Shown here: positions 1-64,000 of the stretch, piece by piece
Position numbering within the stretch: the stretch's first letter is position 1
How the letters are laid out: every line of letters starts with the position of its first letter
NCBI GenBank assembly: GCA_965218425.1
Contig: OZ244621.1
Location: 736,001-800,000 of the forward strand
DNA length: 64,000 bases
Direction: 5' to 3'
Source of the DNA: an uncultured Candidatus Binatia bacterium
GTDB taxonomy: Bacteria; Desulfobacterota; Binatia; UBA9968; CAXXLF01
The notes under the pieces: generated by a model
Told to the model about the DNA's origin: nothing
Seen by the model: the letters and a program-made list of their open reading frames with translations, nothing else
Database searches by the model: none
Made by a program: the position numbers and the translations under genes

Positions 1-81
1 GGCGGTGATCAGATCCAAGACCTTGGGAAGGATGAGGGAGTCGACGATATGACCGGAAAGTTCGACGACACTGCTTACCAT
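1..81 (-). CDS. TIGR00300 family protein (ornithine cyclodeaminase-like / ArgZ-AgrE C-terminal-like), N-terminus only; runs off the window
   Basis: Manual translation from ATG at 81 gives MVSSVVELSGHIVDSLILPKVLDLITA, matching the family's typical N-terminal ELxGHIIDSLILPKVLD motif; divergent from the ALDH. Confidence 0.7.
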   Translation of the reverse strand, partial: MVSSVVELSGHIVDSLILPKVLDLITA

Positions 82-292
82 GGGCGTAACCTACGCATTA
101 CATTCTATGATAACTCTAAGTTCAAAGACAGCAAATTCAATATTCACGACAATACAATACTTCCTATCCGTAGATTGCTTTAAACATCGTTTCGCATCCT
201 AAGCTTTCATGCAATTTCTTTGCCTTCAGGCGCTCAAGGGCTTAAAATAATTTAACACCCTTATTGAAACCTTGAAAGTGAGGAGGGCGCCC

Positions 293-1783
293 ATGGCAAA
301 ACGTTTTAAAAATTTTATTGATGGACATTGGGTCGAGGCCAAATCGCGCAAGACCTTCGAGAACCGCAATCCGGCCAACCGCAACGAGCTAATCGGCCAA
401 TTCCCGCTCTCTAGTGCCGAGGACGTCCATAGAGCTGTAAGCGCGGCTAAAAAGGCATTCCAGAAATGGAGCCTGGTACCGGCGCCGAAGCGAGGAGAAA
501 TTCTTCAGCGTGTGGGGGAACTCATGCGCCAGCACAAAGAGAAATTTGCCCGAACCATGACCCGAGAGATGGGAAAGATCCTTAAGGAAAGCCGGGGGGA
601 CGTTCAGGAGGGGATCGACACCGCCTTCTATACAGCCGGTGAGGGACGAAGGTTGTTCGGCGAGACGACGCCCTCGGAGCTGCCGGATAAATTGGCCATG
701 TCCATCCGGGTACCTGTTGGAGTCTGTGGTCTCATCACCCCGTGGAATTTCCCCATGGCCATACCCACCTGGAAGCTTTTCCCCGCGCTTCTCTGCGGCA
801 ATACCGTTGTGCTTAAACCGGCGGAAGACACCCCCGCCACGGCCGTCAAACTCTGCGAGATTCTTGATGAGGCAGGGATCCCACCAGGTGTTGTGAACCT
901 GGTCCACGGCACGGGAGAAGAGGCAGGGGCCGCACTGGCGCGCCATCAGGACGTTCAGCTCATCTCGTTTACAGGATCCGCCGCGGTGGGGCGAGAGATC
1001 GCAGCCTCATGCGGCAGAGACCTCAAGAGAGTATCTCTGGAACTGGGAGGCAAGAACGCCCAAATCGTGATGGAGGATGCGGATCTGGACCTGGCGCTGG
1101 AGGGGGCCCTCTGGGGTGCCTTCGGGACCACGGGACAACGGTGCACCGCAACCAGCCGACTCATACTTCACCGTGACATTAAAGAAGAAATGACCAAGCG
1201 ACTCACCACGCTGGCCAAAAAGCTAAAGATAGGTGACGGCCTGGACGAAAAGATTGAAATGGGACCTCTCATTAATCAGGCGGCACGCGATAAAGTTCAC
1301 GGCTACGTAGAAATCGGCAAGAAGGAAGGGGCAAGGCTTCTAACCGGAGGAGAGCCCTACGATAAGGGAGAACTCGCCAATGGAAATTTTTATCTTCCCA
1401 CCGTATTTGATCAGGTGAAGCCTACCATGCGGATCGCCTAGGAAGAGATCTTCGGCCCCGTTATCTCAATCATCGAGGTCAAGAGTTTTGAAGAGTCCAT
1501 AGAGGTATTAAACGGCACCTCCTACGGCCTATCCAGTTCCATCTACACCCGAGACGTGGCGCGCGCTTTCCGTGCCATGAGAGACCTTCAAGCCGGGATC
1601 ACCTATGTTAACGGACCCACCATCGGGGCCGAAGTGCATTTGCCTTTTGGCGGCGTCAAGAATACCGGCAACGGCCATCGCGAGGCAGGTACCACAGTCT
1701 ACGATATTTTCACCGAGTGGAAATCCGTCTATATCGACTATTCCGGGAAGCTACAAAAGGCTCAAATAGACAACGTTGACTGA
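293..1783 (+). pseudogene. Aldehyde dehydrogenase (AASA/alpha-KGSA dehydrogenase-like), full-length 497-codon frame with one in-frame TAG at 1439-1441
   Basis: ORFs 272..1441 and 1556..1783 share a frame. The junction reads MRIA*EEIFGP. Motifs PWNFP, ELGGKN, GQRCTA, EIFGP and PFGG are intact. RBS aggagg precedes ATG 293. Confidence 0.9.
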
Positions 1784-1788
1784 TAGCC

Positions 1789-2874
1789 ATGGCAAACCAA
1801 AAAACAGCCCGAAAAGAAATCGCCTTGATTGGCGCGGGTAAGATCGGAAAGTTAACCACTCATCTACTCCAGAAAAAATACCAGGTCACCGTTTATGACA
1901 TTGACGAGGAGAAGGCCAAAGAGTCGGCCGGTCCCAAGGGCGCCCACGAACGGCTCGACATTAACGAGGTTAAGGACCTGCGGCGTGCCCTAAAGGGCAA
2001 GGAGATGACCATTTCCTGCTGCCCATACTTTTGCAACGAAAGGATAGCTCTCGGGGCGGCGGAGATAGAGGTGGCCTACTGCGATTTGTCAGAGGACGTT
2101 TCTTCCGGGAAGGCCATCGAGCGCATAGCCAAGGATGCCTCCACAAGCATCATCCCTCACTGTGGCCTTGCGCCAGGAGCCGCTCAGATCATCGCCCACG
2201 ACATGGTGGAGCGGTATCACCCTGTGACCAGCGTCTCCATTCGGGTGGGGGCCTTGCCGGAAAACCCCACCAATGCCCTGAAATACAATTTAACCTGGAG
2301 CACTGACGGGTTGATCAACGAATACGGCAATCCGTGCGAAGCCATCATCGACGGGAAACTCCGCAGCGTGCAACCCCTCGAAGGATATGAACGGGTAAGC
2401 ATAGAGGGCGTGGAATACGAGGCCTTCAATACCTCAGGGGGGTTAGGCACCTTGGCAAGAAGCCTGGAAGGCAAAGTGAAAGAGTTGAATTACAAAACCC
2501 TCCGTTACCTGGGACACCGGGACCTGATGAAATTTCTCATGGTGGATCTACAATTGAACGAGTACCGCGAGATCCTAAAGCATATCCTGGAGTCCGCCGT
2601 CCCCACCACCGAAAAGGACCGGGTCGTCATGCTTATTTCCGTGGTGGGCAAAACCAACGGTTCCCTACGCCAGGATACCTATACCAAGGTGATCCCTCAC
2701 GGGGAAGTGGACGGCATCCACTGGACAGCCATTCAGATTGCCACGGCTTCTTCGGTGGCCGCCGTTGTGGATCTATGCTTGCTGGGGAAAATACAAAAGA
2801 CCGGGTTCGTGCGTCAGGAAGAGATCGATTTCCAGTCATTTACAAAAAGCGAATATGGTTCCGTATACGGATAG
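1789..2874 (+). CDS. Saccharopine dehydrogenase family / L-lysine 6-dehydrogenase-like
   Basis: GAGKIG Rossmann motif, CGLAPG, TWSTDGLINEY, YEAFNTSGG, YKTLRYxGH motifs. Confidence 0.85.
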   Translation: MANQKTARKEIALIGAGKIGKLTTHLLQKKYQVTVYDIDEEKAKESAGPKGAHERLDINEVKDLRRALKGKEMTISCCPYFCNERIALGAAEIEVAYCDLSEDVSSGKAIERIAKDASTSIIPHCGLAPGAAQIIAHDMVERYHPVTSVSIRVGALPENPTNALKYNLTWSTDGLINEYGNPCEAIIDGKLRSVQPLEGYERVSIEGVEYEAFNTSGGLGTLARSLEGKVKELNYKTLRYLGHRDLMKFLMVDLQLNEYREILKHILESAVPTTEKDRVVMLISVVGKTNGSLRQDTYTKVIPHGEVDGIHWTAIQIATASSVAAVVDLCLLGKIQKTGFVRQEEIDFQSFTKSEYGSVYG

Positions 2875-2911
2875 ACGCTAGTCCTGAACTCGAGAGCCCC
2901 GCGGCCTTACG

Positions 2912-3883
2912 TCAACGAAAGAGCCTTCGGGCATTGTCCCCCAAGACCTTCTTTTTCACTTGCGGCGCAAGCCTCGATTTCTCGATAATTTTGACCGCGT
3001 CCCCGAGATACCCCACGGTAGGAAAATCGCTGCCTAAAAGTACCTGCCCTTCTCCCATGGTCTGCACCGCAAAGTGAACCTCCTCCGGAACCCAGAAGGG
3101 AGGCGCGGTGTCGATAAAGATTCTCTCGCGATAGCGATCGAAAAACCCCTTCGATCGGTTATCCCAAAAGGACGGGTTCAATCGGTTTTTCAGGGCAAAA
3201 AATGCTCCCCCCATGTGAGAAAAGACGAAACGGAGCTTGGGAAAGCGATCCAGGGTACCACTCAACATCAACCGTGTCATGTTAATTGTAGTATCCATCG
3301 CACGACCCAGATTCCTCGTGAGGTTGAACTGTTCCATACCGTGGGGATGGGCCATGGGAAGCTCCCCTGCGGGATGAACCAGGATGGGAATATCCAGCTC
3401 TGATACCGCCTTGTAAAAGGGGTACAGTCGCCGGTCATCCATAAGAATCCCCTTGATATGTGTATTCATGGCCACGGCTTTGAAGCCGAGGTTCACAACT
3501 GCGCGCTTCAATTCCCTCCGGCTATCGGCAGCAAGGGGAGGCACATGGGCAACCGACACGATACGACCCTTGTGCCGCTCAGTGGTTTCCGCCATTGCAT
3601 CGTTGATGGTTCGAGCCGCTTTGATATTGACCCAATCGAGCCAGACCCCCACGTGAAGGGCCGCCTGGTCCACTCCAGCTTTATCCATGGACTTGATCTG
3701 ATCCTCCATGCTCGCCGTCATGGGAGGAGGAGAGAAGAGCTGTACCCCTTTACGAATTATCCGAAAGCGTCCATTTTTCCATCGGACCTTCTCGCCCCAG
3801 CGGGTAAACGGCTCTGGCCTCAGGTAATGTTCCTGGGGAATCCAGTGGTGGTGGACGTCGATAACGATATTTTTCTTCGCCAC
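2912..3883 (-). CDS. Amidohydrolase family 2 protein (ACMSD/decarboxylase-like)
   Basis: DVHHH, VHP, SHMGG, GSDFP motifs; GTG start at 3883 after a ggagggg RBS. Confidence 0.85.
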   Translation of the reverse strand: MAKKNIVIDVHHHWIPQEHYLRPEPFTRWGEKVRWKNGRFRIIRKGVQLFSPPPMTASMEDQIKSMDKAGVDQAALHVGVWLDWVNIKAARTINDAMAETTERHKGRIVSVAHVPPLAADSRRELKRAVVNLGFKAVAMNTHIKGILMDDRRLYPFYKAVSELDIPILVHPAGELPMAHPHGMEQFNLTRNLGRAMDTTINMTRLMLSGTLDRFPKLRFVFSHMGGAFFALKNRLNPSFWDNRSKGFFDRYRERIFIDTAPPFWVPEEVHFAVQTMGEGQVLLGSDFPTVGYLGDAVKIIEKSRLAPQVKKKVLGDNARRLFR

Positions 3884-3917
3884 GGCCCCTCCGAATCCGG
3901 AATTCCCTAGGGGAGGA

Positions 3918-4130
3918 TTAATTCCTGGGGAAAACCACCGGGGTTTACCCCTTTTCACTGAGTATCACACCAATGGACTTGGTGGGTGTGGTCCCGGGGT
4001 TCTTGTTGTTAATCCAAACACCCACGTCTTCAACAAGGGCCTCCCCTTTTTTGTACTGCTTTTGTGTCCCGTCCTCCAACTCCACCAACAAAGTCCCTTC
4101 CAATACGTACATGACGGTAACGCCGCCTAT
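3918..4130 (-). pseudogene. Cupin domain fragment (C-terminal half) with an in-frame TAA
   Basis: YVLEGTLLVELEDGTQKQYKKGEALVEDVGVWINNKNPG resembles cupin motif 2; reads SEKG*TPVVFPRN*; no credible N-terminus. Confidence 0.6.
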
Positions 4131-4155
4131 ACGGATTGTAAAGATTTTTTTGCGG

Positions 4156-4518
4156 TTAGTCGTCTCGGTGAACGGTTTCCATGGAAAAGGCCGGGTAACA
4201 GACCGCGATGTACTCCGCCCCTTGCGGACCGGGGCTGCTGTACTGAACCCATTCCCCCCCATGAACGATCACAGCTGAGCCTGCCTTGACCTGAAGGGTT
4301 TCTTTCTCGGTTTTCACTTCCAGCATGCCCTGAAGCACCACCGTATATTCATCGAACTCCGGTCGCTGGCCAGGCTCGACCCATCCAGTGGGGCTCTTCA
4401 TGCGGGCGATGCTCAAGGCCTCGGTCCTTGAGTTGACTCTTCCTACGAATTCCTCGATCACCTTGGGCTTGTTGCCGGCTGCAGAAATGACAGAAGGCTT
4501 TTCAATGACGGTTGGCAT
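4156..4518 (-). CDS. Cupin domain protein (EutQ-like)
   Basis: GNKPKVIEEFVGRVNS...GWVEPGQRPEFDEYTVVL...PAFSMETVHRD is typical of this small cupin family; aggat/gagg RBS. Confidence 0.85.
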   Translation of the reverse strand: MPTVIEKPSVISAAGNKPKVIEEFVGRVNSRTEALSIARMKSPTGWVEPGQRPEFDEYTVVLQGMLEVKTEKETLQVKAGSAVIVHGGEWVQYSSPGPQGAEYIAVCYPAFSMETVHRDD

Positions 4519-4554
4519 CGGTTTAATCCTCTTTTTGTGAAAACCATGTCAATA

Positions 4555-6178
4555 CGGTCTATTGCCCAAACGTCGGTTCAATAGCGCAATAGATCCAATC
4601 GAGCTATAACGTGTTTGTTTGCTCAAGCTATGACGGCTTGCTGCAAGACCATTGGATGGGGGGCCGCAAAGCGAATGGCCGCCCTCGTTGCTGCAGCCAA
4701 TACGGCTCTGGGTTTTGGCCGTGTATGAACAATCATCAGCTGGATGTTGTGCACAACGGCAATCAAGTAATCCTGAATCTGAACCCGCCAACGACCACGC
4801 CACCGCGCTCGTTTCAGTCCGTATCGTTTCCCTTGAGCAAACGATCGTTCCATGAAATGCTGACGAACCTTGATATCTCTTCTTGCTGCTTGACTCCGTG
4901 CCCGGCTACGCACGCTATCCAATATCTCCTGGCGCTCATGGCGTTTGATGGTTCGCCCCGCACTTTGACAGTGAGTGCATTGGAGCCGCAAGGCACACTG
5001 CTGACACACCCCGCGGCTCGTCACGTACTCAAACGCTTTGCGCTCCACCCAGTGCTTACGCCGCCTAAGCGGTTGCCCTGCCGGACATGTATAAGTGTCG
5101 GTTTCTGGGTCATAAACAAACATACTTTCAGGAAATATCTTGCTCCGACGCTCCTGCTTATCCTGAGTCTGTTTCAATACCGCAATGTGAGCCATTACCC
5201 CACGGTCATAGCACTCCAGAAAATTAGCTGTAGTCCCGTACTTGCTGTCGGCTACCACCACCTGGGCACTGCGTTGGGTATGGGCCTGATGATCCTTAAG
5301 GAGATCTGTCATGCGATGTGCTTCATTCTCATCCCCAGGGCCAACCATCGTCGCGGTAATCACCCCATACGCACCGTCAATCCCTCGGTGGGTCTGATAA
5401 CGCAAATTAGAGTTCCCTTTCTTTCCCTTGCGTAGCACCGAGGCATCTGGATCGGTCGCCGACACGTAGCGCTGGTTGACAACGTTTTGCCGGGCAGGGT
5501 TCTGCGGTGGATCCTCATGCTTGTCCTCTCTTGCCTGTTCCCGCTCCTCCAATCGCCCCTCCAACTCCTTGTATGCTGGCCTCAGGTAACGTTTAAGCCC
5601 CTGGGTGTCTATGATCGAGTGGCTCGATGCATCCGCAGCAATCAAACTGGAGTCGCAAAATAGCTTACTCCCGTCTACTAACCCGCTCTCCACACACTGC
5701 CACACTACTGGTTCGAAAAAGGAGCGAAACCACTCTACCCCCCAACGCCTCCTCGCCTTGCTCAGAACGCTGTGGTCGGGTATCTCCGAATCCAACTCCA
5801 ATCCCAGAAACCACAACCAGTCCAGCCGCTCCGGTAATGTCGCCATCAACTCCCGCTCGCTACCAACGTTGTACAGCACCAAAAGCATCATCAGCTTTAA
5901 TATCATTGGCGGTGCAATCGATACGTTGCCGTTGTATCCATATCGATCCTTGACTTCTTGGTACACAAAATCAAAATCCACCATCCGTGCTACTTTGCGT
6001 AACACGTGGTCCGCTCGTATTCGTTTCTCCAGATTGATCCCTGTGTAGAACAGTGAAGGCTGAGGGGGGGGTTGATGACCCATCATAGCTTTGCTCCCTA
6101 AGTACCGAAATAACTGAGAGCATTATAACCAGAGGGCTCTCTTAACGCATTAAAAATATCGATTTGGGCAACAGACCG
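4555..6178 (-). mobile_element. IS1182-family insertion sequence
   Basis: 16-bp imperfect TIRs: cggtctattgcccaaa (4555-4570) and tttgggcaacagaccg (6163-6178), one mismatch, flanking a transposase; no clear TSD. Confidence 0.85.
4623..6086 (-). CDS. IS1182 family transposase
   Basis: DUF772 N-terminus (IRADHVLR, IPDHSVLS), DDE motifs (FCDSS, VADSKYG, ERSFAQGK) and CPAG...CxxC...C Zn-binding segment. Confidence 0.92.
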   Translation of the reverse strand: MMGHQPPPQPSLFYTGINLEKRIRADHVLRKVARMVDFDFVYQEVKDRYGYNGNVSIAPPMILKLMMLLVLYNVGSERELMATLPERLDWLWFLGLELDSEIPDHSVLSKARRRWGVEWFRSFFEPVVWQCVESGLVDGSKLFCDSSLIAADASSHSIIDTQGLKRYLRPAYKELEGRLEEREQAREDKHEDPPQNPARQNVVNQRYVSATDPDASVLRKGKKGNSNLRYQTHRGIDGAYGVITATMVGPGDENEAHRMTDLLKDHQAHTQRSAQVVVADSKYGTTANFLECYDRGVMAHIAVLKQTQDKQERRSKIFPESMFVYDPETDTYTCPAGQPLRRRKHWVERKAFEYVTSRGVCQQCALRLQCTHCQSAGRTIKRHERQEILDSVRSRARSQAARRDIKVRQHFMERSFAQGKRYGLKRARWRGRWRVQIQDYLIAVVHNIQLMIVHTRPKPRAVLAAATRAAIRFAAPHPMVLQQAVIA

Positions 6179-6216
6179 CTTAATCTTGAAATCTAACGCA
6201 CTAATCGTCCACCGGC

Positions 6217-6453
6217 TTAAGCTCGAAGGTGGGGTGCATTGCGCACCCACTGGGTTTCCCCCCTCGGGGCCACGAGATAATTCCGTCCATCAACCCTCAG
6301 CAAATTCACCGGCGTTGAAAATAACCGGCCGCTCTTCCGTCCGCGAACCATAAGCACATAATTATGAGACAAACCCAATCCGACTCCTACGAAGGCGCCG
6401 AACAGTCTATTGAATGCTCTTTCTAACGTACCGGGTTGTCGAAACGATGCCAT
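6217..6453 (-). pseudogene. Deazaflavin (F420)-dependent nitroreductase-family protein, C-terminally truncated
   Basis: VRGRKSGRLFSTPV...YLVAPRGETQWVRNA motif, then the frame ends at 78 aa just before the IS1182 end. Confidence 0.7.
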
Positions 6454-6495
6454 GGTTACTGCGACCGGAATACGCGCTCTTACGCAGCCGCTATA

Positions 6496-6705
6496 TCAAC
6501 CCCAGGAACGAAACCTTTCCCGTGCGGCCTTTTCCATCTCCTCCGGGGAAACATCACGAATATGGGTGGCCACCAACCAGTGATGACCGAAGGGGCCTTC
6601 AATCTTGCCGTAGCGGTCACCCCAGAAGGTGTCCTGAACCTCCATGGTCACCTTGGCACCGTTCTAAACGGCACGGGCAAGCACAGACTGTAACGTTTTA
6701 ATCAT
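6496..6705 (-). pseudogene. VOC/PhnB-like glyoxalase C-terminal fragment with in-frame TAG (6664-6666)
   Basis: Manual translation: ...ARAV*NGAKVTMEVQDTFWGDRYGKIEGPFGHHWLVATHIRDVSPEEM...; the N-terminal half is missing. Confidence 0.75.
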
Positions 6706-7439
6706 CAGATCCCCCATCCACCGCTCAGATGGATATTGGTGCCGTTCACGTAACGGGCTTCTTCGGATAAAAGATAGCGCACCGCAGAAACCGCGTCTCC
6801 AAGGGTACCTAGGTATCCTGCGGGGATTCTCTTGACCATGGCCTCCAGCTCCTCCTTGGGCGCGCTACCGGAATCCACGAAGCCCGGCGAAATGGCATTT
6901 GCAGTGATACCATGGGGAGCCAGCAGACGGGCCAGAGAACGGGTAACCACAAGCAAGCCAACCTTTGCAATATAGTGGGCCGTCAGTTGGGGTTGGGCGA
7001 TAAGCTGGTCCGCATTGGCCATGCCAAAGCAGACGATCCGCCCCCACTTGCGCTCCATCATCCCTTTCGCAACGGCACGACTCAAGTAAAATACGGGGTG
7101 CAGGTTGTTATCGAACATGGAATGCCACCCCTCAATGGTTTCCTCCAAAAGGTTAGCGCGGTGATAGGGACCGGCGCAATTTATGAGCGCGTCAATGCGC
7201 CCCCAACTGCCCTCAATCTGGTTGACTAAAGTCTCGACGGCTTTGGGTTCGGATACGTCACACTTGATTGCGAGGGCTTTTGAGTTCTTTTTTCGAATGG
7301 CGTCCGCCACCTCGGAAGCCTGTGTCTCACTGGTGCGGTAGCATATGGCCACAGACCAACCTTGATCGGCGAGATCCAGGGCAACTGCGCGCCCTATGCC
7401 GCGCGCCCCCCCCGTAACCAAAGCCACTCGTTCACTCAC
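6705..7439 (-). CDS. SDR family oxidoreductase (FabG-like)
   Basis: TGGARGIG, INCAG, YxxxK (YIAK), NAISPG motifs. Confidence 0.9.
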   Translation of the reverse strand: MSERVALVTGGARGIGRAVALDLADQGWSVAICYRTSETQASEVADAIRKKNSKALAIKCDVSEPKAVETLVNQIEGSWGRIDALINCAGPYHRANLLEETIEGWHSMFDNNLHPVFYLSRAVAKGMMERKWGRIVCFGMANADQLIAQPQLTAHYIAKVGLLVVTRSLARLLAPHGITANAISPGFVDSGSAPKEELEAMVKRIPAGYLGTLGDAVSAVRYLLSEEARYVNGTNIHLSGGWGI

Positions 7440-7499
7440 GGCTTAACCCCCATGGCTATCGGAAAAATCATGATTCGCACAAAGACGCAAAGTATTAAC

Positions 7500-7700
7500 A
7501 AAATTACAAATTCAAATCTCGAAATCCGAAATTCGAAACAATTTCAATAACCCAAATACAGAACAAAACTATTAATCGCTTGGCCTCGGGTACTCGGCTT
7601 GTCACCCTTGAGAGAAATACCAGAGCGCCGGTTAGATGTTTTGATCATAAATATTGAGAGGTTTCGGAACCGCATAGAGTTTCGTGCTTCGGATTTAGAA
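7500..7700. repeat. Heptamer-repeat palindromic intergenic element (MITE/REP-like)
   Basis: Tandem aaatctcg/aaatccg/aaattcg units at 7514-7539 with an imperfect inverted copy gtttcgtgcttcggattt at 7679-7696. Confidence 0.55.
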
Positions 7701-7821
7701 TGTTGGCTCGGCGGAGTTTCGACGGGATAAACTTTGGCGATGTTTTTCTTTTAAACATTTTAAAGCGAATAATCGAAACGGCGCAATATACGCCCGTTGG
7801 GGTCCCACTGACTCAAAGCGA

Positions 7822-10053
7822 TTAACCGGATATAATGGGCTTGAACTTTTCGTACAACTCCTTGAGCTTGGCCTTGTAGTGCGCCACATTCTCATCGGGT
7901 TGGGCGGGGTCCCATTGAGAGGCGAGCTTGGAGTTCTCATTGATTTTTACCTTTGCCCCTTTTCCGGTAACGTAGTATGAGATTTGGTCTCCGGGCTGGT
8001 AAGGACGCTGTGAGTTCAAGGCCAATTCGTAAGCCGCAGCAGGGTTACGCTTTTTCGCTTTGATCTTTGCTTGATACGTATCTATGGAATCCTGTAAGGA
8101 CTCCGTTTTCATGAGCAACGAGATATCCATCCGATGCTGCTCGAGATCTTCCATATACTTCTCATAGAGGCGTGGGATTTTGTCCTTCTCGCCCCGTAGA
8201 AGCAGGAGAAGCATCTCCTCCAACCACTGGCGTTGGAAGAGCTCCAATCCCCTGGAACGCAGCCCGGAACCCTTAACCAGCAGCCTGTCCTTCTCGTCCA
8301 GGAGGGCGTAGTTTTTCATCTTGTAGCTGAACATCGCCGGATACCGTCCATCCAGTTCTAAATCGATCCCCTTTGGGAGCGAATCGGCAAGTCCTTGAAT
8401 GAGTTGGTCCTCGTCCTGTTCCGTTTTGACCCCTTTGGGCGGAACAAAGTAAATCCCATCCGTATCAATTTCGATAATCGTTGCCCCTTTTTCCTTGAGA
8501 AGCGCCACTGCTGATTGGATCAACTCCCGTCCCTTTGCAGTTACCTGATTCGCAGCCTCAAAGTCATTGAAATGACCCATGGAAAAACCCAAATAGCCGT
8601 AAAACGAGTTGATCAAAATCTTGAAGGTGGATTGCAGACCCGAAAAGTAGATCCTGGCCTCCCTTGTCTCCGCCTCCCGAGCCATCTGCTTCGCGCTGAT
8701 CCTGAAATCACGCAGATCCCTGAGCAGGGTGGAAAATACTTTAAGCTCATCCTTTTTGGGGAAGAAATCATAAGCCAGCATAATCGAAGGGTACAATGAA
8801 GTTACGTCGCAGTGGAGCACATGGTTCGCCACTCCCTGAAATTCGATGTCAGTGTATCCGCCCACCACCGTCTGTCCACCCCGGGGCCTGGGTACGGACT
8901 GGTGGCGGTGCAAATATTCCCGGATGAATAGCGAATCGATCTTGGTGGCATTCCCCCTCAGGGCAACGTTTTGATAGCTGTAGGGAAAGACCTGAGCTTC
9001 CACGAAGTAACTGGGGGAAAGGAGCTCCGAGATGGCTCGCGTTTCACGTACATCGTCCATGGCATAACGAAACAGGGTGTCCGGATCATGGTCGAAGTAC
9101 CAGCTAACCTTGTCTCCTGGAATATACGTGCGCTCCGAGCTTGCCACCCCAAAGTGACGAGCGATCTCCTTCAATCCATATCCCGACAACTCCCGGGTAG
9201 CCACATCGAAATGCTGGGCAAGAATCCAGGTGTCAATGATATGACGACCAAAAATCTCATACTTTCGGTAGGTGATGGACCGCTCAGCAATCTGCATCCG
9301 TGATGGATGCCCTCTAAGGTTGCTTTTGTCTCTCCCAAGCTTCAACTTCACGCCGTATCGACGAGCCCTGGCCTCCAGGTATTCCAGATCGAAACGAAAG
9401 AAGTTGTGTCCCTCGATGACGTCAGGGTCCCTTTCCTGAACCACCTGGACCATTTCGGATAACACCTCCGCTTCGTCCAATTCCTTTCCCGATATCAGCT
9501 TCTCCCAGCCCGTTGAATCCGAAAGAGCAATGGCCGTGATCCGATCCGATTCTCGCTCCGGGTTAGGAAAGTCGAAGCCTGGCTCGCAGTAAGTTTCAAT
9601 ATCCAACTGCAAGCGCCTGAGCTCGCCAAAGGCCATACCCAGAAAATGGGTTTTGCCTGCAATAAGGAGGAATAAGTGAACCGGGTCGCCAATATAAAGG
9701 TAGGGAGCATCGGGGGCCGAAATTCCTTTGCCGCTTTTCTTTTGCAAAAAAGACTTGGCCGAATCCAACTCCTTCAAATTTTCAAATTGCGCCACATGGC
9801 TTAAAGGTGCACTCCCCCCGAGGCCCTCGAGGTTAACTTTCCCTTCCCACCCTTGAAGCCATTTTTCATCCTCGATGAGCAAAATGGGTTGGAACGATAC
9901 AGACTCGGAAGAGACCTGATCTCCCTGTCGAGAAAAGATCCTGATCTTATCCGCTCCCTCCACCTCAAAGGCAATGAGACCGGGAGTAGCATCGTGACCG
10001 AAGAGCACCCGATTGTCGTAGAAGGAAAGTTTCTGGGTCCAGTTTTGATCCAT
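7822..10053 (-). CDS. polB: Family B DNA polymerase (DNA polymerase II-like) with 3'-5' exonuclease
   Basis: ExoI DIET, ExoII GHNFFRFD, ExoIII YAMDD; polymerase motifs DVTSLYPS, KILINSFYG, IDTDG; likely ATG at 10053. Confidence 0.9.
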   Translation of the reverse strand: MDQNWTQKLSFYDNRVLFGHDATPGLIAFEVEGADKIRIFSRQGDQVSSESVSFQPILLIEDEKWLQGWEGKVNLEGLGGSAPLSHVAQFENLKELDSAKSFLQKKSGKGISAPDAPYLYIGDPVHLFLLIAGKTHFLGMAFGELRRLQLDIETYCEPGFDFPNPERESDRITAIALSDSTGWEKLISGKELDEAEVLSEMVQVVQERDPDVIEGHNFFRFDLEYLEARARRYGVKLKLGRDKSNLRGHPSRMQIAERSITYRKYEIFGRHIIDTWILAQHFDVATRELSGYGLKEIARHFGVASSERTYIPGDKVSWYFDHDPDTLFRYAMDDVRETRAISELLSPSYFVEAQVFPYSYQNVALRGNATKIDSLFIREYLHRHQSVPRPRGGQTVVGGYTDIEFQGVANHVLHCDVTSLYPSIMLAYDFFPKKDELKVFSTLLRDLRDFRISAKQMAREAETREARIYFSGLQSTFKILINSFYGYLGFSMGHFNDFEAANQVTAKGRELIQSAVALLKEKGATIIEIDTDGIYFVPPKGVKTEQDEDQLIQGLADSLPKGIDLELDGRYPAMFSYKMKNYALLDEKDRLLVKGSGLRSRGLELFQRQWLEEMLLLLLRGEKDKIPRLYEKYMEDLEQHRMDISLLMKTESLQDSIDTYQAKIKAKKRNPAAAYELALNSQRPYQPGDQISYYVTGKGAKVKINENSKLASQWDPAQPDENVAHYKAKLKELYEKFKPIISG

Positions 10054-10344
10054 GGCCAAGGAGACACTCCAAAAGTATCGTGCGATATTGAGTCCCGGAT
10101 TTCGCGCTTCAATTGTAGCAGGGCGCCTCCTCTCTTCCAAGATGTTATCGGACCCGGGTTTAGGAACCGCTCATCTGATTTACTGATCGTCTACATAAAA
10201 TTTCAACCGTCCTTCTTGAAACGGCTCTGGGGGTGAGCCTCGGCTCCGCCACCAACCCCCCCATTCCCCGGAAATTGGTTGGAGGTCGACCTTCACGAAA
10301 CTTCTCCTGGCGGAAACTGTTCGGATTATGATATTAATAGAGAA

Positions 10345-11124
10345 GTGGAACCCGTCCAATACGATAGCCGACCAACCATGAAGCGCCCTGTTCTGGTCAT
10401 CGCATTTTCCGGTTGGAGCGATGCAGGGGCGGCGGCGAGCACGGCGGTTCGCTACCTCACCGAGCAGCTCATCGCAACTAGGTTTGCCAGTGTCGATCCT
10501 GAGGAGTTCTATGACTTTTCCTCCCAGCGTCCACAGGTCCGACTGGTGGAAGGATCACAGCGTCAGATACAGTGGCCCTCCTACGACTTCTACTACGGGT
10601 CCGGAATGGGGATCGAGCGAGATTTTGTATTTGGCACTGGCCCGGAACCCAATCTCCGGTGGAAGGGCTTCTCCGAACTGTTTCTTTCCCTGGCCCGTGA
10701 GTGGAATGTGGACATGATTGTGACCCTGGGCGCATATCTCGATGAGGTGCTTTACACGAGACCCGTACCCCTGACTGGATTTGCCACGGATAAGAAATTC
10801 ATGAAGGAACTGGATCTGATACCGTCACGATACCAGGGACCTACGGGCATCATTGGAGTCTTGGCTGAGATGTGCCGTAAAACAGCCATGCCCAACCTGA
10901 GCCTGTGGGCCGCCCTCCCCCACTATCTACCTCCGTCTCCGAACCCCCGAGGGACACTGGCTCTCGTGCTGAGGCTCACCCAGTGGCTCGGCCTACGGAT
11001 CGATACCACCCCCCTCGAAAGGGCAGCCGCGGAATTTCAAAACAAGGTCAACGAGATCATCAACAGCGATCCGAACCTATCCTCCTTCATTCGTGAGCTA
11101 AAAAAACACGAATTCGAGCAGTGA
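10345..11124 (+). CDS. PAC2 family protein (proteasome assembly chaperone-like)
   Basis: AFSGWSDAG, DPEEFYDF..RP, GPEPNLRW, YQGPTGI, LWAALPHY motifs; likely GTG start at 10345. Confidence 0.85.
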   Translation: MEPVQYDSRPTMKRPVLVIAFSGWSDAGAAASTAVRYLTEQLIATRFASVDPEEFYDFSSQRPQVRLVEGSQRQIQWPSYDFYYGSGMGIERDFVFGTGPEPNLRWKGFSELFLSLAREWNVDMIVTLGAYLDEVLYTRPVPLTGFATDKKFMKELDLIPSRYQGPTGIIGVLAEMCRKTAMPNLSLWAALPHYLPPSPNPRGTLALVLRLTQWLGLRIDTTPLERAAAEFQNKVNEIINSDPNLSSFIRELKKHEFEQ

Positions 11125-11831
11125 AGCTCTCAGTCTTGATCCCTGCCTACAACGAGGAGAACACTCTCACAGAGGCAATCCGCCGGGTCCAGCGTGTGGA
11201 TGTGTTCAAGGAGATCATTGTCATTGACGACGGTTCAAAGGACGGGAGCCGTGACATTCTGGCTAGCCTCGACACAGAGGCAAAGAAAAAAACCGCCCCC
11301 GGCAATGAGCTAAAGGTAATCTTTAAATCTGTCAACGAGGGAAAGGGAGCTGCAATCCGGTCAGGCCTTGCCAAGGTCACAGGGGACGTTGTCATCGTCC
11401 AGGATGCCGACCTCGAATACAATCCCCAGGATTATCCGAAACTACTTGAGCCCATCGAAGCCGGGGAGGCGGATGTGGTTTATGGAACCCGGTTTTTCGG
11501 AGGCGGACCTCACGGGGTCCTTTTTTTTTGGCACTACGTGGGGAACCAAATTCTCACCCTCTTTTCCAACATATTAACTAACCTTAACCTCTCCGACATG
11601 GAAGTGGGCTATAAAGCTTTCCGATCAGATGTATTGAACAGGATTCAGATCAAGTCCAATCGCTTCGGCTTTGAGCCCGAAGTCACGGTGAAGTTGGCCA
11701 AGCTAGGTTGCCGCATTTATGAGGTCCCCATCTCCTACTACGGACGGACCTACAAGGAAGGGAAAAAGATCACCTGGAAGGACGGCTTTGCCGCCTTTTA
11801 CTGCCTGCTCCGATACCGCCTAATGGATTAG
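11121..11831 (+). CDS. Glycosyltransferase family 2 (polyprenol-phosphate mannosyltransferase-like)
   Basis: IPAYNE, DDGSKDG, GKGAA, QDADLEY, FGFEPE, GKKITWKDG motifs; GTGA overlap with the PAC2 gene. Confidence 0.92.
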   Translation: MKLSVLIPAYNEENTLTEAIRRVQRVDVFKEIIVIDDGSKDGSRDILASLDTEAKKKTAPGNELKVIFKSVNEGKGAAIRSGLAKVTGDVVIVQDADLEYNPQDYPKLLEPIEAGEADVVYGTRFFGGGPHGVLFFWHYVGNQILTLFSNILTNLNLSDMEVGYKAFRSDVLNRIQIKSNRFGFEPEVTVKLAKLGCRIYEVPISYYGRTYKEGKKITWKDGFAAFYCLLRYRLMD

Positions 11832-11895
11832 CCTCCTTCCGAGCCCCCCACCAACCACCCCCAAGTCATCTCTAACAAAGAATTTTAGGGGCACC

Positions 11896-11925
11896 TTGAC
11901 AAAGGAAAGGCCCTTACAGTATATA
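11896..11925 (+). promoter_or_regulatory. Sigma70-like promoter P1
   Basis: ttgaca (11896-11901), 18-nt spacer, tatata (11920-11925). Confidence 0.5.
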
Positions 11926-11940
11926 AACACACTCACCCCG

Positions 11941-12042
11941 CAGGTTGGACGTTAATCGTCCCCGGAGGAATATGGGTGACCTGGAATAAAAGTGTCGAAG
12001 ATTTCCAGGCCGTTGCAGGGGACGAGAGGTAAACCGAAACTG
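11941..12042 (+). ncRNA. Candidate structured sRNA or leader (~100-nt rod-like fold)
   Basis: Nested complementary pairs tcgtcccc/ggggacga and cctggaa/ttccagg between two promoters; no family recognised. Confidence 0.3.
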
Positions 12043-12044
12043 TC

Positions 12045-12074
12045 TTGACATCGGGGAAGCCGAACCAGTATAAA
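12045..12074 (+). promoter_or_regulatory. Sigma70-like promoter P2 for cytochrome c'
   Basis: ttgaca (12045-12050), 18-nt spacer, tataaa (12069-12074). Confidence 0.5.
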
Positions 12075-12118
12075 AGGCACTTTATGCTTAGGCCTGTGCA
12101 GTTAGAAAGGATAGCAAT

Positions 12119-12586
12119 ATGAAGCTTACAAGGACCCTTTTCGCCCTCGTGGCCGGACTTTTTCTCTTCTCGTTCACGCCTCTGTCTTTTGCACAAGAGG
12201 AGGCAATCGAAGCAAGGAAAAAGCTCATGAAGTCCAACAACAAGGCCTCAAAGGCCCTCAAAAAGGCCGTCAAGGCAAAAGACTACGCTGCCATCCAAGC
12301 CCAGGCAAAAGTAATCAACGCGAGCATGGACAAGGTGGCAAAACTGTTTCCCAAGGGAAGCACCGCGAAGAATTCCAAGGCCTTGAAATCAATTTGGTCG
12401 GATTGGGACGGCTTTAACGATAATATTGGCTGGGTTAAAAATTCGGCCAAAAACTTGGCCACCGCGGCCGCTGCCAAGGACGCTGATCTTGTGAAACTGG
12501 AAAGCACGGCCGTGTCCACCGCCTGCCGCCAATGCCATAGGACCTACCGTAAGGGCTCGAGGCGCGGCAAGAAAAAGAAGAAGTAA
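12119..12586 (+). CDS. Class II cytochrome c (cytochrome c')
   Basis: Signal peptide, ARKKLMK, LFPKGS, IWSDWDGF, C-terminal CRQCH heme motif. Confidence 0.9.
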   Translation: MKLTRTLFALVAGLFLFSFTPLSFAQEEAIEARKKLMKSNNKASKALKKAVKAKDYAAIQAQAKVINASMDKVAKLFPKGSTAKNSKALKSIWSDWDGFNDNIGWVKNSAKNLATAAAAKDADLVKLESTAVSTACRQCHRTYRKGSRRGKKKKK

Positions 12587-12625
12587 CACCTCTCGTCCTG
12601 AGAACGATCGAGAGATTGAAAGTTT

Positions 12626-12654
12626 AGAGGGGCGTAGTTTACGCCCCTCTTTTT
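12626..12654 (+). terminator. Rho-independent terminator
   Basis: agaggggcgta-gtt-tacgcccctct stem followed by a T tract. Confidence 0.85.
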
Positions 12655-12867
12655 GTCCAGTCCCCCCAGATCTCCAGTGCATCGCCCCCGAATCATTTTT
12701 GAATCCAACCTGTCTCTAGATCCGTTGAACTCAACCCATTGTATTTCTCAAATTTACGTTGATCTGATTGGCACCATGGGGTAACGCATCCCTGACACGC
12801 CGTCTTGACTTTATGGCGGGGCTTGCCTAACTTAATACAGTTCCATCAAATCAATGAATTTCGCATC

Positions 12868-13848
12868 ATGACTACAAGGGCTCGCAGAAACATTCCGGTG
12901 GTTGACTTTGAGGGGGTATGGTCGGAGGACCCGTCCCAACGCAGGCCCACTGCCAATGTACTTCGGGGAGCACTGGAATCCTACGGCTTTCTCTACCTCG
13001 AGAACCACGGTGTTTCCGCTCCATTGCTCAACGACCTGTTCGATCAATCGCGCACCTTTTTTGCCCTCCCTCAGGAGGCCAAAGACTCTGTCGGACGACG
13101 GGAAGGAGGATCTAGCCGGCACGGATATGAGGGCCTAGGCGGCCAGTTACTGGATGAACACTTTGCGGATCTAAAGGAGCTCTTTCATGCGGTTCCGCAC
13201 GCCGCAGATGCTGATTTGTGGCCAGAACAACCACCACGCTTCCGCGAGGTGGTCTTGACATTTCACCAGGCCGCTGCAAATGCTGCCTACAAGTTTATGT
13301 GCGCCGTTGCTTTGTCTTTGGGCCTTGCTGAGGATCACTTTGCCCCTTCTCACGATCATGCAGAAGGTTCTGTCCGCATGCTCCATTATCCGCCGGTGAA
13401 GGGGCCGGTTGAACCTGGACAGTTACGCGCGGGAGCCCACACGGATTTCGGTGGCATCACGCTATTGTTCACTGATGATGAAGGTGGGTTAGAGATCCAG
13501 GCCCCGGATGGCACCTGGCTTCCGGCACCTGCGCAGACCGGGGCGGCCATCGTCAACACCGGTGATCTGATGGAACGCTGGACCAACGGTCAATTTCGTT
13601 CGTCCCCACACCGTGTTGTGGTTCCACCGGGCGCGGCCCTCCAGCGGCACCGATATTCGGTGGCATTTTTTTTCAGTCCAAATCGAGATGCCGTAATTTC
13701 ATGTCTGGAGCCGTGTCAGAGCTCAGAGCGACCACCAAAGTATCCGCCCGTCACGGCTGGTGAACATATTCAGTCTCGAGTCCAGGCAACTCGTCCCCCG
13801 GTACCTAGGAAGCAAGGCCAATTCAGGCACGGTTCTATTGACTGCTAA
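12868..13848 (+). CDS. Isopenicillin N synthase family 2OG-Fe(II) dioxygenase
   Basis: GFLYLENHG, LHYPP, HTDFG (HxD), HRV, RYS motifs. Confidence 0.9.
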   Translation: MTTRARRNIPVVDFEGVWSEDPSQRRPTANVLRGALESYGFLYLENHGVSAPLLNDLFDQSRTFFALPQEAKDSVGRREGGSSRHGYEGLGGQLLDEHFADLKELFHAVPHAADADLWPEQPPRFREVVLTFHQAAANAAYKFMCAVALSLGLAEDHFAPSHDHAEGSVRMLHYPPVKGPVEPGQLRAGAHTDFGGITLLFTDDEGGLEIQAPDGTWLPAPAQTGAAIVNTGDLMERWTNGQFRSSPHRVVVPPGAALQRHRYSVAFFFSPNRDAVISCLEPCQSSERPPKYPPVTAGEHIQSRVQATRPPVPRKQGQFRHGSIDC

Positions 13849-13858
13849 CGGAGGTTTT

Positions 13859-14971
13859 ATGGGAACCCAGACAATGCCGGTTATAGACGGTGATGGCCAT
13901 GTGATGGAGGATTGGGATGGAATTTTGAGCTTCATGCCTGAACCCTATCGACAGGATAGGCTTCGGGGAAGACGGCTCTTTCCTCCACTGGACCACCTGC
14001 ACTCAGGACGACTTAACTTTTCCCTGCCGGGGGCGTTCCGCCAGGTCACTCCTGACCAATGGCTGGAATTCATGAATGACACCGGCATTCAGCGAGCTAT
14101 TTTGTACACTACTGGCGGTTTGGCAATAGGAAAGATAATAAATAGTGAATTCAGTGTGGATGTAGCGCGGGCCTACAATGACTGGCTCTATCACACCTAC
14201 GTCAACAAGGACGATCGATTCCAGGGGGTGGGTCTCATTCCCATGCAGGTGCCAGACCAAGCGGTGAAAGAGTTACGTCGGGTGGTTGAGGAGTTGGGCT
14301 TTGTCGGAGCCATGATCCCCTCAATGGGATTAAAGGGACATCTCGGCGACAAAGAGTACTGGCCCATCTATGCCGAAGCGGACCGTCTTGGGTGTTGCCT
14401 TGCCATCCACGGGGGAGCTCATGAGGGTCTAGGCATGGACTACCTCTCTCCCTATGCTCCTATCAACGCACTGGGACACCCCTTCGGCCAGATGATCGCG
14501 TTTGCCGGCATTGTCTTTAATGCCATCCTCGATAAATTCCCACGTATACGGATTGGTTTTATGGAAGCCGGAGTCCTATGGCTGATGACCTGCCTGGAAC
14601 GTTTTGACCGGGGCTGGGAAACACACATTCCATATGACCCAAACGGCGCCTACCTTCAGCTAAATTCAGGAGAAAAGGTAAGCGACTATATTATACGGCA
14701 CATCAAAGAGGGTAGGATCTTTATCGGATGCGAAGGAACGGAACCCATGTTACCCGATGCCATTCGCGTGGTTGGAAGCGAACCTTTTATCTTCTCTTCG
14801 GACTTCCCCCATGAAGTCAACACGGAGTACTGCAGGCACGAACTCGAGGAGATAAAGGGGACCTCAACATTATCAGAGGGTCAAAAACACGGGCTCTTGC
14901 ACATTAACGCAGAAAATTTTTATCGCCTGAAGGAGACGAACCAAAACTGGGCCGTTGAAGCCCACGCGTGA
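13859..14971 (+). CDS. Amidohydrolase family 2 protein
   Basis: IDGDGHV, AYNDW, AIHGG, FMEAG, SSDFPH; ggagg RBS before ATG 13859. Confidence 0.88.
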   Translation: MGTQTMPVIDGDGHVMEDWDGILSFMPEPYRQDRLRGRRLFPPLDHLHSGRLNFSLPGAFRQVTPDQWLEFMNDTGIQRAILYTTGGLAIGKIINSEFSVDVARAYNDWLYHTYVNKDDRFQGVGLIPMQVPDQAVKELRRVVEELGFVGAMIPSMGLKGHLGDKEYWPIYAEADRLGCCLAIHGGAHEGLGMDYLSPYAPINALGHPFGQMIAFAGIVFNAILDKFPRIRIGFMEAGVLWLMTCLERFDRGWETHIPYDPNGAYLQLNSGEKVSDYIIRHIKEGRIFIGCEGTEPMLPDAIRVVGSEPFIFSSDFPHEVNTEYCRHELEEIKGTSTLSEGQKHGLLHINAENFYRLKETNQNWAVEAHA

Positions 14972-14974
14972 CCC

Positions 14975-15433
14975 TCATCCTTGCGGGGACATGCCCTTTT
15001 TCTTGAGTTCCTCCATCGCGTTTTGGGTTTTCTCAAGCCCGCCAACACCCATTCCTTTGAGTACGTTGGGTGACTTGGTGAACTGGATGTCATCGTAGGG
15101 CACCACCTCAATCCGGTTCCCCCAAGGGTCGCGAAAATTGAGCCGTTGATCAAGCCTTTTGACTCCAAGTTTATCCAACGATCCCGCCACCGGCTCCCTA
15201 TTATCCACAACGAAACCGAAATGACGTTTATCGTCTGCCCCCTGGGCCTTGCCAAGACTCAACTGGATGAACTGATCCCCCAGATCGATGAATGCGTTAC
15301 GCTCACTTTTTCCCCGCAGGGTGAATTCGAAGATCGAGCCATAAAACTTGAGCGCCTCGTCCAGGTCCCCTACTTCCAGGACTACATGGTTGATCCCCAA
15401 CGCACGCGCTTTTTTTCCACTTGCGTCACTCAT
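14975..15433 (-). CDS. VOC family protein (glyoxalase/extradiol dioxygenase fold)
   Basis: GINHVVLEVGDLDEALKFY, HFGFVVD, DPWGNRIE; aaggagg RBS. Confidence 0.88.
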   Translation of the reverse strand: MSDASGKKARALGINHVVLEVGDLDEALKFYGSIFEFTLRGKSERNAFIDLGDQFIQLSLGKAQGADDKRHFGFVVDNREPVAGSLDKLGVKRLDQRLNFRDPWGNRIEVVPYDDIQFTKSPNVLKGMGVGGLEKTQNAMEELKKKGMSPQG

Positions 15434-15474
15434 GGCGCCTCCTTTGGTTGGACCGGTTACTCTTTTGGGCTTGA

Positions 15475-15828
15475 TCATAACTTGTGACTTCCCAACCGGA
15501 GTGAGGAATCGCAAGATCCACTGTCTTTTCGCCAAACAACATCTTCAATGTCTACAGCGCCGGGCCAGTTTTTGTCCACCGGTTGAATCCCCCTTTCTAC
15601 GGCGAGATCATAAGGATCGCTCTGGATTCCGCCGGTCGCCACAACTCTACCCTTTACAGAAAATCGAATCACATCTCCCACATTAAGCCCTAATTTTCTC
15701 CACCATCTGGAACCCTTCACGGAGCCGTAAAGATCACAGTAGTTCCTAGCAAGGCACCATCGCAGTCTTTGAAGGTCACCGTGATGCCAACAGACAACGG
15801 GACGACTTGGTGTAAGCACTCTACCCAT
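15475..15828 (-). CDS. Hypothetical protein (possibly EVE/PUA-like)
   Basis: 117-aa ORF with ggag RBS; VGDVIRFSVKGRVVATG segment; no firm family. Confidence 0.45.
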   Translation of the reverse strand: MGRVLTPSRPVVCWHHGDLQRLRWCLARNYCDLYGSVKGSRWWRKLGLNVGDVIRFSVKGRVVATGGIQSDPYDLAVERGIQPVDKNWPGAVDIEDVVWRKDSGSCDSSLRLGSHKL

Positions 15829-16165
15829 AACTGCTCCGTCCTGTTTTTACTTTAATACCGCAAGGCGGTCAAACAATAAAAGGTCTCCTCATTGATTCAA
15901 CATCCGACATCCATCTCTAGCTAATCAGGATTACAGGGACATTGACCCCTCGCACTTGCGCCGGATTTTATTGCGATTCGTTTCGTATGGCAAGAGAAGG
16001 TTTGAGCCATGGACACTCTGAGACCCGGGAAAAGGTAGACCTTAAGGGTCGACGGGTGACCCGGATTACCTGAAGGCGTGGTACGAATCTTATACAAAGG
16101 TGGAAAGCTAACAACCAGACACGAAGTGAAAAGAGATGTGCAACCGAGAGCCCATGCTTCGCGCT

Positions 16166-16912
16166 CTACCTGGATGGGAGCCGCTGGAACTTTTTCTTGA
16201 CGTCCAAGAGTTGGCAAAATTCTCCAAAGCATTTTTGACTCAGCACCGTGAGCCGGTGAATGTAAGACTTGGTTTCCTTGCGGATTTTGTCAGCCGTCAC
16301 ACGGCTCCCAAGGCTTTCCAACTCTTTCTTAAAGGCAGGCGTATTTAACCAACGCTCAATCATGAACTCATCCACTTCCAAATGGAATTGAAATCCATAG
16401 ACCTTCTCTCCATATCGAAAGGCCTGGTTACTGCAAATCTGTGATCTCGCCAGATGAACGGCCCCTCTGGGTGTCTCAAAGGTATCGCCATGCCACTGAA
16501 ATATTTTCTCAGAACTTCTAAAGTGTCCCACCACGGGATCTTTCTCCGCCGCATGTGTTCTGGAGACATCGAACCAGCCGATCTCTTTTTCGTTGTTCTT
16601 CGTGACCGGAGCCCCAAGAGTCTTGGCAATTAATTGAGCCCCAAGGCATACGCCCAGCACAGGAATATCCTTTTGAATTGCCTCCTCGATCAGATGCAAT
16701 TCCGTGGTTAAATAAGGGTACTTCTTCGTCTGGTATACGCCCATGGGCCCACCAAGGACTACCAATCCGTCATACCCATTCAGGCAAGGCTCGGCATCGG
16801 GATGACGACCGAAATTGACGTACCGAATCCTAAATCCGCAACGCTTGAACAAAGGATTCAAGGTACCAAGGATTTCGTATGGCACATGCTGAAACACTAA
16901 AAGCCTAGCCAT
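16166..16912 (-). CDS. Class I glutamine amidotransferase (GMP synthase GATase-like)
   Basis: LGGPMG, LGVCLGAQ (catalytic Cys), QWHGD, QFHLE. Confidence 0.9.
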   Translation of the reverse strand: MARLLVFQHVPYEILGTLNPLFKRCGFRIRYVNFGRHPDAEPCLNGYDGLVVLGGPMGVYQTKKYPYLTTELHLIEEAIQKDIPVLGVCLGAQLIAKTLGAPVTKNNEKEIGWFDVSRTHAAEKDPVVGHFRSSEKIFQWHGDTFETPRGAVHLARSQICSNQAFRYGEKVYGFQFHLEVDEFMIERWLNTPAFKKELESLGSRVTADKIRKETKSYIHRLTVLSQKCFGEFCQLLDVKKKFQRLPSR

Positions 16913-16984
16913 GACAATAGCTTACACCTTTTAATTCCCTGTATCGGAAAAAACAGACCCTCCATGTGTTTTGACCTCCTCCGC

Positions 16985-17287
16985 TCATTTTGAACACCAT
17001 AAGCAAGCATGCCTATCAAAATCTGAGAGGACCCTCGACACAGCCATAAAACGTTTGTGGTTGGAGGACCCCTTATGACGATCGAGGAACATTGGAATGA
17101 CCGTCTCAATCAATTTACCATCAATGTGTACACCTACATTTGATTCCTCCTTCAGTGAATCCAGCTGTGTATGTATTTTTAAGTATACATTTTGAAGGAT
17201 CTCATCCGTTGCAACAGGATCGTTAATCCTTCTTTTGATAAAAGTTTTCAGCTTTGCCTGATAGTCTCGCCAAATGCTTTCAGTCAT
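16985..17287 (-). pseudogene. ECF sigma factor (SigZ-like) N-terminal fragment fused to unrelated sequence
   Basis: TESIWRDYQAKLKTFIKRRINDPVATDEILQNVYLKIH resembles SigZ region 2; regions 2.4 and 4 are absent. Confidence 0.6.
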
Positions 17288-17293
17288 GCTGGC

Positions 17294-17779
17294 CTAGACT
17301 CCCAAAACCTTTCGTACCCGAGAAACCACTTCTTCCGGTGTACCCGCCACCTCCACCGTTGGTATCCCTTCGGGTTCTTCGAGGGTCTCGAATTGACTTT
17401 CCAAAAGGTCAGCTCCAAAGTAATGACCTTTTCGATCTTTAATTCTCCGCTCAAGAAGAGCCGCATCCCCGTTTAGGAATACGAACTGTACCCCGTCAAC
17501 TCCGTCCGTAACCCTCTCCCTGTAAATCTTCCGGAGTGCCGAAAAAGCAAGTATTGCAGATTCATCTCTTTCGTTGACTCCACGGACAAGCTCATGAAGC
17601 CTATCAAGCCACACCTCACGGTCCGTGTCGGTTAGCGCAGTTCCTCGTCTCATTCGTTCGATATTGTCTTTAGGATGGAAATCGTCACCGTCAAAAAACT
17701 TCCAACCCATGGCTTCAGATAGAAGTGTCCCAATGGTGGTCTTTCCCGACCCGGCAACTCCCATTAAGATTAAGATCAT
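17294..17779 (-). CDS. gntK: Gluconokinase
   Basis: MGVAGSGKTT P-loop, DGDDFHP, LTDTDR, SALRKIYR, SQFETLEEP. Confidence 0.9.
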   Translation of the reverse strand: MILILMGVAGSGKTTIGTLLSEAMGWKFFDGDDFHPKDNIERMRRGTALTDTDREVWLDRLHELVRGVNERDESAILAFSALRKIYRERVTDGVDGVQFVFLNGDAALLERRIKDRKGHYFGADLLESQFETLEEPEGIPTVEVAGTPEEVVSRVRKVLGV

Positions 17780-17920
17780 CCGTTTTGAGTAATGACAGCT
17801 GGAGCAAAATTCATGGACAACTGTATCTTCTTTACCATCACCTGGCAAGAAACCATAAGACTCCACCACCATGTGAAACCCCATGCTTTCACTGGTCCAT
17901 TGGCGTCATAGCCCTTGGAG

Positions 17921-17949
17921 TTGACATCTCTATGAAAACAACATAAGGT
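17921..17949 (+). promoter_or_regulatory. Sigma70-like promoter of the RRM gene (long 5' leader)
   Basis: ttgaca-17 nt-taaggt, about 200 nt upstream of the start codon. Confidence 0.4.
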
Positions 17950-18147
17950 GAGATATCTACTTCAGTAAAGGGCCTTCTGATAGACGAATTCTTTAGTTAA
18001 AGGCCTAAGCAGTCTGTCCTTGCGAAGCGAAACCATAGGACAATCCGACCAGAGCGTGGTTCCCGCCTTTTTGTTTTCCATGTTCTGCTCCAAGTGGGGT
18101 CAGATTCTCAGGGTCAAAGACATTAACAGTCTCTAATGGAGGAGAAC

Positions 18148-18465
18148 ATGAGTAATAATAAATTGTACGTTGGCGGCTTGCCTTATTCGGTAACGGATGG
18201 GCAGCTGCAGGACATTTTCGCGGACCACGGGACGGTTGAATCCGCCAGGGTCATCGCGGATAAATTTACCGGTCAGTCACGGGGTTTTGGCTTTGTGGAA
18301 ATGGGTTCCGGGGATGAGGCCCAAAAGGCCATCCAAGCCTTGAACAGCACTCAACTTGAGGGACGGACACTCGTTGTTAACGAGGCCAAGCCTATGGCGA
18401 GCCGTGACGGTGGTGGTCGGGGTGATAGAAGTGGCGGCGGTCGCTCCTCGCGTAACCGATGGTAG
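18148..18465 (+). CDS. RRM (RNP-1) RNA-binding protein with Gly/Arg-rich tail
   Basis: RNP2 LYVGGL, RNP1 RGFGFVEM, VNEAKP; ggagg RBS. Confidence 0.93.
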   Translation: MSNNKLYVGGLPYSVTDGQLQDIFADHGTVESARVIADKFTGQSRGFGFVEMGSGDEAQKAIQALNSTQLEGRTLVVNEAKPMASRDGGGRGDRSGGGRSSRNRW

Positions 18466-18490
18466 TACTTCGAATTTAGCGTAATCACGC

Positions 18491-18522
18491 AGGGGGCAAC
18501 AGGTCGGTTTGCCCCCTTTTTT
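18491..18522 (+). terminator. Rho-independent terminator
   Basis: agggggcaa...ttgccccct stem plus T tract. Confidence 0.8.
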
Positions 18523-18780
18523 ATGGTGGCTGTCGAAACCCGACTACCTCACTCCAATCCTTTCTCCCAGTTCTATTTCAACCCCATGCCTTGATCCGTT
18601 CCCATCGTCACAGGTTGCTGCGAGAAACGACATAACCTGCCGTTATCGCACTCATGCATTGAACAGACCTCCAGTTGACAATTTTTTTGCCGATTTGATA
18701 TGTTTGCCACCGGCTCTACGATCCTGTAAGGTCCTTGCATCGAGTCGGATTACAACCCTTGCTTTAAAAAGGAGAATTCC

Positions 18781-19803
18781 ATGCTTAGAAGACTTCCAAG
18801 GCATTGCTTGATCACTATTGCCATAACCCTTGCGTACGCTCTCGGCAACGCCGGGCCCGCTATGGCCGAACAGTTCTATAAGGGCAAAAGCATACGCTTT
18901 ATTGTGCCCTACACCCCGGGGGGCGGTTTTGACGTCCAAGCGAGAATTATGGCTCGATATCTTTCTAGATACATCGGTGGAAACCCCACTGTCATCGTTC
19001 AAAACATGCCGGGCGGCGGAGGTACCATAGGCCCGAATTACGTCTACAACGTCGCCAAGGCTGATGGCCTGACCATTGGTTTTGTTCATGGGAATATGAG
19101 TATCGGGCAGATGACGAAAGTGCCTGGCAGAAAATTTAAAATGGAAAACTTTAGCTGGATCGGGGGTACGGACTTTGGTCCAATTGTGCTGGCCATCAAG
19201 AAAGGCTCACCCTATAAAACCATCGACGACCTTCGCAAGGCGAAAAAACCTTTGTTTTTCGCAGCCGCTTCACGTGCAAACAATCAGGCTGACTACCCTG
19301 TGGTTTTAAACAAATACGGCGGGCTAAATTTTAAAGTCGTTCTAGGGTATCGCGGCTCAGCATCCGGAGTGGCGGCTATTCAGCGGGGCGAAGCCGATGG
19401 CATGGCGGGATCCTTACCCGCATTACTTCGCTACACAAGTGATTTAAAGATTATCATCGGGAACAAGCGGGCGCGACAAGTGGTTTCTGACCTTATCATT
19501 GACGAAGACATTGTGACCTCGGAGGAGGGCCGACGGCTTATCGACGCCCTAAAAGTCTCTCAACGCATCGGAAGGGGCATTATGGCTCCTCCAGGTGTTC
19601 CCCAAGAAAGGCTAAAGATTCTGATAGGTGCGTGGAACGAAATGCGGCAAAATACTGAGTTTCAACGCACCCTGGAGAAAGCGACCTTTATAAAACCGAA
19701 GGATCTGGTTTCCGCTGGGGAGGTAAGGGAAACCTTGGCAAAAGTAGAGGCCATCCCACAGGGGACCTGGAAGGTACTCAAGGACGTGATTCAAAAACAA
19801 TAG
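18781..19803 (+). CDS. Tripartite tricarboxylate transporter substrate-binding protein (Bug/TctC family)
   Basis: Signal peptide, IVPYTPGGGFD, VQNMPGGGG, ADGLTIG, GYRG, APPGVP. Confidence 0.9.
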   Translation: MLRRLPRHCLITIAITLAYALGNAGPAMAEQFYKGKSIRFIVPYTPGGGFDVQARIMARYLSRYIGGNPTVIVQNMPGGGGTIGPNYVYNVAKADGLTIGFVHGNMSIGQMTKVPGRKFKMENFSWIGGTDFGPIVLAIKKGSPYKTIDDLRKAKKPLFFAAASRANNQADYPVVLNKYGGLNFKVVLGYRGSASGVAAIQRGEADGMAGSLPALLRYTSDLKIIIGNKRARQVVSDLIIDEDIVTSEEGRRLIDALKVSQRIGRGIMAPPGVPQERLKILIGAWNEMRQNTEFQRTLEKATFIKPKDLVSAGEVRETLAKVEAIPQGTWKVLKDVIQKQ

Positions 19804-19916
19804 GATACCACGCGGATCGAGGGAGGGACCGCCGTCGTAAACTAATCGGCGGTCCTATCCGAAACTTTCTTAACCACTAATATCTCAGTTACACTTCTTT
19901 GTTACGCAGGCGACGC

Positions 19917-20249
19917 TTAATGGCCCCGCACATCGTTCACGTACCGACCTTCGTTGAACCCGGTAAAGAAATGCTCAATTAACCGGTGATCGATGGCCTG
20001 TCCGCTCACGTCCGGTTCCAGATTTCTTTCCGCCACATAGGTTTGATGGCTGCCCTTATGAACCAGCACATGATACCAGGGCTTGTCCTTCGGCGGCTTC
20101 GATCGCGCAACAGTTTCATACCACTCCTCGGTTAACTGGAACTCAGGATCCACGTCCACAACGACACCCCGGTAATCGAACAGCTTGTGATGCACCAAAT
20201 CACCCACAGAAAATTGTGCTGTGGACGTCTTCGACCCTGATTCGTTCAT
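19917..20249 (-). CDS. hspQ: Heat shock protein HspQ (hemimethylated DNA-binding YccV-like)
   Basis: FSVGDLVHHKLFDYRGVVVDVDP, PWYHVLV, TYVAERNL. Confidence 0.88.
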   Translation of the reverse strand: MNESGSKTSTAQFSVGDLVHHKLFDYRGVVVDVDPEFQLTEEWYETVARSKPPKDKPWYHVLVHKGSHQTYVAERNLEPDVSGQAIDHRLIEHFFTGFNEGRYVNDVRGH

Positions 20250-20301
20250 CCAGACCTCCAACCAAAAGAATAATACCAAACAATGATCTAACTACCAGCC
20301 G

Positions 20302-20898
20302 CTACTCACCCAGGGCCGCAATACACTCTTCTCGTATACGCCAAATCTCTTCCCAGCCCCGATCCGCAGTGGCGTTCGCGTCACTCACCCATTTCCGCAT
20401 AAATCTTTGGTGCAAATTCACTTTGTGACTGCCAACCTGATCGGGATTAATTGTTTCCTCGCACAGGAATCGTTTGATGGGTTCGCTTGGAGTCACCCCA
20501 GACCGCGTCACATCCACTCGTATCCCCTGGCATATGAGATAACAGTGAGCTTCCGGTAAATAGGACAACCCATATGTTTGTAAGACACCACCGACACCTG
20601 GTGTATTTGCTTCGGACATCTCATAGATTCCGATCCTGAGAGCAACAGCAGCTTTCTGTTCCTTCGCTAATTGGGCAAGCAGTGCGTGCTTCGTACTGCA
20701 AGTTCCCCGCCCTTCTTTCAGTACCAACCGAAAGTCCGCCTTATCGGAATTCCGGCCGTAAGGGAGATGCTGAACATAGCGGGCGGCGCCGTGGAAATCG
20801 GTAACGCCCGCGGCAAGAAACTGAGCCGTCGCCTCACTTCCAGCCTTCAATTCAAAGTTAGGCAGCGATTCGAGAGATTCTAGCAAGGTGCTAATCAT
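20302..20898 (-). CDS. Conserved hypothetical protein (transglutaminase-like Cys-His-Asp)
   Basis: LPYGRN, GTCSTKHALL, PEAHCY, RVDVT motifs. Confidence 0.7.
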   Translation of the reverse strand: MISTLLESLESLPNFELKAGSEATAQFLAAGVTDFHGAARYVQHLPYGRNSDKADFRLVLKEGRGTCSTKHALLAQLAKEQKAAVALRIGIYEMSEANTPGVGGVLQTYGLSYLPEAHCYLICQGIRVDVTRSGVTPSEPIKRFLCEETINPDQVGSHKVNLHQRFMRKWVSDANATADRGWEEIWRIREECIAALGE

Positions 20899-20933
20899 TG
20901 TTATGCATGTCTGATACAGGTCAGCTATCCGTC

Positions 20934-21362
20934 TTACGCCAAGAGCTTCCCGAAACTAACGCGATCCTCAACCCGGTAGTCGAGTTGCCTGTAAAACTCG
21001 ATTACCTCAGCATTGGTGGCTCGAACCTGAAGGTTGAGCTTCGGGCAACCCAGGATTTTCAGTTGTGATTCCATCTCCTGCATCGTGGCGCGTCCAATCC
21101 CTTGCCTACGATATTCCGGGTTAACCGCGAGATGGTAGACCCAACCGCGAAACCCATCGAATCCTCCGATTACAGTCGCAACAATACCGTCGCTAAACTC
21201 TCCAACGAGGAATAAATCATGCTGGACGGCGAGTTTTCGTCGGATGACGAGAGTCGGGTCATTCCAAGGCGGATCGTCAGGAAACACCTCGCGCCACAAA
21301 GAAGTAACGGTGGCCTCGTCTCCTTCACGATACGGCCGAATTAAAAATGATTTTGTCTCCAT
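20934..21362 (-). CDS. GNAT family acetyltransferase (YpeA-like)
   Basis: PWNDP, GFDGFRGWVYHLAV, RRQGIG, CPKLNLQVR. Confidence 0.9.
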   Translation of the reverse strand: METKSFLIRPYREGDEATVTSLWREVFPDDPPWNDPTLVIRRKLAVQHDLFLVGEFSDGIVATVIGGFDGFRGWVYHLAVNPEYRRQGIGRATMQEMESQLKILGCPKLNLQVRATNAEVIEFYRQLDYRVEDRVSFGKLLA

Positions 21363-21666
21363 GATCTATTGCCATGCTTTGCCTGCTTACTATTATGACA
21401 CAGGTCAGGACATTACATCTTGGGTCGGCATACCCAGTTGGCCGCACTGTCCATGGCTGAGCAATTTTATTGCGATTCTAACAGGTTAGCCAGGAGGGTA
21501 AATCTTTGGTATCCCGAAAACAACCTGTAAGATACCCCCTCTTTGACGGCCCTTTCCCATGTGATATGGGTGTCTTTGTCAGGTGCCTTCACCAACGTTC
21601 AATAGGCTTCTCAGTGGCTTAAGGCCTAAGAGAGGGGGTTCGAGGTTACCTCGGAGGGTGGTGTAT

Positions 21667-22014
21667 ATGGATTTCCTCGATATCATTGCGGCAGTGATCA
21701 TCGGCGTCGTTGTATTTATAGGCTTCTACCTTTATGACCAATTCTATTTGAGCGATATTCTCATAAAATGGAAAGGCGTCCAGACAACAGCCGTTGTCAT
21801 GGACAGCACGACTGCGAGGACGCGGCTTTCCACCTTCGATCATTCACAACGTTATGCTCACTATATTACATATGAGTTCGCTGACACTACCGGAAAGAAG
21901 TGAACTAACACGAGAAGAGTTAGACCACATCATAGGCTCGCTAAAGTTGTTAAAGGAGCGAAGCTTCCCGCGTACTACTTGCCGGACCGTCCTGACAAAA
22001 GCACACCGGCGTGA
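21667..22014 (+). pseudogene. Small membrane protein (DUF3592-like) with in-frame TGA at 21901-21903
   Basis: TM helix, GVQTTAVV, HYITYEF.DTTG, and after the stop YYLPDRPDKS; paralogous to 24437..24659. Confidence 0.55.
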
Positions 22015-22076
22015 CGATGTGGATTGACGAATCGCCAATGAACGCGCCCATAGGGATCAGGATGCGAGGTAATTGA

Positions 22077-24224
22077 ATGTTCCGACTTCTAGTTGTTGTT
22101 ATCTCTTTAATACACAGTGCAGCCTGTCTCACTGCCGCTTATACGCAGGAATCTGCACCCACCTCCGATATCCAGTCAAATAAATCTAAAACGGAGCAAT
22201 TCGGAATACTCAGTGCAAAGGAGCTTCATGCGGAGCTGACCGGGAATACGTTTTACAGTACTCGCGGATGGCACTTTTATATTGCTCCGGAAGGCAAGGT
22301 TTACAGGAGAACTAATCAAGGTTCCTCACGCCTGGGGGACTGGTTTATTTCGATTGACGGAGAATATTGTAGACAATACGGACGACGGCCACGTTGTTTT
22401 ACCTGGGGGCAACGAGGTGAATGGTTTGAAATGGTCAGCTCGAATAAGCGTCGCAGACACGTTTTGAGACGCGTGACAGGCAACCCGGAAAATTATAGTC
22501 CCGAAGCTGTAACCGTAGAATCGTTGCCTTTACCCGCGCCACCTCCTCCAAAGGATATTTTTTATCGGTCTCCCTCACCCAAAATCCCAGTGGAAATTGC
22601 CTCGTTACTTGGAAAATGAGAAGGGGATTGGGACGGGAAACTCAATTTCTTCCTAATTGTTGAAAAAGTAGATTTGGAAAGCGCCAGAGTTATCTACGGG
22701 TGGGGAACCTATCCGCCTTGGAATATAAATAGAAGTGGTTACATGCGCCGTATCGCAAAAACCGTTACGTCTGATGACGGTCCATGGATAGAATTTAGCG
22801 GGAGAAGAAGAACATTTTCATTCCAATTGAGCGATGATCGACAGACGCTTAATGGGCATTCCTCACATTCTATCGAAATGCAAAGAACCCACGCTCCGGT
22901 TTTTGACAAGCAGGATTCGTCATACGCGGCCGCGAAACGAAAAACGGTAGCGTTTGTAAACGTCAATGTTGTACCGATGGACACAAACCAAGTGTTGGCT
23001 TCACAAACGGTGATTGTGCAGGATGGCCGCATTGCCCAGGTTGGTTCCATGAATCAGGTAAGGATCCCTAAATCTGCAGAATTGGTACAAGGGGAAGGAA
23101 AGGCCTACTTGATGCCCGGCTTGGCGGACATGCATGTTCATATACGGGATGGGAATGACCTAAGGCTGCTGATCGCTAATGGAGTTACAACGGTCAGGAA
23201 TATGAGCGGACGGGATTCTCATCTGCTCCTTAGAGAAGATGTGGCAGAAGGCCGTAGGGTTGGTCCCATGATCTATAGTGCAGGGCCGCTACTTGACGGT
23301 AGGCCTCCTATTTGGCGTAGGAGCCGTGTCGTCGAAACCAAAGAAGAGGCCTGGCGAGCGGTTTTCCAAACAAAGAAACGGGGATTTGATTTTGTTAAAG
23401 TCTATACCCGTCTCAGTCCAGAAGCATATGCTGCTATTGTTGAGAACGCTCGGAAATACAAGATTCCAGTTGTTGGACATGTGCCCATCAAGGTTGGTTT
23501 CTCGTCCGTTGTAAGGGCTGGACAACTCTCCGTGGAACATCTGGAAGGATCGATTGATGCGATGAATGATGTATGTTCATATTGCCGTCGAAGCCGAGAG
23601 TGGTCTTTCGAATTCGATGAGGAAAAACTCACCAACTACCTTGAAACGACAGTTAAGGCAGGGCTGTGGAACTGCCCTACTCTAGTTACTGACAAACCGG
23701 GGCAGTTAAGTGTCGATGTTCTCACTCAGGCACCGGAACTAAAATATGTTTTGGAATCTATAAAAGACCGGTGGCAAATTTTTGTAGAGCCAAAAGAGCA
23801 CAAAGAAAAACGGCAATATCTCGTCAGAAGACTTCATATGGCTGGAGCTGGGTTGTTGTTGGGAACTGATATGGGAGTACGGTACGTAATAGCGGGGTTT
23901 TCCATTCATGAGGAATTGCAGAGATTTGTGGACAGCGGGCTGACCCCTTATGAAGCCATCAAAACCGGAACCTACAACGCTGGGAAATTCATGAAAAAGC
24001 TAAATCAATTCGGCACCGTGGAGAAAGGGAAAGAGGCAGATCTGATTCTTATCAGAGGAAATCCGCTTGAGAATGTAGCCAACATCAAAAATCCCTTGGG
24101 CGTGATGGCCAAAGGGAGATGGTATCCCCAATCGATGTTGAAAAACATTCTAAAAGACGTGGAAAGAGAAGTGGCCGAGCAGAATAAAGCGGATAGAGCT
24201 GCGAAACCTAAAAACGTGCAATAG
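22077..24224 (+). pseudogene. Secreted multidomain amidohydrolase (amidohydro_1) split by in-frame TGA at 22617-22619
   Basis: ORFs 22077..22619 and 22674..24224 are in frame with no other stop (LLGK*EGDWDG); signal peptide; PGLADMHVH, GVTTVR, VKVY, GHVP, EH, GTD motifs. Confidence 0.75.
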
Positions 24225-24436
24225 TGATAGGCTTAGAGCTGTTGTGATTCCAACCCGTTAGGATGGAGGCAAATGGTTCGGGTTCGGAACAACAACAGAC
24301 GAAGTCATCTCTTTGTGATAGGATGTTCCCATGTGATATGGGTGCTGTTATCCTTCGTCTTGGCCAGAATTGATTACGTCCTTCGACACAGCGAGGTCCA
24401 AGAAAAGGGGTTCTCAGGGTCCGTGGGGTGAGTTGC

Positions 24437-24659
24437 ATGGATCTTTTTGATTTCATTGTTGCCAAGGATTTTTCCGCCAAGGCTCAGCGAAGTAAACCCG
24501 TCTCATTTTATCACTTATGAGTTTTTAGATACTCATGGCCACAAGCGGCATAAGTCGAAGTTGGTCAAATGGGACCATAGACTAGCTAAGGCTGATAAAG
24601 ACACACAGATTTCTATATATTTTCTGCCGAAACACCTTAGCAGGAGCACGTTAGCGTAG
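24437..24659 (+). pseudogene. Degenerate second copy of the DUF3592-like gene (internal deletion and frameshift)
   Basis: MDLFDFI... then shifted HFITYEFLDTHG...HRLAK...YFLP..RSTLA aligns by eye to 21667..22014. Confidence 0.55.
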
Positions 24660-24744
24660 AAATCGATCGAAAGAAAAATCGATTTAGAGCCGTAGAGTAA
24701 TCACTTGACGCAGAGTGGTTGGGCTTCCAATTAAGTGTAGGCCC

Positions 24745-25008
24745 TGCTGACCTGTCCCGAAACCTAAATCCGAAAGATGTGAGGAATGCTTTTTATCCGG
24801 ACAAACATGGGTGGAATTACGTGTTTGCCGCACCTGCGGCCATGTAGGATGTTGTGACAGCACATCGGGTAGACATGCTACAGCACATTATCATGAGACC
24901 AAGCGTCTTACCATGCAGTCTTTCGAATCCGGAGACGATTGGGGTTGGTGCTACGAGGACGGAAAAGGAATCGGTTCGTTGCCAGTCGCTAGGCAGGACC
25001 ACGCTTGA
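24745..25008 (+). pseudogene. UBP-type zinc finger protein, frameshifted
   Basis: PKSERCEEC in one frame, WVELRVCRTCGHVGCCDS..RHATAHYHET..SFESGDDWGWCYED in another. Confidence 0.7.
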
Positions 25009-25339
25009 ACGCCTTTTCATTGATGGCTAGCTTCGTGCCGAGCCAGAGAGAACGGATCAGATGATCTCCATAACCGTCACTCGTGCTGGGGTGTACAAGG
25101 ACGTCCAGCCCCTCGCGATTGAGCATCAACCAGGGCACGATTTCAGCGAATTCTTTTGGTAGAAACTCAACTTGATACATGCCCTTGGTGTGCGGCCCCA
25201 CAGGCTCGTCATGCCAGCTACCAAGCTTTGCGTCGAACCTCTCAAGCCCATTTCGTACTCGGGCTGCCACCTCACGAGTGTCAGGATCATAATAAACGTG
25301 AGCGTGATATTTGGTAATCTCTATTGTGTCTTGCTTCAT
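24989..25339 (-). CDS. DOPA 4,5-dioxygenase family protein
   Basis: YHAHVYY, PVGPH, WLMLNR.GL.VLVHP, DH, WLG. Confidence 0.9.
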   Translation of the reverse strand: MKQDTIEITKYHAHVYYDPDTREVAARVRNGLERFDAKLGSWHDEPVGPHTKGMYQVEFLPKEFAEIVPWLMLNREGLDVLVHPSTSDGYGDHLIRSLWLGTKLAINEKAFKRGPA

Positions 25340-25375
25340 GGGCCCCCCTGATTGGCCTGCTCAGAGAAACTCAAT

Positions 25376-26347
25376 CTACCCCAGTTCCTTTGCCATTTCC
25401 TTGGCGAAATAGGTGAGGATAATATCGGCCCCGGCGCGCTTTATAGAGATGAGGAGTTCGGCCATGATCCGCTTTTCGTCGATCCAATCGTTTTTACCGG
25501 CAGCCTTGACCATAGAGTACTCGCCGCTGACATTATAGGCAGCCACGGGATAGCCAAACCTCTGTTTAACGCGGTAGATGACGTCGAGATAGGCCATGGC
25601 AGGTTTCACCATGACGATATCCGCCCCCTCACGGATATCCAATGCCACTTCCCTCAAGGCCTCATCGGTGTTTGCTGGGTCCATCTGATAGGCACGGCGG
25701 TCGCCAAATTGGGGAGTGGACTCTGCCGCCTCCTGGAAGGGGCCGTAGAAACCTGACGCGTACTTTGCCGCATAGGCCATGATTGCCACCTGGGAGAAAC
25801 CGTTCTGATCCAACACAGTACGGATTGCCCCAACCCTTCCATCCATCATGTCCGACGGCGCAACCATGTCGGCACCGGCCTGGGCGTGGGAAAGGGCCTC
25901 CTTGGCCAAGAGTTCGAGGGTCGCGTCGTTGTCCACCTCACCGCCCTCAATGACTCCACAGTGGCCGTGGTCGGTATATTCGCACAGGCATACATCTGTG
26001 ATCACCAAAAGACCCGGGACTTTTTCCTTGATCTCCCTAATGGCGTTCTGCACCACGCCGGCGGCGGCATAGGCCTGCGAACCCACAGCATCTTTACCAT
26101 CGGGAATGCCAAAGAGGATCACGCCTGGGATACCAAGGGAATCGACTTCCTGGCAATCCTTAACAATACGGTCCACCGATTGCTGAGCGACACCGGGCAT
26201 GCCGGCGACGGAAATGACTCGATCCTTGCCCGGGCAAACAAAAAGCGGATATATAAAGTCGCTTTTATTTAAAGTAATTTCACGCATTAACTGCCGTAGT
26301 TTTTCATTTCTCCTGAGTCGTCGGGGTCGGTACTTGGGAAAATCCAT
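25376..26347 (-). CDS. hemB: Porphobilinogen synthase
   Basis: [40 protein letters not shown]. Confidence 0.97.
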
Positions 26348-26363
26348 TACACCCTCCGAACCT

Positions 26364-28106
26364 TCAGTGAACCTTTCCCGGACCGGTAGTGAAGTACTCT
26401 ACCATGGCCTCGATCAAGCCAGGCACGGTATACTCTTTCGCCAGGACATCAACTCGAATCCCATTTGACTCCGCGGTACCCTTGGTGATGGGACCAATAC
26501 ATGCTACAGCCACTACGTTAAAGAACTTCCTCATTTCCACTGGCGAAATTAGATCTACAAAATGTTTGACCGTGCTCGAGCTTGTGAAGGCGATCATATC
26601 TACCTTATGCTCCGACATCACTCCGCTTAGTATGGCCGCGCTGCCCTTGGCCGGCACGGTGCGATAGGCCTGGACCACATCCACTTCCGCACCCCATTTC
26701 TTTAACGTCCTGGGTAGAATGTCACGAGCCGTAGCCGCCCGTGGCAAAAGAAACCGTTTGCCCTCCACTTCAGCAGGATTGAGCCCAAGCAGGATGCCCT
26801 CGGCCCGGTACTCCGCGGGAACGAACTCCACTTGAATGCCATGGGAGGCAATCTCTCTGGCCGTCTCCGGCCCTATGGCGGCAAGGCGAATACCTTCGAG
26901 AGCAGAGCCATCCTTTCCCAAACACTGCAAGCGATTTAAAAACTCTCTCACGCCGTTGACGCTGGTAAAGACGATCCAATCATACTCCTCAAGGCCCTGA
27001 ATGGTCCGGTCCAATGGCACATAACTCTCCGGAGGAATAACCTCGATTGTAGGACATTCGATGACCTCGGCGCCTAGATCTTCCAACCCACGCACAAAGG
27101 AACCCGACTGAAGTCGTGGACGCGTGATCATGACACAGCGGCCATATAGCGGCTTAGGTCCAACCTTAGACTTACCCTTGGAAACGACATTCTCTCCGTC
27201 CAGCAAGTCATCCGCCCCCTGGTTCAAGAGCCGCTCGGCCAATTCATGCCCTAGTCTTTCGGCGTCCTGCGGCTTTCCCTCCACCTCACCTCTCACAAGC
27301 CTCTTACCGCCCGTATCGCCCACGACTCCCATGAGCTTTAATTTGCTTCCATTCACATATCCCCGTGCCCCAATCGGAACCTGGCACCCTCCCCCCAGAC
27401 GCCTAAGAAACGCCCTCTCCGCCTGTACCTCCATGGCACTGGAGTCGTGATGCAGACATGTCAGCACTTGATTCACCGGATCACCGTCTCGTGTCTCTAA
27501 ACCCAAAGCGCCTTGCCCCACCGCGCTCAAACAAACGTCTAGAGAAAGATATTCGCTAACTCGATCCTGCTTTCCTATCCGCTTAAGGCCAGCAACCGCC
27601 ATAATAAGGCCATCCACTTCGCCCCGATCCAGCTTTTTGAGACGAGTGTCCACATTTCCCCTGATGGGAATCACTTCCAGGTCCGGGCGATGGTGGAGGA
27701 TTTGGGACTGCCGGCGCGAGCTCCCCGTTCCAACTTTCGAACCCCTGGGCAAGTCCTCCAAAGACCTCTGGTATCCGCTCACCAGTGCATCACGTGGATC
27801 CTCTCGTTCCGTGATGGTCGTCACGCTCAGACCCGCGGGAATTTCCGTGGGAAGATCCTTCATGGAATGAACTGCCAGATCGATCTTTTTTTGCCGCAGA
27901 GCGTCTTCAATCTCCTTGACGAAGATCCCCTTTCCCTCAATGGCCTTGATCGGGCTAGCGAGAAAACGATCACCGCTAGTCTTGATCTTGATAATTTCGA
28001 CTTTGATACCCGGATGAGCCTCCTCCAGCTTGCGCTTCACCCATGCCGATTGGGCCAAGGCAAGTGTGCTTCCTCGAGTACCGATGCGAATGATATTCTT
28101 TTCCAT
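26364..28106 (-). CDS. hemC: Hydroxymethylbilane synthase fused to uroporphyrinogen-III synthase (HemC-HemD)
   Basis: N-terminal ~300 aa: GTRGSxLA, HSMKD, GSSRR, RGNVDTR, GGCQVP. C-terminal part: KPLYG..ITRP, FTSVNGV, AIGPET, FTSSSTV, CIGP. Confidence 0.92.
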
Positions 28107-28123
28107 GATGAGTCTACTTCAAA

Positions 28124-29431
28124 CTACTTCAAATCTTCATCCTCATCTTCTTCTTCATGTTTTTCCTCCACATCAAAGAGCTTTTTGAGGGTTTCAACGT
28201 AAAGGGATTCATCCTCAGGCCGCGTCTTTAGGTGAGTCAAGGGGGCATGGAGGATCTTGTTGATCATGGCCGAGGTCATATCCTCCAGGGCCTGCTTCTC
28301 CCGATCCGAAATCCCTTTCAGAGTTGTGGTCAGGGACTTATACAATTCCCTCTGCCGAACCTCTTCAAACCTCTCCTTCAAGGCCACGATGGTTGGCACC
28401 TGGTCGAGTGAATTCAGCCAGCGGCTGAAACTCACCACTTCCTCATCAACGATTTCCTCCGCCTTGTCGGTCTCGCTTTCCCTGCCCTGAAGATTTACTT
28501 TTGAAACTTCATCCAGGTCGTCGATGTGGTAGAGATAAACATTGTCAATCTCATTGATCTTTGGATCAAAGTTTCGTGGAACGCCAAGGTCAATGAAAAA
28601 CATGGCCCCTTGCTTCCTCGCTTTCAATACCTCCGCCACGGTCTCTGCTCGCAAAATAAATTCGGGCGACTCAGTGGAACCCACAACCACATCGGCGAGT
28701 TTGAGGTATTGGTGAAAGTCTTCAAAACGGATAGGGCTGGCCTGAAATTCTTCCGCCAGGTTGACGGCTCGATCAAAGGTTCGGTTGGAAATCATCACCC
28801 CTCGAATCCCGTTTTCAATGAGGTTGCGAACCACCAGTTCACCGATCCTTCCAGCTCCGATGACCATGACCGTCTTTCCCTCCAAACGATCAAAGATACG
28901 CTTGGCCAGATCCACGGCCACTGAACTGACGGAAACCGGACGGCTCGCGATACCCGTCTCACTGCGAACTTTTTTTGCCACTGAGAAGGAGCGATGGAAG
29001 AGACGATGCAAGATCCTTCCCACCGTCCCTGCCTCCTGTGCGGCAAGGTAATAATCCTTCATCTGTCCTAGAATTTGCGGTTCCCCAACCACCATGGAGT
29101 CGAGGCTGGCAGCGACGCGAAACAGATGACGAATTGCCAACTCCCCTGAGTAAGTGTAGAGATGATTTTCCCCCACCGCTCTCTCTTCTACCGGTTCCTG
29201 TTCCACAAGGAATTTTTTTATATCCTGAACCGCCGTTCCTTCTTGGGAACAAACTGCCAGGACCTCCACCCGATTGCAGGTGGAGAGAATGACCCCTTCC
29301 TCCAGCGAGGAGTGAGACATCAACCGTTGTAGGGACTCGGCCAGCGCCGATTGATTAAAAGCCACCTTCTCCCGTACCTCAACAGGGGCGGTGCGGTGAT
29401 TGAGACCCACAACTGTGACCTTTTTCTTCAT
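28124..29431 (-). CDS. hemA: Glutamyl-tRNA reductase
   Basis: GLNHRTAP, LSTCNR, SLDSMVVGEPQILGQ, GAG, DLGVPR. Confidence 0.97.
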   Translation of the reverse strand: MKKKVTVVGLNHRTAPVEVREKVAFNQSALAESLQRLMSHSSLEEGVILSTCNRVEVLAVCSQEGTAVQDIKKFLVEQEPVEERAVGENHLYTYSGELAIRHLFRVAASLDSMVVGEPQILGQMKDYYLAAQEAGTVGRILHRLFHRSFSVAKKVRSETGIASRPVSVSSVAVDLAKRIFDRLEGKTVMVIGAGRIGELVVRNLIENGIRGVMISNRTFDRAVNLAEEFQASPIRFEDFHQYLKLADVVVGSTESPEFILRAETVAEVLKARKQGAMFFIDLGVPRNFDPKINEIDNVYLYHIDDLDEVSKVNLQGRESETDKAEEIVDEEVVSFSRWLNSLDQVPTIVALKERFEEVRQRELYKSLTTTLKGISDREKQALEDMTSAMINKILHAPLTHLKTRPEDESLYVETLKKLFDVEEKHEEEDEDEDLK

Positions 29432-29433
29432 CT

Positions 29434-30255
29434 TTACTCAAATCTGCCGCCGTGACGACTGGCGAAGATAAGATCTCCCCAAAGAAAATAACCCAGCACC
29501 ACGGCGAAACCCACGATGGTCCAAAAGGCTGCTTTCTTTCCACGCCACCCCGCGGTGATCCGACCGTGGAGCAATCCCCCATAAAGGATCCAGGTAATGG
29601 CCGAAGAGATCTGACGTGGCTCCCAGGACCAATAGTCGCCCCAATGAATCCGAGCCCACAGGCTCCCCGTAATGATGCCCAAGGTCATGAAGGGGAACCC
29701 CCAGACTAAAAACACATAGTTGAGACGGTCCAAAGTTTCCAGGGACGAAAAGTGTTTGTAGAAAATAATGGCCTTCTTACTTTTCAGTTCATATTCCTGC
29801 AGCAAGTACATAACGCTGACCCCAAAGGCCAGCGCAAAAACAGCATTTCCCAAAAAGGCCAGGGTCACGTGGAGGGGAAGCCAATAGGTCCTGAGAGAAG
29901 GCGGAAGTTCCTCAACCCCGGTTCCAAAGGCAAAAGCCCCCACCGACATAAGGAACGCCAGGGGGCTTATGAGGCAGCCCAGAACAGTCAAACGGTACTT
30001 GAGCTGGACCAGAAGATAGACCCCCGCCATTAGCCAGCTATAAAAAGATAGTGCCTCCCGGAGCTGGGTTACGGCGGGATAACCCGCATTAACAAAATAA
30101 ACTCCAAGGGCGATGGAGTGAACTATAAAGCCGCCTAGCAATGCGAGGGGGGAGAGACGAGAAAAGGGTTCCCGGGGGACAAACAGGTAAACGATAAAGC
30201 TCGCCGTTGCCAGGAGATAGATAACCGCAGTGAGTTGTAGCAAGAGGTTGCCCAT
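29434..30255 (-). CDS. ccsA: Cytochrome c biogenesis protein CcsA/ResC-like (HemX-like)
   Basis: Multiple TM helices, WLPLH, WWD-type motif GSLWARIHWGDYWSWEPR; upstream of hemA. Confidence 0.85.
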   Translation of the reverse strand: MGNLLLQLTAVIYLLATASFIVYLFVPREPFSRLSPLALLGGFIVHSIALGVYFVNAGYPAVTQLREALSFYSWLMAGVYLLVQLKYRLTVLGCLISPLAFLMSVGAFAFGTGVEELPPSLRTYWLPLHVTLAFLGNAVFALAFGVSVMYLLQEYELKSKKAIIFYKHFSSLETLDRLNYVFLVWGFPFMTLGIITGSLWARIHWGDYWSWEPRQISSAITWILYGGLLHGRITAGWRGKKAAFWTIVGFAVVLGYFLWGDLIFASRHGGRFE

Positions 30256-30316
30256 GGGTAACTTATTATACCCTATCTCCTAGTCTGCTCAAATTGCAGG
30301 GTCCTTGGAAAAGCGC

Positions 30317-31168
30317 TCATTGGGCTCGCTTTGCCTGCAAGATGAGTCGTGCCCGTTCCCCCAGTACAGCTACCAAGTGACCCATCTTGGGATGGTCGGG
30401 CTCGAGGTCCACCCGCAAACCATGATTTTCGAGGGCCTCAGTACAGACGGGACCGATGGAGGCAAGGAGCAGCTGGCCCATGGCTTGGGTTAATCGTTGA
30501 TCTACTTTCTCTTCTCGGGCCACCTGAAACAGATGGTCCACTTGAGTCGCATTGGTAAAAAGAACGATATCCGCCTGGGCATCCACAATACTGCCAATGG
30601 CCGATCGAAGGGGGCCGGTATCCTCAGGGAGAGCCCATCGGTAGACGGCCACTCGATACACCTTGGCACCACGCGACTCGAGACCCGTGAGGAGCTCCCG
30701 ATTGGTGATACCATATTCCTGCACGGCCACTCGTTTCCCCCTGATTTCTGTTTTGCTTTCCAGCTCAGCCAGTAACTCGCGCCATGTATTAGGCTCTGGA
30801 GCACTGATGGCCGGCATCAACCCCAATTCTTTGAGCGCCGCCGCCGGTTTCGGCCCGCGGACAATCAAGGTTGTTTTCTGAAAGGCCGCGCTGACCTTTT
30901 CCCGTGAGTACCTGCCCGCCACGGCTTCCACCAGAGTACGGGTGCCAACGCCCGTTAAGAGAATCAAATATTCGAAGGCGCCCGCCTCCAGCCGGCCAAT
31001 AAATTCAACCGCTGCTCTATTTTCACTCAGCGGGATCTCACGCATGGATGGCGCGATGATGGGCTCACCGCCGTAGTTGCGAATGAGCTCGGCCATTTCG
31101 CGCGCGCGGCGGCTCTCAAAGGAAACGATCCGCAGCCCTTCAAGGCTGGATTTGCGCAGGGACTCCAT
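30317..31168 (-). CDS. hemD: Stand-alone uroporphyrinogen-III synthase
   Basis: ESRRA, LTGVG, RGPKP, PEPNTW, QEYG, VYRW, SIGP, HPKMG. Confidence 0.82.
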   Translation of the reverse strand: MESLRKSSLEGLRIVSFESRRAREMAELIRNYGGEPIIAPSMREIPLSENRAAVEFIGRLEAGAFEYLILLTGVGTRTLVEAVAGRYSREKVSAAFQKTTLIVRGPKPAAALKELGLMPAISAPEPNTWRELLAELESKTEIRGKRVAVQEYGITNRELLTGLESRGAKVYRVAVYRWALPEDTGPLRSAIGSIVDAQADIVLFTNATQVDHLFQVAREEKVDQRLTQAMGQLLLASIGPVCTEALENHGLRVDLEPDHPKMGHLVAVLGERARLILQAKRAQ

Positions 31169-32609
31169 CCAATGGTCTTTCTTCTCTTTCCACGGCGGCA
31201 CCAAGTTCGTCGAACCAGCAAAGCTCATCCCTCAAACGGACCACCTCTCCGATAACTGCGAGCACAGGCGGCTTCAACCCTATGGACTGCTTACAGATAG
31301 TAGCCAAGGTGCCGGTGACGGTTTCCTGATGGTCAGTGGTTCCAGAACGAATCAAGGCTATGGGCGTTTCGGGAGGCCGACCATGGGTCAAAAGCTGAGC
31401 AACTATGTGCGGTAGATTGCTGAGCCCCATGACGACAACCAGTGTGTCCACCGCGGTGGACAAGCCTGACCAATCCACCGAGGGTGAATTTTTTATGGAT
31501 TCGTGTCCGGTGATCACGGCAAAGGATGATGAAACCCTTCTGTAGGTCAACGGGATTCCCGCATAGGCGGGGACGGCAACGGCGGAAGTGACACCCGGAA
31601 CAATTTCAAAAGGAACGCCGGTCTCCGCCAAGGCCTGGGCTTCTTCACCCCCACGCCCAAAGACGAAGGGGTCCCCACCCTTGAGACGCACCACGCGTTT
31701 CCCTAAACGGGCCTGGGCAATAAGGACATGGTTAATTTCTTCCTGTGGGAGCAGGTGGTGTCCCGCTTGCTTACCCACGTATATCAGGGCTGCATTAGGA
31801 GAACACTGCTCCACGAGTTCGGGGTTAACCAGGCGGTCATAAACCACCACATCCGCGTCCAGGAGCAGATCCCTCGCGCGGACAGTCAAGAGATCCGGAT
31901 GGCCGGGACCAGCGCCCACCAGGCAAACCTTGCCTGCGGCGGAATCAACGGACCGTTCCCCGCTGGACTGTATTTCCGTCTGATTATCCTGCGTTAACTG
32001 TTTTCGCAGCAGGAGTTTGGCCTCACTAGGCTTGTCTTCCCGGATTAGGCGGCGAACATCGCCTCGCAACGCCTTTCCCCAGGCTCCGGCACTAGGTATG
32101 CATGAGTCGTTTTTCAGCTCCTGCCGCACCTCAGCCGCAATACGAGCAAGCTCGGCATACTCGCGACCGATCCTCTCTTCAAGCTCTTCCCTGACCATCT
32201 TGGCAACCGCAGGGCTTCCCCCTCCGGATCCAACGGCAATCGCAAGGGGCCCCCGCTTGAGTACCGACGGTACGATAAAATCACAATGGCTAGGGTCATC
32301 CACCGCGTTGATCAATACACCCGACCTTCGGCCCTCTTCAGCCACCGCTTCATTAACACCGCCATCGTCGGTGGCGACAAAGGCAATTTCGTAGCCCTTC
32401 AAATCGCCTGATTGAAAGGGGCGGGCAGTATATTTGATCTTTCCTTGATCAAGCCGTAGGCGAAGCTTTTCAGTGAGATCGGGACTGATAACGCAGATAC
32501 GAGCGCACACATCAAGGAGGCTTTCCACCTTGCGCTCGGCGACGCTGCCACCGCCTATCACCAAGCAGCGCCGCTCCGTCATCTCAAGAAATAGAGGATA
32601 GTATCCCAC
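31140..32609 (-). CDS. cysG: Siroheme synthase (precorrin-2 dehydrogenase/ferrochelatase plus uroporphyrinogen-III C-methyltransferase)
   Basis: YYPLFL, GGGSVA.RK, NAVDDP..CDF; LVGAGPG, RLKGGDPFVFGRGGEE, VPGVTSA. Confidence 0.93.
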   Translation of the reverse strand: MGYYPLFLEMTERRCLVIGGGSVAERKVESLLDVCARICVISPDLTEKLRLRLDQGKIKYTARPFQSGDLKGYEIAFVATDDGGVNEAVAEEGRRSGVLINAVDDPSHCDFIVPSVLKRGPLAIAVGSGGGSPAVAKMVREELEERIGREYAELARIAAEVRQELKNDSCIPSAGAWGKALRGDVRRLIREDKPSEAKLLLRKQLTQDNQTEIQSSGERSVDSAAGKVCLVGAGPGHPDLLTVRARDLLLDADVVVYDRLVNPELVEQCSPNAALIYVGKQAGHHLLPQEEINHVLIAQARLGKRVVRLKGGDPFVFGRGGEEAQALAETGVPFEIVPGVTSAVAVPAYAGIPLTYRRVSSSFAVITGHESIKNSPSVDWSGLSTAVDTLVVVMGLSNLPHIVAQLLTHGRPPETPIALIRSGTTDHQETVTGTLATICKQSIGLKPPVLAVIGEVVRLRDELCWFDELGAAVEREERPLDGVPAQIQP

Positions 32610-32712
32610 AGGTTTATTCTCCCGCCCTTAACCCGGAAAAGGGTCGTATCCTGCGATTCGAATCATCTTTTATCAAGCATGAACGATGATCGGTAATCAG
32701 CGACTGAATCAT

Positions 32713-33731
32713 TCACGCCTGCCCGGCAACGTCACCGGTACGGGTCCAATGGGAAAGGATCTTATCAACCTCGGGACGGGTAGACTCTTCCGGCAGCGGA
32801 TTGCCACTACCCAGGAGCTCGCGCACCCGGGCACCGGAGAGCGCCACCCTGTGGGAGGCATCGTGCGGGCAGGTCTTGGCCGAGGCCACGGCACCGCACT
32901 TACGGCAATAGAAAGTCTCGGCGAAATAGAACGGGGTGATATCCAACTCGCTCCGTTCAAACTGGCCAAAAAGGTCCCAGGCATCGTAGGGACCGTAGTA
33001 TCCACCGAAACCACCTGCATCCCGGCCAACGATGAAATGGGTGCAGCCGTAGTTTTTGCGCACAAGGGCATGGAAGACCGCCTCCCTCGGACCAGCGTAT
33101 CGCATGGCCCCGGGAAATACCGAAAGCATTGCCCGATCCTTAGGGAAATAATGTTCGATCAAGACCTCATAGCAGCGCAGACGCACGTCCGATGGAATAT
33201 CATCGAGTTTCGTCTTCCCCACCAACGGGTGAATTAATAAACCGTCCATGAGCTCAAGAGCACATTTTTGGATATACTCGTGTGATCGGTGAATAGGATT
33301 TCGGGTCTGAAAGCCAACCACCGTACGCCACCCAAGTTTCTTGAAGACGGCCCGCGTCTCCACGGGGTCAAGCCTGTGAGCCTCGAAGGAAGACGGAAGC
33401 GGTGGTCTCTCCAGCAAGTTCACCCTACCCCCAAGGAGAACGTCCCCTCGCTGGTGCAAATACCAGACGCTAGGGTGACGATCCTCGTCGGTTCGATAGA
33501 CCTCCATGGCCTCTTTTTTTTGTCGTATTCAAATTCGTTTTCCAGCTTAAGAATACCGACCACTTCCCCCTCTGAGTCCAGCAGCGCCACGTCCTCCCCC
33601 CCAAAGCTCGAGGCCAGCCCCACCCCCGATGAGTACTCTTTGAGGGCCCAACCCAACAGATCCTGCGCGGTCTGGCCTTCAAACTGCTGATTCAATTCTT
33701 TCCAGTCATAATCCTTAGCTGCCAACGACAT
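32713..33731 (-). pseudogene. sat: Chimeric cysH'-'sat: N-terminus of (P)APS reductase joined to an N-truncated sulfate adenylyltransferase, plus a frameshift at an A8 run
   Basis: CysH-like LNQQFEGQTAQDLLGWA...ASSFGGEDVALLD continues as Sat-like [20 protein letters not shown], shifts at T8 (33514-33521) into [10 protein letters not shown], then [28 protein letters not shown]. Confidence 0.85.
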
Positions 33732-33778
33732 TCACCCGTACCTCCTAGATTCATTTATTTTGAGCTTATAGGCTGACT

Positions 33779-34363
33779 TTACGAATCGACGATATCACCA
33801 AGATTTTTCAGCAACGTGGCCGCATCAAACTTGGCTGAGGACTTCAATCGCACGGCGAATCGCTGCTGGGGATCCTCCTCCCGCTGGAAGGTAAACTCTG
33901 CGCCGCCGAATAACCGCTGCCCCAGTGATTCCAGGTCCGACTTCACAGATTGAAAAGTTTCTTCGGTATTCGGCGCCAGAAGACGGTCGTTGATCATAAA
34001 CAGGGTTTCATCACCGGAAAACCTAAATTTCCCCTCGAGGGAAGGCTCCTCTTCTAACCTACGGCAATATTCCAGAGTCGTTTTAACCGCGCGACGGATC
34101 TTCTCCCCATTGGTCCCCTGAAGAGGCTGCTTTCGGTTGTAAAGAAGGCCCAGCCGGTTCGCTGAATTGTCGATGCTTAGGTTTGCCTCATGGGCTACAA
34201 GAAGAATGCCGGGCCCGGCGTGCATATGGCTGTAATCCGCCACGTCATGGTATTCTCCGTCCGTGGCCTGGATCCAAGAATGAAAGATTGGAACAAATGC
34301 CACCAAGGGAATACCATCAGGGTCCGCAACAAATACTTTTATATTGATCTTCTGTAGGTCCAT
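33779..34363 (-). CDS. Conserved hypothetical protein associated with sulfite reductase
   Basis: 194-aa ORF with FHSWIQ, DVADYSHMHAGPGILL, NDRLLAPN motifs; directly downstream of the sulfite reductase. Confidence 0.7.
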   Translation of the reverse strand: MDLQKINIKVFVADPDGIPLVAFVPIFHSWIQATDGEYHDVADYSHMHAGPGILLVAHEANLSIDNSANRLGLLYNRKQPLQGTNGEKIRRAVKTTLEYCRRLEEEPSLEGKFRFSGDETLFMINDRLLAPNTEETFQSVKSDLESLGQRLFGGAEFTFQREEDPQQRFAVRLKSSAKFDAATLLKNLGDIVDS

Positions 34364-34377
34364 ATCAGCAAATCAAT

Positions 34378-36651
34378 TCACGGGAGGGCCCTGCCCCCTT
34401 GGAGCCGGCCGAAGCAACTGTGGGCGGCGTCGATAAAAAGCTGGGCCTCCTCGATTCGCTGGCGGGCTAGATCGCCTGTGGTATGCCCGTTGCCACCATT
34501 GCCCTGTAGAGATTCTTTGGCGATGAATAGAAAATCCGCAAATTTGCTTCCGGCATACTTGTCGTAAAACAAGCCGGTGTCACAAAATCGCTTGCGGAAC
34601 TCCGCCAATACCACCTCTTCGTCATCCGTGACATCCGCGTTTTGAATTTTGACAAGACCTTGAGCGGCATGGACCATGGAGAGATAGGCGGTCTGAACTG
34701 CTTTCCCGAAATCCTCGTCGTCAAAGAAAAATTGGGATTCGAAAAGCTCCCGCTCGCTAGCCGCCAGTGCGAATTGCGTCTGGGACACAACCTCACCAGC
34801 GCATTCCCCAACCCCCATATCCGTTAGGGTGAACTCCCGCGGATCACCCCAGTCGCTATACAGGGAAGAATCCAGGTCATGGGAAGGGACTGATGTAAGA
34901 TCCTCAAGCAGCCCCTTAACTTTCACCTTACCGATTCTTCCAATGAAATCTTGAAAGCTCTCTCCCCTGAGCCGGTCCTGAACGTAGCGATCGGTCACCC
35001 GGACAACCACATCCGGAATACGTTTCGACGGCACCGCGCCCACGGCCAGTCCATAGGCCCCGGCATTTTTCTTCCACTTACCTCCTAACATCACCTGGAA
35101 GTGAGGCACGGTGTAGCTGCCAATGTGCCTGCTGATGCCGTAAAACCCCAGGTCGGCCACATGGTGCTGGCCGCAACCGTTGAAACAACCGCTCACCTTG
35201 ATGCGAAGGTCCTTGACCGCTTCGTCCAGTTGAAGGCTCTTTTCACCCAGACGAGTACGCAACTCGTTGGCAAGACCTCGGGATGATGCGATTCCCAGCT
35301 TGCAGGTGTCCGTTCCCGGGCACGCCGTAACATCCACAATGGTACCGGCGTTGGGCTCACCTAGACCCATGGCACAGAGGGCTTTGTAAATTTCGGGCAG
35401 GTCTGATTCGCTCACCCATCGAAAGAGAATATTCTGTTCCACGGTTGTTCGGATGCTATCCTTGACGAAACGGCGCGCCAGAGCGGCCAGGCCCCGGAAC
35501 TGATCCGCGGTGATATCACCCAAGGGCAAGGTCACACCCGCCACAACATGGCCAGTCTGTCTCTGGGAGTAGACGTTTGTGGCACGCCAGGCCTTGAACC
35601 CTGCCGACACTTCCGAGCCATTAAAACTGGCACCTTTCTTTAGTGGCACCTCCATAGGAGCATTGACTGTGGAAAGATACTCGGTCCAGTGGGGGTCGGA
35701 TGTGAGTTTTTCGCGCTCCTCCAACACCAGCCTGCAAAACTCCTCGATTCCTAGCCTGGCCACAAGAAACTTGATCCGTGCGCGGGCCCGATTGCGCTTT
35801 TCCCCCAACCGGGCGAAGACCCGCACAATGGCCTGTGCCATGGGTAGGAGCTCTTGTTCCGGGAGGAATTCGTCAAACAGCTTTGCCTGATGGGGCACCG
35901 CCCCAAGCCCCCCACCCACGTAGAACTCAAAGCCCCGCTGTTCTTTCCCATCCACAACTCTCTTCTTTGCGATGGCCCCCATATCATGCATGCTGGTCAG
36001 TCCGCAGGCCTCCTCTTTGCAGCCCGAAAAGGCAATCTTGAATTTTCTGCCAAAGTCCTGGGTGTCGGGATGACCCAACAGGAACTCAGCGCAGGCCTTT
36101 GCATAGGGAGTCACGTCAAAAGCCTCACCCTTACACACCCCCGCAATGGGGCAGGCCGTCACATTGCGAACAACGTTGCCGCAGGCCTCCCGGGTGGTGA
36201 TCCCCACAGCGGCAAGCCGACGCATCAAGATGGGCGTGTCATCGATATGGATAAAATGATATTGAATGTCCTGGCGTGTGGTGACATGAGAAACCCCGTC
36301 AGAGTATTCCTCTGACAGATCTGCCAAAACCTCCATCTGCTCAGGATTGAGTCCGCCGAAGGGGATCTTAATCCGTAACATCCCGGGGGCATCCCATACC
36401 GTTTCAGGTCCCTTGGTGAGATCCCCGGAGGGTAACTTGAGCTTCTGTACCCGAGTCCCATCATGCCGCTGTCCATTGTCGTAGCGCTGGCCGTAGACAC
36501 CGCGCCGCAGGCGGGTTTCAGCAAAGACCTTCTCCTCGATCTTGCCCTGCTTGCGAAGCTCAATCTGGGTCTCAAATATATCGATCTCTCGAGCGAGCTC
36601 AGGGGACATGCTAGGAGCAAGCTTTTCTTTCCAACTCAAAATATTACTCAT
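34378..36651 (-). CDS. Siroheme nitrite/sulfite reductase (ferredoxin type) with C-terminal extension
   Basis: RLRRGVYGQR, HVTTRQ, REACGN, RKFK, CPGTDTC...SGCFNGCGQH [4Fe-4S]/siroheme ligands; cys-gene context. Confidence 0.9.
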   Translation of the reverse strand: MSNILSWKEKLAPSMSPELAREIDIFETQIELRKQGKIEEKVFAETRLRRGVYGQRYDNGQRHDGTRVQKLKLPSGDLTKGPETVWDAPGMLRIKIPFGGLNPEQMEVLADLSEEYSDGVSHVTTRQDIQYHFIHIDDTPILMRRLAAVGITTREACGNVVRNVTACPIAGVCKGEAFDVTPYAKACAEFLLGHPDTQDFGRKFKIAFSGCKEEACGLTSMHDMGAIAKKRVVDGKEQRGFEFYVGGGLGAVPHQAKLFDEFLPEQELLPMAQAIVRVFARLGEKRNRARARIKFLVARLGIEEFCRLVLEEREKLTSDPHWTEYLSTVNAPMEVPLKKGASFNGSEVSAGFKAWRATNVYSQRQTGHVVAGVTLPLGDITADQFRGLAALARRFVKDSIRTTVEQNILFRWVSESDLPEIYKALCAMGLGEPNAGTIVDVTACPGTDTCKLGIASSRGLANELRTRLGEKSLQLDEAVKDLRIKVSGCFNGCGQHHVADLGFYGISRHIGSYTVPHFQVMLGGKWKKNAGAYGLAVGAVPSKRIPDVVVRVTDRYVQDRLRGESFQDFIGRIGKVKVKGLLEDLTSVPSHDLDSSLYSDWGDPREFTLTDMGVGECAGEVVSQTQFALAASERELFESQFFFDDEDFGKAVQTAYLSMVHAAQGLVKIQNADVTDDEEVVLAEFRKRFCDTGLFYDKYAGSKFADFLFIAKESLQGNGGNGHTTGDLARQRIEEAQLFIDAAHSCFGRLQGGRALP

Positions 36652-36771
36652 AAGGCCACCTCCTCAAAGGACTGGCATTATTTTTTATAAATACAATCAA
36701 AAAAGTTAAGAATACTAACGTTTATATAATATTCCGATAGGTAATGTCAAGATTAAAACAAAATTAAATTT

Positions 36772-37478
36772 GGGTCATGCCTAGCTGAGTGGGTTTTCGC
36801 ATAGGTACTGTAGCAGGGTTCGATACTTGTTGGAACCTCGACGGTTGTATCGCCATTCGGTTTCCTTGAGATGGAGGTGCAAGGTGTGTTTGGGCAGGCC
36901 TTTGAACCTTGCCAGCCTGACCTTCGCCAGAGCCCACAAGCCCTAGATGCCGTTGATATGGACGGCCCCCTTGGTGAACTCCTCCTTGCAATGATCGACG
37001 CGGAAGTGACCATAGCCGAGATCGACTAGGGCGTTGTAGCCACGCCAGCCATCGGAATGGATGACGGTGCTGGCGTCCACCCGGCCCCGGATAATGCCCT
37101 GTAACGTCGGCTTCGAGCAATCCGAGACGATCTCGGTGTAGACTTGCCCCTGGCGCTCGAAGATGCCGAAGACGGCTGTTTTGCCGTAGGCACCGCGCCC
37201 CAAACAAGCTCTCATCGACCTCGACGACACCAAACAAGGGACGCTGCGTTTCACAACCAAGCACAATACGCTCCCTCAAGCCACGGTAGAGCCGGTTCAC
37301 GGTGTGGCGGTTCAGACCGCTCAGAGCCGCCGCCTGGAGTGCGGTCAAATCAGCGGCAAAACAGCGCACGACCCCCCGGATCTTGGCCTCAGAAGTCCTT
37401 GAACGCTTCGCATGCTTGTTTTTCATTGCCATGTATAGCCTTATGCATCATTCTATATTCCTCAGCTAGGCATGACCC
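36772..37478 (-). mobile_element. IS1595-family element (IS1016-like, 707 bp)
   Basis: Perfect 18-bp TIRs gggtcatgcctagctgag (36772-36789) and ctcagctaggcatgaccc (37461-37478); 8-bp TSD ttaaattt at 36764-36771 and 37479-37486. Confidence 0.95.
36781..37432 (-). pseudogene. IS1595 family transposase, inactivated
   Basis: VEVDESLFG, GRGAYGKTAVFG, IHSDGWRGY, HINGI*GLW, LHLKETEWR motifs; frameshifting deletion near 37195-37203 and TAG at 36943-36945. Confidence 0.88.
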
Positions 37479-37534
37479 TTAAATTTTATGCCCACAGGAG
37501 CAATTTAAACATTTTTCTTCCTAAATAACAAATT

Positions 37535-37592
37535 TTACCAATCAATAAAGTCTATATTACTAATAATAAAATAGATCTATAAAGTCAAGCTT
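37535..37592 (-). promoter_or_regulatory. AT-rich promoter region with possible Rrf2 (IscR/CymR-type) boxes; a similar box lies near 36725-36752
   Basis: Minus strand cttgactttatagatctattt...aatatagactttattgattggtaaaat and cttgacattacctatcggaatat upstream of a cys operon; resemblance judged by eye only. Confidence 0.35.
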
Positions 37593-37660
37593 ATGGTAAA
37601 GAAGCTAACAGGATGACGGGGCTAAAGGACCAAGAGGAATATCGACTTTAGCGAAGGTGG

Positions 37661-38863
37661 TCAACGCCTTGGAATTTTGAGTTGCTGACCGACGGTAATG
37701 AAGTGGATGTTCGAAAGCCCGTTGAGGCTCTGAATTTCACGGATGGGGATTCGATAGGCATTGGCGATATGGGAGAGGGTCTCTCCCCGTGCGACCTGAT
37801 GTCGCACCCAGAGCCCAGCCACCGCCTTTTCATAGGCTCGGGTAAGAACTTCCAGCCGCTCCGCAGGCACTTTCACTCGATACCACTTTGGGATGACTCT
37901 GATCCTGCGGCTCAATGCTGGGTTCCAGGCGAGAAACTGCTTGCGCGAAACATCGGCAAATCGAAGCAAAAATGAGACGGAAATGAGCTGATCCATCTTC
38001 AACTCTGCGAAGTTAACCGGTGTATGGTACTCCAAATCGGGTAAATACTCTTCATCGCGTTTTGCTACGTCCACCGCGGCCAGAAACTCTGCGTAAAAAT
38101 TCTTAGACGACACACCGAAACGGCGGCCCTTGTATTTACGGATTATTTCCATGAAATCGTCGGTGCCAACTCTTGCAATTGCCCGGCGTATACCGTTCCG
38201 TCCATGATTGTAAGCGGTAATTGCTAAGGGCCAACTGCCAAACATGTCGTAGTTTTCCGCCAATAAACTGGCGGCGGCGCGGGTGGATTCCAGTGGATCC
38301 TTCCTCTCGTCCACGGTGGATGTGATTCGGAGGTATTTTCGTCCTGTCCTGCGTATAAACTGCCACATGCCCACCGCACCCGCACTTGAGCGAGCATTCA
38401 CCTGAAAAGACGATTCGATGAGGGGTAAGTACGCAAGCTCCACAGGCAGACCACGCTCCTGAAAAACTGCTTGAATCTGTTCTATATAACGCTCGGAGCG
38501 CTCCATTCCCAAGATAAAGTTCTCTTTTGCCCCTCGCTGCCCCAAAACCCTGTGCCTCGACTCGAGGCCGTGTTGACGAACAATTCTCATGCGTTCGCGA
38601 CGCACGAGGCTACGGACACGTCGTCTTTTGCCCACTCGCATAACCTTGTATATCTTCGACGGATCCATGGGGTCGTAAAAAACAATTTCTTCTGTACTAT
38701 ATTTAGTAAAGATCTGCTTCCAAAATTCGATGGCCGGCTCAAGTCCGGAGGGAACCGGGAAAGGACTGGCCCCTGCGGAATCCTCCTGGCCCACCGCACG
38801 GAAGGAAACCAAGGAGACTACAAGCAATAAAAGACAAATGGGAAGTCGTTTGGAAAAAACCAT
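37661..38863 (-). CDS. Lytic transglycosylase with C-terminal LysM (MltD-like)
   Basis: Signal peptide, IESSF, AGAVGMWQF, DER.DP, AYNHG, C-terminal LysM (HQVARGETLSHIA). Confidence 0.9.
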   Translation of the reverse strand: MVFSKRLPICLLLLVVSLVSFRAVGQEDSAGASPFPVPSGLEPAIEFWKQIFTKYSTEEIVFYDPMDPSKIYKVMRVGKRRRVRSLVRRERMRIVRQHGLESRHRVLGQRGAKENFILGMERSERYIEQIQAVFQERGLPVELAYLPLIESSFQVNARSSAGAVGMWQFIRRTGRKYLRITSTVDERKDPLESTRAAASLLAENYDMFGSWPLAITAYNHGRNGIRRAIARVGTDDFMEIIRKYKGRRFGVSSKNFYAEFLAAVDVAKRDEEYLPDLEYHTPVNFAELKMDQLISVSFLLRFADVSRKQFLAWNPALSRRIRVIPKWYRVKVPAERLEVLTRAYEKAVAGLWVRHQVARGETLSHIANAYRIPIREIQSLNGLSNIHFITVGQQLKIPRR

Positions 38864-39000
38864 GCGCCCCGCCCACCGGATGAAAGATTTCAATATGATA
38901 TCGGCTGAACCACCAAGGGTCAAGAAAAATCAAAAAAAAGGACCCGGCATTGCCATCGCATGCCTGGGGTGATAGAAGATAAAAAATGAGGTGAATTCCT

Positions 39001-39561
39001 ATGAAACTCTTTTCTTCCAGTAGTTGACCTTTCGCCCACAGGACTAGGCTTGTCCTGGCAGAGAAAAATATTCCTTACGAGCTTATCGAGGTGGACTTAA
39101 AAAATAAGCCAAAGGAACTCTGGGAGCAAAACCCATACGGGAAGGTTCCTGTACTTATGGACGGCGACGTGACCGTTTACGAATCTGCCATCATCAACGA
39201 ATACCTCGATGAAAAGTTTCCCCAAGTTCCTTTGGTACCAACGGACTTAGCCCAAAGGGCGCGCATGAGGATCTGGATTGACTTCTGCAATACCAGGCTC
39301 CAGCAGGCGGCAAGCAACTATCGGCACGGGCACGAAGTAGAAAAAGCGAAAAAGAATCTCAAAAAGCACCTCCTCACCCTGGACCGGGAAATGACGGATC
39401 GGGAATATCTTGTTGGCAGCTACTCCTTGGCGGACTTAACCTACATCCCATTCTTTGTACGCCAGCCACGCTACGGGTATACCGTCGACGATAGCACCCC
39501 CCATGTTAAGGCATGGATGGACCGCCTCCTGGCACGCCCGGCCCTGAGAGCCGAGCCCTGA
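39001..39561 (+). CDS. Glutathione S-transferase, probable selenoprotein (Sec at codon 9, UPFA motif)
   Basis: RBS gaggtg and ATG 39001; MKLFSSSS*PFAHRTRLVLAEKNIPYELIEVDLKNKP is in frame with ORF 39091..39561 (NPYGKVPVL, YESAII, SLAD); TGA 39025-39027 sits at the CPF catalytic position. Confidence 0.85.
39028..39065 (+). promoter_or_regulatory. Putative bacterial SECIS element
   Basis: Stem caggac (39039-39044)/gtcctg (39052-39057) with a G-containing loop, starting 11 nt after the UGA and extendable by gcc/ggc. Confidence 0.65.
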
Positions 39562-39573
39562 ACCGACAAGGGT

Positions 39574-40668
39574 TTAAAACCCGTAAAACCGTTTAGCGTT
39601 ATCTTCGAGTATCCTTTTCTTCGCCGAAACGGAAAGGTCTCTTCGTTCGCCCAATAACCTGGCCGTTCCCTCGGTGCGATCGGCGTGGGGATAGTCTGAG
39701 GAGTACATAAGTAAATCCTCGCCCATTTCACCCACCGCACGACCAAGGTACGTTTCGTCCCCCTCACAGCCAAAAAAGATCCTACCCGAGCGGAGATATT
39801 CGCTTGGAGGACGAGAGATCAACTGACGCGCATGATAACGGGGATTTTCAAAATGGTTGTCCATGCGTTCCACATAGGAGGCCACCCAATTACACCCCCC
39901 CTCGAGAAAGGCAAAGCGTAGATTCGGATACCGTTCCATAAGACCGGTACAAAGAACGCTGGTCAATCCAGCCATAACGGGAAACACGCCCGCTAGCACG
40001 CGGGTTGGGAAAAAATGATGGAAGAGATCAGTGACTCCGGGAAATTCAAGGCTAAAGTGAATTGCGATGGGTATCTGCAATCGATCCGCCTGTGCGAAAA
40101 AGGCATCGTGGTGGGGATGATCCAGGCGCTTATCCCCCACTGTCCCATTGATCATGACTGCGGCCAGACCCAGCTCCTTTAAATGTGACAGCTCTTGCGC
40201 CGCTCCCTCGGGATCGCGAAGGCACACCAGCCCCAAACCTTTCAACCGGTGAGGCGCCGCCCCACAGGCTTTGCCGAGCCATGTATTGTAAGCAGAACAG
40301 ACGCCGTTTCCCAACACACCATCATCCCAAGAGTTAATGTGCAGAAGAAAGCTGGGAAAGAGAAACTGAACGTCAATGCCCTCCTTGTCCAAATCATCCA
40401 GCCGCTCTTTGACATTGGCAAGAGTCTGACTCCCAACGGACGCCCGGCGGAACTTGGCCAGCTCCCCGCCGGGGGGCGCCGCCGACCCTGGATTGAATGC
40501 CCCGGGGTTTTTCGGACGCCGATAACGAGTCTGTCCATCCATGACCCAAAAGTTATGACCCTCGTCATCGGCGATGAGCCGCGGACGGTACTTGCGCAGT
40601 GAAGGCTCCATATATTTTTCAAACACCTCCTCCGTCTCAAAGAGGTGCCCATCAGCATCAATGATCAT
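39574..40668 (-). CDS. Amidohydrolase family 2 protein
   Basis: IDADGH, AYNTW, AIH, FLEGG, SSDYPH. Confidence 0.88.
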   Translation of the reverse strand: MIIDADGHLFETEEVFEKYMEPSLRKYRPRLIADDEGHNFWVMDGQTRYRRPKNPGAFNPGSAAPPGGELAKFRRASVGSQTLANVKERLDDLDKEGIDVQFLFPSFLLHINSWDDGVLGNGVCSAYNTWLGKACGAAPHRLKGLGLVCLRDPEGAAQELSHLKELGLAAVMINGTVGDKRLDHPHHDAFFAQADRLQIPIAIHFSLEFPGVTDLFHHFFPTRVLAGVFPVMAGLTSVLCTGLMERYPNLRFAFLEGGCNWVASYVERMDNHFENPRYHARQLISRPPSEYLRSGRIFFGCEGDETYLGRAVGEMGEDLLMYSSDYPHADRTEGTARLLGERRDLSVSAKKRILEDNAKRFYGF

Positions 40669-40732
40669 TTATTCCTCCGTCCGGACAAACTTCCCCCATT
40701 GCAGTGAAACAAACTAAAAATTACGCTCACAC

Positions 40733-41515
40733 CTAGGGCTTTGAACTGGGTTCGTGGGCAAGCGCAGAACGAACCGCGGCGTTAATAGCAGGGGTCATTG
40801 GATTTTCTATTTCTTCTCCGACGTGGGCCATGGCACCCAAGGTCCTACCCAGAAGGGCAAATGTTTTCGTCATTTGCCAAGGGAATTCCATGTCCAAGGC
40901 AATGGCGGCAATGGCCCCGGTAACGTTAACCGGCAACTTACGCTTGTATTCACTCGCCGCCACCAAGGCAATCTTCCTCAGCAATTCGCAGTAGCGTCCA
41001 TAAATTTTGGTTTCCCTGGCGATCTCGAACAACCGATCGGAGCGAGGGTCCCCACCCGGGTGAATGCGATGGCCGATCCCGGCAATGCGTCCACCCACTT
41101 TCGTATGGCGTTCCACCACCGACTTTGCGATGGTCTCCAGGTCGGCTTCTCGCGGCTCTTGAGACAAGGCCTCCCACAGCATTTTTGCCGACCACTCGGA
41201 CGAGCCTAGGTGGACACTGCCAGCTCCCACCACAGCCGCCGCCACCGCACCTTGAATCGCTTCGGGAGCCGTGGAGTAGGTCAATCGGGCGGCAATAACG
41301 CTGGCGTTCAAACCATGTTCCACTAAAACCGTCAACAACGCATCCACCATGCGTGTTTCACCGGCATTTGGAAGACGCCCCATTAACATGAGGAATGTCA
41401 TCTGGCTAAAAGTGATTTTTCCCAGCAACTCCTTGATCAGATCATGGTCTCTGACCAGGATCCTATCCGATTCGGCCCTACCCAGTTTCGTGACGATTTT
41501 TAGTTCCCCAGCCAT
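40733..41515 (-). CDS. Citryl-CoA lyase / citrate synthase-like protein
   Basis: EHG...S..AARL, GAVAA, HLG, GIGH.IH..GDPR, LPVNVTGA. Confidence 0.8.
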   Translation of the reverse strand: MAGELKIVTKLGRAESDRILVRDHDLIKELLGKITFSQMTFLMLMGRLPNAGETRMVDALLTVLVEHGLNASVIAARLTYSTAPEAIQGAVAAAVVGAGSVHLGSSEWSAKMLWEALSQEPREADLETIAKSVVERHTKVGGRIAGIGHRIHPGGDPRSDRLFEIARETKIYGRYCELLRKIALVAASEYKRKLPVNVTGAIAAIALDMEFPWQMTKTFALLGRTLGAMAHVGEEIENPMTPAINAAVRSALAHEPSSKP

Positions 41516-41814
41516 AACGTGCCCTCCTCTTCCGTTCGTTGGTTTTCAACCCGTGCCGTTGGGAGGGGACGTATTTTGGATTAGTACAGAGCTGACGTCA
41601 AGGGGCGAATGGTTTTCCCTCGGTGGAAAAATTAAGGACTCATTCGACGATTCAAATGGAAATGACGTATGTTGCAGCCTCAAAGGTAACGGTTGCCGTT
41701 AATCTTGAGAATGGACTGATAGATCAACGGTCCTGGGAACGTTAGTGGCGTCCCACATTGGCATCACACCTATGCCCAGGGAAGAGACCTGAGCGGTTTC
41801 GTTATAGCGCTATC

Positions 41815-43248
41815 TTAAATATGAGGGCTCCCCTTTGCACGGTGCCGCGGTGGAGGAGAGCCCTCGGGCAGGAAGTCTTCTAAACGAACCGCATCGCCTC
41901 CCATGGGACTCAATCGTTCGAATTCGAATCGCCTGGACGGATCACACTCTGGAGGCTTGGTGGCATCGATCATGAGCTTTCCCCCCACCCGGTGCCAACC
42001 AGGAGTGCCCGGGGTACCCGCCTGACGGCAGGAAGGATCCATGGCGTGGACCTTCGTGCCGGATACAACCGTGATATCCTCCTCCGGGTTCACTCGCGTG
42101 GACATGGCCCATAACACGTCGGCATAATTGAATATGTCCACATCCGGATCAACGGCAATGACCACCTTGGGATGTTGATACTCTCCTGACAACGCGGCCA
42201 TGAGGACGTTTTTCGCTTCGCCGTAGTAACGTGGGTTCATCTGGATCACAACTCCAAAAATACCGGGTAGGACCAGTACGTTCTTGATATCAGCGTATCC
42301 GCCGACGGTACGGATGCGCCGCAGTATCTGGGCCGACATGGGGACCTTATGATAGACACAGCCTTCCACCTCAGCTCCGTTTTGGATGTTCTTGAAGATG
42401 GCATCGCCGCGCATGGTCACTGCGGTAACGTTCAAAACCGGGTTTTTTCCCGAACCGGCAAGGTAATAATCCTGGAACTCACTAAAGGGGCCTTCTTCCT
42501 CGCGTACGCTGGGTAAGACTTCTCCTTCAATGACGATCTCGGCGTGGGCCGGCACCTCGATGTCCACCGTCTCACACTTTACCAGCTCCACCTCTTCCTG
42601 AAGCAGGGAAGATGCGATCTCCAACTCGTCCTTTCCATAGTCCGTGGTGGTGGAGGCGGCGAAATAGTACATGGGGTGATGTCCCACAATGATAGCCACG
42701 GGCATAGGCTTGTCGCTCTGCTCATACTTTCTAAAATTCAGCCAATTGTGACGTGGATAGAAAAGCACCCCGGTCTTCCTGGGCCCCTTCATCTGGAGGC
42801 GGTGGAAGCTCATATTTCTATCCCCGGTGTCCGGGTTTTTTGCGATCATCAACCCGGAGGCAATAAACGGTCCACCGTCCCGCTCACCCGCCTGATGAAT
42901 CGGCATTTTCGTGATGTCCACGCCGTCACCGAGAAGCACTTTCTCTTTCACCGGTCCGCTCTTCACCATTCGTGTGGAACCTGGCTTGTCCACCCGTCGC
43001 ACAAACTCCGGCACCATTTCATTGCGCTCGCACTGAAATGCAATGGGAGCCAGTTCCACGTCGCCCGGTGCCTGACCCAGGCAGCGCCACCCAGGAAATC
43101 CCTGAAGGTTGTCGAACAGTAAGGCGCGGTCGCGCGACTGCCACAACAAAGCCCCCATCTGAGTCAATGGATCAACTGGCTTGCTGATCTGTGCCAACAA
43201 GCCGGCATCCTTCAACTGATTAATCCATAGCCGCATGTCCTTGGCCAT
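41815..43248 (-). CDS. UbiD family (prFMN-dependent) decarboxylase
   Basis: DGGPFI, NMSFHR, EEGPFSEF, VIAVDPDVDI, WAMSTR, GKLMIDAT. Confidence 0.9.
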   Translation of the reverse strand: MAKDMRLWINQLKDAGLLAQISKPVDPLTQMGALLWQSRDRALLFDNLQGFPGWRCLGQAPGDVELAPIAFQCERNEMVPEFVRRVDKPGSTRMVKSGPVKEKVLLGDGVDITKMPIHQAGERDGGPFIASGLMIAKNPDTGDRNMSFHRLQMKGPRKTGVLFYPRHNWLNFRKYEQSDKPMPVAIIVGHHPMYYFAASTTTDYGKDELEIASSLLQEEVELVKCETVDIEVPAHAEIVIEGEVLPSVREEEGPFSEFQDYYLAGSGKNPVLNVTAVTMRGDAIFKNIQNGAEVEGCVYHKVPMSAQILRRIRTVGGYADIKNVLVLPGIFGVVIQMNPRYYGEAKNVLMAALSGEYQHPKVVIAVDPDVDIFNYADVLWAMSTRVNPEEDITVVSGTKVHAMDPSCRQAGTPGTPGWHRVGGKLMIDATKPPECDPSRRFEFERLSPMGGDAVRLEDFLPEGSPPPRHRAKGSPHI

Positions 43249-43386
43249 TGAATCTCCTTACCGCGCCTCGGGGATGAATTGAGTGACCTGGGCTACCTCA
43301 AGAACTTACTCCTGAGGTGTGTGGTTCGTAGGTTCCTATCCTGCGGGGTCTAGATATGGACCTGCTGACTGCGGGTTCCTGGAATT

Positions 43387-44001
43387 TCAAGATTTGAACC
43401 CACTCATATAGGGAAGCCTTGACGCCGCGTCTTTCACGCTGGTGAGATTGGCACGCAAAACGGCGGTGGAATCCCAGGCCCCGGTAACCAGCGCGTTGTG
43501 ATGGCTTTGCGGCAGGTCAAATCGAATTTGCCCTCCCTGGTGAGAAATCGTTTTTGTTGTCAGGTCCACGGTGTACGAAGTGTAGGGTACGGATTGCACT
43601 GACTTCATCAACGATTCTATATCCCCGGCTGAAACGATTACGGCCGGAATCCCTAGCATAACGCAATTGCCTGCGAAAATCGCCGCAAATGACTCACCAA
43701 CGATGGCATGAATGCCGAAACGAAGAATCGCCTGGGGTGCATGCTCCCTCGATGAGCCACAACCAAAGTTTTTGTTCACAAAAAGGATGGAAGCCCCTTT
43801 ATACTTCGGATCATTGAAGGGGTGAGGCTTGGGTTTTCCCTCTGCATCGAAGCGCTCATCGAAGAACGGAAAATCTCCCATCCTGGAGAAGGTCACCTCT
43901 TTTAAGTAACGGGCCGGAATGATGCGGTCCGTGTCGATGTCATTGCCTCGAACCGGGACAGCGGTCCCTACCACCTGAGTGATCTTTGTAATGGTACTCA
44001 T
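43387..44001 (-). CDS. leuD: 3-isopropylmalate dehydratase small subunit
   Basis: DIDTDRIIPAR, NFGCGSSREHAP, ESFAAIF.GN. Confidence 0.92.
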   Translation of the reverse strand: MSTITKITQVVGTAVPVRGNDIDTDRIIPARYLKEVTFSRMGDFPFFDERFDAEGKPKPHPFNDPKYKGASILFVNKNFGCGSSREHAPQAILRFGIHAIVGESFAAIFAGNCVMLGIPAVIVSAGDIESLMKSVQSVPYTSYTVDLTTKTISHQGGQIRFDLPQSHHNALVTGAWDSTAVLRANLTSVKDAASRLPYMSGFKS

Positions 44002-44011
44002 ACTTTCCCTT

Positions 44012-45409
44012 TCAACGGGATTGGCGCACATCCACGACTTTGCCGTTTATAGCGGCGCTAGCCACCATGGCCGGGCTCATGAGCATGGTCCGGCCTGCGG
44101 GGCTTCCCTGTCGGCCGATAAAATTCCTGTTGGACGTGGAGGCACAAATCTCGTCCCCCCTCAATTTGTCCGGGTTCATGGCTAGACACATGGAACAGCC
44201 CGCATCCCGCCATTCAAAACCCGCATCGGTGAAAATTTTGTCCAGAGACTCCTTTTCCGCCAGGGCTTTTACCTCTGCGGACCCCGGTACCACCAACGCC
44301 CTGACACCGGCGTTGACTCTTTTGCCTTCGGCAATCTTGGCAGCTTCGCGCAAATCGCTGAGGCGTCCGTTGGTGCAAGAGCCTATAAATGCCACATTAA
44401 TGGGTGTACCGAGTATTGGATTGCCAGGCTGCCAGCCCATGTGGGTGTAGGCCCGCTTTGCCCCCTCTGGGTCGCCCGATTCCTCCGGTTGCGGCAGCTT
44501 CTCCAAAACCCCCACGGCTTGGCCAGGGTTGATCCCCCAGGTTACCGTGGGCTCGATCTCGGCACCGTCCATGTTCACCACATCATCGTAGTGGGCATCC
44601 GCATCGGACCCCACGGACTTCCAGTAGGCCACGGCTCTGTCAAAATCATTACCCTTGGGGACGAACTCCCTCCCCTTTAGATATTCAAAAGTCGTTGAAT
44701 CAGGGTTGATATAACCGATCAACGCGCCTCCCTCGATGCTCATGTTGCAAACGGTCATTCGCTCTTCCATGCTCATCCGTTCAATAACCGATCCTCCATA
44801 CTCGTAGACAAATCCCTTTCCTCCGCCTACCCCAAGATTACGAATAATGGAAAGGATCACATCTTTCGGATAAACACCGTCGCCCAGACTGCCGTTGACG
44901 TTGATTCTTCGAACCTTGAGCTTATCCAACGCCAAAGTCTGGGTGGCCAGCACGTCCCGAACCTGGCTGGTTCCGATACCGAAGGCCAGGGTGCCGAAGG
45001 CCGCATGCGTGCTCGTATGACTATCCCCGCACGCGAGGGTCATACCCGGTTGAGTGAGCCCCAACTGGGGCCCAATCACGTGAACGATCCCCTGGCGCTC
45101 ACTATCAAGACCGAAGAACTCGACACCAAACTCCCGAATATTTTTTTCCAGGGCTTGCATCAACTCCTCAGCCTGCGAATCGAGAAAGGGTCGGGACCTC
45201 AGGTCCGTGGGCACGATGTGATCCACTGTGGCGAAGGTCCGTTGCGGGAACGCGATATCCATTCCCTGTTCCCGTAGCATGTCAAAGGCAGGGGCTGTGG
45301 TCACTTCGTGAATCAAATGCAACCCGATAAAAAGTTGCGTCTGACCGGTTGGAAGCTCGCACACTGCGTGGGAGCTCCAAATCTTGTCGTATAGGGTTTT
45401 TCCAGCCAC
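44012..45409 (-). CDS. leuC: 3-isopropylmalate dehydratase large subunit
   Basis: [51 protein letters not shown]. Confidence 0.93.
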
Positions 45410-45691
45410 TTTCTTGATCTCCTTCGGCTGAATCCTAGCTTCCTACGCCTCTGAGTTCAAGTGTCCAGTGATTTTAAGGAGAGAAGCACATTCCCAAAGC
45501 CCTCCGGGTGAACTTTTTTGCTCAACCCACAGTGGATTTTGGGCTGAAGATAGATTTCCACCTTAAATAGATTGCGCATTGAGTCCATGGGACTCTGGCA
45601 ATGCCCATTGGCATCCACCTTGCCTATTAACCCAATGCCTAACAGCCAAAATACACGCACCTTGTAGCGATAGGGCAACGGGAGGCTAACT

Positions 45692-46117
45692 ATGCGAAAA
45701 ACGTTACTATGGATCATCCTGTTGGGGTTTGTGGCAGCACGTGATGTTTGCGTACAACCTTTCCGTAGGAGCGGGCTTCCCCCTGGACACGGAGGTGTTC
45801 CACCAGGGTTGGCAAAGAAAATGGGACATCCGTCTGTTTATGTTAAAGGGCGGCCCGGGTTTATACGATTGCCGGGCACAAATGTCAGGGTAATGGTTGG
45901 AGTGGATGCCTACACCTTTCGAGTCAAAGGAGTCTACTACTACGCCTACCGCGGCCGCTGGTATATGTCACGTCATTATGGCGGCCCCTGCAACGCCATC
46001 TCTTCCAGGAATCTGCCACGTGGTCTTCGCGGTAAGTCGCCAAGAAAAGAAAGAAACATAAATCTCATCGGGGTAAGAAGCACCACGACGATTAAGGGCG
46101 GTCCACTAGATCGTTGA
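45692..46117 (+). CDS. Hypothetical secreted protein with PPGLAKK motif (possibly degenerate)
   Basis: gggagg RBS, hydrophobic N-terminus, GVPPGLAKK repeat-like motif, YYY..G.WY segment. Confidence 0.5.
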   Translation: MRKTLLWIILLGFVAARDVCVQPFRRSGLPPGHGGVPPGLAKKMGHPSVYVKGRPGFIRLPGTNVRVMVGVDAYTFRVKGVYYYAYRGRWYMSRHYGGPCNAISSRNLPRGLRGKSPRKERNINLIGVRSTTTIKGGPLDR

Positions 46118-47284
46118 AGTGTACTCCTTCGTGAGCTTTCTCAACTCCGACTCACGAAGCTCATCCACTGATTCTTTATTGACTCCATCGGTGCCCCGGG
46201 CCTGCTCACAGTATCGACGCCAGGCCAGGATCGACAAATCCGGCCTAAAGAGCCTCTCGGGGGGTGCATCCATGGCGCTGATCATCACGCTGTCCTGCCG
46301 CGTGAATAGGGTTTGATTGATCCACCTTATATACAACCAGTAACGAATTTTATAGGCCAACCTGCTGGCCGCGCCGCCAAATTTCACTCCCAGCTGTACA
46401 TATCGATGGTGATCAGCATCGCTTGCAATGAACCACGAATAGATGGTCCACTTCGGTTGATTCACCCGCAGTGTGCATGGAAGGCGAATTGAGATCTTTA
46501 CGGCCGCACCCCTGGCCTTTTTCCACCATCTCCTGGGAGGAGGCCACTTCCCCAAGCCGGGGTACTCGGATTCGCGATGGACCTCATCCGCTACATAGGT
46601 TAGCCATTGCCCATCTTCAATGGATTCCACGTGTGTTTTGGTCCAAGACGGAAGATAATTAAAAAAACGCCATAAGGAGTTACGATGAAGATACCTTGCA
46701 TGGGCTTCGTCAAATCCGTTCTCTGCCCCATAGCGCCAGTTACCATGCCTGACACGAATCTTCGCGCCAATGGCCGCCTTGTTCGCCAATAATTCAGCAG
46801 GAATATCGACTTCAACGGGCGGGGGTGCCGCCTTGCCAATGTAAACCCAAACCACACCCAGTCTCTCCTCAACGGGATAGGTCTTCACCTGAACCTTGCC
46901 ACAGATGGGTGAATTCGGGCCATCCGTCAATGCCGCAACCAGGTTTCCCGTTTTAAGATCGTAGGTCCAGCCGTGATAGCCGCAACTGATGGTGCCGGGA
47001 AAATGTTGTCGGGAGAATGTGGGTTGTCCGATGCAGCCGCTTCCTAGAGAGAGGGGAACACCTCTGTGAAGACAACGGTCATGAAGGGCATAGGCATTTC
47101 CCCCATCCCTAATAAACATGATCCGCTCGCCTAGAAGGACCACCGAGATCGGCCGACGCCGTAACTTGCTCGACAACATTACCGGATACCAGTAATTGCG
47201 AAATCCCTCCACGGCAGCATTATACCGTGGCCAGGTTCTCCAATCCTGCTTTCCCGCAGTAGGGTTAATTGCCCGGTCACTCAT
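46106..47284 (-). CDS. Rieske aromatic ring-hydroxylating oxygenase alpha subunit (CarAa/OxoO-like)
   Basis: GFRNYWYP, CLHRG...CGYHGW Rieske motif, ENGFDEAH..YLH mononuclear Fe motif, QD. Confidence 0.88.
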   Translation of the reverse strand: MSDRAINPTAGKQDWRTWPRYNAAVEGFRNYWYPVMLSSKLRRRPISVVLLGERIMFIRDGGNAYALHDRCLHRGVPLSLGSGCIGQPTFSRQHFPGTISCGYHGWTYDLKTGNLVAALTDGPNSPICGKVQVKTYPVEERLGVVWVYIGKAAPPPVEVDIPAELLANKAAIGAKIRVRHGNWRYGAENGFDEAHARYLHRNSLWRFFNYLPSWTKTHVESIEDGQWLTYVADEVHRESEYPGLGKWPPPRRWWKKARGAAVKISIRLPCTLRVNQPKWTIYSWFIASDADHHRYVQLGVKFGGAASRLAYKIRYWLYIRWINQTLFTRQDSVMISAMDAPPERLFRPDLSILAWRRYCEQARGTDGVNKESVDELRESELRKLTKEYTSTI

Positions 47285-47511
47285 CCGGTTGATCCTACCC
47301 CCAATAACTGTGAAAGGCACTATATCAAGGCTAAAAATTTCCGTCAAACCAAGCACTTTGCCCTCATGGGTGGGGACAGGCGGAGGACTTAAGTTTAATA
47401 AGATGCCGACGGGGTCACCGGCAAAATCCCTAAAGACAGCCCATTGAGCCCCTAGGGATTCAGGTCAGTTGGCCAGCATTGCAATATGGAGTGGTGTTAC
47501 CGTGAGAGGAT

Positions 47512-47982
47512 CTAGCCCACCGAGTGGAGTCGTCGCATAGCCCGATTCTCAGTGGTCCCTTTGGCCTTCTCGTTTCCTTGGACGGATCTTAACTCGAATA
47601 GAAGTTGAACCATCTTAAAGAGATCTTCTTTCACCACCGGCCTATGTAACAGGAGATCTGCTCCTGCGGACATGCCCGTGGACGTTCCAGGGAAAGGGGA
47701 CCTGACATCAGCAGTATGATGGGCAATTCCCGATTTGTATCGGAGGCTCTGATTGCCCGGCACAGGTCAAACCCATCCATTTTCCCCTCGGACAGACATC
47801 GATAATGAGAAGGCCCACGGATTGCTCATCCAGGATGCTCAGGGCAGCCTCTGCATCGGGGACAGAGCGCGGCTCGATATGTTGAGCGTAACGCTCCAAT
47901 GACTTGCCATGGATTTCGCGCGGTTTAAATACCCCTCTACCACGAGAATTCGTGGGTCTTGACTCCTTTCCCCTTGTTTCAT
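47512..47982 (-). pseudogene. Response regulator receiver protein with about three frameshifts
   Basis: Pieces in successive frames: RILVVE, DAEAALSIL...LLIIDV, MDGFDLCRAIR...LPIILL, AGADLLLHRP. Confidence 0.7.
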
Positions 47983-48033
47983 TTCAAGCTCAAACTGTTC
48001 CGAATTTTACAGGTTTGTACAAAAAATTGCCCT

Positions 48034-48062
48034 TTGACTAGAAATAGAGTCCCTTTTACTAT
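48034..48062 (+). promoter_or_regulatory. Sigma70-like promoter with no downstream ORF
   Basis: ttgact (48034-48039), 17-nt spacer, tactat (48057-48062). Confidence 0.45.
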
Positions 48063-48285
48063 GCTCTTTTCGGTGCCTCTGGTTGAAGAAGTAGAATTGG
48101 TAACTTCCGTGCCAAACTGCTCCAATTCCTCCCGTGCCACGTGGCCCCACACAGAGCCGCTGGCCTGAGGCCGTTGCAGGGATCATGATTAACTTTGTTC
48201 GTAGTGTATGACTACCCTGGAGCGAGGAGCCGATTTGGCGTCCCGAAACGCATCGCCGAATGTGGAACGTCACGGACGTTTGACC

Positions 48286-49500
48286 TTACCAGTTCCCCCT
48301 TTTTCGGGAACCCTTGGTCAGGGTTTCAGGGCCAAACATCCAAGTAAGCGCGGCGCTGACGGCCAGCAACCCTGAAGCTATCATGAAGGTCTTGGGCATC
48401 CCCATGGATCCGGCAAGGAGACCCAACACGAGGGGAGCCAAAACTGAGCTGAAATGGTTAAACGCGGACCATATGCCGAGAAAGGCTCCCCTTCTACTCT
48501 CGGGGGCTAGATCCATGGCGTATACCTGTGACGTCCCCGTGGTCATCCCCGAGCCGACACCGTATATAGCAACCATGAGGTATATTCCACGAGGGTCCAT
48601 GCTTTGAGCCAGGAGATACCCCGATAACCCGAGCACCAGGAGACCGGGAACCAACGTTTTCCGTCGACCGTAACGGTCCACCAGCATTCCATTAGGATAT
48701 GAAACCAGAAATATCACAATACTTGCGAGGGTGATCATATAACCGATATCGGCGGCATCGAAATTAACAACCTCCTGGACATATAAAGGAAACAACGCCG
48801 AAAAAACCCCTTGAGTCATCATGCCCAGGGCAAAGGTAGCAAAGGAAATGACCAAGAAACCTCTGGTCAAAAATATGGATGCGCCTAACTTCTCAACGGG
48901 ACGGCGGGACTCACCTTTTGTCCGCTGTGCCGCCTCCGGCCGTGTCTCCTTGATAAGGAAAAGAGTAATCACGAGTACCGCTAGCTTGGTGACAACGTTG
49001 AATAGAAATATGGACCTAATGCTAAAGGCTGTGGTGAGAAGGGCACCGATGAACGGCCCTGCTATATTCCCCAACCTCACCGACATACTTCTGACGGCAA
49101 CGGCCCGCCCTCGATTTTCCACCTCGGTAACATCAGCGATCAGCACCTGGGAACCTGTATTCCAAGTGGAGACGCCAAAGCCGCCAATGAATTCCCAGAG
49201 CAAAAACTCCACGTAGCTCGTGGCAAAATACTCCCCCAAGGCAGTGATGGTTCTGAGGGCAACTCCCGCGAGGAGCAATGGCTTCCGTCCCCACCTGTCC
49301 GCCAAGAATCCGGTAACGGGCCCCGATATGAGCCGGGCAAGGGCATTGCTCGCGAAGACGAATGTGACCAGAAATACCGGGACCCCAAAAGAAGCGGCAA
49401 AGAGAGGTCTCGCGAGATGCATCGCGCCCATTCCCACGCTCCAGAAGAAAAAAGTGGCAAAGAGCGGGAATCCTTGGCGACTCAATACGTTAAACTGCAA
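48286..49500 (-). CDS. MFS transporter
   Basis: About 12 TM segments; GFLADRWGRK and GMLVDRYGRR motif A repeats. Confidence 0.92.
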   Translation of the reverse strand: MQFNVLSRQGFPLFATFFFWSVGMGAMHLARPLFAASFGVPVFLVTFVFASNALARLISGPVTGFLADRWGRKPLLLAGVALRTITALGEYFATSYVEFLLWEFIGGFGVSTWNTGSQVLIADVTEVENRGRAVAVRSMSVRLGNIAGPFIGALLTTAFSIRSIFLFNVVTKLAVLVITLFLIKETRPEAAQRTKGESRRPVEKLGASIFLTRGFLVISFATFALGMMTQGVFSALFPLYVQEVVNFDAADIGYMITLASIVIFLVSYPNGMLVDRYGRRKTLVPGLLVLGLSGYLLAQSMDPRGIYLMVAIYGVGSGMTTGTSQVYAMDLAPESRRGAFLGIWSAFNHFSSVLAPLVLGLLAGSMGMPKTFMIASGLLAVSAALTWMFGPETLTKGSRKRGNW

Positions 49501-50229
49501 TAATCCTCCCCGGTGGGAAGCGAGACTGACTCCACTATTCCCCTCATCCGGTTATCAATGTTTCGTTTGCACTTGTTTCTCGAGACCTGGCCCGTCGCTT
49601 TGCATTCAATGATTGTATGGGGGTGCTCAATGCTCGGCACTGGCGGTGGGAGCCTGATGCTTGCCTTCCATAACCGTCATGCCGGACGGTTGTCAAGGCA
49701 CAAAGAGTTTTTAGCCACAGATGAACGAGGACGCGCACCGAAGTCAAGGCGCTTTTGAATAGTATCGAATAGCTAGTGCTGAGAACCGAGTAGGAGGGGG
49801 GTCGAGCGTAGGAAAGAAAGTATTAGGTGAAAAACGCTGTCAGCGATCAACCTTCAGTTCTGAAACCTCTTGCAGCTTACTGTCTTGTTAAATCTTGTAG
49901 TCTGTAGTCAGCGGTCCCGAATACACAAGGGCGCTATGCGCTGTGCTGTTAACAATCTGCGAAAATCGGCCGTTAATTGCTGGAGACTCCCTTGCGCTCT
50001 ACGATTATCTGTTCGCTGCCTGAGGAAACGTCCGGGGATGCGCTGCCTGGAGGACAGTTGCCACGCCCCTGCCATTTCTCGGCGTAGCGCTGGGTGCCGA
50101 CGCGAAGTGTGTGCAATACAAGCAACCAAACAATAAAAAAGATTTGCCCGATTGTTAGCGTCCCGTTTTTGTGACACCCTGTATCCTAAACCAAGAATAC
50201 CGGGCACGAGTTCCGACGGAGAGATTCAA

Positions 50230-50934
50230 TTGGAAAAACCATCCAAATACGTAAGGGAAGACAACCTCGAGCACAGTGCGCTGGCTGAAGAGATCGAGCG
50301 CAGGCATGATGCCATCACGACACCAAAACAGATTGTCCTAAAAGGTCATCCCCTGATCGTTGCCCCAGGCGTCTTCAATCCGGAGTTCTCCCTCATTGGA
50401 GATCTATTGGTGGAGGCGATGGATATCCAACCCCACGAGGTGGTCTTGGACCTGGGAACCGGCACCGGCTTCCAGGCAATCGTCGCCTCGGATCGAGCCC
50501 GCCGGGTGCTCGCCATTGACAAGCAACCTGTGGCTGTCCAGTGCGCTCGCGCCAATGTGGACCTCAACCACCTTGAGAAGAAAATTGAGGTTCGCCATGG
50601 GGATCTATTTTCCGCGGTGGCTCCCTCCGAGAATTTTGACCTCATTCTGTTCAATATCCCATTTCCCCCCTGGAAGCCCAAGACCCCATGGCAAGAGGCC
50701 AATTTTGACGAGGGGCACCAACTGCTCAGGAGATTCCTCAACGAGGCCAAACCTTATTTAAAGACCGCAGGTCGCATCGGCATGACTTGGTCTGACCTGG
50801 GGGATACGGCCTGTTTACATAACCTGTTAAAAGAGGAAGGGTATTCCCATCGAATCCCCATAGAACGTAGGGTCAAAACAGTGGGCCAGTACGTCTATGA
50901 GTTGGGACACCCCAACCCTACCAAAGATCTTTGA
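50230..50934 (+). CDS. Class I SAM-dependent methyltransferase (HemK/MTS-like)
   Basis: PGVFNP, VLDLGTGTG, GDLF, FNIPF (NPPY-like); probable TTG start at 50230. Confidence 0.85.
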   Translation: MEKPSKYVREDNLEHSALAEEIERRHDAITTPKQIVLKGHPLIVAPGVFNPEFSLIGDLLVEAMDIQPHEVVLDLGTGTGFQAIVASDRARRVLAIDKQPVAVQCARANVDLNHLEKKIEVRHGDLFSAVAPSENFDLILFNIPFPPWKPKTPWQEANFDEGHQLLRRFLNEAKPYLKTAGRIGMTWSDLGDTACLHNLLKEEGYSHRIPIERRVKTVGQYVYELGHPNPTKDL

Positions 50935-50978
50935 AACGTTCAGTTGAATTCTGGATTACGGAATCTCGGAAAAGATCA

Positions 50979-51058
50979 CTCGCGCAAAGACGCAAGGGTC
51001 GCCAAGTTCGGAGAAACAGGGAAACGTCTCATTGCGGTCTTGGCATCTTGGCGCAAAG
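50979..51058. repeat. REP-like palindromic element (cgcaaag/cgccaag ... cttggc units)
   Basis: cgcgcaaagacgcaagggtcgccaag ... cttggcatcttggcgc imperfect inverted repeat between convergent genes. Confidence 0.55.
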
Positions 51059-51075
51059 ATACGCCGGGCTTAAGA

Positions 51076-51783
51076 CTACGAGGGTTTTCCTTCCTCCTTG
51101 GCCGCACCACTGTCTCCCCTGGGCATATAGCCGATCTTATCAAATGGGTTGACCACGCTGGTGGCCACGTTGCGCAGGTGGGAATTGATGCGTTTCAGGT
51201 AACGGAAATACAATGCCAAGGAGGCCGCATCATTGCTGGAAACGTTGCTATCCGTTCCCTTGATATAATCGATGACCCGTTCATCACAGAGCCGATTCAC
51301 CCACTGGTATTCACCCAGCAGTTTTTCTGCCCCCCGAACATCGGTAGTCTCAAATATTTTCCGCACCTTTTTGAATGTATCCTCCACCGCTTTTTCAATC
51401 TTCTTCAAGTCCTTTTCAAACATTCCACCCTGCAACCTGGCCGGGTGATGCACGGCCATCTCCACGATATTTTTTGTATAGTCCCCCACCCTTTCAATGT
51501 CGATAATTATACTCACCAGCAATAAGCCTGAATACGAATCAGCGGCCCCTGCCACCGCCAGATGACTCAACACATTCCTGCGAACTTCCCTTTGGAATTT
51601 GTTCACCGCGATGTCCTGATCGTAGATGTTGATATCGAGCTGGCCCACGTCCGTATCCCGCAAAGTAGTCTTTGCCTCCAGAAACATTTCATAGGTAAGG
51701 TCCACCATTTCATAGGAGCGTTGGTAGGCCCTATCGAGGAGGGTGTCTTTTTTAAAGATGGCGAAGAGTTCTTTAAATATCAT
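51076..51783 (-). CDS. PhoU domain protein
   Basis: D.AVNKFQR.VR, DIERVGDY.KNI, RYLKRI..H..N; coupled to the Na/Pi transporter. Confidence 0.85.
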   Translation of the reverse strand: MIFKELFAIFKKDTLLDRAYQRSYEMVDLTYEMFLEAKTTLRDTDVGQLDINIYDQDIAVNKFQREVRRNVLSHLAVAGAADSYSGLLLVSIIIDIERVGDYTKNIVEMAVHHPARLQGGMFEKDLKKIEKAVEDTFKKVRKIFETTDVRGAEKLLGEYQWVNRLCDERVIDYIKGTDSNVSSNDAASLALYFRYLKRINSHLRNVATSVVNPFDKIGYMPRGDSGAAKEEGKPS

Positions 51784-51791
51784 GGATCACC

Positions 51792-52880
51792 TCACCTGAA
51801 TAATAGGATGACACCTATGGGAATAAGGAAAAAGACCGTCATAATATAGCAAAAGGGCAGCCATTTACTCGTAATGGCCCAATCCGATACCCGTCTGGCC
51901 AACCACAGGGGTAGCCTTCGGAAGGGCCACCATATAACAATTCCGGTAATATTGAACAAGAGGTGCACAAAGGCAACCACCACCGCCTTGGGGTTTTCGG
52001 TGGCTAGAGAAGCCAGCATGGCCGTAAAAGTGGTGCCGATGTTGGCCCCCAGGGTGTAGGGAAATATCTGTTCGAGGCTCAGGATACCCGCTCCTGCCAT
52101 GGGCACGATCAGACTCGTGGTGATGGAACTGCTTTGGGCTAGAATCGTGAGCAGTAGCCCCACCACAAAGCCCCTCACAGCGGTTCTGAACAGAACCCTG
52201 TCAAACCACACCTCGGCTCTTTTCACCACAAGGACCCTGAGGACATGGACCAATTGATTCAAGGCCAGAAATAGAACAAGCACAGACAGGGCAAAGAGAA
52301 TCCAGGGGTAAGGTCCGATCCACTGGACCATCAGGGCGACCAATGGCTTTGTGGCAGTCTTAACCGGATTGAAGAGCTGCATCCCACCGGCGTGTTGGAA
52401 TTGGTCCGCCAGGAGGGAGGCGCCAATGCCTAAGAAATTGGTCATTATTTGTAGCGGGAATATGACCAGCACCGATAGCAGGTTAAAAAAGTCGTGCACC
52501 GTAGAAGCAGCAAAGGAACGACGAAACTCCTGAGAACGGTTGATGTACGCAATGGATACGAGCGTATTCGTTACTGAAGTACCGATATTGGCACCCATGA
52601 TGATGGGAATGGCGTTGGTAGCGGTGAGGACATCTCCACCCACCATGGCAACCACTATGGAAGTGGTGGTGGAAGAGCTCTGAATCAGAGACGTGGCAAG
52701 GATGCCGATGAATAAGCCCACCAATGGAACGGAGGTGCTGGCGATCATCGCTTCGGCAAACTCCTTACCGAACATTTTCAGGGACGTTCCCATCAGGTTG
52801 ACACTGAACAAAAACAGATACAGAAAAAATATTAGCAGTACGATACGGACAAGGGTGGAAGTAACGGCGTCACGATCCAT
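51792..52880 (-). CDS. nptA: Na+/phosphate symporter (NptA/SLC34 family)
   Basis: Two QSSS repeats and two GANIGT repeats; VHDFFN. Confidence 0.9.
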   Translation of the reverse strand: MDRDAVTSTLVRIVLLIFFLYLFLFSVNLMGTSLKMFGKEFAEAMIASTSVPLVGLFIGILATSLIQSSSTTTSIVVAMVGGDVLTATNAIPIIMGANIGTSVTNTLVSIAYINRSQEFRRSFAASTVHDFFNLLSVLVIFPLQIMTNFLGIGASLLADQFQHAGGMQLFNPVKTATKPLVALMVQWIGPYPWILFALSVLVLFLALNQLVHVLRVLVVKRAEVWFDRVLFRTAVRGFVVGLLLTILAQSSSITTSLIVPMAGAGILSLEQIFPYTLGANIGTTFTAMLASLATENPKAVVVAFVHLLFNITGIVIWWPFRRLPLWLARRVSDWAITSKWLPFCYIMTVFFLIPIGVILLFR

Positions 52881-53023
52881 TTTAGTTCTCAGGTTCTCCC
52901 TGGGGATTGTTCCCTTTCATAGCGCGCCGTGTCGTTGAGCTTCAACTCTTTGGTGGGATGGATTACCTACAGGTAACGGTTCAGTGAATCGCGCAGTAGC
53001 CGATGGTCTATCTCGAATGATCC

Positions 53024-53100
53024 TGGCGCGCCCGGAGGGACTTGAACCCCCGACCTACAGATTCGAAGTCTGCCGCTCTATCCAGCTGAGCTACGGGCGC
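53024..53100 (-). tRNA. tRNA-Arg (anticodon TCG)
   Basis: Reverse complement gcgcccgtagctcagctggatagagcggcagacTTCGAAtctgtaggtcgggggttcaagtccctccgggcgcgCCA forms a cloverleaf; anticodon loop cttcgaa; encoded CCA. Confidence 0.96.
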
Positions 53101-53110
53101 TTTAGATATT

Positions 53111-53593
53111 TCAAATATTTTCTTCTTTTATGCCGTGACTTGGTTGAAGAACAGGTTCCATCGCTTCCTTGGTTTTCTCATCCTGTCCCCCATTTTCCTG
53201 TGAAGGTTGGATCGGCTGGTTTTACCCATTTTCCATTTTTCTTTGGCACTCGTTCTGACCGCATGGATTGCCTGTGGCGAAGCCCATGGCAGATCCTGCA
53301 AACTTATAGACAATACCCAGCCAGGGCATACCGAAAGCGACTCCCACAATAGTGCCAAGCACCGTTCCTGTCAAACTCCCAATTCTTGCGCCATCCACAC
53401 GATCCGGACATTTTTTCTTTGATCAATCGTGGTTTGAGGCAACGGATCCTGCGTGCTTGGGGCTCGCAGGCGGTTCAGGAGTTAATGCAACGGGCTGAGA
53501 CTTGACCGGTGTCTGGAACTGTGGCGCACAGCCCTGTGAAGTAACTAACGTGAGGACGAGGACAATAGCAAAGGGGATGGGTCGCCGGATCAT
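53111..53593 (-). pseudogene. Lipoprotein with glycine-zipper-like segment, two in-frame stops
   Basis: Manual translation MIRRPIPFAIVLVLTLVTSQGC (lipobox)...NHD*SKKKCPDRVDGARIGSLTGTVLGTIVGVAFG...ENG*NQP... Confidence 0.55.
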
Positions 53594-53643
53594 TAATTGT
53601 TCTCTTAACGCGCAGAGTTTAGAACCACTCGACCCCCAAAAGT

Positions 53644-54609
53644 CTATATAGCCTCGCGGGAACAGATCACCCGGATACCCTTCTCGTGAAAAACCAATGA
53701 AGGTCCCGAGAAATCGTCTGGTCGGTCACGAGCATGGATTGGGTCGGCAGAAAAACCCGGGGACGGAGAGGACCAGTTTATTCTTTGGCCCCAGATCGGC
53801 GGTGGGAAACCGGTGCTTTTGATAGGTTGTGCCCTTTCCTATGGCTACGAGTAAAGTGGATGGGATCTCACGGGCGGACAGGGACTCAAGATCGAGTTCC
53901 ACCACTTTTACCTTCTCCTTCTCGCTCAATGCCCGCATCACTTCGGGGCTCACCTTGCCGAAGAATACGCCGAACTTCTTATCTTGCAGCGTGAACCACC
54001 TATGCGCAGTGGTGTTAAGCCTCATGCCCTTTCGTAGAGAAGGCAGGAGAATGGGCTCCCCCGCATAGAAGAGATCCCCATTGTCCTTGCGAGGGTTCAA
54101 TCTCTTCACCTGTTCGAAGGCGCTACGGATTGCCTTTCGACCCTGAAGCCCCTGCTGGTTGCGGAGGATTTTAAATGAATGTTCCCCGCGCTTGACACGG
54201 TAGACCCTTGGGTCGCCGCTTCCCGAGGGCATCTGTACGCCTAGGAATTCATCTGGCCGAATGGGAATAAAAACCACATCTCCCACCCTCAGCACATCAG
54301 GGTCCTGGAGTTAGAGATTCAGTGACCCAACGAGAACTAGGTAACGCTGAAAGCTTTTTTCAGGGAGCCCTCTTTCTTGTGTCCGAATCTGCCACAGGGT
54401 ATCCCCGGGGACGATCTTTCTTTTTTCCCCTCCACAGATTGTCCCTGGACTTCAGGCGTCTTGACCGTCTTACCGAGTCTGAGTTGCGCCTTGCCTTCTC
54501 CCAACCCACCTGCCGTCTCTTCCTGAGCATGGACTCCTAGGGTGAAACCAAAGCTCAGAAGCAGGCCCAAGAACAGCGCCATGCCTCGTTTCTTATTCAT
54601 ACATTTCAT
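53644..54609 (-). pseudogene. Secreted LysM-type protein, disrupted
   Basis: Signal peptide (ATGA overlap with the cysS stop), LNL*LQDPDVLRVGD and YRVKRGE...VKRLNP...YAGE.ILLP LysM-like units; stops and frameshifts. Confidence 0.55.
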
Positions 54610-56018
54610 CGAACCTTCCATAAGGTCCCTCTTGGAGTGTCTTCAAGGGCAACGCCCTTTTCGCTCAACTCATTTCGGATTTGGTCTGCCTCGTTCCAAC
54701 GTTTTTCCGCCCGGGCAAGGTTCCTCCGGCGAATCTTCTCCTCGATGTCTTGATTGGATAACCCGTAGGTGTGAAGCCATCGTTCTTTTTTCCTATCCCA
54801 AAACATATCAGGTGACTCTTGAATCAATCCTAAAACTTCTCCAATCTTTTTTAAGGAGTTTCTTCTCGCCGTTAAACCTGAGCATTCACCCTTGTCCAGC
54901 AATCGGTTAAGTGACCGAACTTCCTCAAACAGGAGGGCCAGAGCCCGAGGGGTATTGAAGTCATCGTCCATCTCGCTGCGAAAATCATCAAGTAATCCTT
55001 CTTCCAAGGTCTCTTCTCCCTTATCCGGTGTCAGCTGATTCAACCGATGGACGGTATCGTAGATACGGTCCATCCCCTTTTCCGCCTCTTCAAGACCCTG
55101 ATCTGAGAAATCCAGCGGACTACGGTAATGGCTAGCCAGGATGTAGTGACGGAGGGAAGCAGCATCGAAACGTTGTAGAACCTCTTGAATCGTGTGGATG
55201 TTTCCGAGAGACTTGGACATTTTTTCGTGGTTGATATTGACGAATCCATTATGGATCCAGTATCTGGCAAACATTAGATCGGAGGCGCCTTCGGACTGGG
55301 CAATCTCATTTTCATGATGCGGGAAAACCAAATCCGCCCCTCCACCATGAATATCGAAGGGTTGCCCGAGATACTTCACGCTCATGGCGGAGCATTCGAT
55401 ATGCCACCCTGGTCTCCCCTCGCCCCAGGGGCTCTTCCAGGACGGCTCTCCCTCCTTGCTCTGCTTCCACAGAGCAAAATCCATGGGGTGCTTCTTGCGT
55501 TCGTCCACCTCTACCCTGACACCAGCCTGGAGTTCTTCGAGCTTCCTGCCCGAGAGTTTTCCATAGGGAGGAAATCGATCCACCGAAAAAAAAACATCTC
55601 CATCCACCCGGTAAGCCAGGCCCTTTTCCTCCAGTTGCTGAATGAGCTGGATCATCTCGGTGACATGATCCGTGGCCCGGGGCTCCCGATCGGCAGGGAT
55701 CAGCTCCAGGGATGCGCCATCCCGGTTGAACTCTTTAATGTATTTTTCCGCAATGACTTCCGCCTCGGACCCTTCTGCCTTCGCCTTCTGAATGATTTTA
55801 TCATCCAAATCTGTGAAATTACGGACAAAAGTGGTTTTGTATCCGAGAAACTTCAGGTGCCGGAGAATAACGTCAAAGGTAAAAAGAGCACGAGCATGTC
55901 CCACGTGACAAAGGTCATATACCGTGACTCCACAGACATACATCCTCACTTCACCGTCTTTAAAAGGGACAAACTCCTCCTTTTTGCGTGACAACGTATT
56001 GTAGATCTTTAAAGACAT
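54606..56018 (-). CDS. cysS: Cysteine--tRNA ligase
   Basis: MYVCGVTVYD, HVGH, GRPGWHIECSAM, FPHHENE, KMSKS, DDFNTP. Confidence 0.97.
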   Translation of the reverse strand: MSLKIYNTLSRKKEEFVPFKDGEVRMYVCGVTVYDLCHVGHARALFTFDVILRHLKFLGYKTTFVRNFTDLDDKIIQKAKAEGSEAEVIAEKYIKEFNRDGASLELIPADREPRATDHVTEMIQLIQQLEEKGLAYRVDGDVFFSVDRFPPYGKLSGRKLEELQAGVRVEVDERKKHPMDFALWKQSKEGEPSWKSPWGEGRPGWHIECSAMSVKYLGQPFDIHGGGADLVFPHHENEIAQSEGASDLMFARYWIHNGFVNINHEKMSKSLGNIHTIQEVLQRFDAASLRHYILASHYRSPLDFSDQGLEEAEKGMDRIYDTVHRLNQLTPDKGEETLEEGLLDDFRSEMDDDFNTPRALALLFEEVRSLNRLLDKGECSGLTARRNSLKKIGEVLGLIQESPDMFWDRKKERWLHTYGLSNQDIEEKIRRRNLARAEKRWNEADQIRNELSEKGVALEDTPRGTLWKVR

Positions 56019-56134
56019 GGGGGGGCATGGGGATTTTACTAAAAAGGATGCCTATTTAGCAAACAGCGGCTTATTTATTCACCGGCCCTATGCCCTTGTT
56101 GCCAAATTTCCGAAAAAAGCATACAGACAGCAAC

Positions 56135-57790
56135 ATGCAATTCGAAAAACCCTACCAAGAACTTAGAGAGTTCATTCAGGCCCTTGAGGAACACGGCAAA
56201 CTTTTCCGAATCCAAAAGGCAATCAACAAGGATACGGAGCTTCAGCCGCTGGTTCGCTTGCAGTTCAGGGGGTTGAAGGAGGAGAACCGAAAGGCTTTTC
56301 TCTTCGAAAACGTTACGGATTCCAAGGGGGGCAAGTACCAGGGATCGGTTCTCGTGGGCGGGCTTGCGGGATCGGCCAGCATCTACTGTTTGGGCCTGAA
56401 GTGCAGGGCTGAGGATGTGGCGGACCGATGGTTATACGCCATGGAGCATTGCCTGGAGCCCGAGATCGTCAACCATGGCCCGGTCATGGAAGAGATCCAC
56501 AAGGGTCCGGACCTTCTCCGCCACGGCGGCTTCGGAGAATTTCCCATACCCATTTCGACCCCTGGTTTTGACAATGGGCCCTACATCACGGCAGGCCACT
56601 GGATCACAAAGGACCCTGACACGGGGAAGAGAAACGTGGGCAACTACCGTGGATTGATCAAGGGGCCGGGCTGGAGCGGCATCATGATGGGGACCCCGCA
56701 GGATATTTCTCAACATTGGGAGAAATGCAGAAAAAGGGGTATTCCTCTGGAAGTCGCCGTTGCCATAGGAACCGTGCCGGTTGTTTCTTACACCGCCGCG
56801 CAGAAGGTACCGCCCACCACGGACGAACTGGCGTTGGCCGGAGGACTGGCGGGAGAACCCATCAAGCTGGTGAAGTGCCAAACGGTGGACCTGGAGATAC
56901 CTGCCTCGGCTGAGGTGGTTTTCGAAGGGGTCATCCCCACCCGATACCTGGAGGAAGAGGGTCCCTTCGGTGAATCCATGGGTTATGTGGACCCACGCAC
57001 CCTGAGTCCTATATTTGAACTGAGCTGCGTCATGCATAGAAAAACCCCCACATGGGTATCCATCATCAGCCAGGTCACTCCCAGCGAAAGCTCCAAGATC
57101 AAGGCCATGGGAATGGCGACTCTGGTTCATCGTTATCTAACACAGAAGGGCTTTTCCAGCGTCCTGGAGGTTTCGCTCATGGAGCCCCTGGTGAATCTAA
57201 GACCTTATGTTGTCATAAGGATGAAGAAGAGAGACGACCAGGACCCCTGGAAGGCCATGGACGCCGCGTTGGGGTATGGTGACCGGGTGGGCAAGCTTGT
57301 TATTGCCGTGGACGAGGACATCAATCCTCACGATCCCGTCGCAGTCACCTGGGCCATCACCCACAGGTCTCAGCCCCATAAGGATATCAAAGTAGTGGGT
57401 GATCGCCCCTTCGGAGCTACCCCCATCGGCATGGTGGTAAGCCACCCCACCAGTCGGTATGACAACATGGAATCCTCGCTCTTGATTGACGCCACGCGAA
57501 AAGCCGACTTTCCTCCTCTATCCCTGCCAAAAAAAGAATATATGGAGAGGGCGAAAGAGCTGTGGGAGTCTCTGGACCTACCCAAGCTGGAGATCCAGGA
57601 ACCCTGGCATGGGTATTTCATGGGACTATGGCCCCAGGAGCTTGACCAGGAGGCTCGTCTGGCGGCGGAGGGAGAGGGTAAAAAGATTGGCGAAAAACTA
57701 CGCGGCACCAGACTTGATGTCGGCGAAGGCGAAACGCTGAAGTCCATGAGGGATAAATGGGGACGAACCCACTCTGGCCGAGCTGAATGA
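56135..57790 (+). CDS. UbiD family (prFMN-dependent) decarboxylase/carboxylase
   Basis: AFLFENV, DNGPYIT, NVGNYR, EEGPFGE, IAVDEDI, LLIDAT; ATG 56135. Confidence 0.9.
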   Translation: MQFEKPYQELREFIQALEEHGKLFRIQKAINKDTELQPLVRLQFRGLKEENRKAFLFENVTDSKGGKYQGSVLVGGLAGSASIYCLGLKCRAEDVADRWLYAMEHCLEPEIVNHGPVMEEIHKGPDLLRHGGFGEFPIPISTPGFDNGPYITAGHWITKDPDTGKRNVGNYRGLIKGPGWSGIMMGTPQDISQHWEKCRKRGIPLEVAVAIGTVPVVSYTAAQKVPPTTDELALAGGLAGEPIKLVKCQTVDLEIPASAEVVFEGVIPTRYLEEEGPFGESMGYVDPRTLSPIFELSCVMHRKTPTWVSIISQVTPSESSKIKAMGMATLVHRYLTQKGFSSVLEVSLMEPLVNLRPYVVIRMKKRDDQDPWKAMDAALGYGDRVGKLVIAVDEDINPHDPVAVTWAITHRSQPHKDIKVVGDRPFGATPIGMVVSHPTSRYDNMESSLLIDATRKADFPPLSLPKKEYMERAKELWESLDLPKLEIQEPWHGYFMGLWPQELDQEARLAAEGEGKKIGEKLRGTRLDVGEGETLKSMRDKWGRTHSGRAE

Positions 57791-57871
57791 CAGTCTTGAG
57801 GTAAGACCTGCGCCATCTCAGATGCCACACGAAGTAAAAAAACTCCTGTTCTAAGGCTGCTTGTTTGAACC

Positions 57872-58405
57872 ATGAAACGGCAAATCGTACTCACCGTGAA
57901 CGGGGTAGAACACGAGATCGAGATCGAGCCCAACCGGTTGCTGCTCCAGGCCCTGCGTGAGGACATCGGGTTAACCGGTACCAAGGAAGGCTGCAATATC
58001 GGCGTGTGCGGCGCCTGTAGCGTCATGGTGGATGGACGACTGGTTAGCTCCTGTCTAACCCTGGCGGTAGGATGCCAAGGAAAGGAGATCACCACCATCG
58101 AGGGACTGGCAAAGGACGGAAAGCTTCACCCCATTCAGCAGGCCTTTCTCGAGCACGGCGGTTTTCAGTGTGGCATCTGCACACCAGGACAGATCATTGC
58201 TGCCAAGGCCCTTTTGGATAGCCAACCCAACCCGTCTGAAGAGGAAGTCAAGGAATGGATGTCGGGCAACCTGTGCCGCTGCACCGGTTACTACAAGATC
58301 CTCGAATCGGTCATGGCAGTCGTCCAAAATAAAGTTAGCCTGGAGCATGGTGCCCGCAGGGGCCAGGCCGCTAAAATACAGAGCCTTTACAAGAGCGATA
58401 AATAA
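57872..58405 (+). CDS. Xanthine dehydrogenase family (2Fe-2S) subunit (CoxS-like)
   Basis: GCNIGVCGAC...SC, QCGICTPG, GNLCRCTGY. Confidence 0.93.
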   Translation: MKRQIVLTVNGVEHEIEIEPNRLLLQALREDIGLTGTKEGCNIGVCGACSVMVDGRLVSSCLTLAVGCQGKEITTIEGLAKDGKLHPIQQAFLEHGGFQCGICTPGQIIAAKALLDSQPNPSEEEVKEWMSGNLCRCTGYYKILESVMAVVQNKVSLEHGARRGQAAKIQSLYKSDK

Positions 58406-58427
58406 CAAAACCGTTAAGGCGTAGAAT

Positions 58428-60716
58428 ATGAGCAAGGCAGAAAAATTCTCCGTGGTGGGACACAAGGTCAGCCGGTTTGAAGGATACGAGAAAGTTGCCG
58501 GTGAGAGCCGCTTCATCGCCGACATTGTGGTTCCGGGAATGCTCATGGGAAAGATCCTGCGCAGTCCCTACCCCCATGCCAGAATAGTCGGCATCGATAC
58601 CACCAAGGCTGAAAAACTGCGCGGTGTTCGGGCCGTGGTGACATCAGAGGATACCATCAAGCGAGGCTGGGGGGCATTTTTTCCCGACCAATATCCGCTT
58701 TCTGAAGGTAAAGCCCGTTACGTGGGCGAAGAAGTCGCTGCGGTAGCGGCCCTCGACAGGGACATCGCTGAGGAGGCCGTGGACCTGATCGACGTGGAGT
58801 GGGAGGAGCTTCCCGCGGTCTTCGACTCGGAAGAGGCCATGAAGGAGAGCGCCCCACTCATCCACGAAGACAAAGAGCGCAACATCGCCATGCAATTCGA
58901 CGTGGAGCGCGGCGACATCCAACGCGCCTTTTCCGAATCGGATCTGATCGTGGAGGACACCTTCGAGAGCATGCCTCAGTGGCACTGTGCCATCGAAACC
59001 ATCGGCAGCGTTGCCGATTATGATGCCAGTGGGAAATACACCGTGTACATGAACACCCAAACCCTTTTTATGGCGCGCTATAGGCTTGCAGCGGCTCTAG
59101 GCGTAAGAGAGTCCGATGTACGCATCATCCAGAGCGCCGTGGGGGGCGGTTTCGGCGGGAAGTCCTCAGACGACAATAATGCCATAGTTGCCGCCGTGCT
59201 GGCGCGCAAGGCCCGTAAGCCCGTCAAGATCATTAACACTCGGGAGGAGGAATTTTTGGCCGGAAGCCGCCCCAGGGTCAACATGAAGATCTGGGTGAGG
59301 CTCGGATTTAAAAAAGACGGAAGGATCCGCGCCAAACACACCTACGTCATAGCGGATAATGGAGCCTATAGTGGCAAGGCGCCCGCCATCACCGGAGTCG
59401 CCGCACTACGTCATGACACCTGTTACAAGTACTCAGACGTGAGGGCACAGGCTTATCTGGTCTATACCAACAAAATTCCCACCGGCGCCTTCCGTGGCTT
59501 CGGCAACCCTTCGGCAGAATGGGCCGTGGAGCAGGCCATAGACCTGGCTTCTCACCAACTGGGAATCGATCCCCTGGATCTAGCCCGTCTCAACGCCGCA
59601 GACCCCGGGTACGTGTCACCCCACGGCAACCATGTGCAGAGTTGCGAACTAAAGCAATGCCTCGACATGACGGAAAAAATGATGGACTGGAAGAAAAAGA
59701 GGGACGACAAAAAACCCAACGTCGGCCTGGGTCTGGCCTGCACGGTCCATGTGAGCGGCAAGCGCCATTTCGGTGATTACGACGGGAGTTCGGCAACCAT
59801 CAAAGTAAACGAAGACGGCAAGGCCTTGATCCTGAGCGGAGAAGGCGAGGCCGGGCAAGGACTTTTTACGGCCATGTGCCAGATCGCAGCGGAAGAAATC
59901 GGGGTTTCGCTCGAAGACGTGGAGATCTCCAAGGCCGACACAGACCTTACCACCTTCTGCCTGGGCGCCTTTGCCAGCCGGCTTACCTATGTTTCAGGCA
60001 ACGCGGTGAGGGATGCTGCGGGCAAGGTCAAACAGCAACTCTTCGAGACCGCAGCCGAAATGTTGGAGGCCAGGGCGCAGGACCTGGTTTGCAAAGAGGG
60101 CCGGATCTTCGTTCAAGAAGCGGAGCAAAAGTCAGTGACGGTGGCTGATGTGGCCCGAGCGAGGTTATTCCGCCGTGGCGGCGCGCCCATCGTGGCCTCG
60201 GGAAGCTTCGATGCTGATTCCATATCCCAAGATGCCAGCAGGTACGGGAACGAGTCGGGGGCATACAACTTTGGCAGCCAGGCGGCTGAGGTTCAGGTGG
60301 ATCCCGATACCGGACAAGTGAAAGTCCTCAAGTATGTGGTGGCTTCAGACTGTGGTACGGTCATCAACCCCATCGGCGCCGAGGGTCAGGTGCAAGGCGC
60401 CATCGCCCAGGGTATCGGCTATGCCCTCATTGAAGGAATCCGGATGGAAGATGGACGACCCATAAACCCCAATTTCGCCGATTATCGCATTCCCTCCATG
60501 AGAGACATGCCACCTCTCACCCACGGTTTTGCAGAGTCCTACGAACCCACTGGCCCTTTCGGCGCAAAAGGCCTGGGTGAATTGGGAATGGACCCCACCG
60601 CCGCCGTTATTAACAACGCCATCTTTGACGCCGTCGGGGTGCGCATCAAGAAACTTCCCATCACACCGGAGAAGGTTTTGAAGGCACTGCAAGAGAAAAA
60701 GAAACAGGGTCAATGA
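58428..60716 (+). CDS. Xanthine dehydrogenase family molybdopterin-binding subunit
   Basis: LRSPYPHA, GGGFGGK, AFRGFG, GQG, ASR, QVQG, AKGLGE. Confidence 0.93.
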   Translation: MSKAEKFSVVGHKVSRFEGYEKVAGESRFIADIVVPGMLMGKILRSPYPHARIVGIDTTKAEKLRGVRAVVTSEDTIKRGWGAFFPDQYPLSEGKARYVGEEVAAVAALDRDIAEEAVDLIDVEWEELPAVFDSEEAMKESAPLIHEDKERNIAMQFDVERGDIQRAFSESDLIVEDTFESMPQWHCAIETIGSVADYDASGKYTVYMNTQTLFMARYRLAAALGVRESDVRIIQSAVGGGFGGKSSDDNNAIVAAVLARKARKPVKIINTREEEFLAGSRPRVNMKIWVRLGFKKDGRIRAKHTYVIADNGAYSGKAPAITGVAALRHDTCYKYSDVRAQAYLVYTNKIPTGAFRGFGNPSAEWAVEQAIDLASHQLGIDPLDLARLNAADPGYVSPHGNHVQSCELKQCLDMTEKMMDWKKKRDDKKPNVGLGLACTVHVSGKRHFGDYDGSSATIKVNEDGKALILSGEGEAGQGLFTAMCQIAAEEIGVSLEDVEISKADTDLTTFCLGAFASRLTYVSGNAVRDAAGKVKQQLFETAAEMLEARAQDLVCKEGRIFVQEAEQKSVTVADVARARLFRRGGAPIVASGSFDADSISQDASRYGNESGAYNFGSQAAEVQVDPDTGQVKVLKYVVASDCGTVINPIGAEGQVQGAIAQGIGYALIEGIRMEDGRPINPNFADYRIPSMRDMPPLTHGFAESYEPTGPFGAKGLGELGMDPTAAVINNAIFDAVGVRIKKLPITPEKVLKALQEKKKQGQ

Positions 60717-60719
60717 GCG

Positions 60720-61586
60720 ATGATCAAGTTTGACTATCTAGAGCCCGAGAGTTTATCAAAAGCCGTTGATCTACTTGATCGACACGGCGATGAGGCCAGG
60801 CTGATGGCCGGCGGCACGGGCCTACTTATCTTGATGCGCCAGCGCCTGCTCAACCCTAACTTTGTCATAAGCCTCGCCAAGGTACCCAATTTTAATCAAA
60901 TCAGCTTTGATCTTAAAAATGGCCTTACCATCGGCGCCGGAGCCACCCACCGTGAGATTGAGCTGACACCAGCCATTCGCCAGTTTTATCCAATTCTCTA
61001 TGAGACTCTTCACAAGGTGGCCCAACCCAGGATTCGTAACATGGCAACCCTTGGCGGCAATCTCTGTCAGGGCGACCCCACCACCGACCCGGGCGCAAGT
61101 CTAATGGCCCTTGACGCTGAGGTGACCTTGCACGGTAAAAAGGGAGCACGAAAGCTACCCCTGGAGAAATTTTTCGTGGACTATTACGAGACGGCCCTTG
61201 AGCCGGGGGAAATCCTCACCGAGGTTCATGTGCCACCGCCCATGGAGAGGCTCTGCTGGTCGCACATAAAATTTACTCCCCGAACGGAGGAGGACTTCGC
61301 CACGGTGGGTGTTGCGCTCACACTACGCATACAAAACAGGAATTGTGAGGATGTCTGCGTTGCGTTGAACTCCGTGGGTTCTACAATTTTCAGGGCGAGA
61401 AAAGCAGAAGACGTGTTGCGCGGGAAACTGATCACTCAGGAACTGTTGCGGGAGATGGGAAATGTCGCAGCCACAGAAGCGGACCCCATGGACGACCAAC
61501 GCGGCTCGGCGGAGTACAAACTGGATCTGATCAAGGTCCTGGTGCGACGCGCCGGAGAACAAGCTCTAGCGAAGGCAATGCGCTAA
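60720..61586 (+). CDS. Xanthine dehydrogenase family FAD-binding subunit (CoxM-like)
   Basis: AGGT, IRNMATLGGN, D.RGS.EYK; 288 aa with no Cys-rich insert. Confidence 0.92.
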   Translation: MIKFDYLEPESLSKAVDLLDRHGDEARLMAGGTGLLILMRQRLLNPNFVISLAKVPNFNQISFDLKNGLTIGAGATHREIELTPAIRQFYPILYETLHKVAQPRIRNMATLGGNLCQGDPTTDPGASLMALDAEVTLHGKKGARKLPLEKFFVDYYETALEPGEILTEVHVPPPMERLCWSHIKFTPRTEEDFATVGVALTLRIQNRNCEDVCVALNSVGSTIFRARKAEDVLRGKLITQELLREMGNVAATEADPMDDQRGSAEYKLDLIKVLVRRAGEQALAKAMR

Positions 61587-61777
61587 GCGCAGAGCGCGAT
61601 CGGTACTGAGCAACCAGGACTGAGTACCGAGCCGTCGAAATCGAAGATTGGGGATCGAAGATCGACAATTGAAAGTCCTGCCGTCGCTAGCTTATATTCG
61701 CGTCATCAGTGGTTTGTAATTGTTTTTTGCCATCCGCTTTACTTTCCGTATTTCGCGCCATGCGCTTTGCGCTATGC
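61586..61777. repeat. Composite palindromic heptamer-repeat element
   Basis: agcgcagagcgc (61586-61597) / gcgctttgcgct (61762-61773) inverted repeat enclosing a cggtact..agtaccg hairpin and atcgaag repeats. Confidence 0.5.
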
Positions 61778-61807
61778 AGCAAAAATCACGATCTTTTCAG
61801 GGCGATT

Positions 61808-62419
61808 CTACATATTCGCCTTAACCGAGGGACGTTCTTTCATCCTCTGAAGCCAGGATCCAAGCCGCGGGATTGACGTTGCCGGCAGCACTTCGAACAT
61901 TTCCAGACGGAGAAACCGGGGGACGAGGGCAATATCCAACAGGGTGAACTCCCCCATGAAATAATCTTTGTTTCCAATTTCATTTTCAAGATATTCTAGA
62001 AGCTCCCTCAACTGCCGGGTTGTCTTCTCAATTAAGTTCCAGTCCCGTTCGCCATCATCCGTCTTGACGTAAAGCTCGGCCCGTATTGCCCAATACAGAG
62101 GTTGGATATAGTTGAGACCATAATCGGTAAGCACACGTATCCGTGCTCTCTGGAAGGGGTCCTTGGGCATCAAAGGGGGACTTGGGTAGGTTTCATCGAG
62201 ATACTCGTTGATGACGCACGATTCATAGAGCACGTTTTGCCCATCGACGATCACAGGCACCTTTCCATAGGGGTTGAGCTTGAGAAACTCGGGCTTTTTC
62301 TGTTCCCTCTTCTTGAGATCAATGGGCTCGATTTCGTAGGAGAGCCCCTTTTCGTGCAGAGCGATTTCCACTCTTTGACAGTTGGGCGAGGGACCATAAT
62401 CGTAAAGTTTGATGGCCAT
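61808..62419 (-). CDS. Glutathione S-transferase family protein
   Basis: SPNC, LNPYGKVP, YESCVINEYL, FTLLD. Confidence 0.9.
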   Translation of the reverse strand: MAIKLYDYGPSPNCQRVEIALHEKGLSYEIEPIDLKKREQKKPEFLKLNPYGKVPVIVDGQNVLYESCVINEYLDETYPSPPLMPKDPFQRARIRVLTDYGLNYIQPLYWAIRAELYVKTDDGERDWNLIEKTTRQLRELLEYLENEIGNKDYFMGEFTLLDIALVPRFLRLEMFEVLPATSIPRLGSWLQRMKERPSVKANM

Positions 62420-62498
62420 GGCATTTCGCAAATAATTTAATTACCGAAGTGACGGCATGGTGCGTAGGGCATGCCCTTGTGGCTAAGATTACTCCTCC

Positions 62499-62942
62499 TC
62501 AAAAGGCTTTTCGGTCCGAGGCAGGGGTATTGGCAGTAGCAGGTGGCGACAAGTCCCAGCCTTTCGTGAAAACGTCCATAATGACACCGTTAGGTCCCCT
62601 AAATTTTTCCTCGAAGTAAAATTCGTGGCCGGTCCCTCCAGCGGTTCCGAGTTTTTTCGCATCGGTAGATGCGATTTGAGCATTTGTTTCTTCGAGGTTA
62701 TCTACTTTAAACCCTAGATGATGAAGCCCTTCAAAATTGACACCCCCTTCCATACCCGCCGCCTCGTCGGAGGGAAAATTCAAGAAGGCAAAGTTGATAT
62801 GTCCATCGGTGAGAAATACACCGCCTCCCCGCGGTGAGGTTGGGACCCTTTTGATGAACTTAAGGCCAAACACTTTTTGGTAAAACGCCGCCGTTTTTTC
62901 CGGGTCTTTTGTTGCGATAGTAATGTGACGTAAACGGGATAT
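62499..62942 (-). CDS. VOC family protein; expected start codon reads ATA
   Basis: Frame extends upstream of the ORF call to (I)SRLRHITIATKDPEKTAAFYQKVFG after an agagg RBS; LTDGHINFAFL, GLHHLGF, EEKFRGPNG. Confidence 0.75.
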   Translation of the reverse strand: MSRLRHITIATKDPEKTAAFYQKVFGLKFIKRVPTSPRGGGVFLTDGHINFAFLNFPSDEAAGMEGGVNFEGLHHLGFKVDNLEETNAQIASTDAKKLGTAGGTGHEFYFEEKFRGPNGVIMDVFTKGWDLSPPATANTPASDRKAF

Positions 62943-62988
62943 AATATTTTTCCTCCTCTGGGATGGAACTCGGTTTAGCCCTTGGGCA

Positions 62989-63695
62989 CTATTTTACCTC
63001 TTCCATAGCACGAGCAACCCCACCTAAAAACACCTGCCAAAAGTCACAGGACTCCCTTGAAGCAGCCACAACGCCCTCCCACTCTGTGTCAGAGGTAATG
63101 TATTTATCTAAAATCCCCGTTGTCTGGCCCTTGTGGTTAGTGTCGGTCTCTCGGTGGATTCTAAAGTTTGGAATCTGCTCTTCCTTAAGACCAAGATCTT
63201 CCATCCAGCGATTCTGGGCACGGGTTTGATGGGCCCCACCCGGTACAATACTATCAATATTTATGCGCTCTAACACCGCGACTCCTCCCAGGGCCTCCAG
63301 CCATGGTTTCTGAATCGCAAGACAGATCCACCCGCAAAGTGCCGCACGTGTGGACGGTAAAGGTATAGCGTTGTTAACCTGCTCTTCTGTCAAACCAACT
63401 GCCTTGCCATGGATAACCCACAAGCTGTAATGATCGGATCTGCACCGGGAATCATAAACAAGTTCTTCCGATTCGTGCTTGATAAGTTCTCGCTTTACTT
63501 CCAGATAAGGACAGCGAGCCAAAAGATAGGCCCACGAGGTCCTCCGATGCCGCACAAACAGTCCGAATTGCTGGCAATAATCTGCGCACGTTTTGTGGTT
63601 AGTCGCGTCGCGTAAAACTTCTTAACATCGGGGGTCTCAAAGGTCTCACGTGTTAGCTGATTCACGGCCCCTTCGTATTTATCTCTAGAGCTCAT
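62989..63695 (-). pseudogene. PqqC/TenA-like heme-oxygenase-fold iron redox protein, single-base frameshift near 63573
   Basis: N-terminal ORF 63495..63695 joins 62989..63555 via IIA/QQFGLFVRHRR; HESEE, DH, E, H..TD..H metal-ligand pattern. Confidence 0.7.
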
Positions 63696-63917
63696 TCCGA
63701 AACCCCTTACTGAAGGAGACTTGGGTTTAGTAATTCATGCTGGCAATTGTGTGCGAAAAGATACATTACCTCTTGGACCCTGTCAACTTACATAAGTTCT
63801 TCTCAACTGAAAGGCGAGGCGTTGAAATCTCACATGACAACTATGAAGCCGTGGGCGGGGTAGTTGCAATGGGAAGAAAGAAAAGTGTAAGAGATGGAGT
63901 GAAGGAGTAAGGATTTC

Positions 63918-64000
63918 ATGGCCGATCAAGAATGGGATGTCATCCTTATCGGGGCAGGTCAAAACAACTTCGCTCTGGGCACTTATCTCGGACTGGCCGG
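63918..64000 (+). CDS. NAD(P)/FAD-dependent oxidoreductase (phytoene dehydrogenase-like), N-terminus; runs off the window
   Basis: MADQEWDVILIGAGQNNFALGTYLGLAG; aaggag RBS. Confidence 0.7.
   Translation, partial: MADQEWDVILIGAGQNNFALGTYLGLA

Follow-up and report, generated by a model that had tools for sequence, protein, structure and literature searches.

A Glutathione Transferase Gene with a Predicted Selenocysteine at the Catalytic Position in an Uncultured Candidatus Binatia Bacterium

Results and Discussion

The locus and the reading frame

The window (the whole stretch of DNA that was analysed; 64,000 nucleotides, contig OZ244621.1, positions 736,001–800,000) belongs to the genome of an uncultured Candidatus Binatia bacterium. 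The gene under study occupies 39001–39561 (+) and, according to translation, Pfam and AlphaFold, would encode a 186-residue selenocysteine-containing glutathione transferase (GST_N + GST_C; Sec-GST below); the same product length was found in 54 of 64 orthologues. A Shine–Dalgarno-like site, GAGGTG (38988–38993, +), was located by inspection of the sequence 7 nt 5' of ATG 39001; an SD-like word stands upstream in 57/64 orthologous loci, and the start codon lies 8–10 codons ahead of the TGA in 64/64. Translation from ATG 39001 gave the read-through N-terminus MKLFSSSS-U-PFAHRTRLVL, in which the in-frame UGA (39025–39027, +) corresponds to a putative Sec9 in the motif U-P-[F/Y]-A-H-R at the start of helix 1 (orthologue alignment, model); the terminal stop is TGA 39559–39561. 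Ribosome-binding site, ATG, in-frame TGA and N-terminal peptide had all been described in the first-pass annotation and were found again in the sequence, as was the loss of the active site from an ORF track beginning at 39091: the plain ORF opens with GTG (39091–39093, +), a false start taken by gene callers (ORF list; database homologues), and yields a shortened product of 156 residues. Read-through of the terminal TGA at 39559 was considered and rejected; the orthologues stop at about residue 186 with TAA, TAG or TGA alike. No sigma70-like promoter was found on the plus strand between 38800 and 39700.

In the read-through product Pfam detected PF02798 (residues 1–71), PF13417 (3–75) and GST_C (110–180); the match to PF13409 reached 74.3 bits (cut-off 25). 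The AlphaFold model is a complete GST fold (pLDDT 95.9, pTM 0.91) with helix 1 at residues 10–21, capped by residue 9, and the last helix at 180–184; strands 1–2 and helix 1 are missing from the 156-residue form. The TGA was covered without differences by contigs of three DNA-type runs (X2, X4 and X6; X2 possibly from the same DNA source) and by a single contig of 209 nt from an RNA library (X9, depth 2.6), a contig that is no proof of transcription; TGC or TGT at 39025–39027, which the first-pass annotation had named as a refuting finding, was seen in none of the four.

The Sec-GST gene stands alone between a divergent lytic transglycosylase gene (SLT + LysM, Pfam; 37661–38923, −), found near the GST gene in 7/64 loci, and a convergent amidohydrolase gene (ORF list, Pfam; 39574–40668, −); both are placed outside the system. 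A Ser-type GST paralogue with the motif S-P-N-C lies at 61808–62419 on the minus strand, where it had been reported as a second GST; it is 38% identical to the Sec-GST and falls into a separate Ser clade (alignment, tree). Between a sulfite-reductase-like gene and the SLT/LysM gene a remnant (36764–37432) was noticed, which presumably resembles an IS1595-type transposase, and a tRNA-Arg(TCG) gene was located at 53024–53100 (−).

The surroundings of the 64 Sec-GST loci were compared by targeted tblastn. An Opp/Dpp-type permease, part of an ABC operon just 5' of the GST gene, was found directly upstream in 28 loci (mostly family f2: L024–L029, L065–L120), LarE (TIGR00268) just downstream in 24 (family f3: L031–L050, L101–L110), an ornithine-cyclodeaminase-like gene nearby in 15 and a nitrilase-family gene in 8; a neighbour common to all 64 was not found by this search. 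The permease exceeds the cut-off of the Opp2B nickel-permease model and scores 325 with the glutathione-importer GsiC model, below its cut-off of 463. The labels of both LarE and the Opp/Dpp permease touch nickel, possibly by chance. An assignment of function from an operon was rejected, there being no operon in this genome and the permease and LarE neighbours not being universal.

Conservation of the UGA and distribution

A set of 120 loci was examined (95 distinct; 65 at ≥50% identity); column 9 lies outside L068, which is truncated at its 5' end, and outside L083, a fragment from the C-terminal part, and neither was counted. TGA was present at this column in 64/64 distinct orthologous loci covering the codon (52–99% identity), with the frames intact on both sides; these loci are kin, and 25 of them form one tight clade. 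Among 150 distant representatives taken, 130 cover the column and 106 of these have Cys; a natural Cys orthologue occurs at 62–64% identity. The pairing of Cys with TGA proposed at the outset was accordingly borne out by alignment, the close homologues carrying TGA and a conserved hairpin. Among the 120 database homologues listed, 118 begin only past column 9; of the other two, one shows Cys there and the other Trp. The present reading corrects the annotation of these 118, which lack the catalytic N-terminus. Gene callers shorten the Sec-GST across a whole order of uncultured bacteria.

The Sec-GST clade was found in 58/61 genomes of the host order: 55 with a full or nearly full match and one internal TGA, and three with fragments at contig ends that retain the TGA. 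The query gave no match in the remaining three genomes (G018, G025 and G051; 93, 87 and 78% complete). In the class sample 45/301 genomes matched at E 1e-45, all within the host order; none of the 251 class-sample genomes outside this order contained the clade. The phylum sample gave two matching genomes out of 301, both from the host order. Named records with the gene are mostly Candidatus Binatia or Deltaproteobacteria. Two copies of the clade were observed in six genomes (G013, G014, G019, G029, G033 and G041), the pairs of G013, G019 and G033 being placed in different subclades of the tree.

The SECIS-like hairpin

A bacterial SECIS-like hairpin was located at 39039–39057 (+) by folding and alignment. 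The 6-bp stem caggac/gtcctg with a G-containing loop noted earlier is indeed present and begins 11 nt past the UGA, at 39039; such a stem alone proves little. A better drawing is a stem of eight pairs, one of them U·U, CAGGACUA/UUGUCCUG, closed by an apical GGC triloop (39047–39049) at +20 to +22 from the UGA. Stem (6–8 pairs), loop (3–7 nt), spacing (17–19 nt) and energy (−8.2 kcal/mol) lie within the published bSECIS limits (stem 4–16 bp, loop 3–9 nt, spacing 16–37 nt, MFE ≤ −7.5 kcal/mol; PMC13188914, Fig. 2). The bSECIS model given there also asks for G in the first two loop positions (PMC13188914); the family consensus, a GG[A/C] triloop, fits, the host hairpin only if the apical A–U pair forms above the U·U mismatch, since in the MFE fold of the host sequence the loop spans 7 nt and its G residues stand at positions 3–4. 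The mismatched pair of the host is A–U in 34/41 distinct relatives, and the U·U variant occurs in 7/64 loci. The stem alignment took 46 of the 64 loci, corresponding to these 41 distinct relatives, and 96.3% of its cells were paired in the 8-pair stem with the GG[A/C] triloop.

By itself the hairpin is near chance: a loosely defined SECIS-like hairpin follows 69/657 terminal TGAs and 193/1500 Cys codons of the host (about 10–13%), and folding of windows whose borders had not been fitted to the stem gave z = −0.4 to −1.7. The value of −3.4 was obtained only in a window cut to the stem post hoc, and stability was rejected as evidence. Covariation inside the clade was not significant (one compensatory cell, with 69/500 shuffles as high; RNAalifold covariation term 0.02), because the stem hardly varies. 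The conservation of the hairpin exceeds chance. Arg14 is encoded by AGG in 63/64 loci and Arg16 in 64/64, and Val18 by GTC in 64/64; elsewhere in the same 64 genes AGG accounts for 70/816 Arg codons. The five 4/6-fold hairpin columns have an entropy of 0–0.73 bits vs 0.84–2.27 bits in 39 other conserved columns, the loci being kin and not independent.

As a Cys control, genes encoding the same peptide with Cys were collected by a pattern scan of metagenomes (37 loci, 34 distinct after three duplicates were dropped). AGG at either hairpin Arg was found in 0/34 of these genes, and no more than 6/8 stem pairs were retained vs at least 7/8 in 63/64 Sec genes; the codon habits of the control genes differ because they come from other taxa. 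The Cys form L225, nested in the Sec clade, has 5/8 stem pairs left and has lost the loop GG. The distant Sec-GST L125, a single sequence, has 7/8 stem pairs, four of them changed on both sides, and the same GGC loop at +20.

Decoding of UGA in the host

Selenocysteine is inserted in bacteria, by an established mechanism, by SelB with Sec-tRNA at a SECIS hairpin. The host genome (4.46 Mb, one contig, 97% complete) contains selA, selB, selD and tRNA-Sec, all above the family cut-offs and all within 1.301–1.312 Mb, so that the selABCD set postulated from the window alone was recovered; selD carries an in-frame TGA of its own. Within the host order selA was found in 58/61 genomes, within the class in 152/201. 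That the UGA is a real stop (of a pseudogene or an N-terminally truncated 156-residue protein), a sequencing error, or Trp/Cys in another code is very hard to maintain even though nearly all top homologues listed start past the codon, one has Trp, and the hairpin alone is near chance, since the same TGA with intact flanking frames recurs in every orthologous locus, the truncated form would lose strands 1–2 and helix 1, independent contigs agree on the TGA, TGA is an ordinary stop that ends 657 long ORFs of the host, the tRNA-Trp anticodon is CCA, and the codon aligns to Cys, not Trp. It is almost certain that the apparent early stop of the GST gene specifies a catalytic-site selenocysteine.

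Active site and proposed mechanism

The motif U9-P10-[Y/F]11-A12 was found in 64/64 orthologues (Tyr in 59, Phe in 5). The putative cis-Pro loop of the glutathione site, K48-V49-P50 (39142–39150, +), and the γ-glutamyl binding pair E61-S62 (39181–39186, +) are invariant in 64/64, the roles of the loop and of the Ser being taken from the work on Cys-GSTs (PMC4138524); the N-capping box S142-x-x-D145 of the C-terminal domain (39424–39435, +) has S/T in 63/64 and D in 63/64, the other row being truncated. In Cys-GSTs the cis-Pro is expected 30–40 residues on; P50 lies 41 residues past Sec9, S62 is present in 64/64 and D145 in 63/64. R99, R154 and Y158 are invariant and the helix 4–5 hairpin is short, which together suggest an open, cationic second site. 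Cys96 is present in 46/64 orthologues, and C-x-x-U in 17/64. As to the supply of glutathione, the host has gshB and a GCS2-family ligase; with the one glutathione reductase model tried, TIGR01424, no host gene reached the cut-off.

The following course of events is proposed. SelB carrying Sec-tRNA would bind the GG loop 20 nt past the UGA and insert Sec as residue 9; with selenium absent, translation would halt after eight residues. The product would be a short cytosolic GST of two domains whose glutathione site is complete, and Sec9 would occupy the place of the catalytic Cys of Cys-GSTs (omega, lambda; C-P-[F/Y]-A). The selenolate would attack GS-X, either a conjugate of glutathione or a mixed disulfide, at its sulfur, X-H would be released with an Se-SG adduct left on the enzyme, and a second GSH would resolve this adduct to give GSSG. 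Cys-GSTs deglutathionylate rather than conjugate (PMC4138524), and deglutathionylation is favoured here because the invariant site residues are conserved features of these enzymes. An intact selenoprotein gene with Cys-GST-type chemistry, i.e., deglutathionylation or thiol transfer, is regarded as the probable reading, with a fair measure of doubt. The first-pass annotation had spoken of a Sec-dependent thiol transferase or reductase; its selenocysteine part is supported by the TGA in 64/64 loci and by the sel genes, and the enzymatic role is one that we infer.

Relation to omega GSTs and SspA

Omega-class GSTs are extended at the N-terminus and carry additional helices at the C-terminus. The present protein has neither extension; its match to human GSTO1 (PDB 1eem; E 3e-25) covers GSTO1 residues 25–212 of 241. 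Omega structures were absent from the best 50 rows of the fold search, which does not exclude a likeness. With the omega/lambda Cys-GSTs (PMC4138524) the Sec-GST shares the motif at the start of helix 1, the following Pro, the cis-Pro, the Glu-Ser pair and the N-capping box; it differs in having Sec for Cys and in its length (186 vs about 230–240 residues). The likeness to the C-P-[F/Y] motif of omega/Cys-GSTs claimed previously therefore holds for the motif, with U for C, and does not extend further: sequence and fold are as near to SspA and tau GSTs, and the omega extensions are lacking. The closest solved sequences are SspA homologues (PDB 4qq7, 6v91, 4hoj, 1yy7; 33–36% identity), and SspA homologues are also the top fold matches, among them 4dej (Z 25.3, rmsd 1.5, 184 aligned). 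By the features tested the Sec-GST is neither an omega GST nor SspA.

Other functional readings

The same selenoprotein might have GSH-dependent peroxide reduction as its main job, which would make it a naturally occurring glutathione peroxidase with the scaffold of a GST: the selenolate would reduce ROOH to ROH, and two GSH would recycle the selenenic acid. Engineered seleno-GSTs with Sec at the active site acquire GPx activity close to the level of the natural enzyme (PMC9944854), the C-x-x-U of 17 orthologues could protect or resolve the selenium, and many other selenoprotein candidates of the host belong to peroxide or thiol redox families. The engineered proteins, however, were built on Ser-type scaffolds, AhpD-, Prx- and OsmC-like candidates are already available to the host for dealing with peroxides, and the motif together with the nested natural Cys orthologue (P0012, L225) points to ordinary Cys-GST chemistry; a main role in peroxide reduction is considered unlikely.

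Less probable still, to the point of being doubtful, is a non-catalytic or regulatory SspA-like GST fold, with Sec9 serving to sense redox state or to hold a ligand, that would bind a partner such as RNA polymerase. The nearest solved proteins being SspA homologues, the lack of transferase activity in E. coli SspA counts against an enzymatic reading. Moreover, SspA is the best NCBIfam model for the Sec-GST, which is in turn the best SspA match of the host; the best PDB matches in sequence and fold include C-P-F-S forms with bound GSH, two of the Burkholderia and Neisseria SspA forms with C-P-F at the same site binding GSH; the ESM Atlas neighbours bear automatic SspA names; and the gene is retained in nearly all genomes of the order. 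Yet the score of 123.1 bits is far under the NF007016 cut-off of 314, SspA, tau, nu and other GSTs give fold Z-scores that differ by no more than 1 unit, and the helix 4–5 region is shorter than in SspA. The PHP motif of SspA contacts sigma70 region 4 and is needed for RNAP binding (PMC7515715); it occurs in 0/64 Sec-GSTs, in which columns 75–76 vary. No sspB match was found in the host genome (97% complete), and the invariance of Sec and of the G-site speaks for a catalytic role. Deglutathionylation or thiol transfer of the Cys-GST type is retained as the preferred reading.

Comparison with known selenoproteins

The Sargasso Sea survey introduced GST among its new selenoprotein families (four sequences, COG0625; Zhang, Fomenko and Gladyshev 2005, PMC1088965); the GOS survey gives 12 GST selenoprotein sequences (PMC2398784), and for the Olavius symbionts the GST selenoprotein is entered as "not detected" (PMC1976440). 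In Table 1 of a 2026 review a GST-like family (PF13409; example sequence MEK9676863.1) stands among 119 families; it is entered as "predicted with high confidence" and is uncharacterised (PMC13188914). By domain and codon the Sec-GST belongs to this family, as judged from sequence: both have the PF13409 GST domain, one in-frame UGA at a conserved Cys and a SECIS-like hairpin, and both are predictions. The published family comprises a few sequences from marine metagenomes, and the entries consulted name no motif for it; the clade described here has U-P-[F/Y]-A-H-R and is nearly fixed in one order. A real selenoprotein gene of a new lineage within a known, predicted family is well supported.

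Engineered seleno-GST peroxidase mimics (PMC9944854) likewise carry Sec at the GSH-activating position of a GST, but are artificial and of Ser type, whereas the present gene is natural, under selection and provided with a SECIS of its own. Algal Sec-GSTs (PMC7539508) are also selenocysteine-containing and predicted only; they differ in eukaryotic decoding with a SECIS in the 3'-UTR. Searches of the literature, subscription papers being outside their scope, brought up no biochemical work on a natural Sec-GST; within the same scope, and apart from the web entries of BSepDB, no study of Binatia/Binatota selenoproteins came up either. At least 11 genomes of Binatia were included in the BSepDB screen (PMC13326102), and the BSepDB entries may hold Binatia Sec-GSTs already. 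New here are the matched-peptide Cys control, the nested Cys revertant, whose hairpin has decayed, and the probable second gain of Sec with convergent hairpin geometry. The natural Cys orthologue at 62–64% identity offers a control, and the protein a small, well-folded target, for the question of Sec vs Cys.

History of the Sec-GST clade

In a tree of 185 rows the 63 full-length Sec sequences, P0012 (Cys) and P0015 (Trp in the database) form one branch (SH-aLRT 99); in a careful tree of 38 rows the Sec branch has a support of 92/93. Cys-form orthologues with S-[R/H]-G-C-P-Y-A are nested in the Sec clade (L225 (701–742, +), P0012, P0277, P0278 and P0281). L225 only was counted as an in-clade Cys locus; L220 and L224 are N-terminal fragments, of which L224 falls with the outgroup and L220 is too short for the tree. 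A reversion from Sec to Cys is the probable origin of the nested forms, an event called rare in bacteria (PMC13188914).

L125 (4001–4600, +), from an unclassified bacterium, has U-P-Y-C and TGA at the same column and is 35% identical to the Sec-GST. It lies outside the Sec clade on the trees, and forcing it in gave p-AU 0.019 (group named after the tree had been seen; long branch). L125 suggests more than one Sec-GST lineage, and a second, separate origin of Sec in its lineage appears likely from these sequence comparisons. Within the host 14 GST_N matches were obtained, one of them a glutaredoxin; so far as can be read from the alignment, the Sec-GST is the only one of the 13 GSTs with Cys or Sec in the catalytic column.

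A wider scenario may be put forward tentatively, as a guess with a modest chance of being right: a GST scaffold with selenium-based glutathione peroxidase or selenenyl transferase activity would have been acquired once at the base of the Binatia order and kept in nearly every member, from soil to sponge, with at least one reversion to Cys accompanied by SECIS decay; L125 would have gained Sec separately and converged on the GGC loop at +20. If true, this scenario would provide a natural Sec/Cys series from which the contribution of selenium to a GST could be read, and would give the engineered seleno-GST peroxidase mimics a counterpart in nature.

Other selenoprotein candidates of the host

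From 121–145 read-through candidates passing two loose filters, 20 were picked by hand. The family match spans the TGA in 16 of them; four failed (L167 and L169, without a family; L173 and L174, TGA outside the match). The filters are crude, and the resulting count of host selenoproteins is a lower bound because one genome-wide UGA filter missed the Sec-GST gene. The 16 loci (within L155–L172) comprise AhpD/CMD (two), GrdA, GrdB, PrdB-like, deiodinase-like and DUF3179 candidates, further OsmC-like (two), DsbA-, ResA- and Prx-like candidates, SelD, and the MetE-like, PRK06370-type and glutaredoxin candidates described below. The host genome is selenoprotein-rich, which adds to signs of selenoprotein-rich Binatia.

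Several candidates deserve separate mention. A MetE-like (PF01717) enzyme with H-[L/V]-U-R-G-N (L171, L177–L184; G000:C1:4425002–4426099, +; TGA 4425719) has host paralogues with Cys at the Sec position; TGA was found in 8/8 matching genomes (31 searched), with the hairpin conserved, and the family is absent from the sections of Table 1 of PMC13188914 examined. A flavin disulfide reductase of the PRK06370 type with C-V-N-T-G-U (L156, L185–L190; G000:C1:2282203–2283570, +; TGA 2282341) has TGA in the host and a congener only and in 0/4 other matches, which looks like a recent change from Cys to Sec as far as sequences can tell. A small NrdH/YruB-like glutaredoxin with U-G-P-C (L157; G000:C1:3003900–3004734) is divergent from a Ser-type GST paralogue. 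The hairpin nearest to the UGA of selD (G000:C1:1308519, −) has a CCC loop without G; most other host candidates, unlike selD, have GG loops after the UGA.
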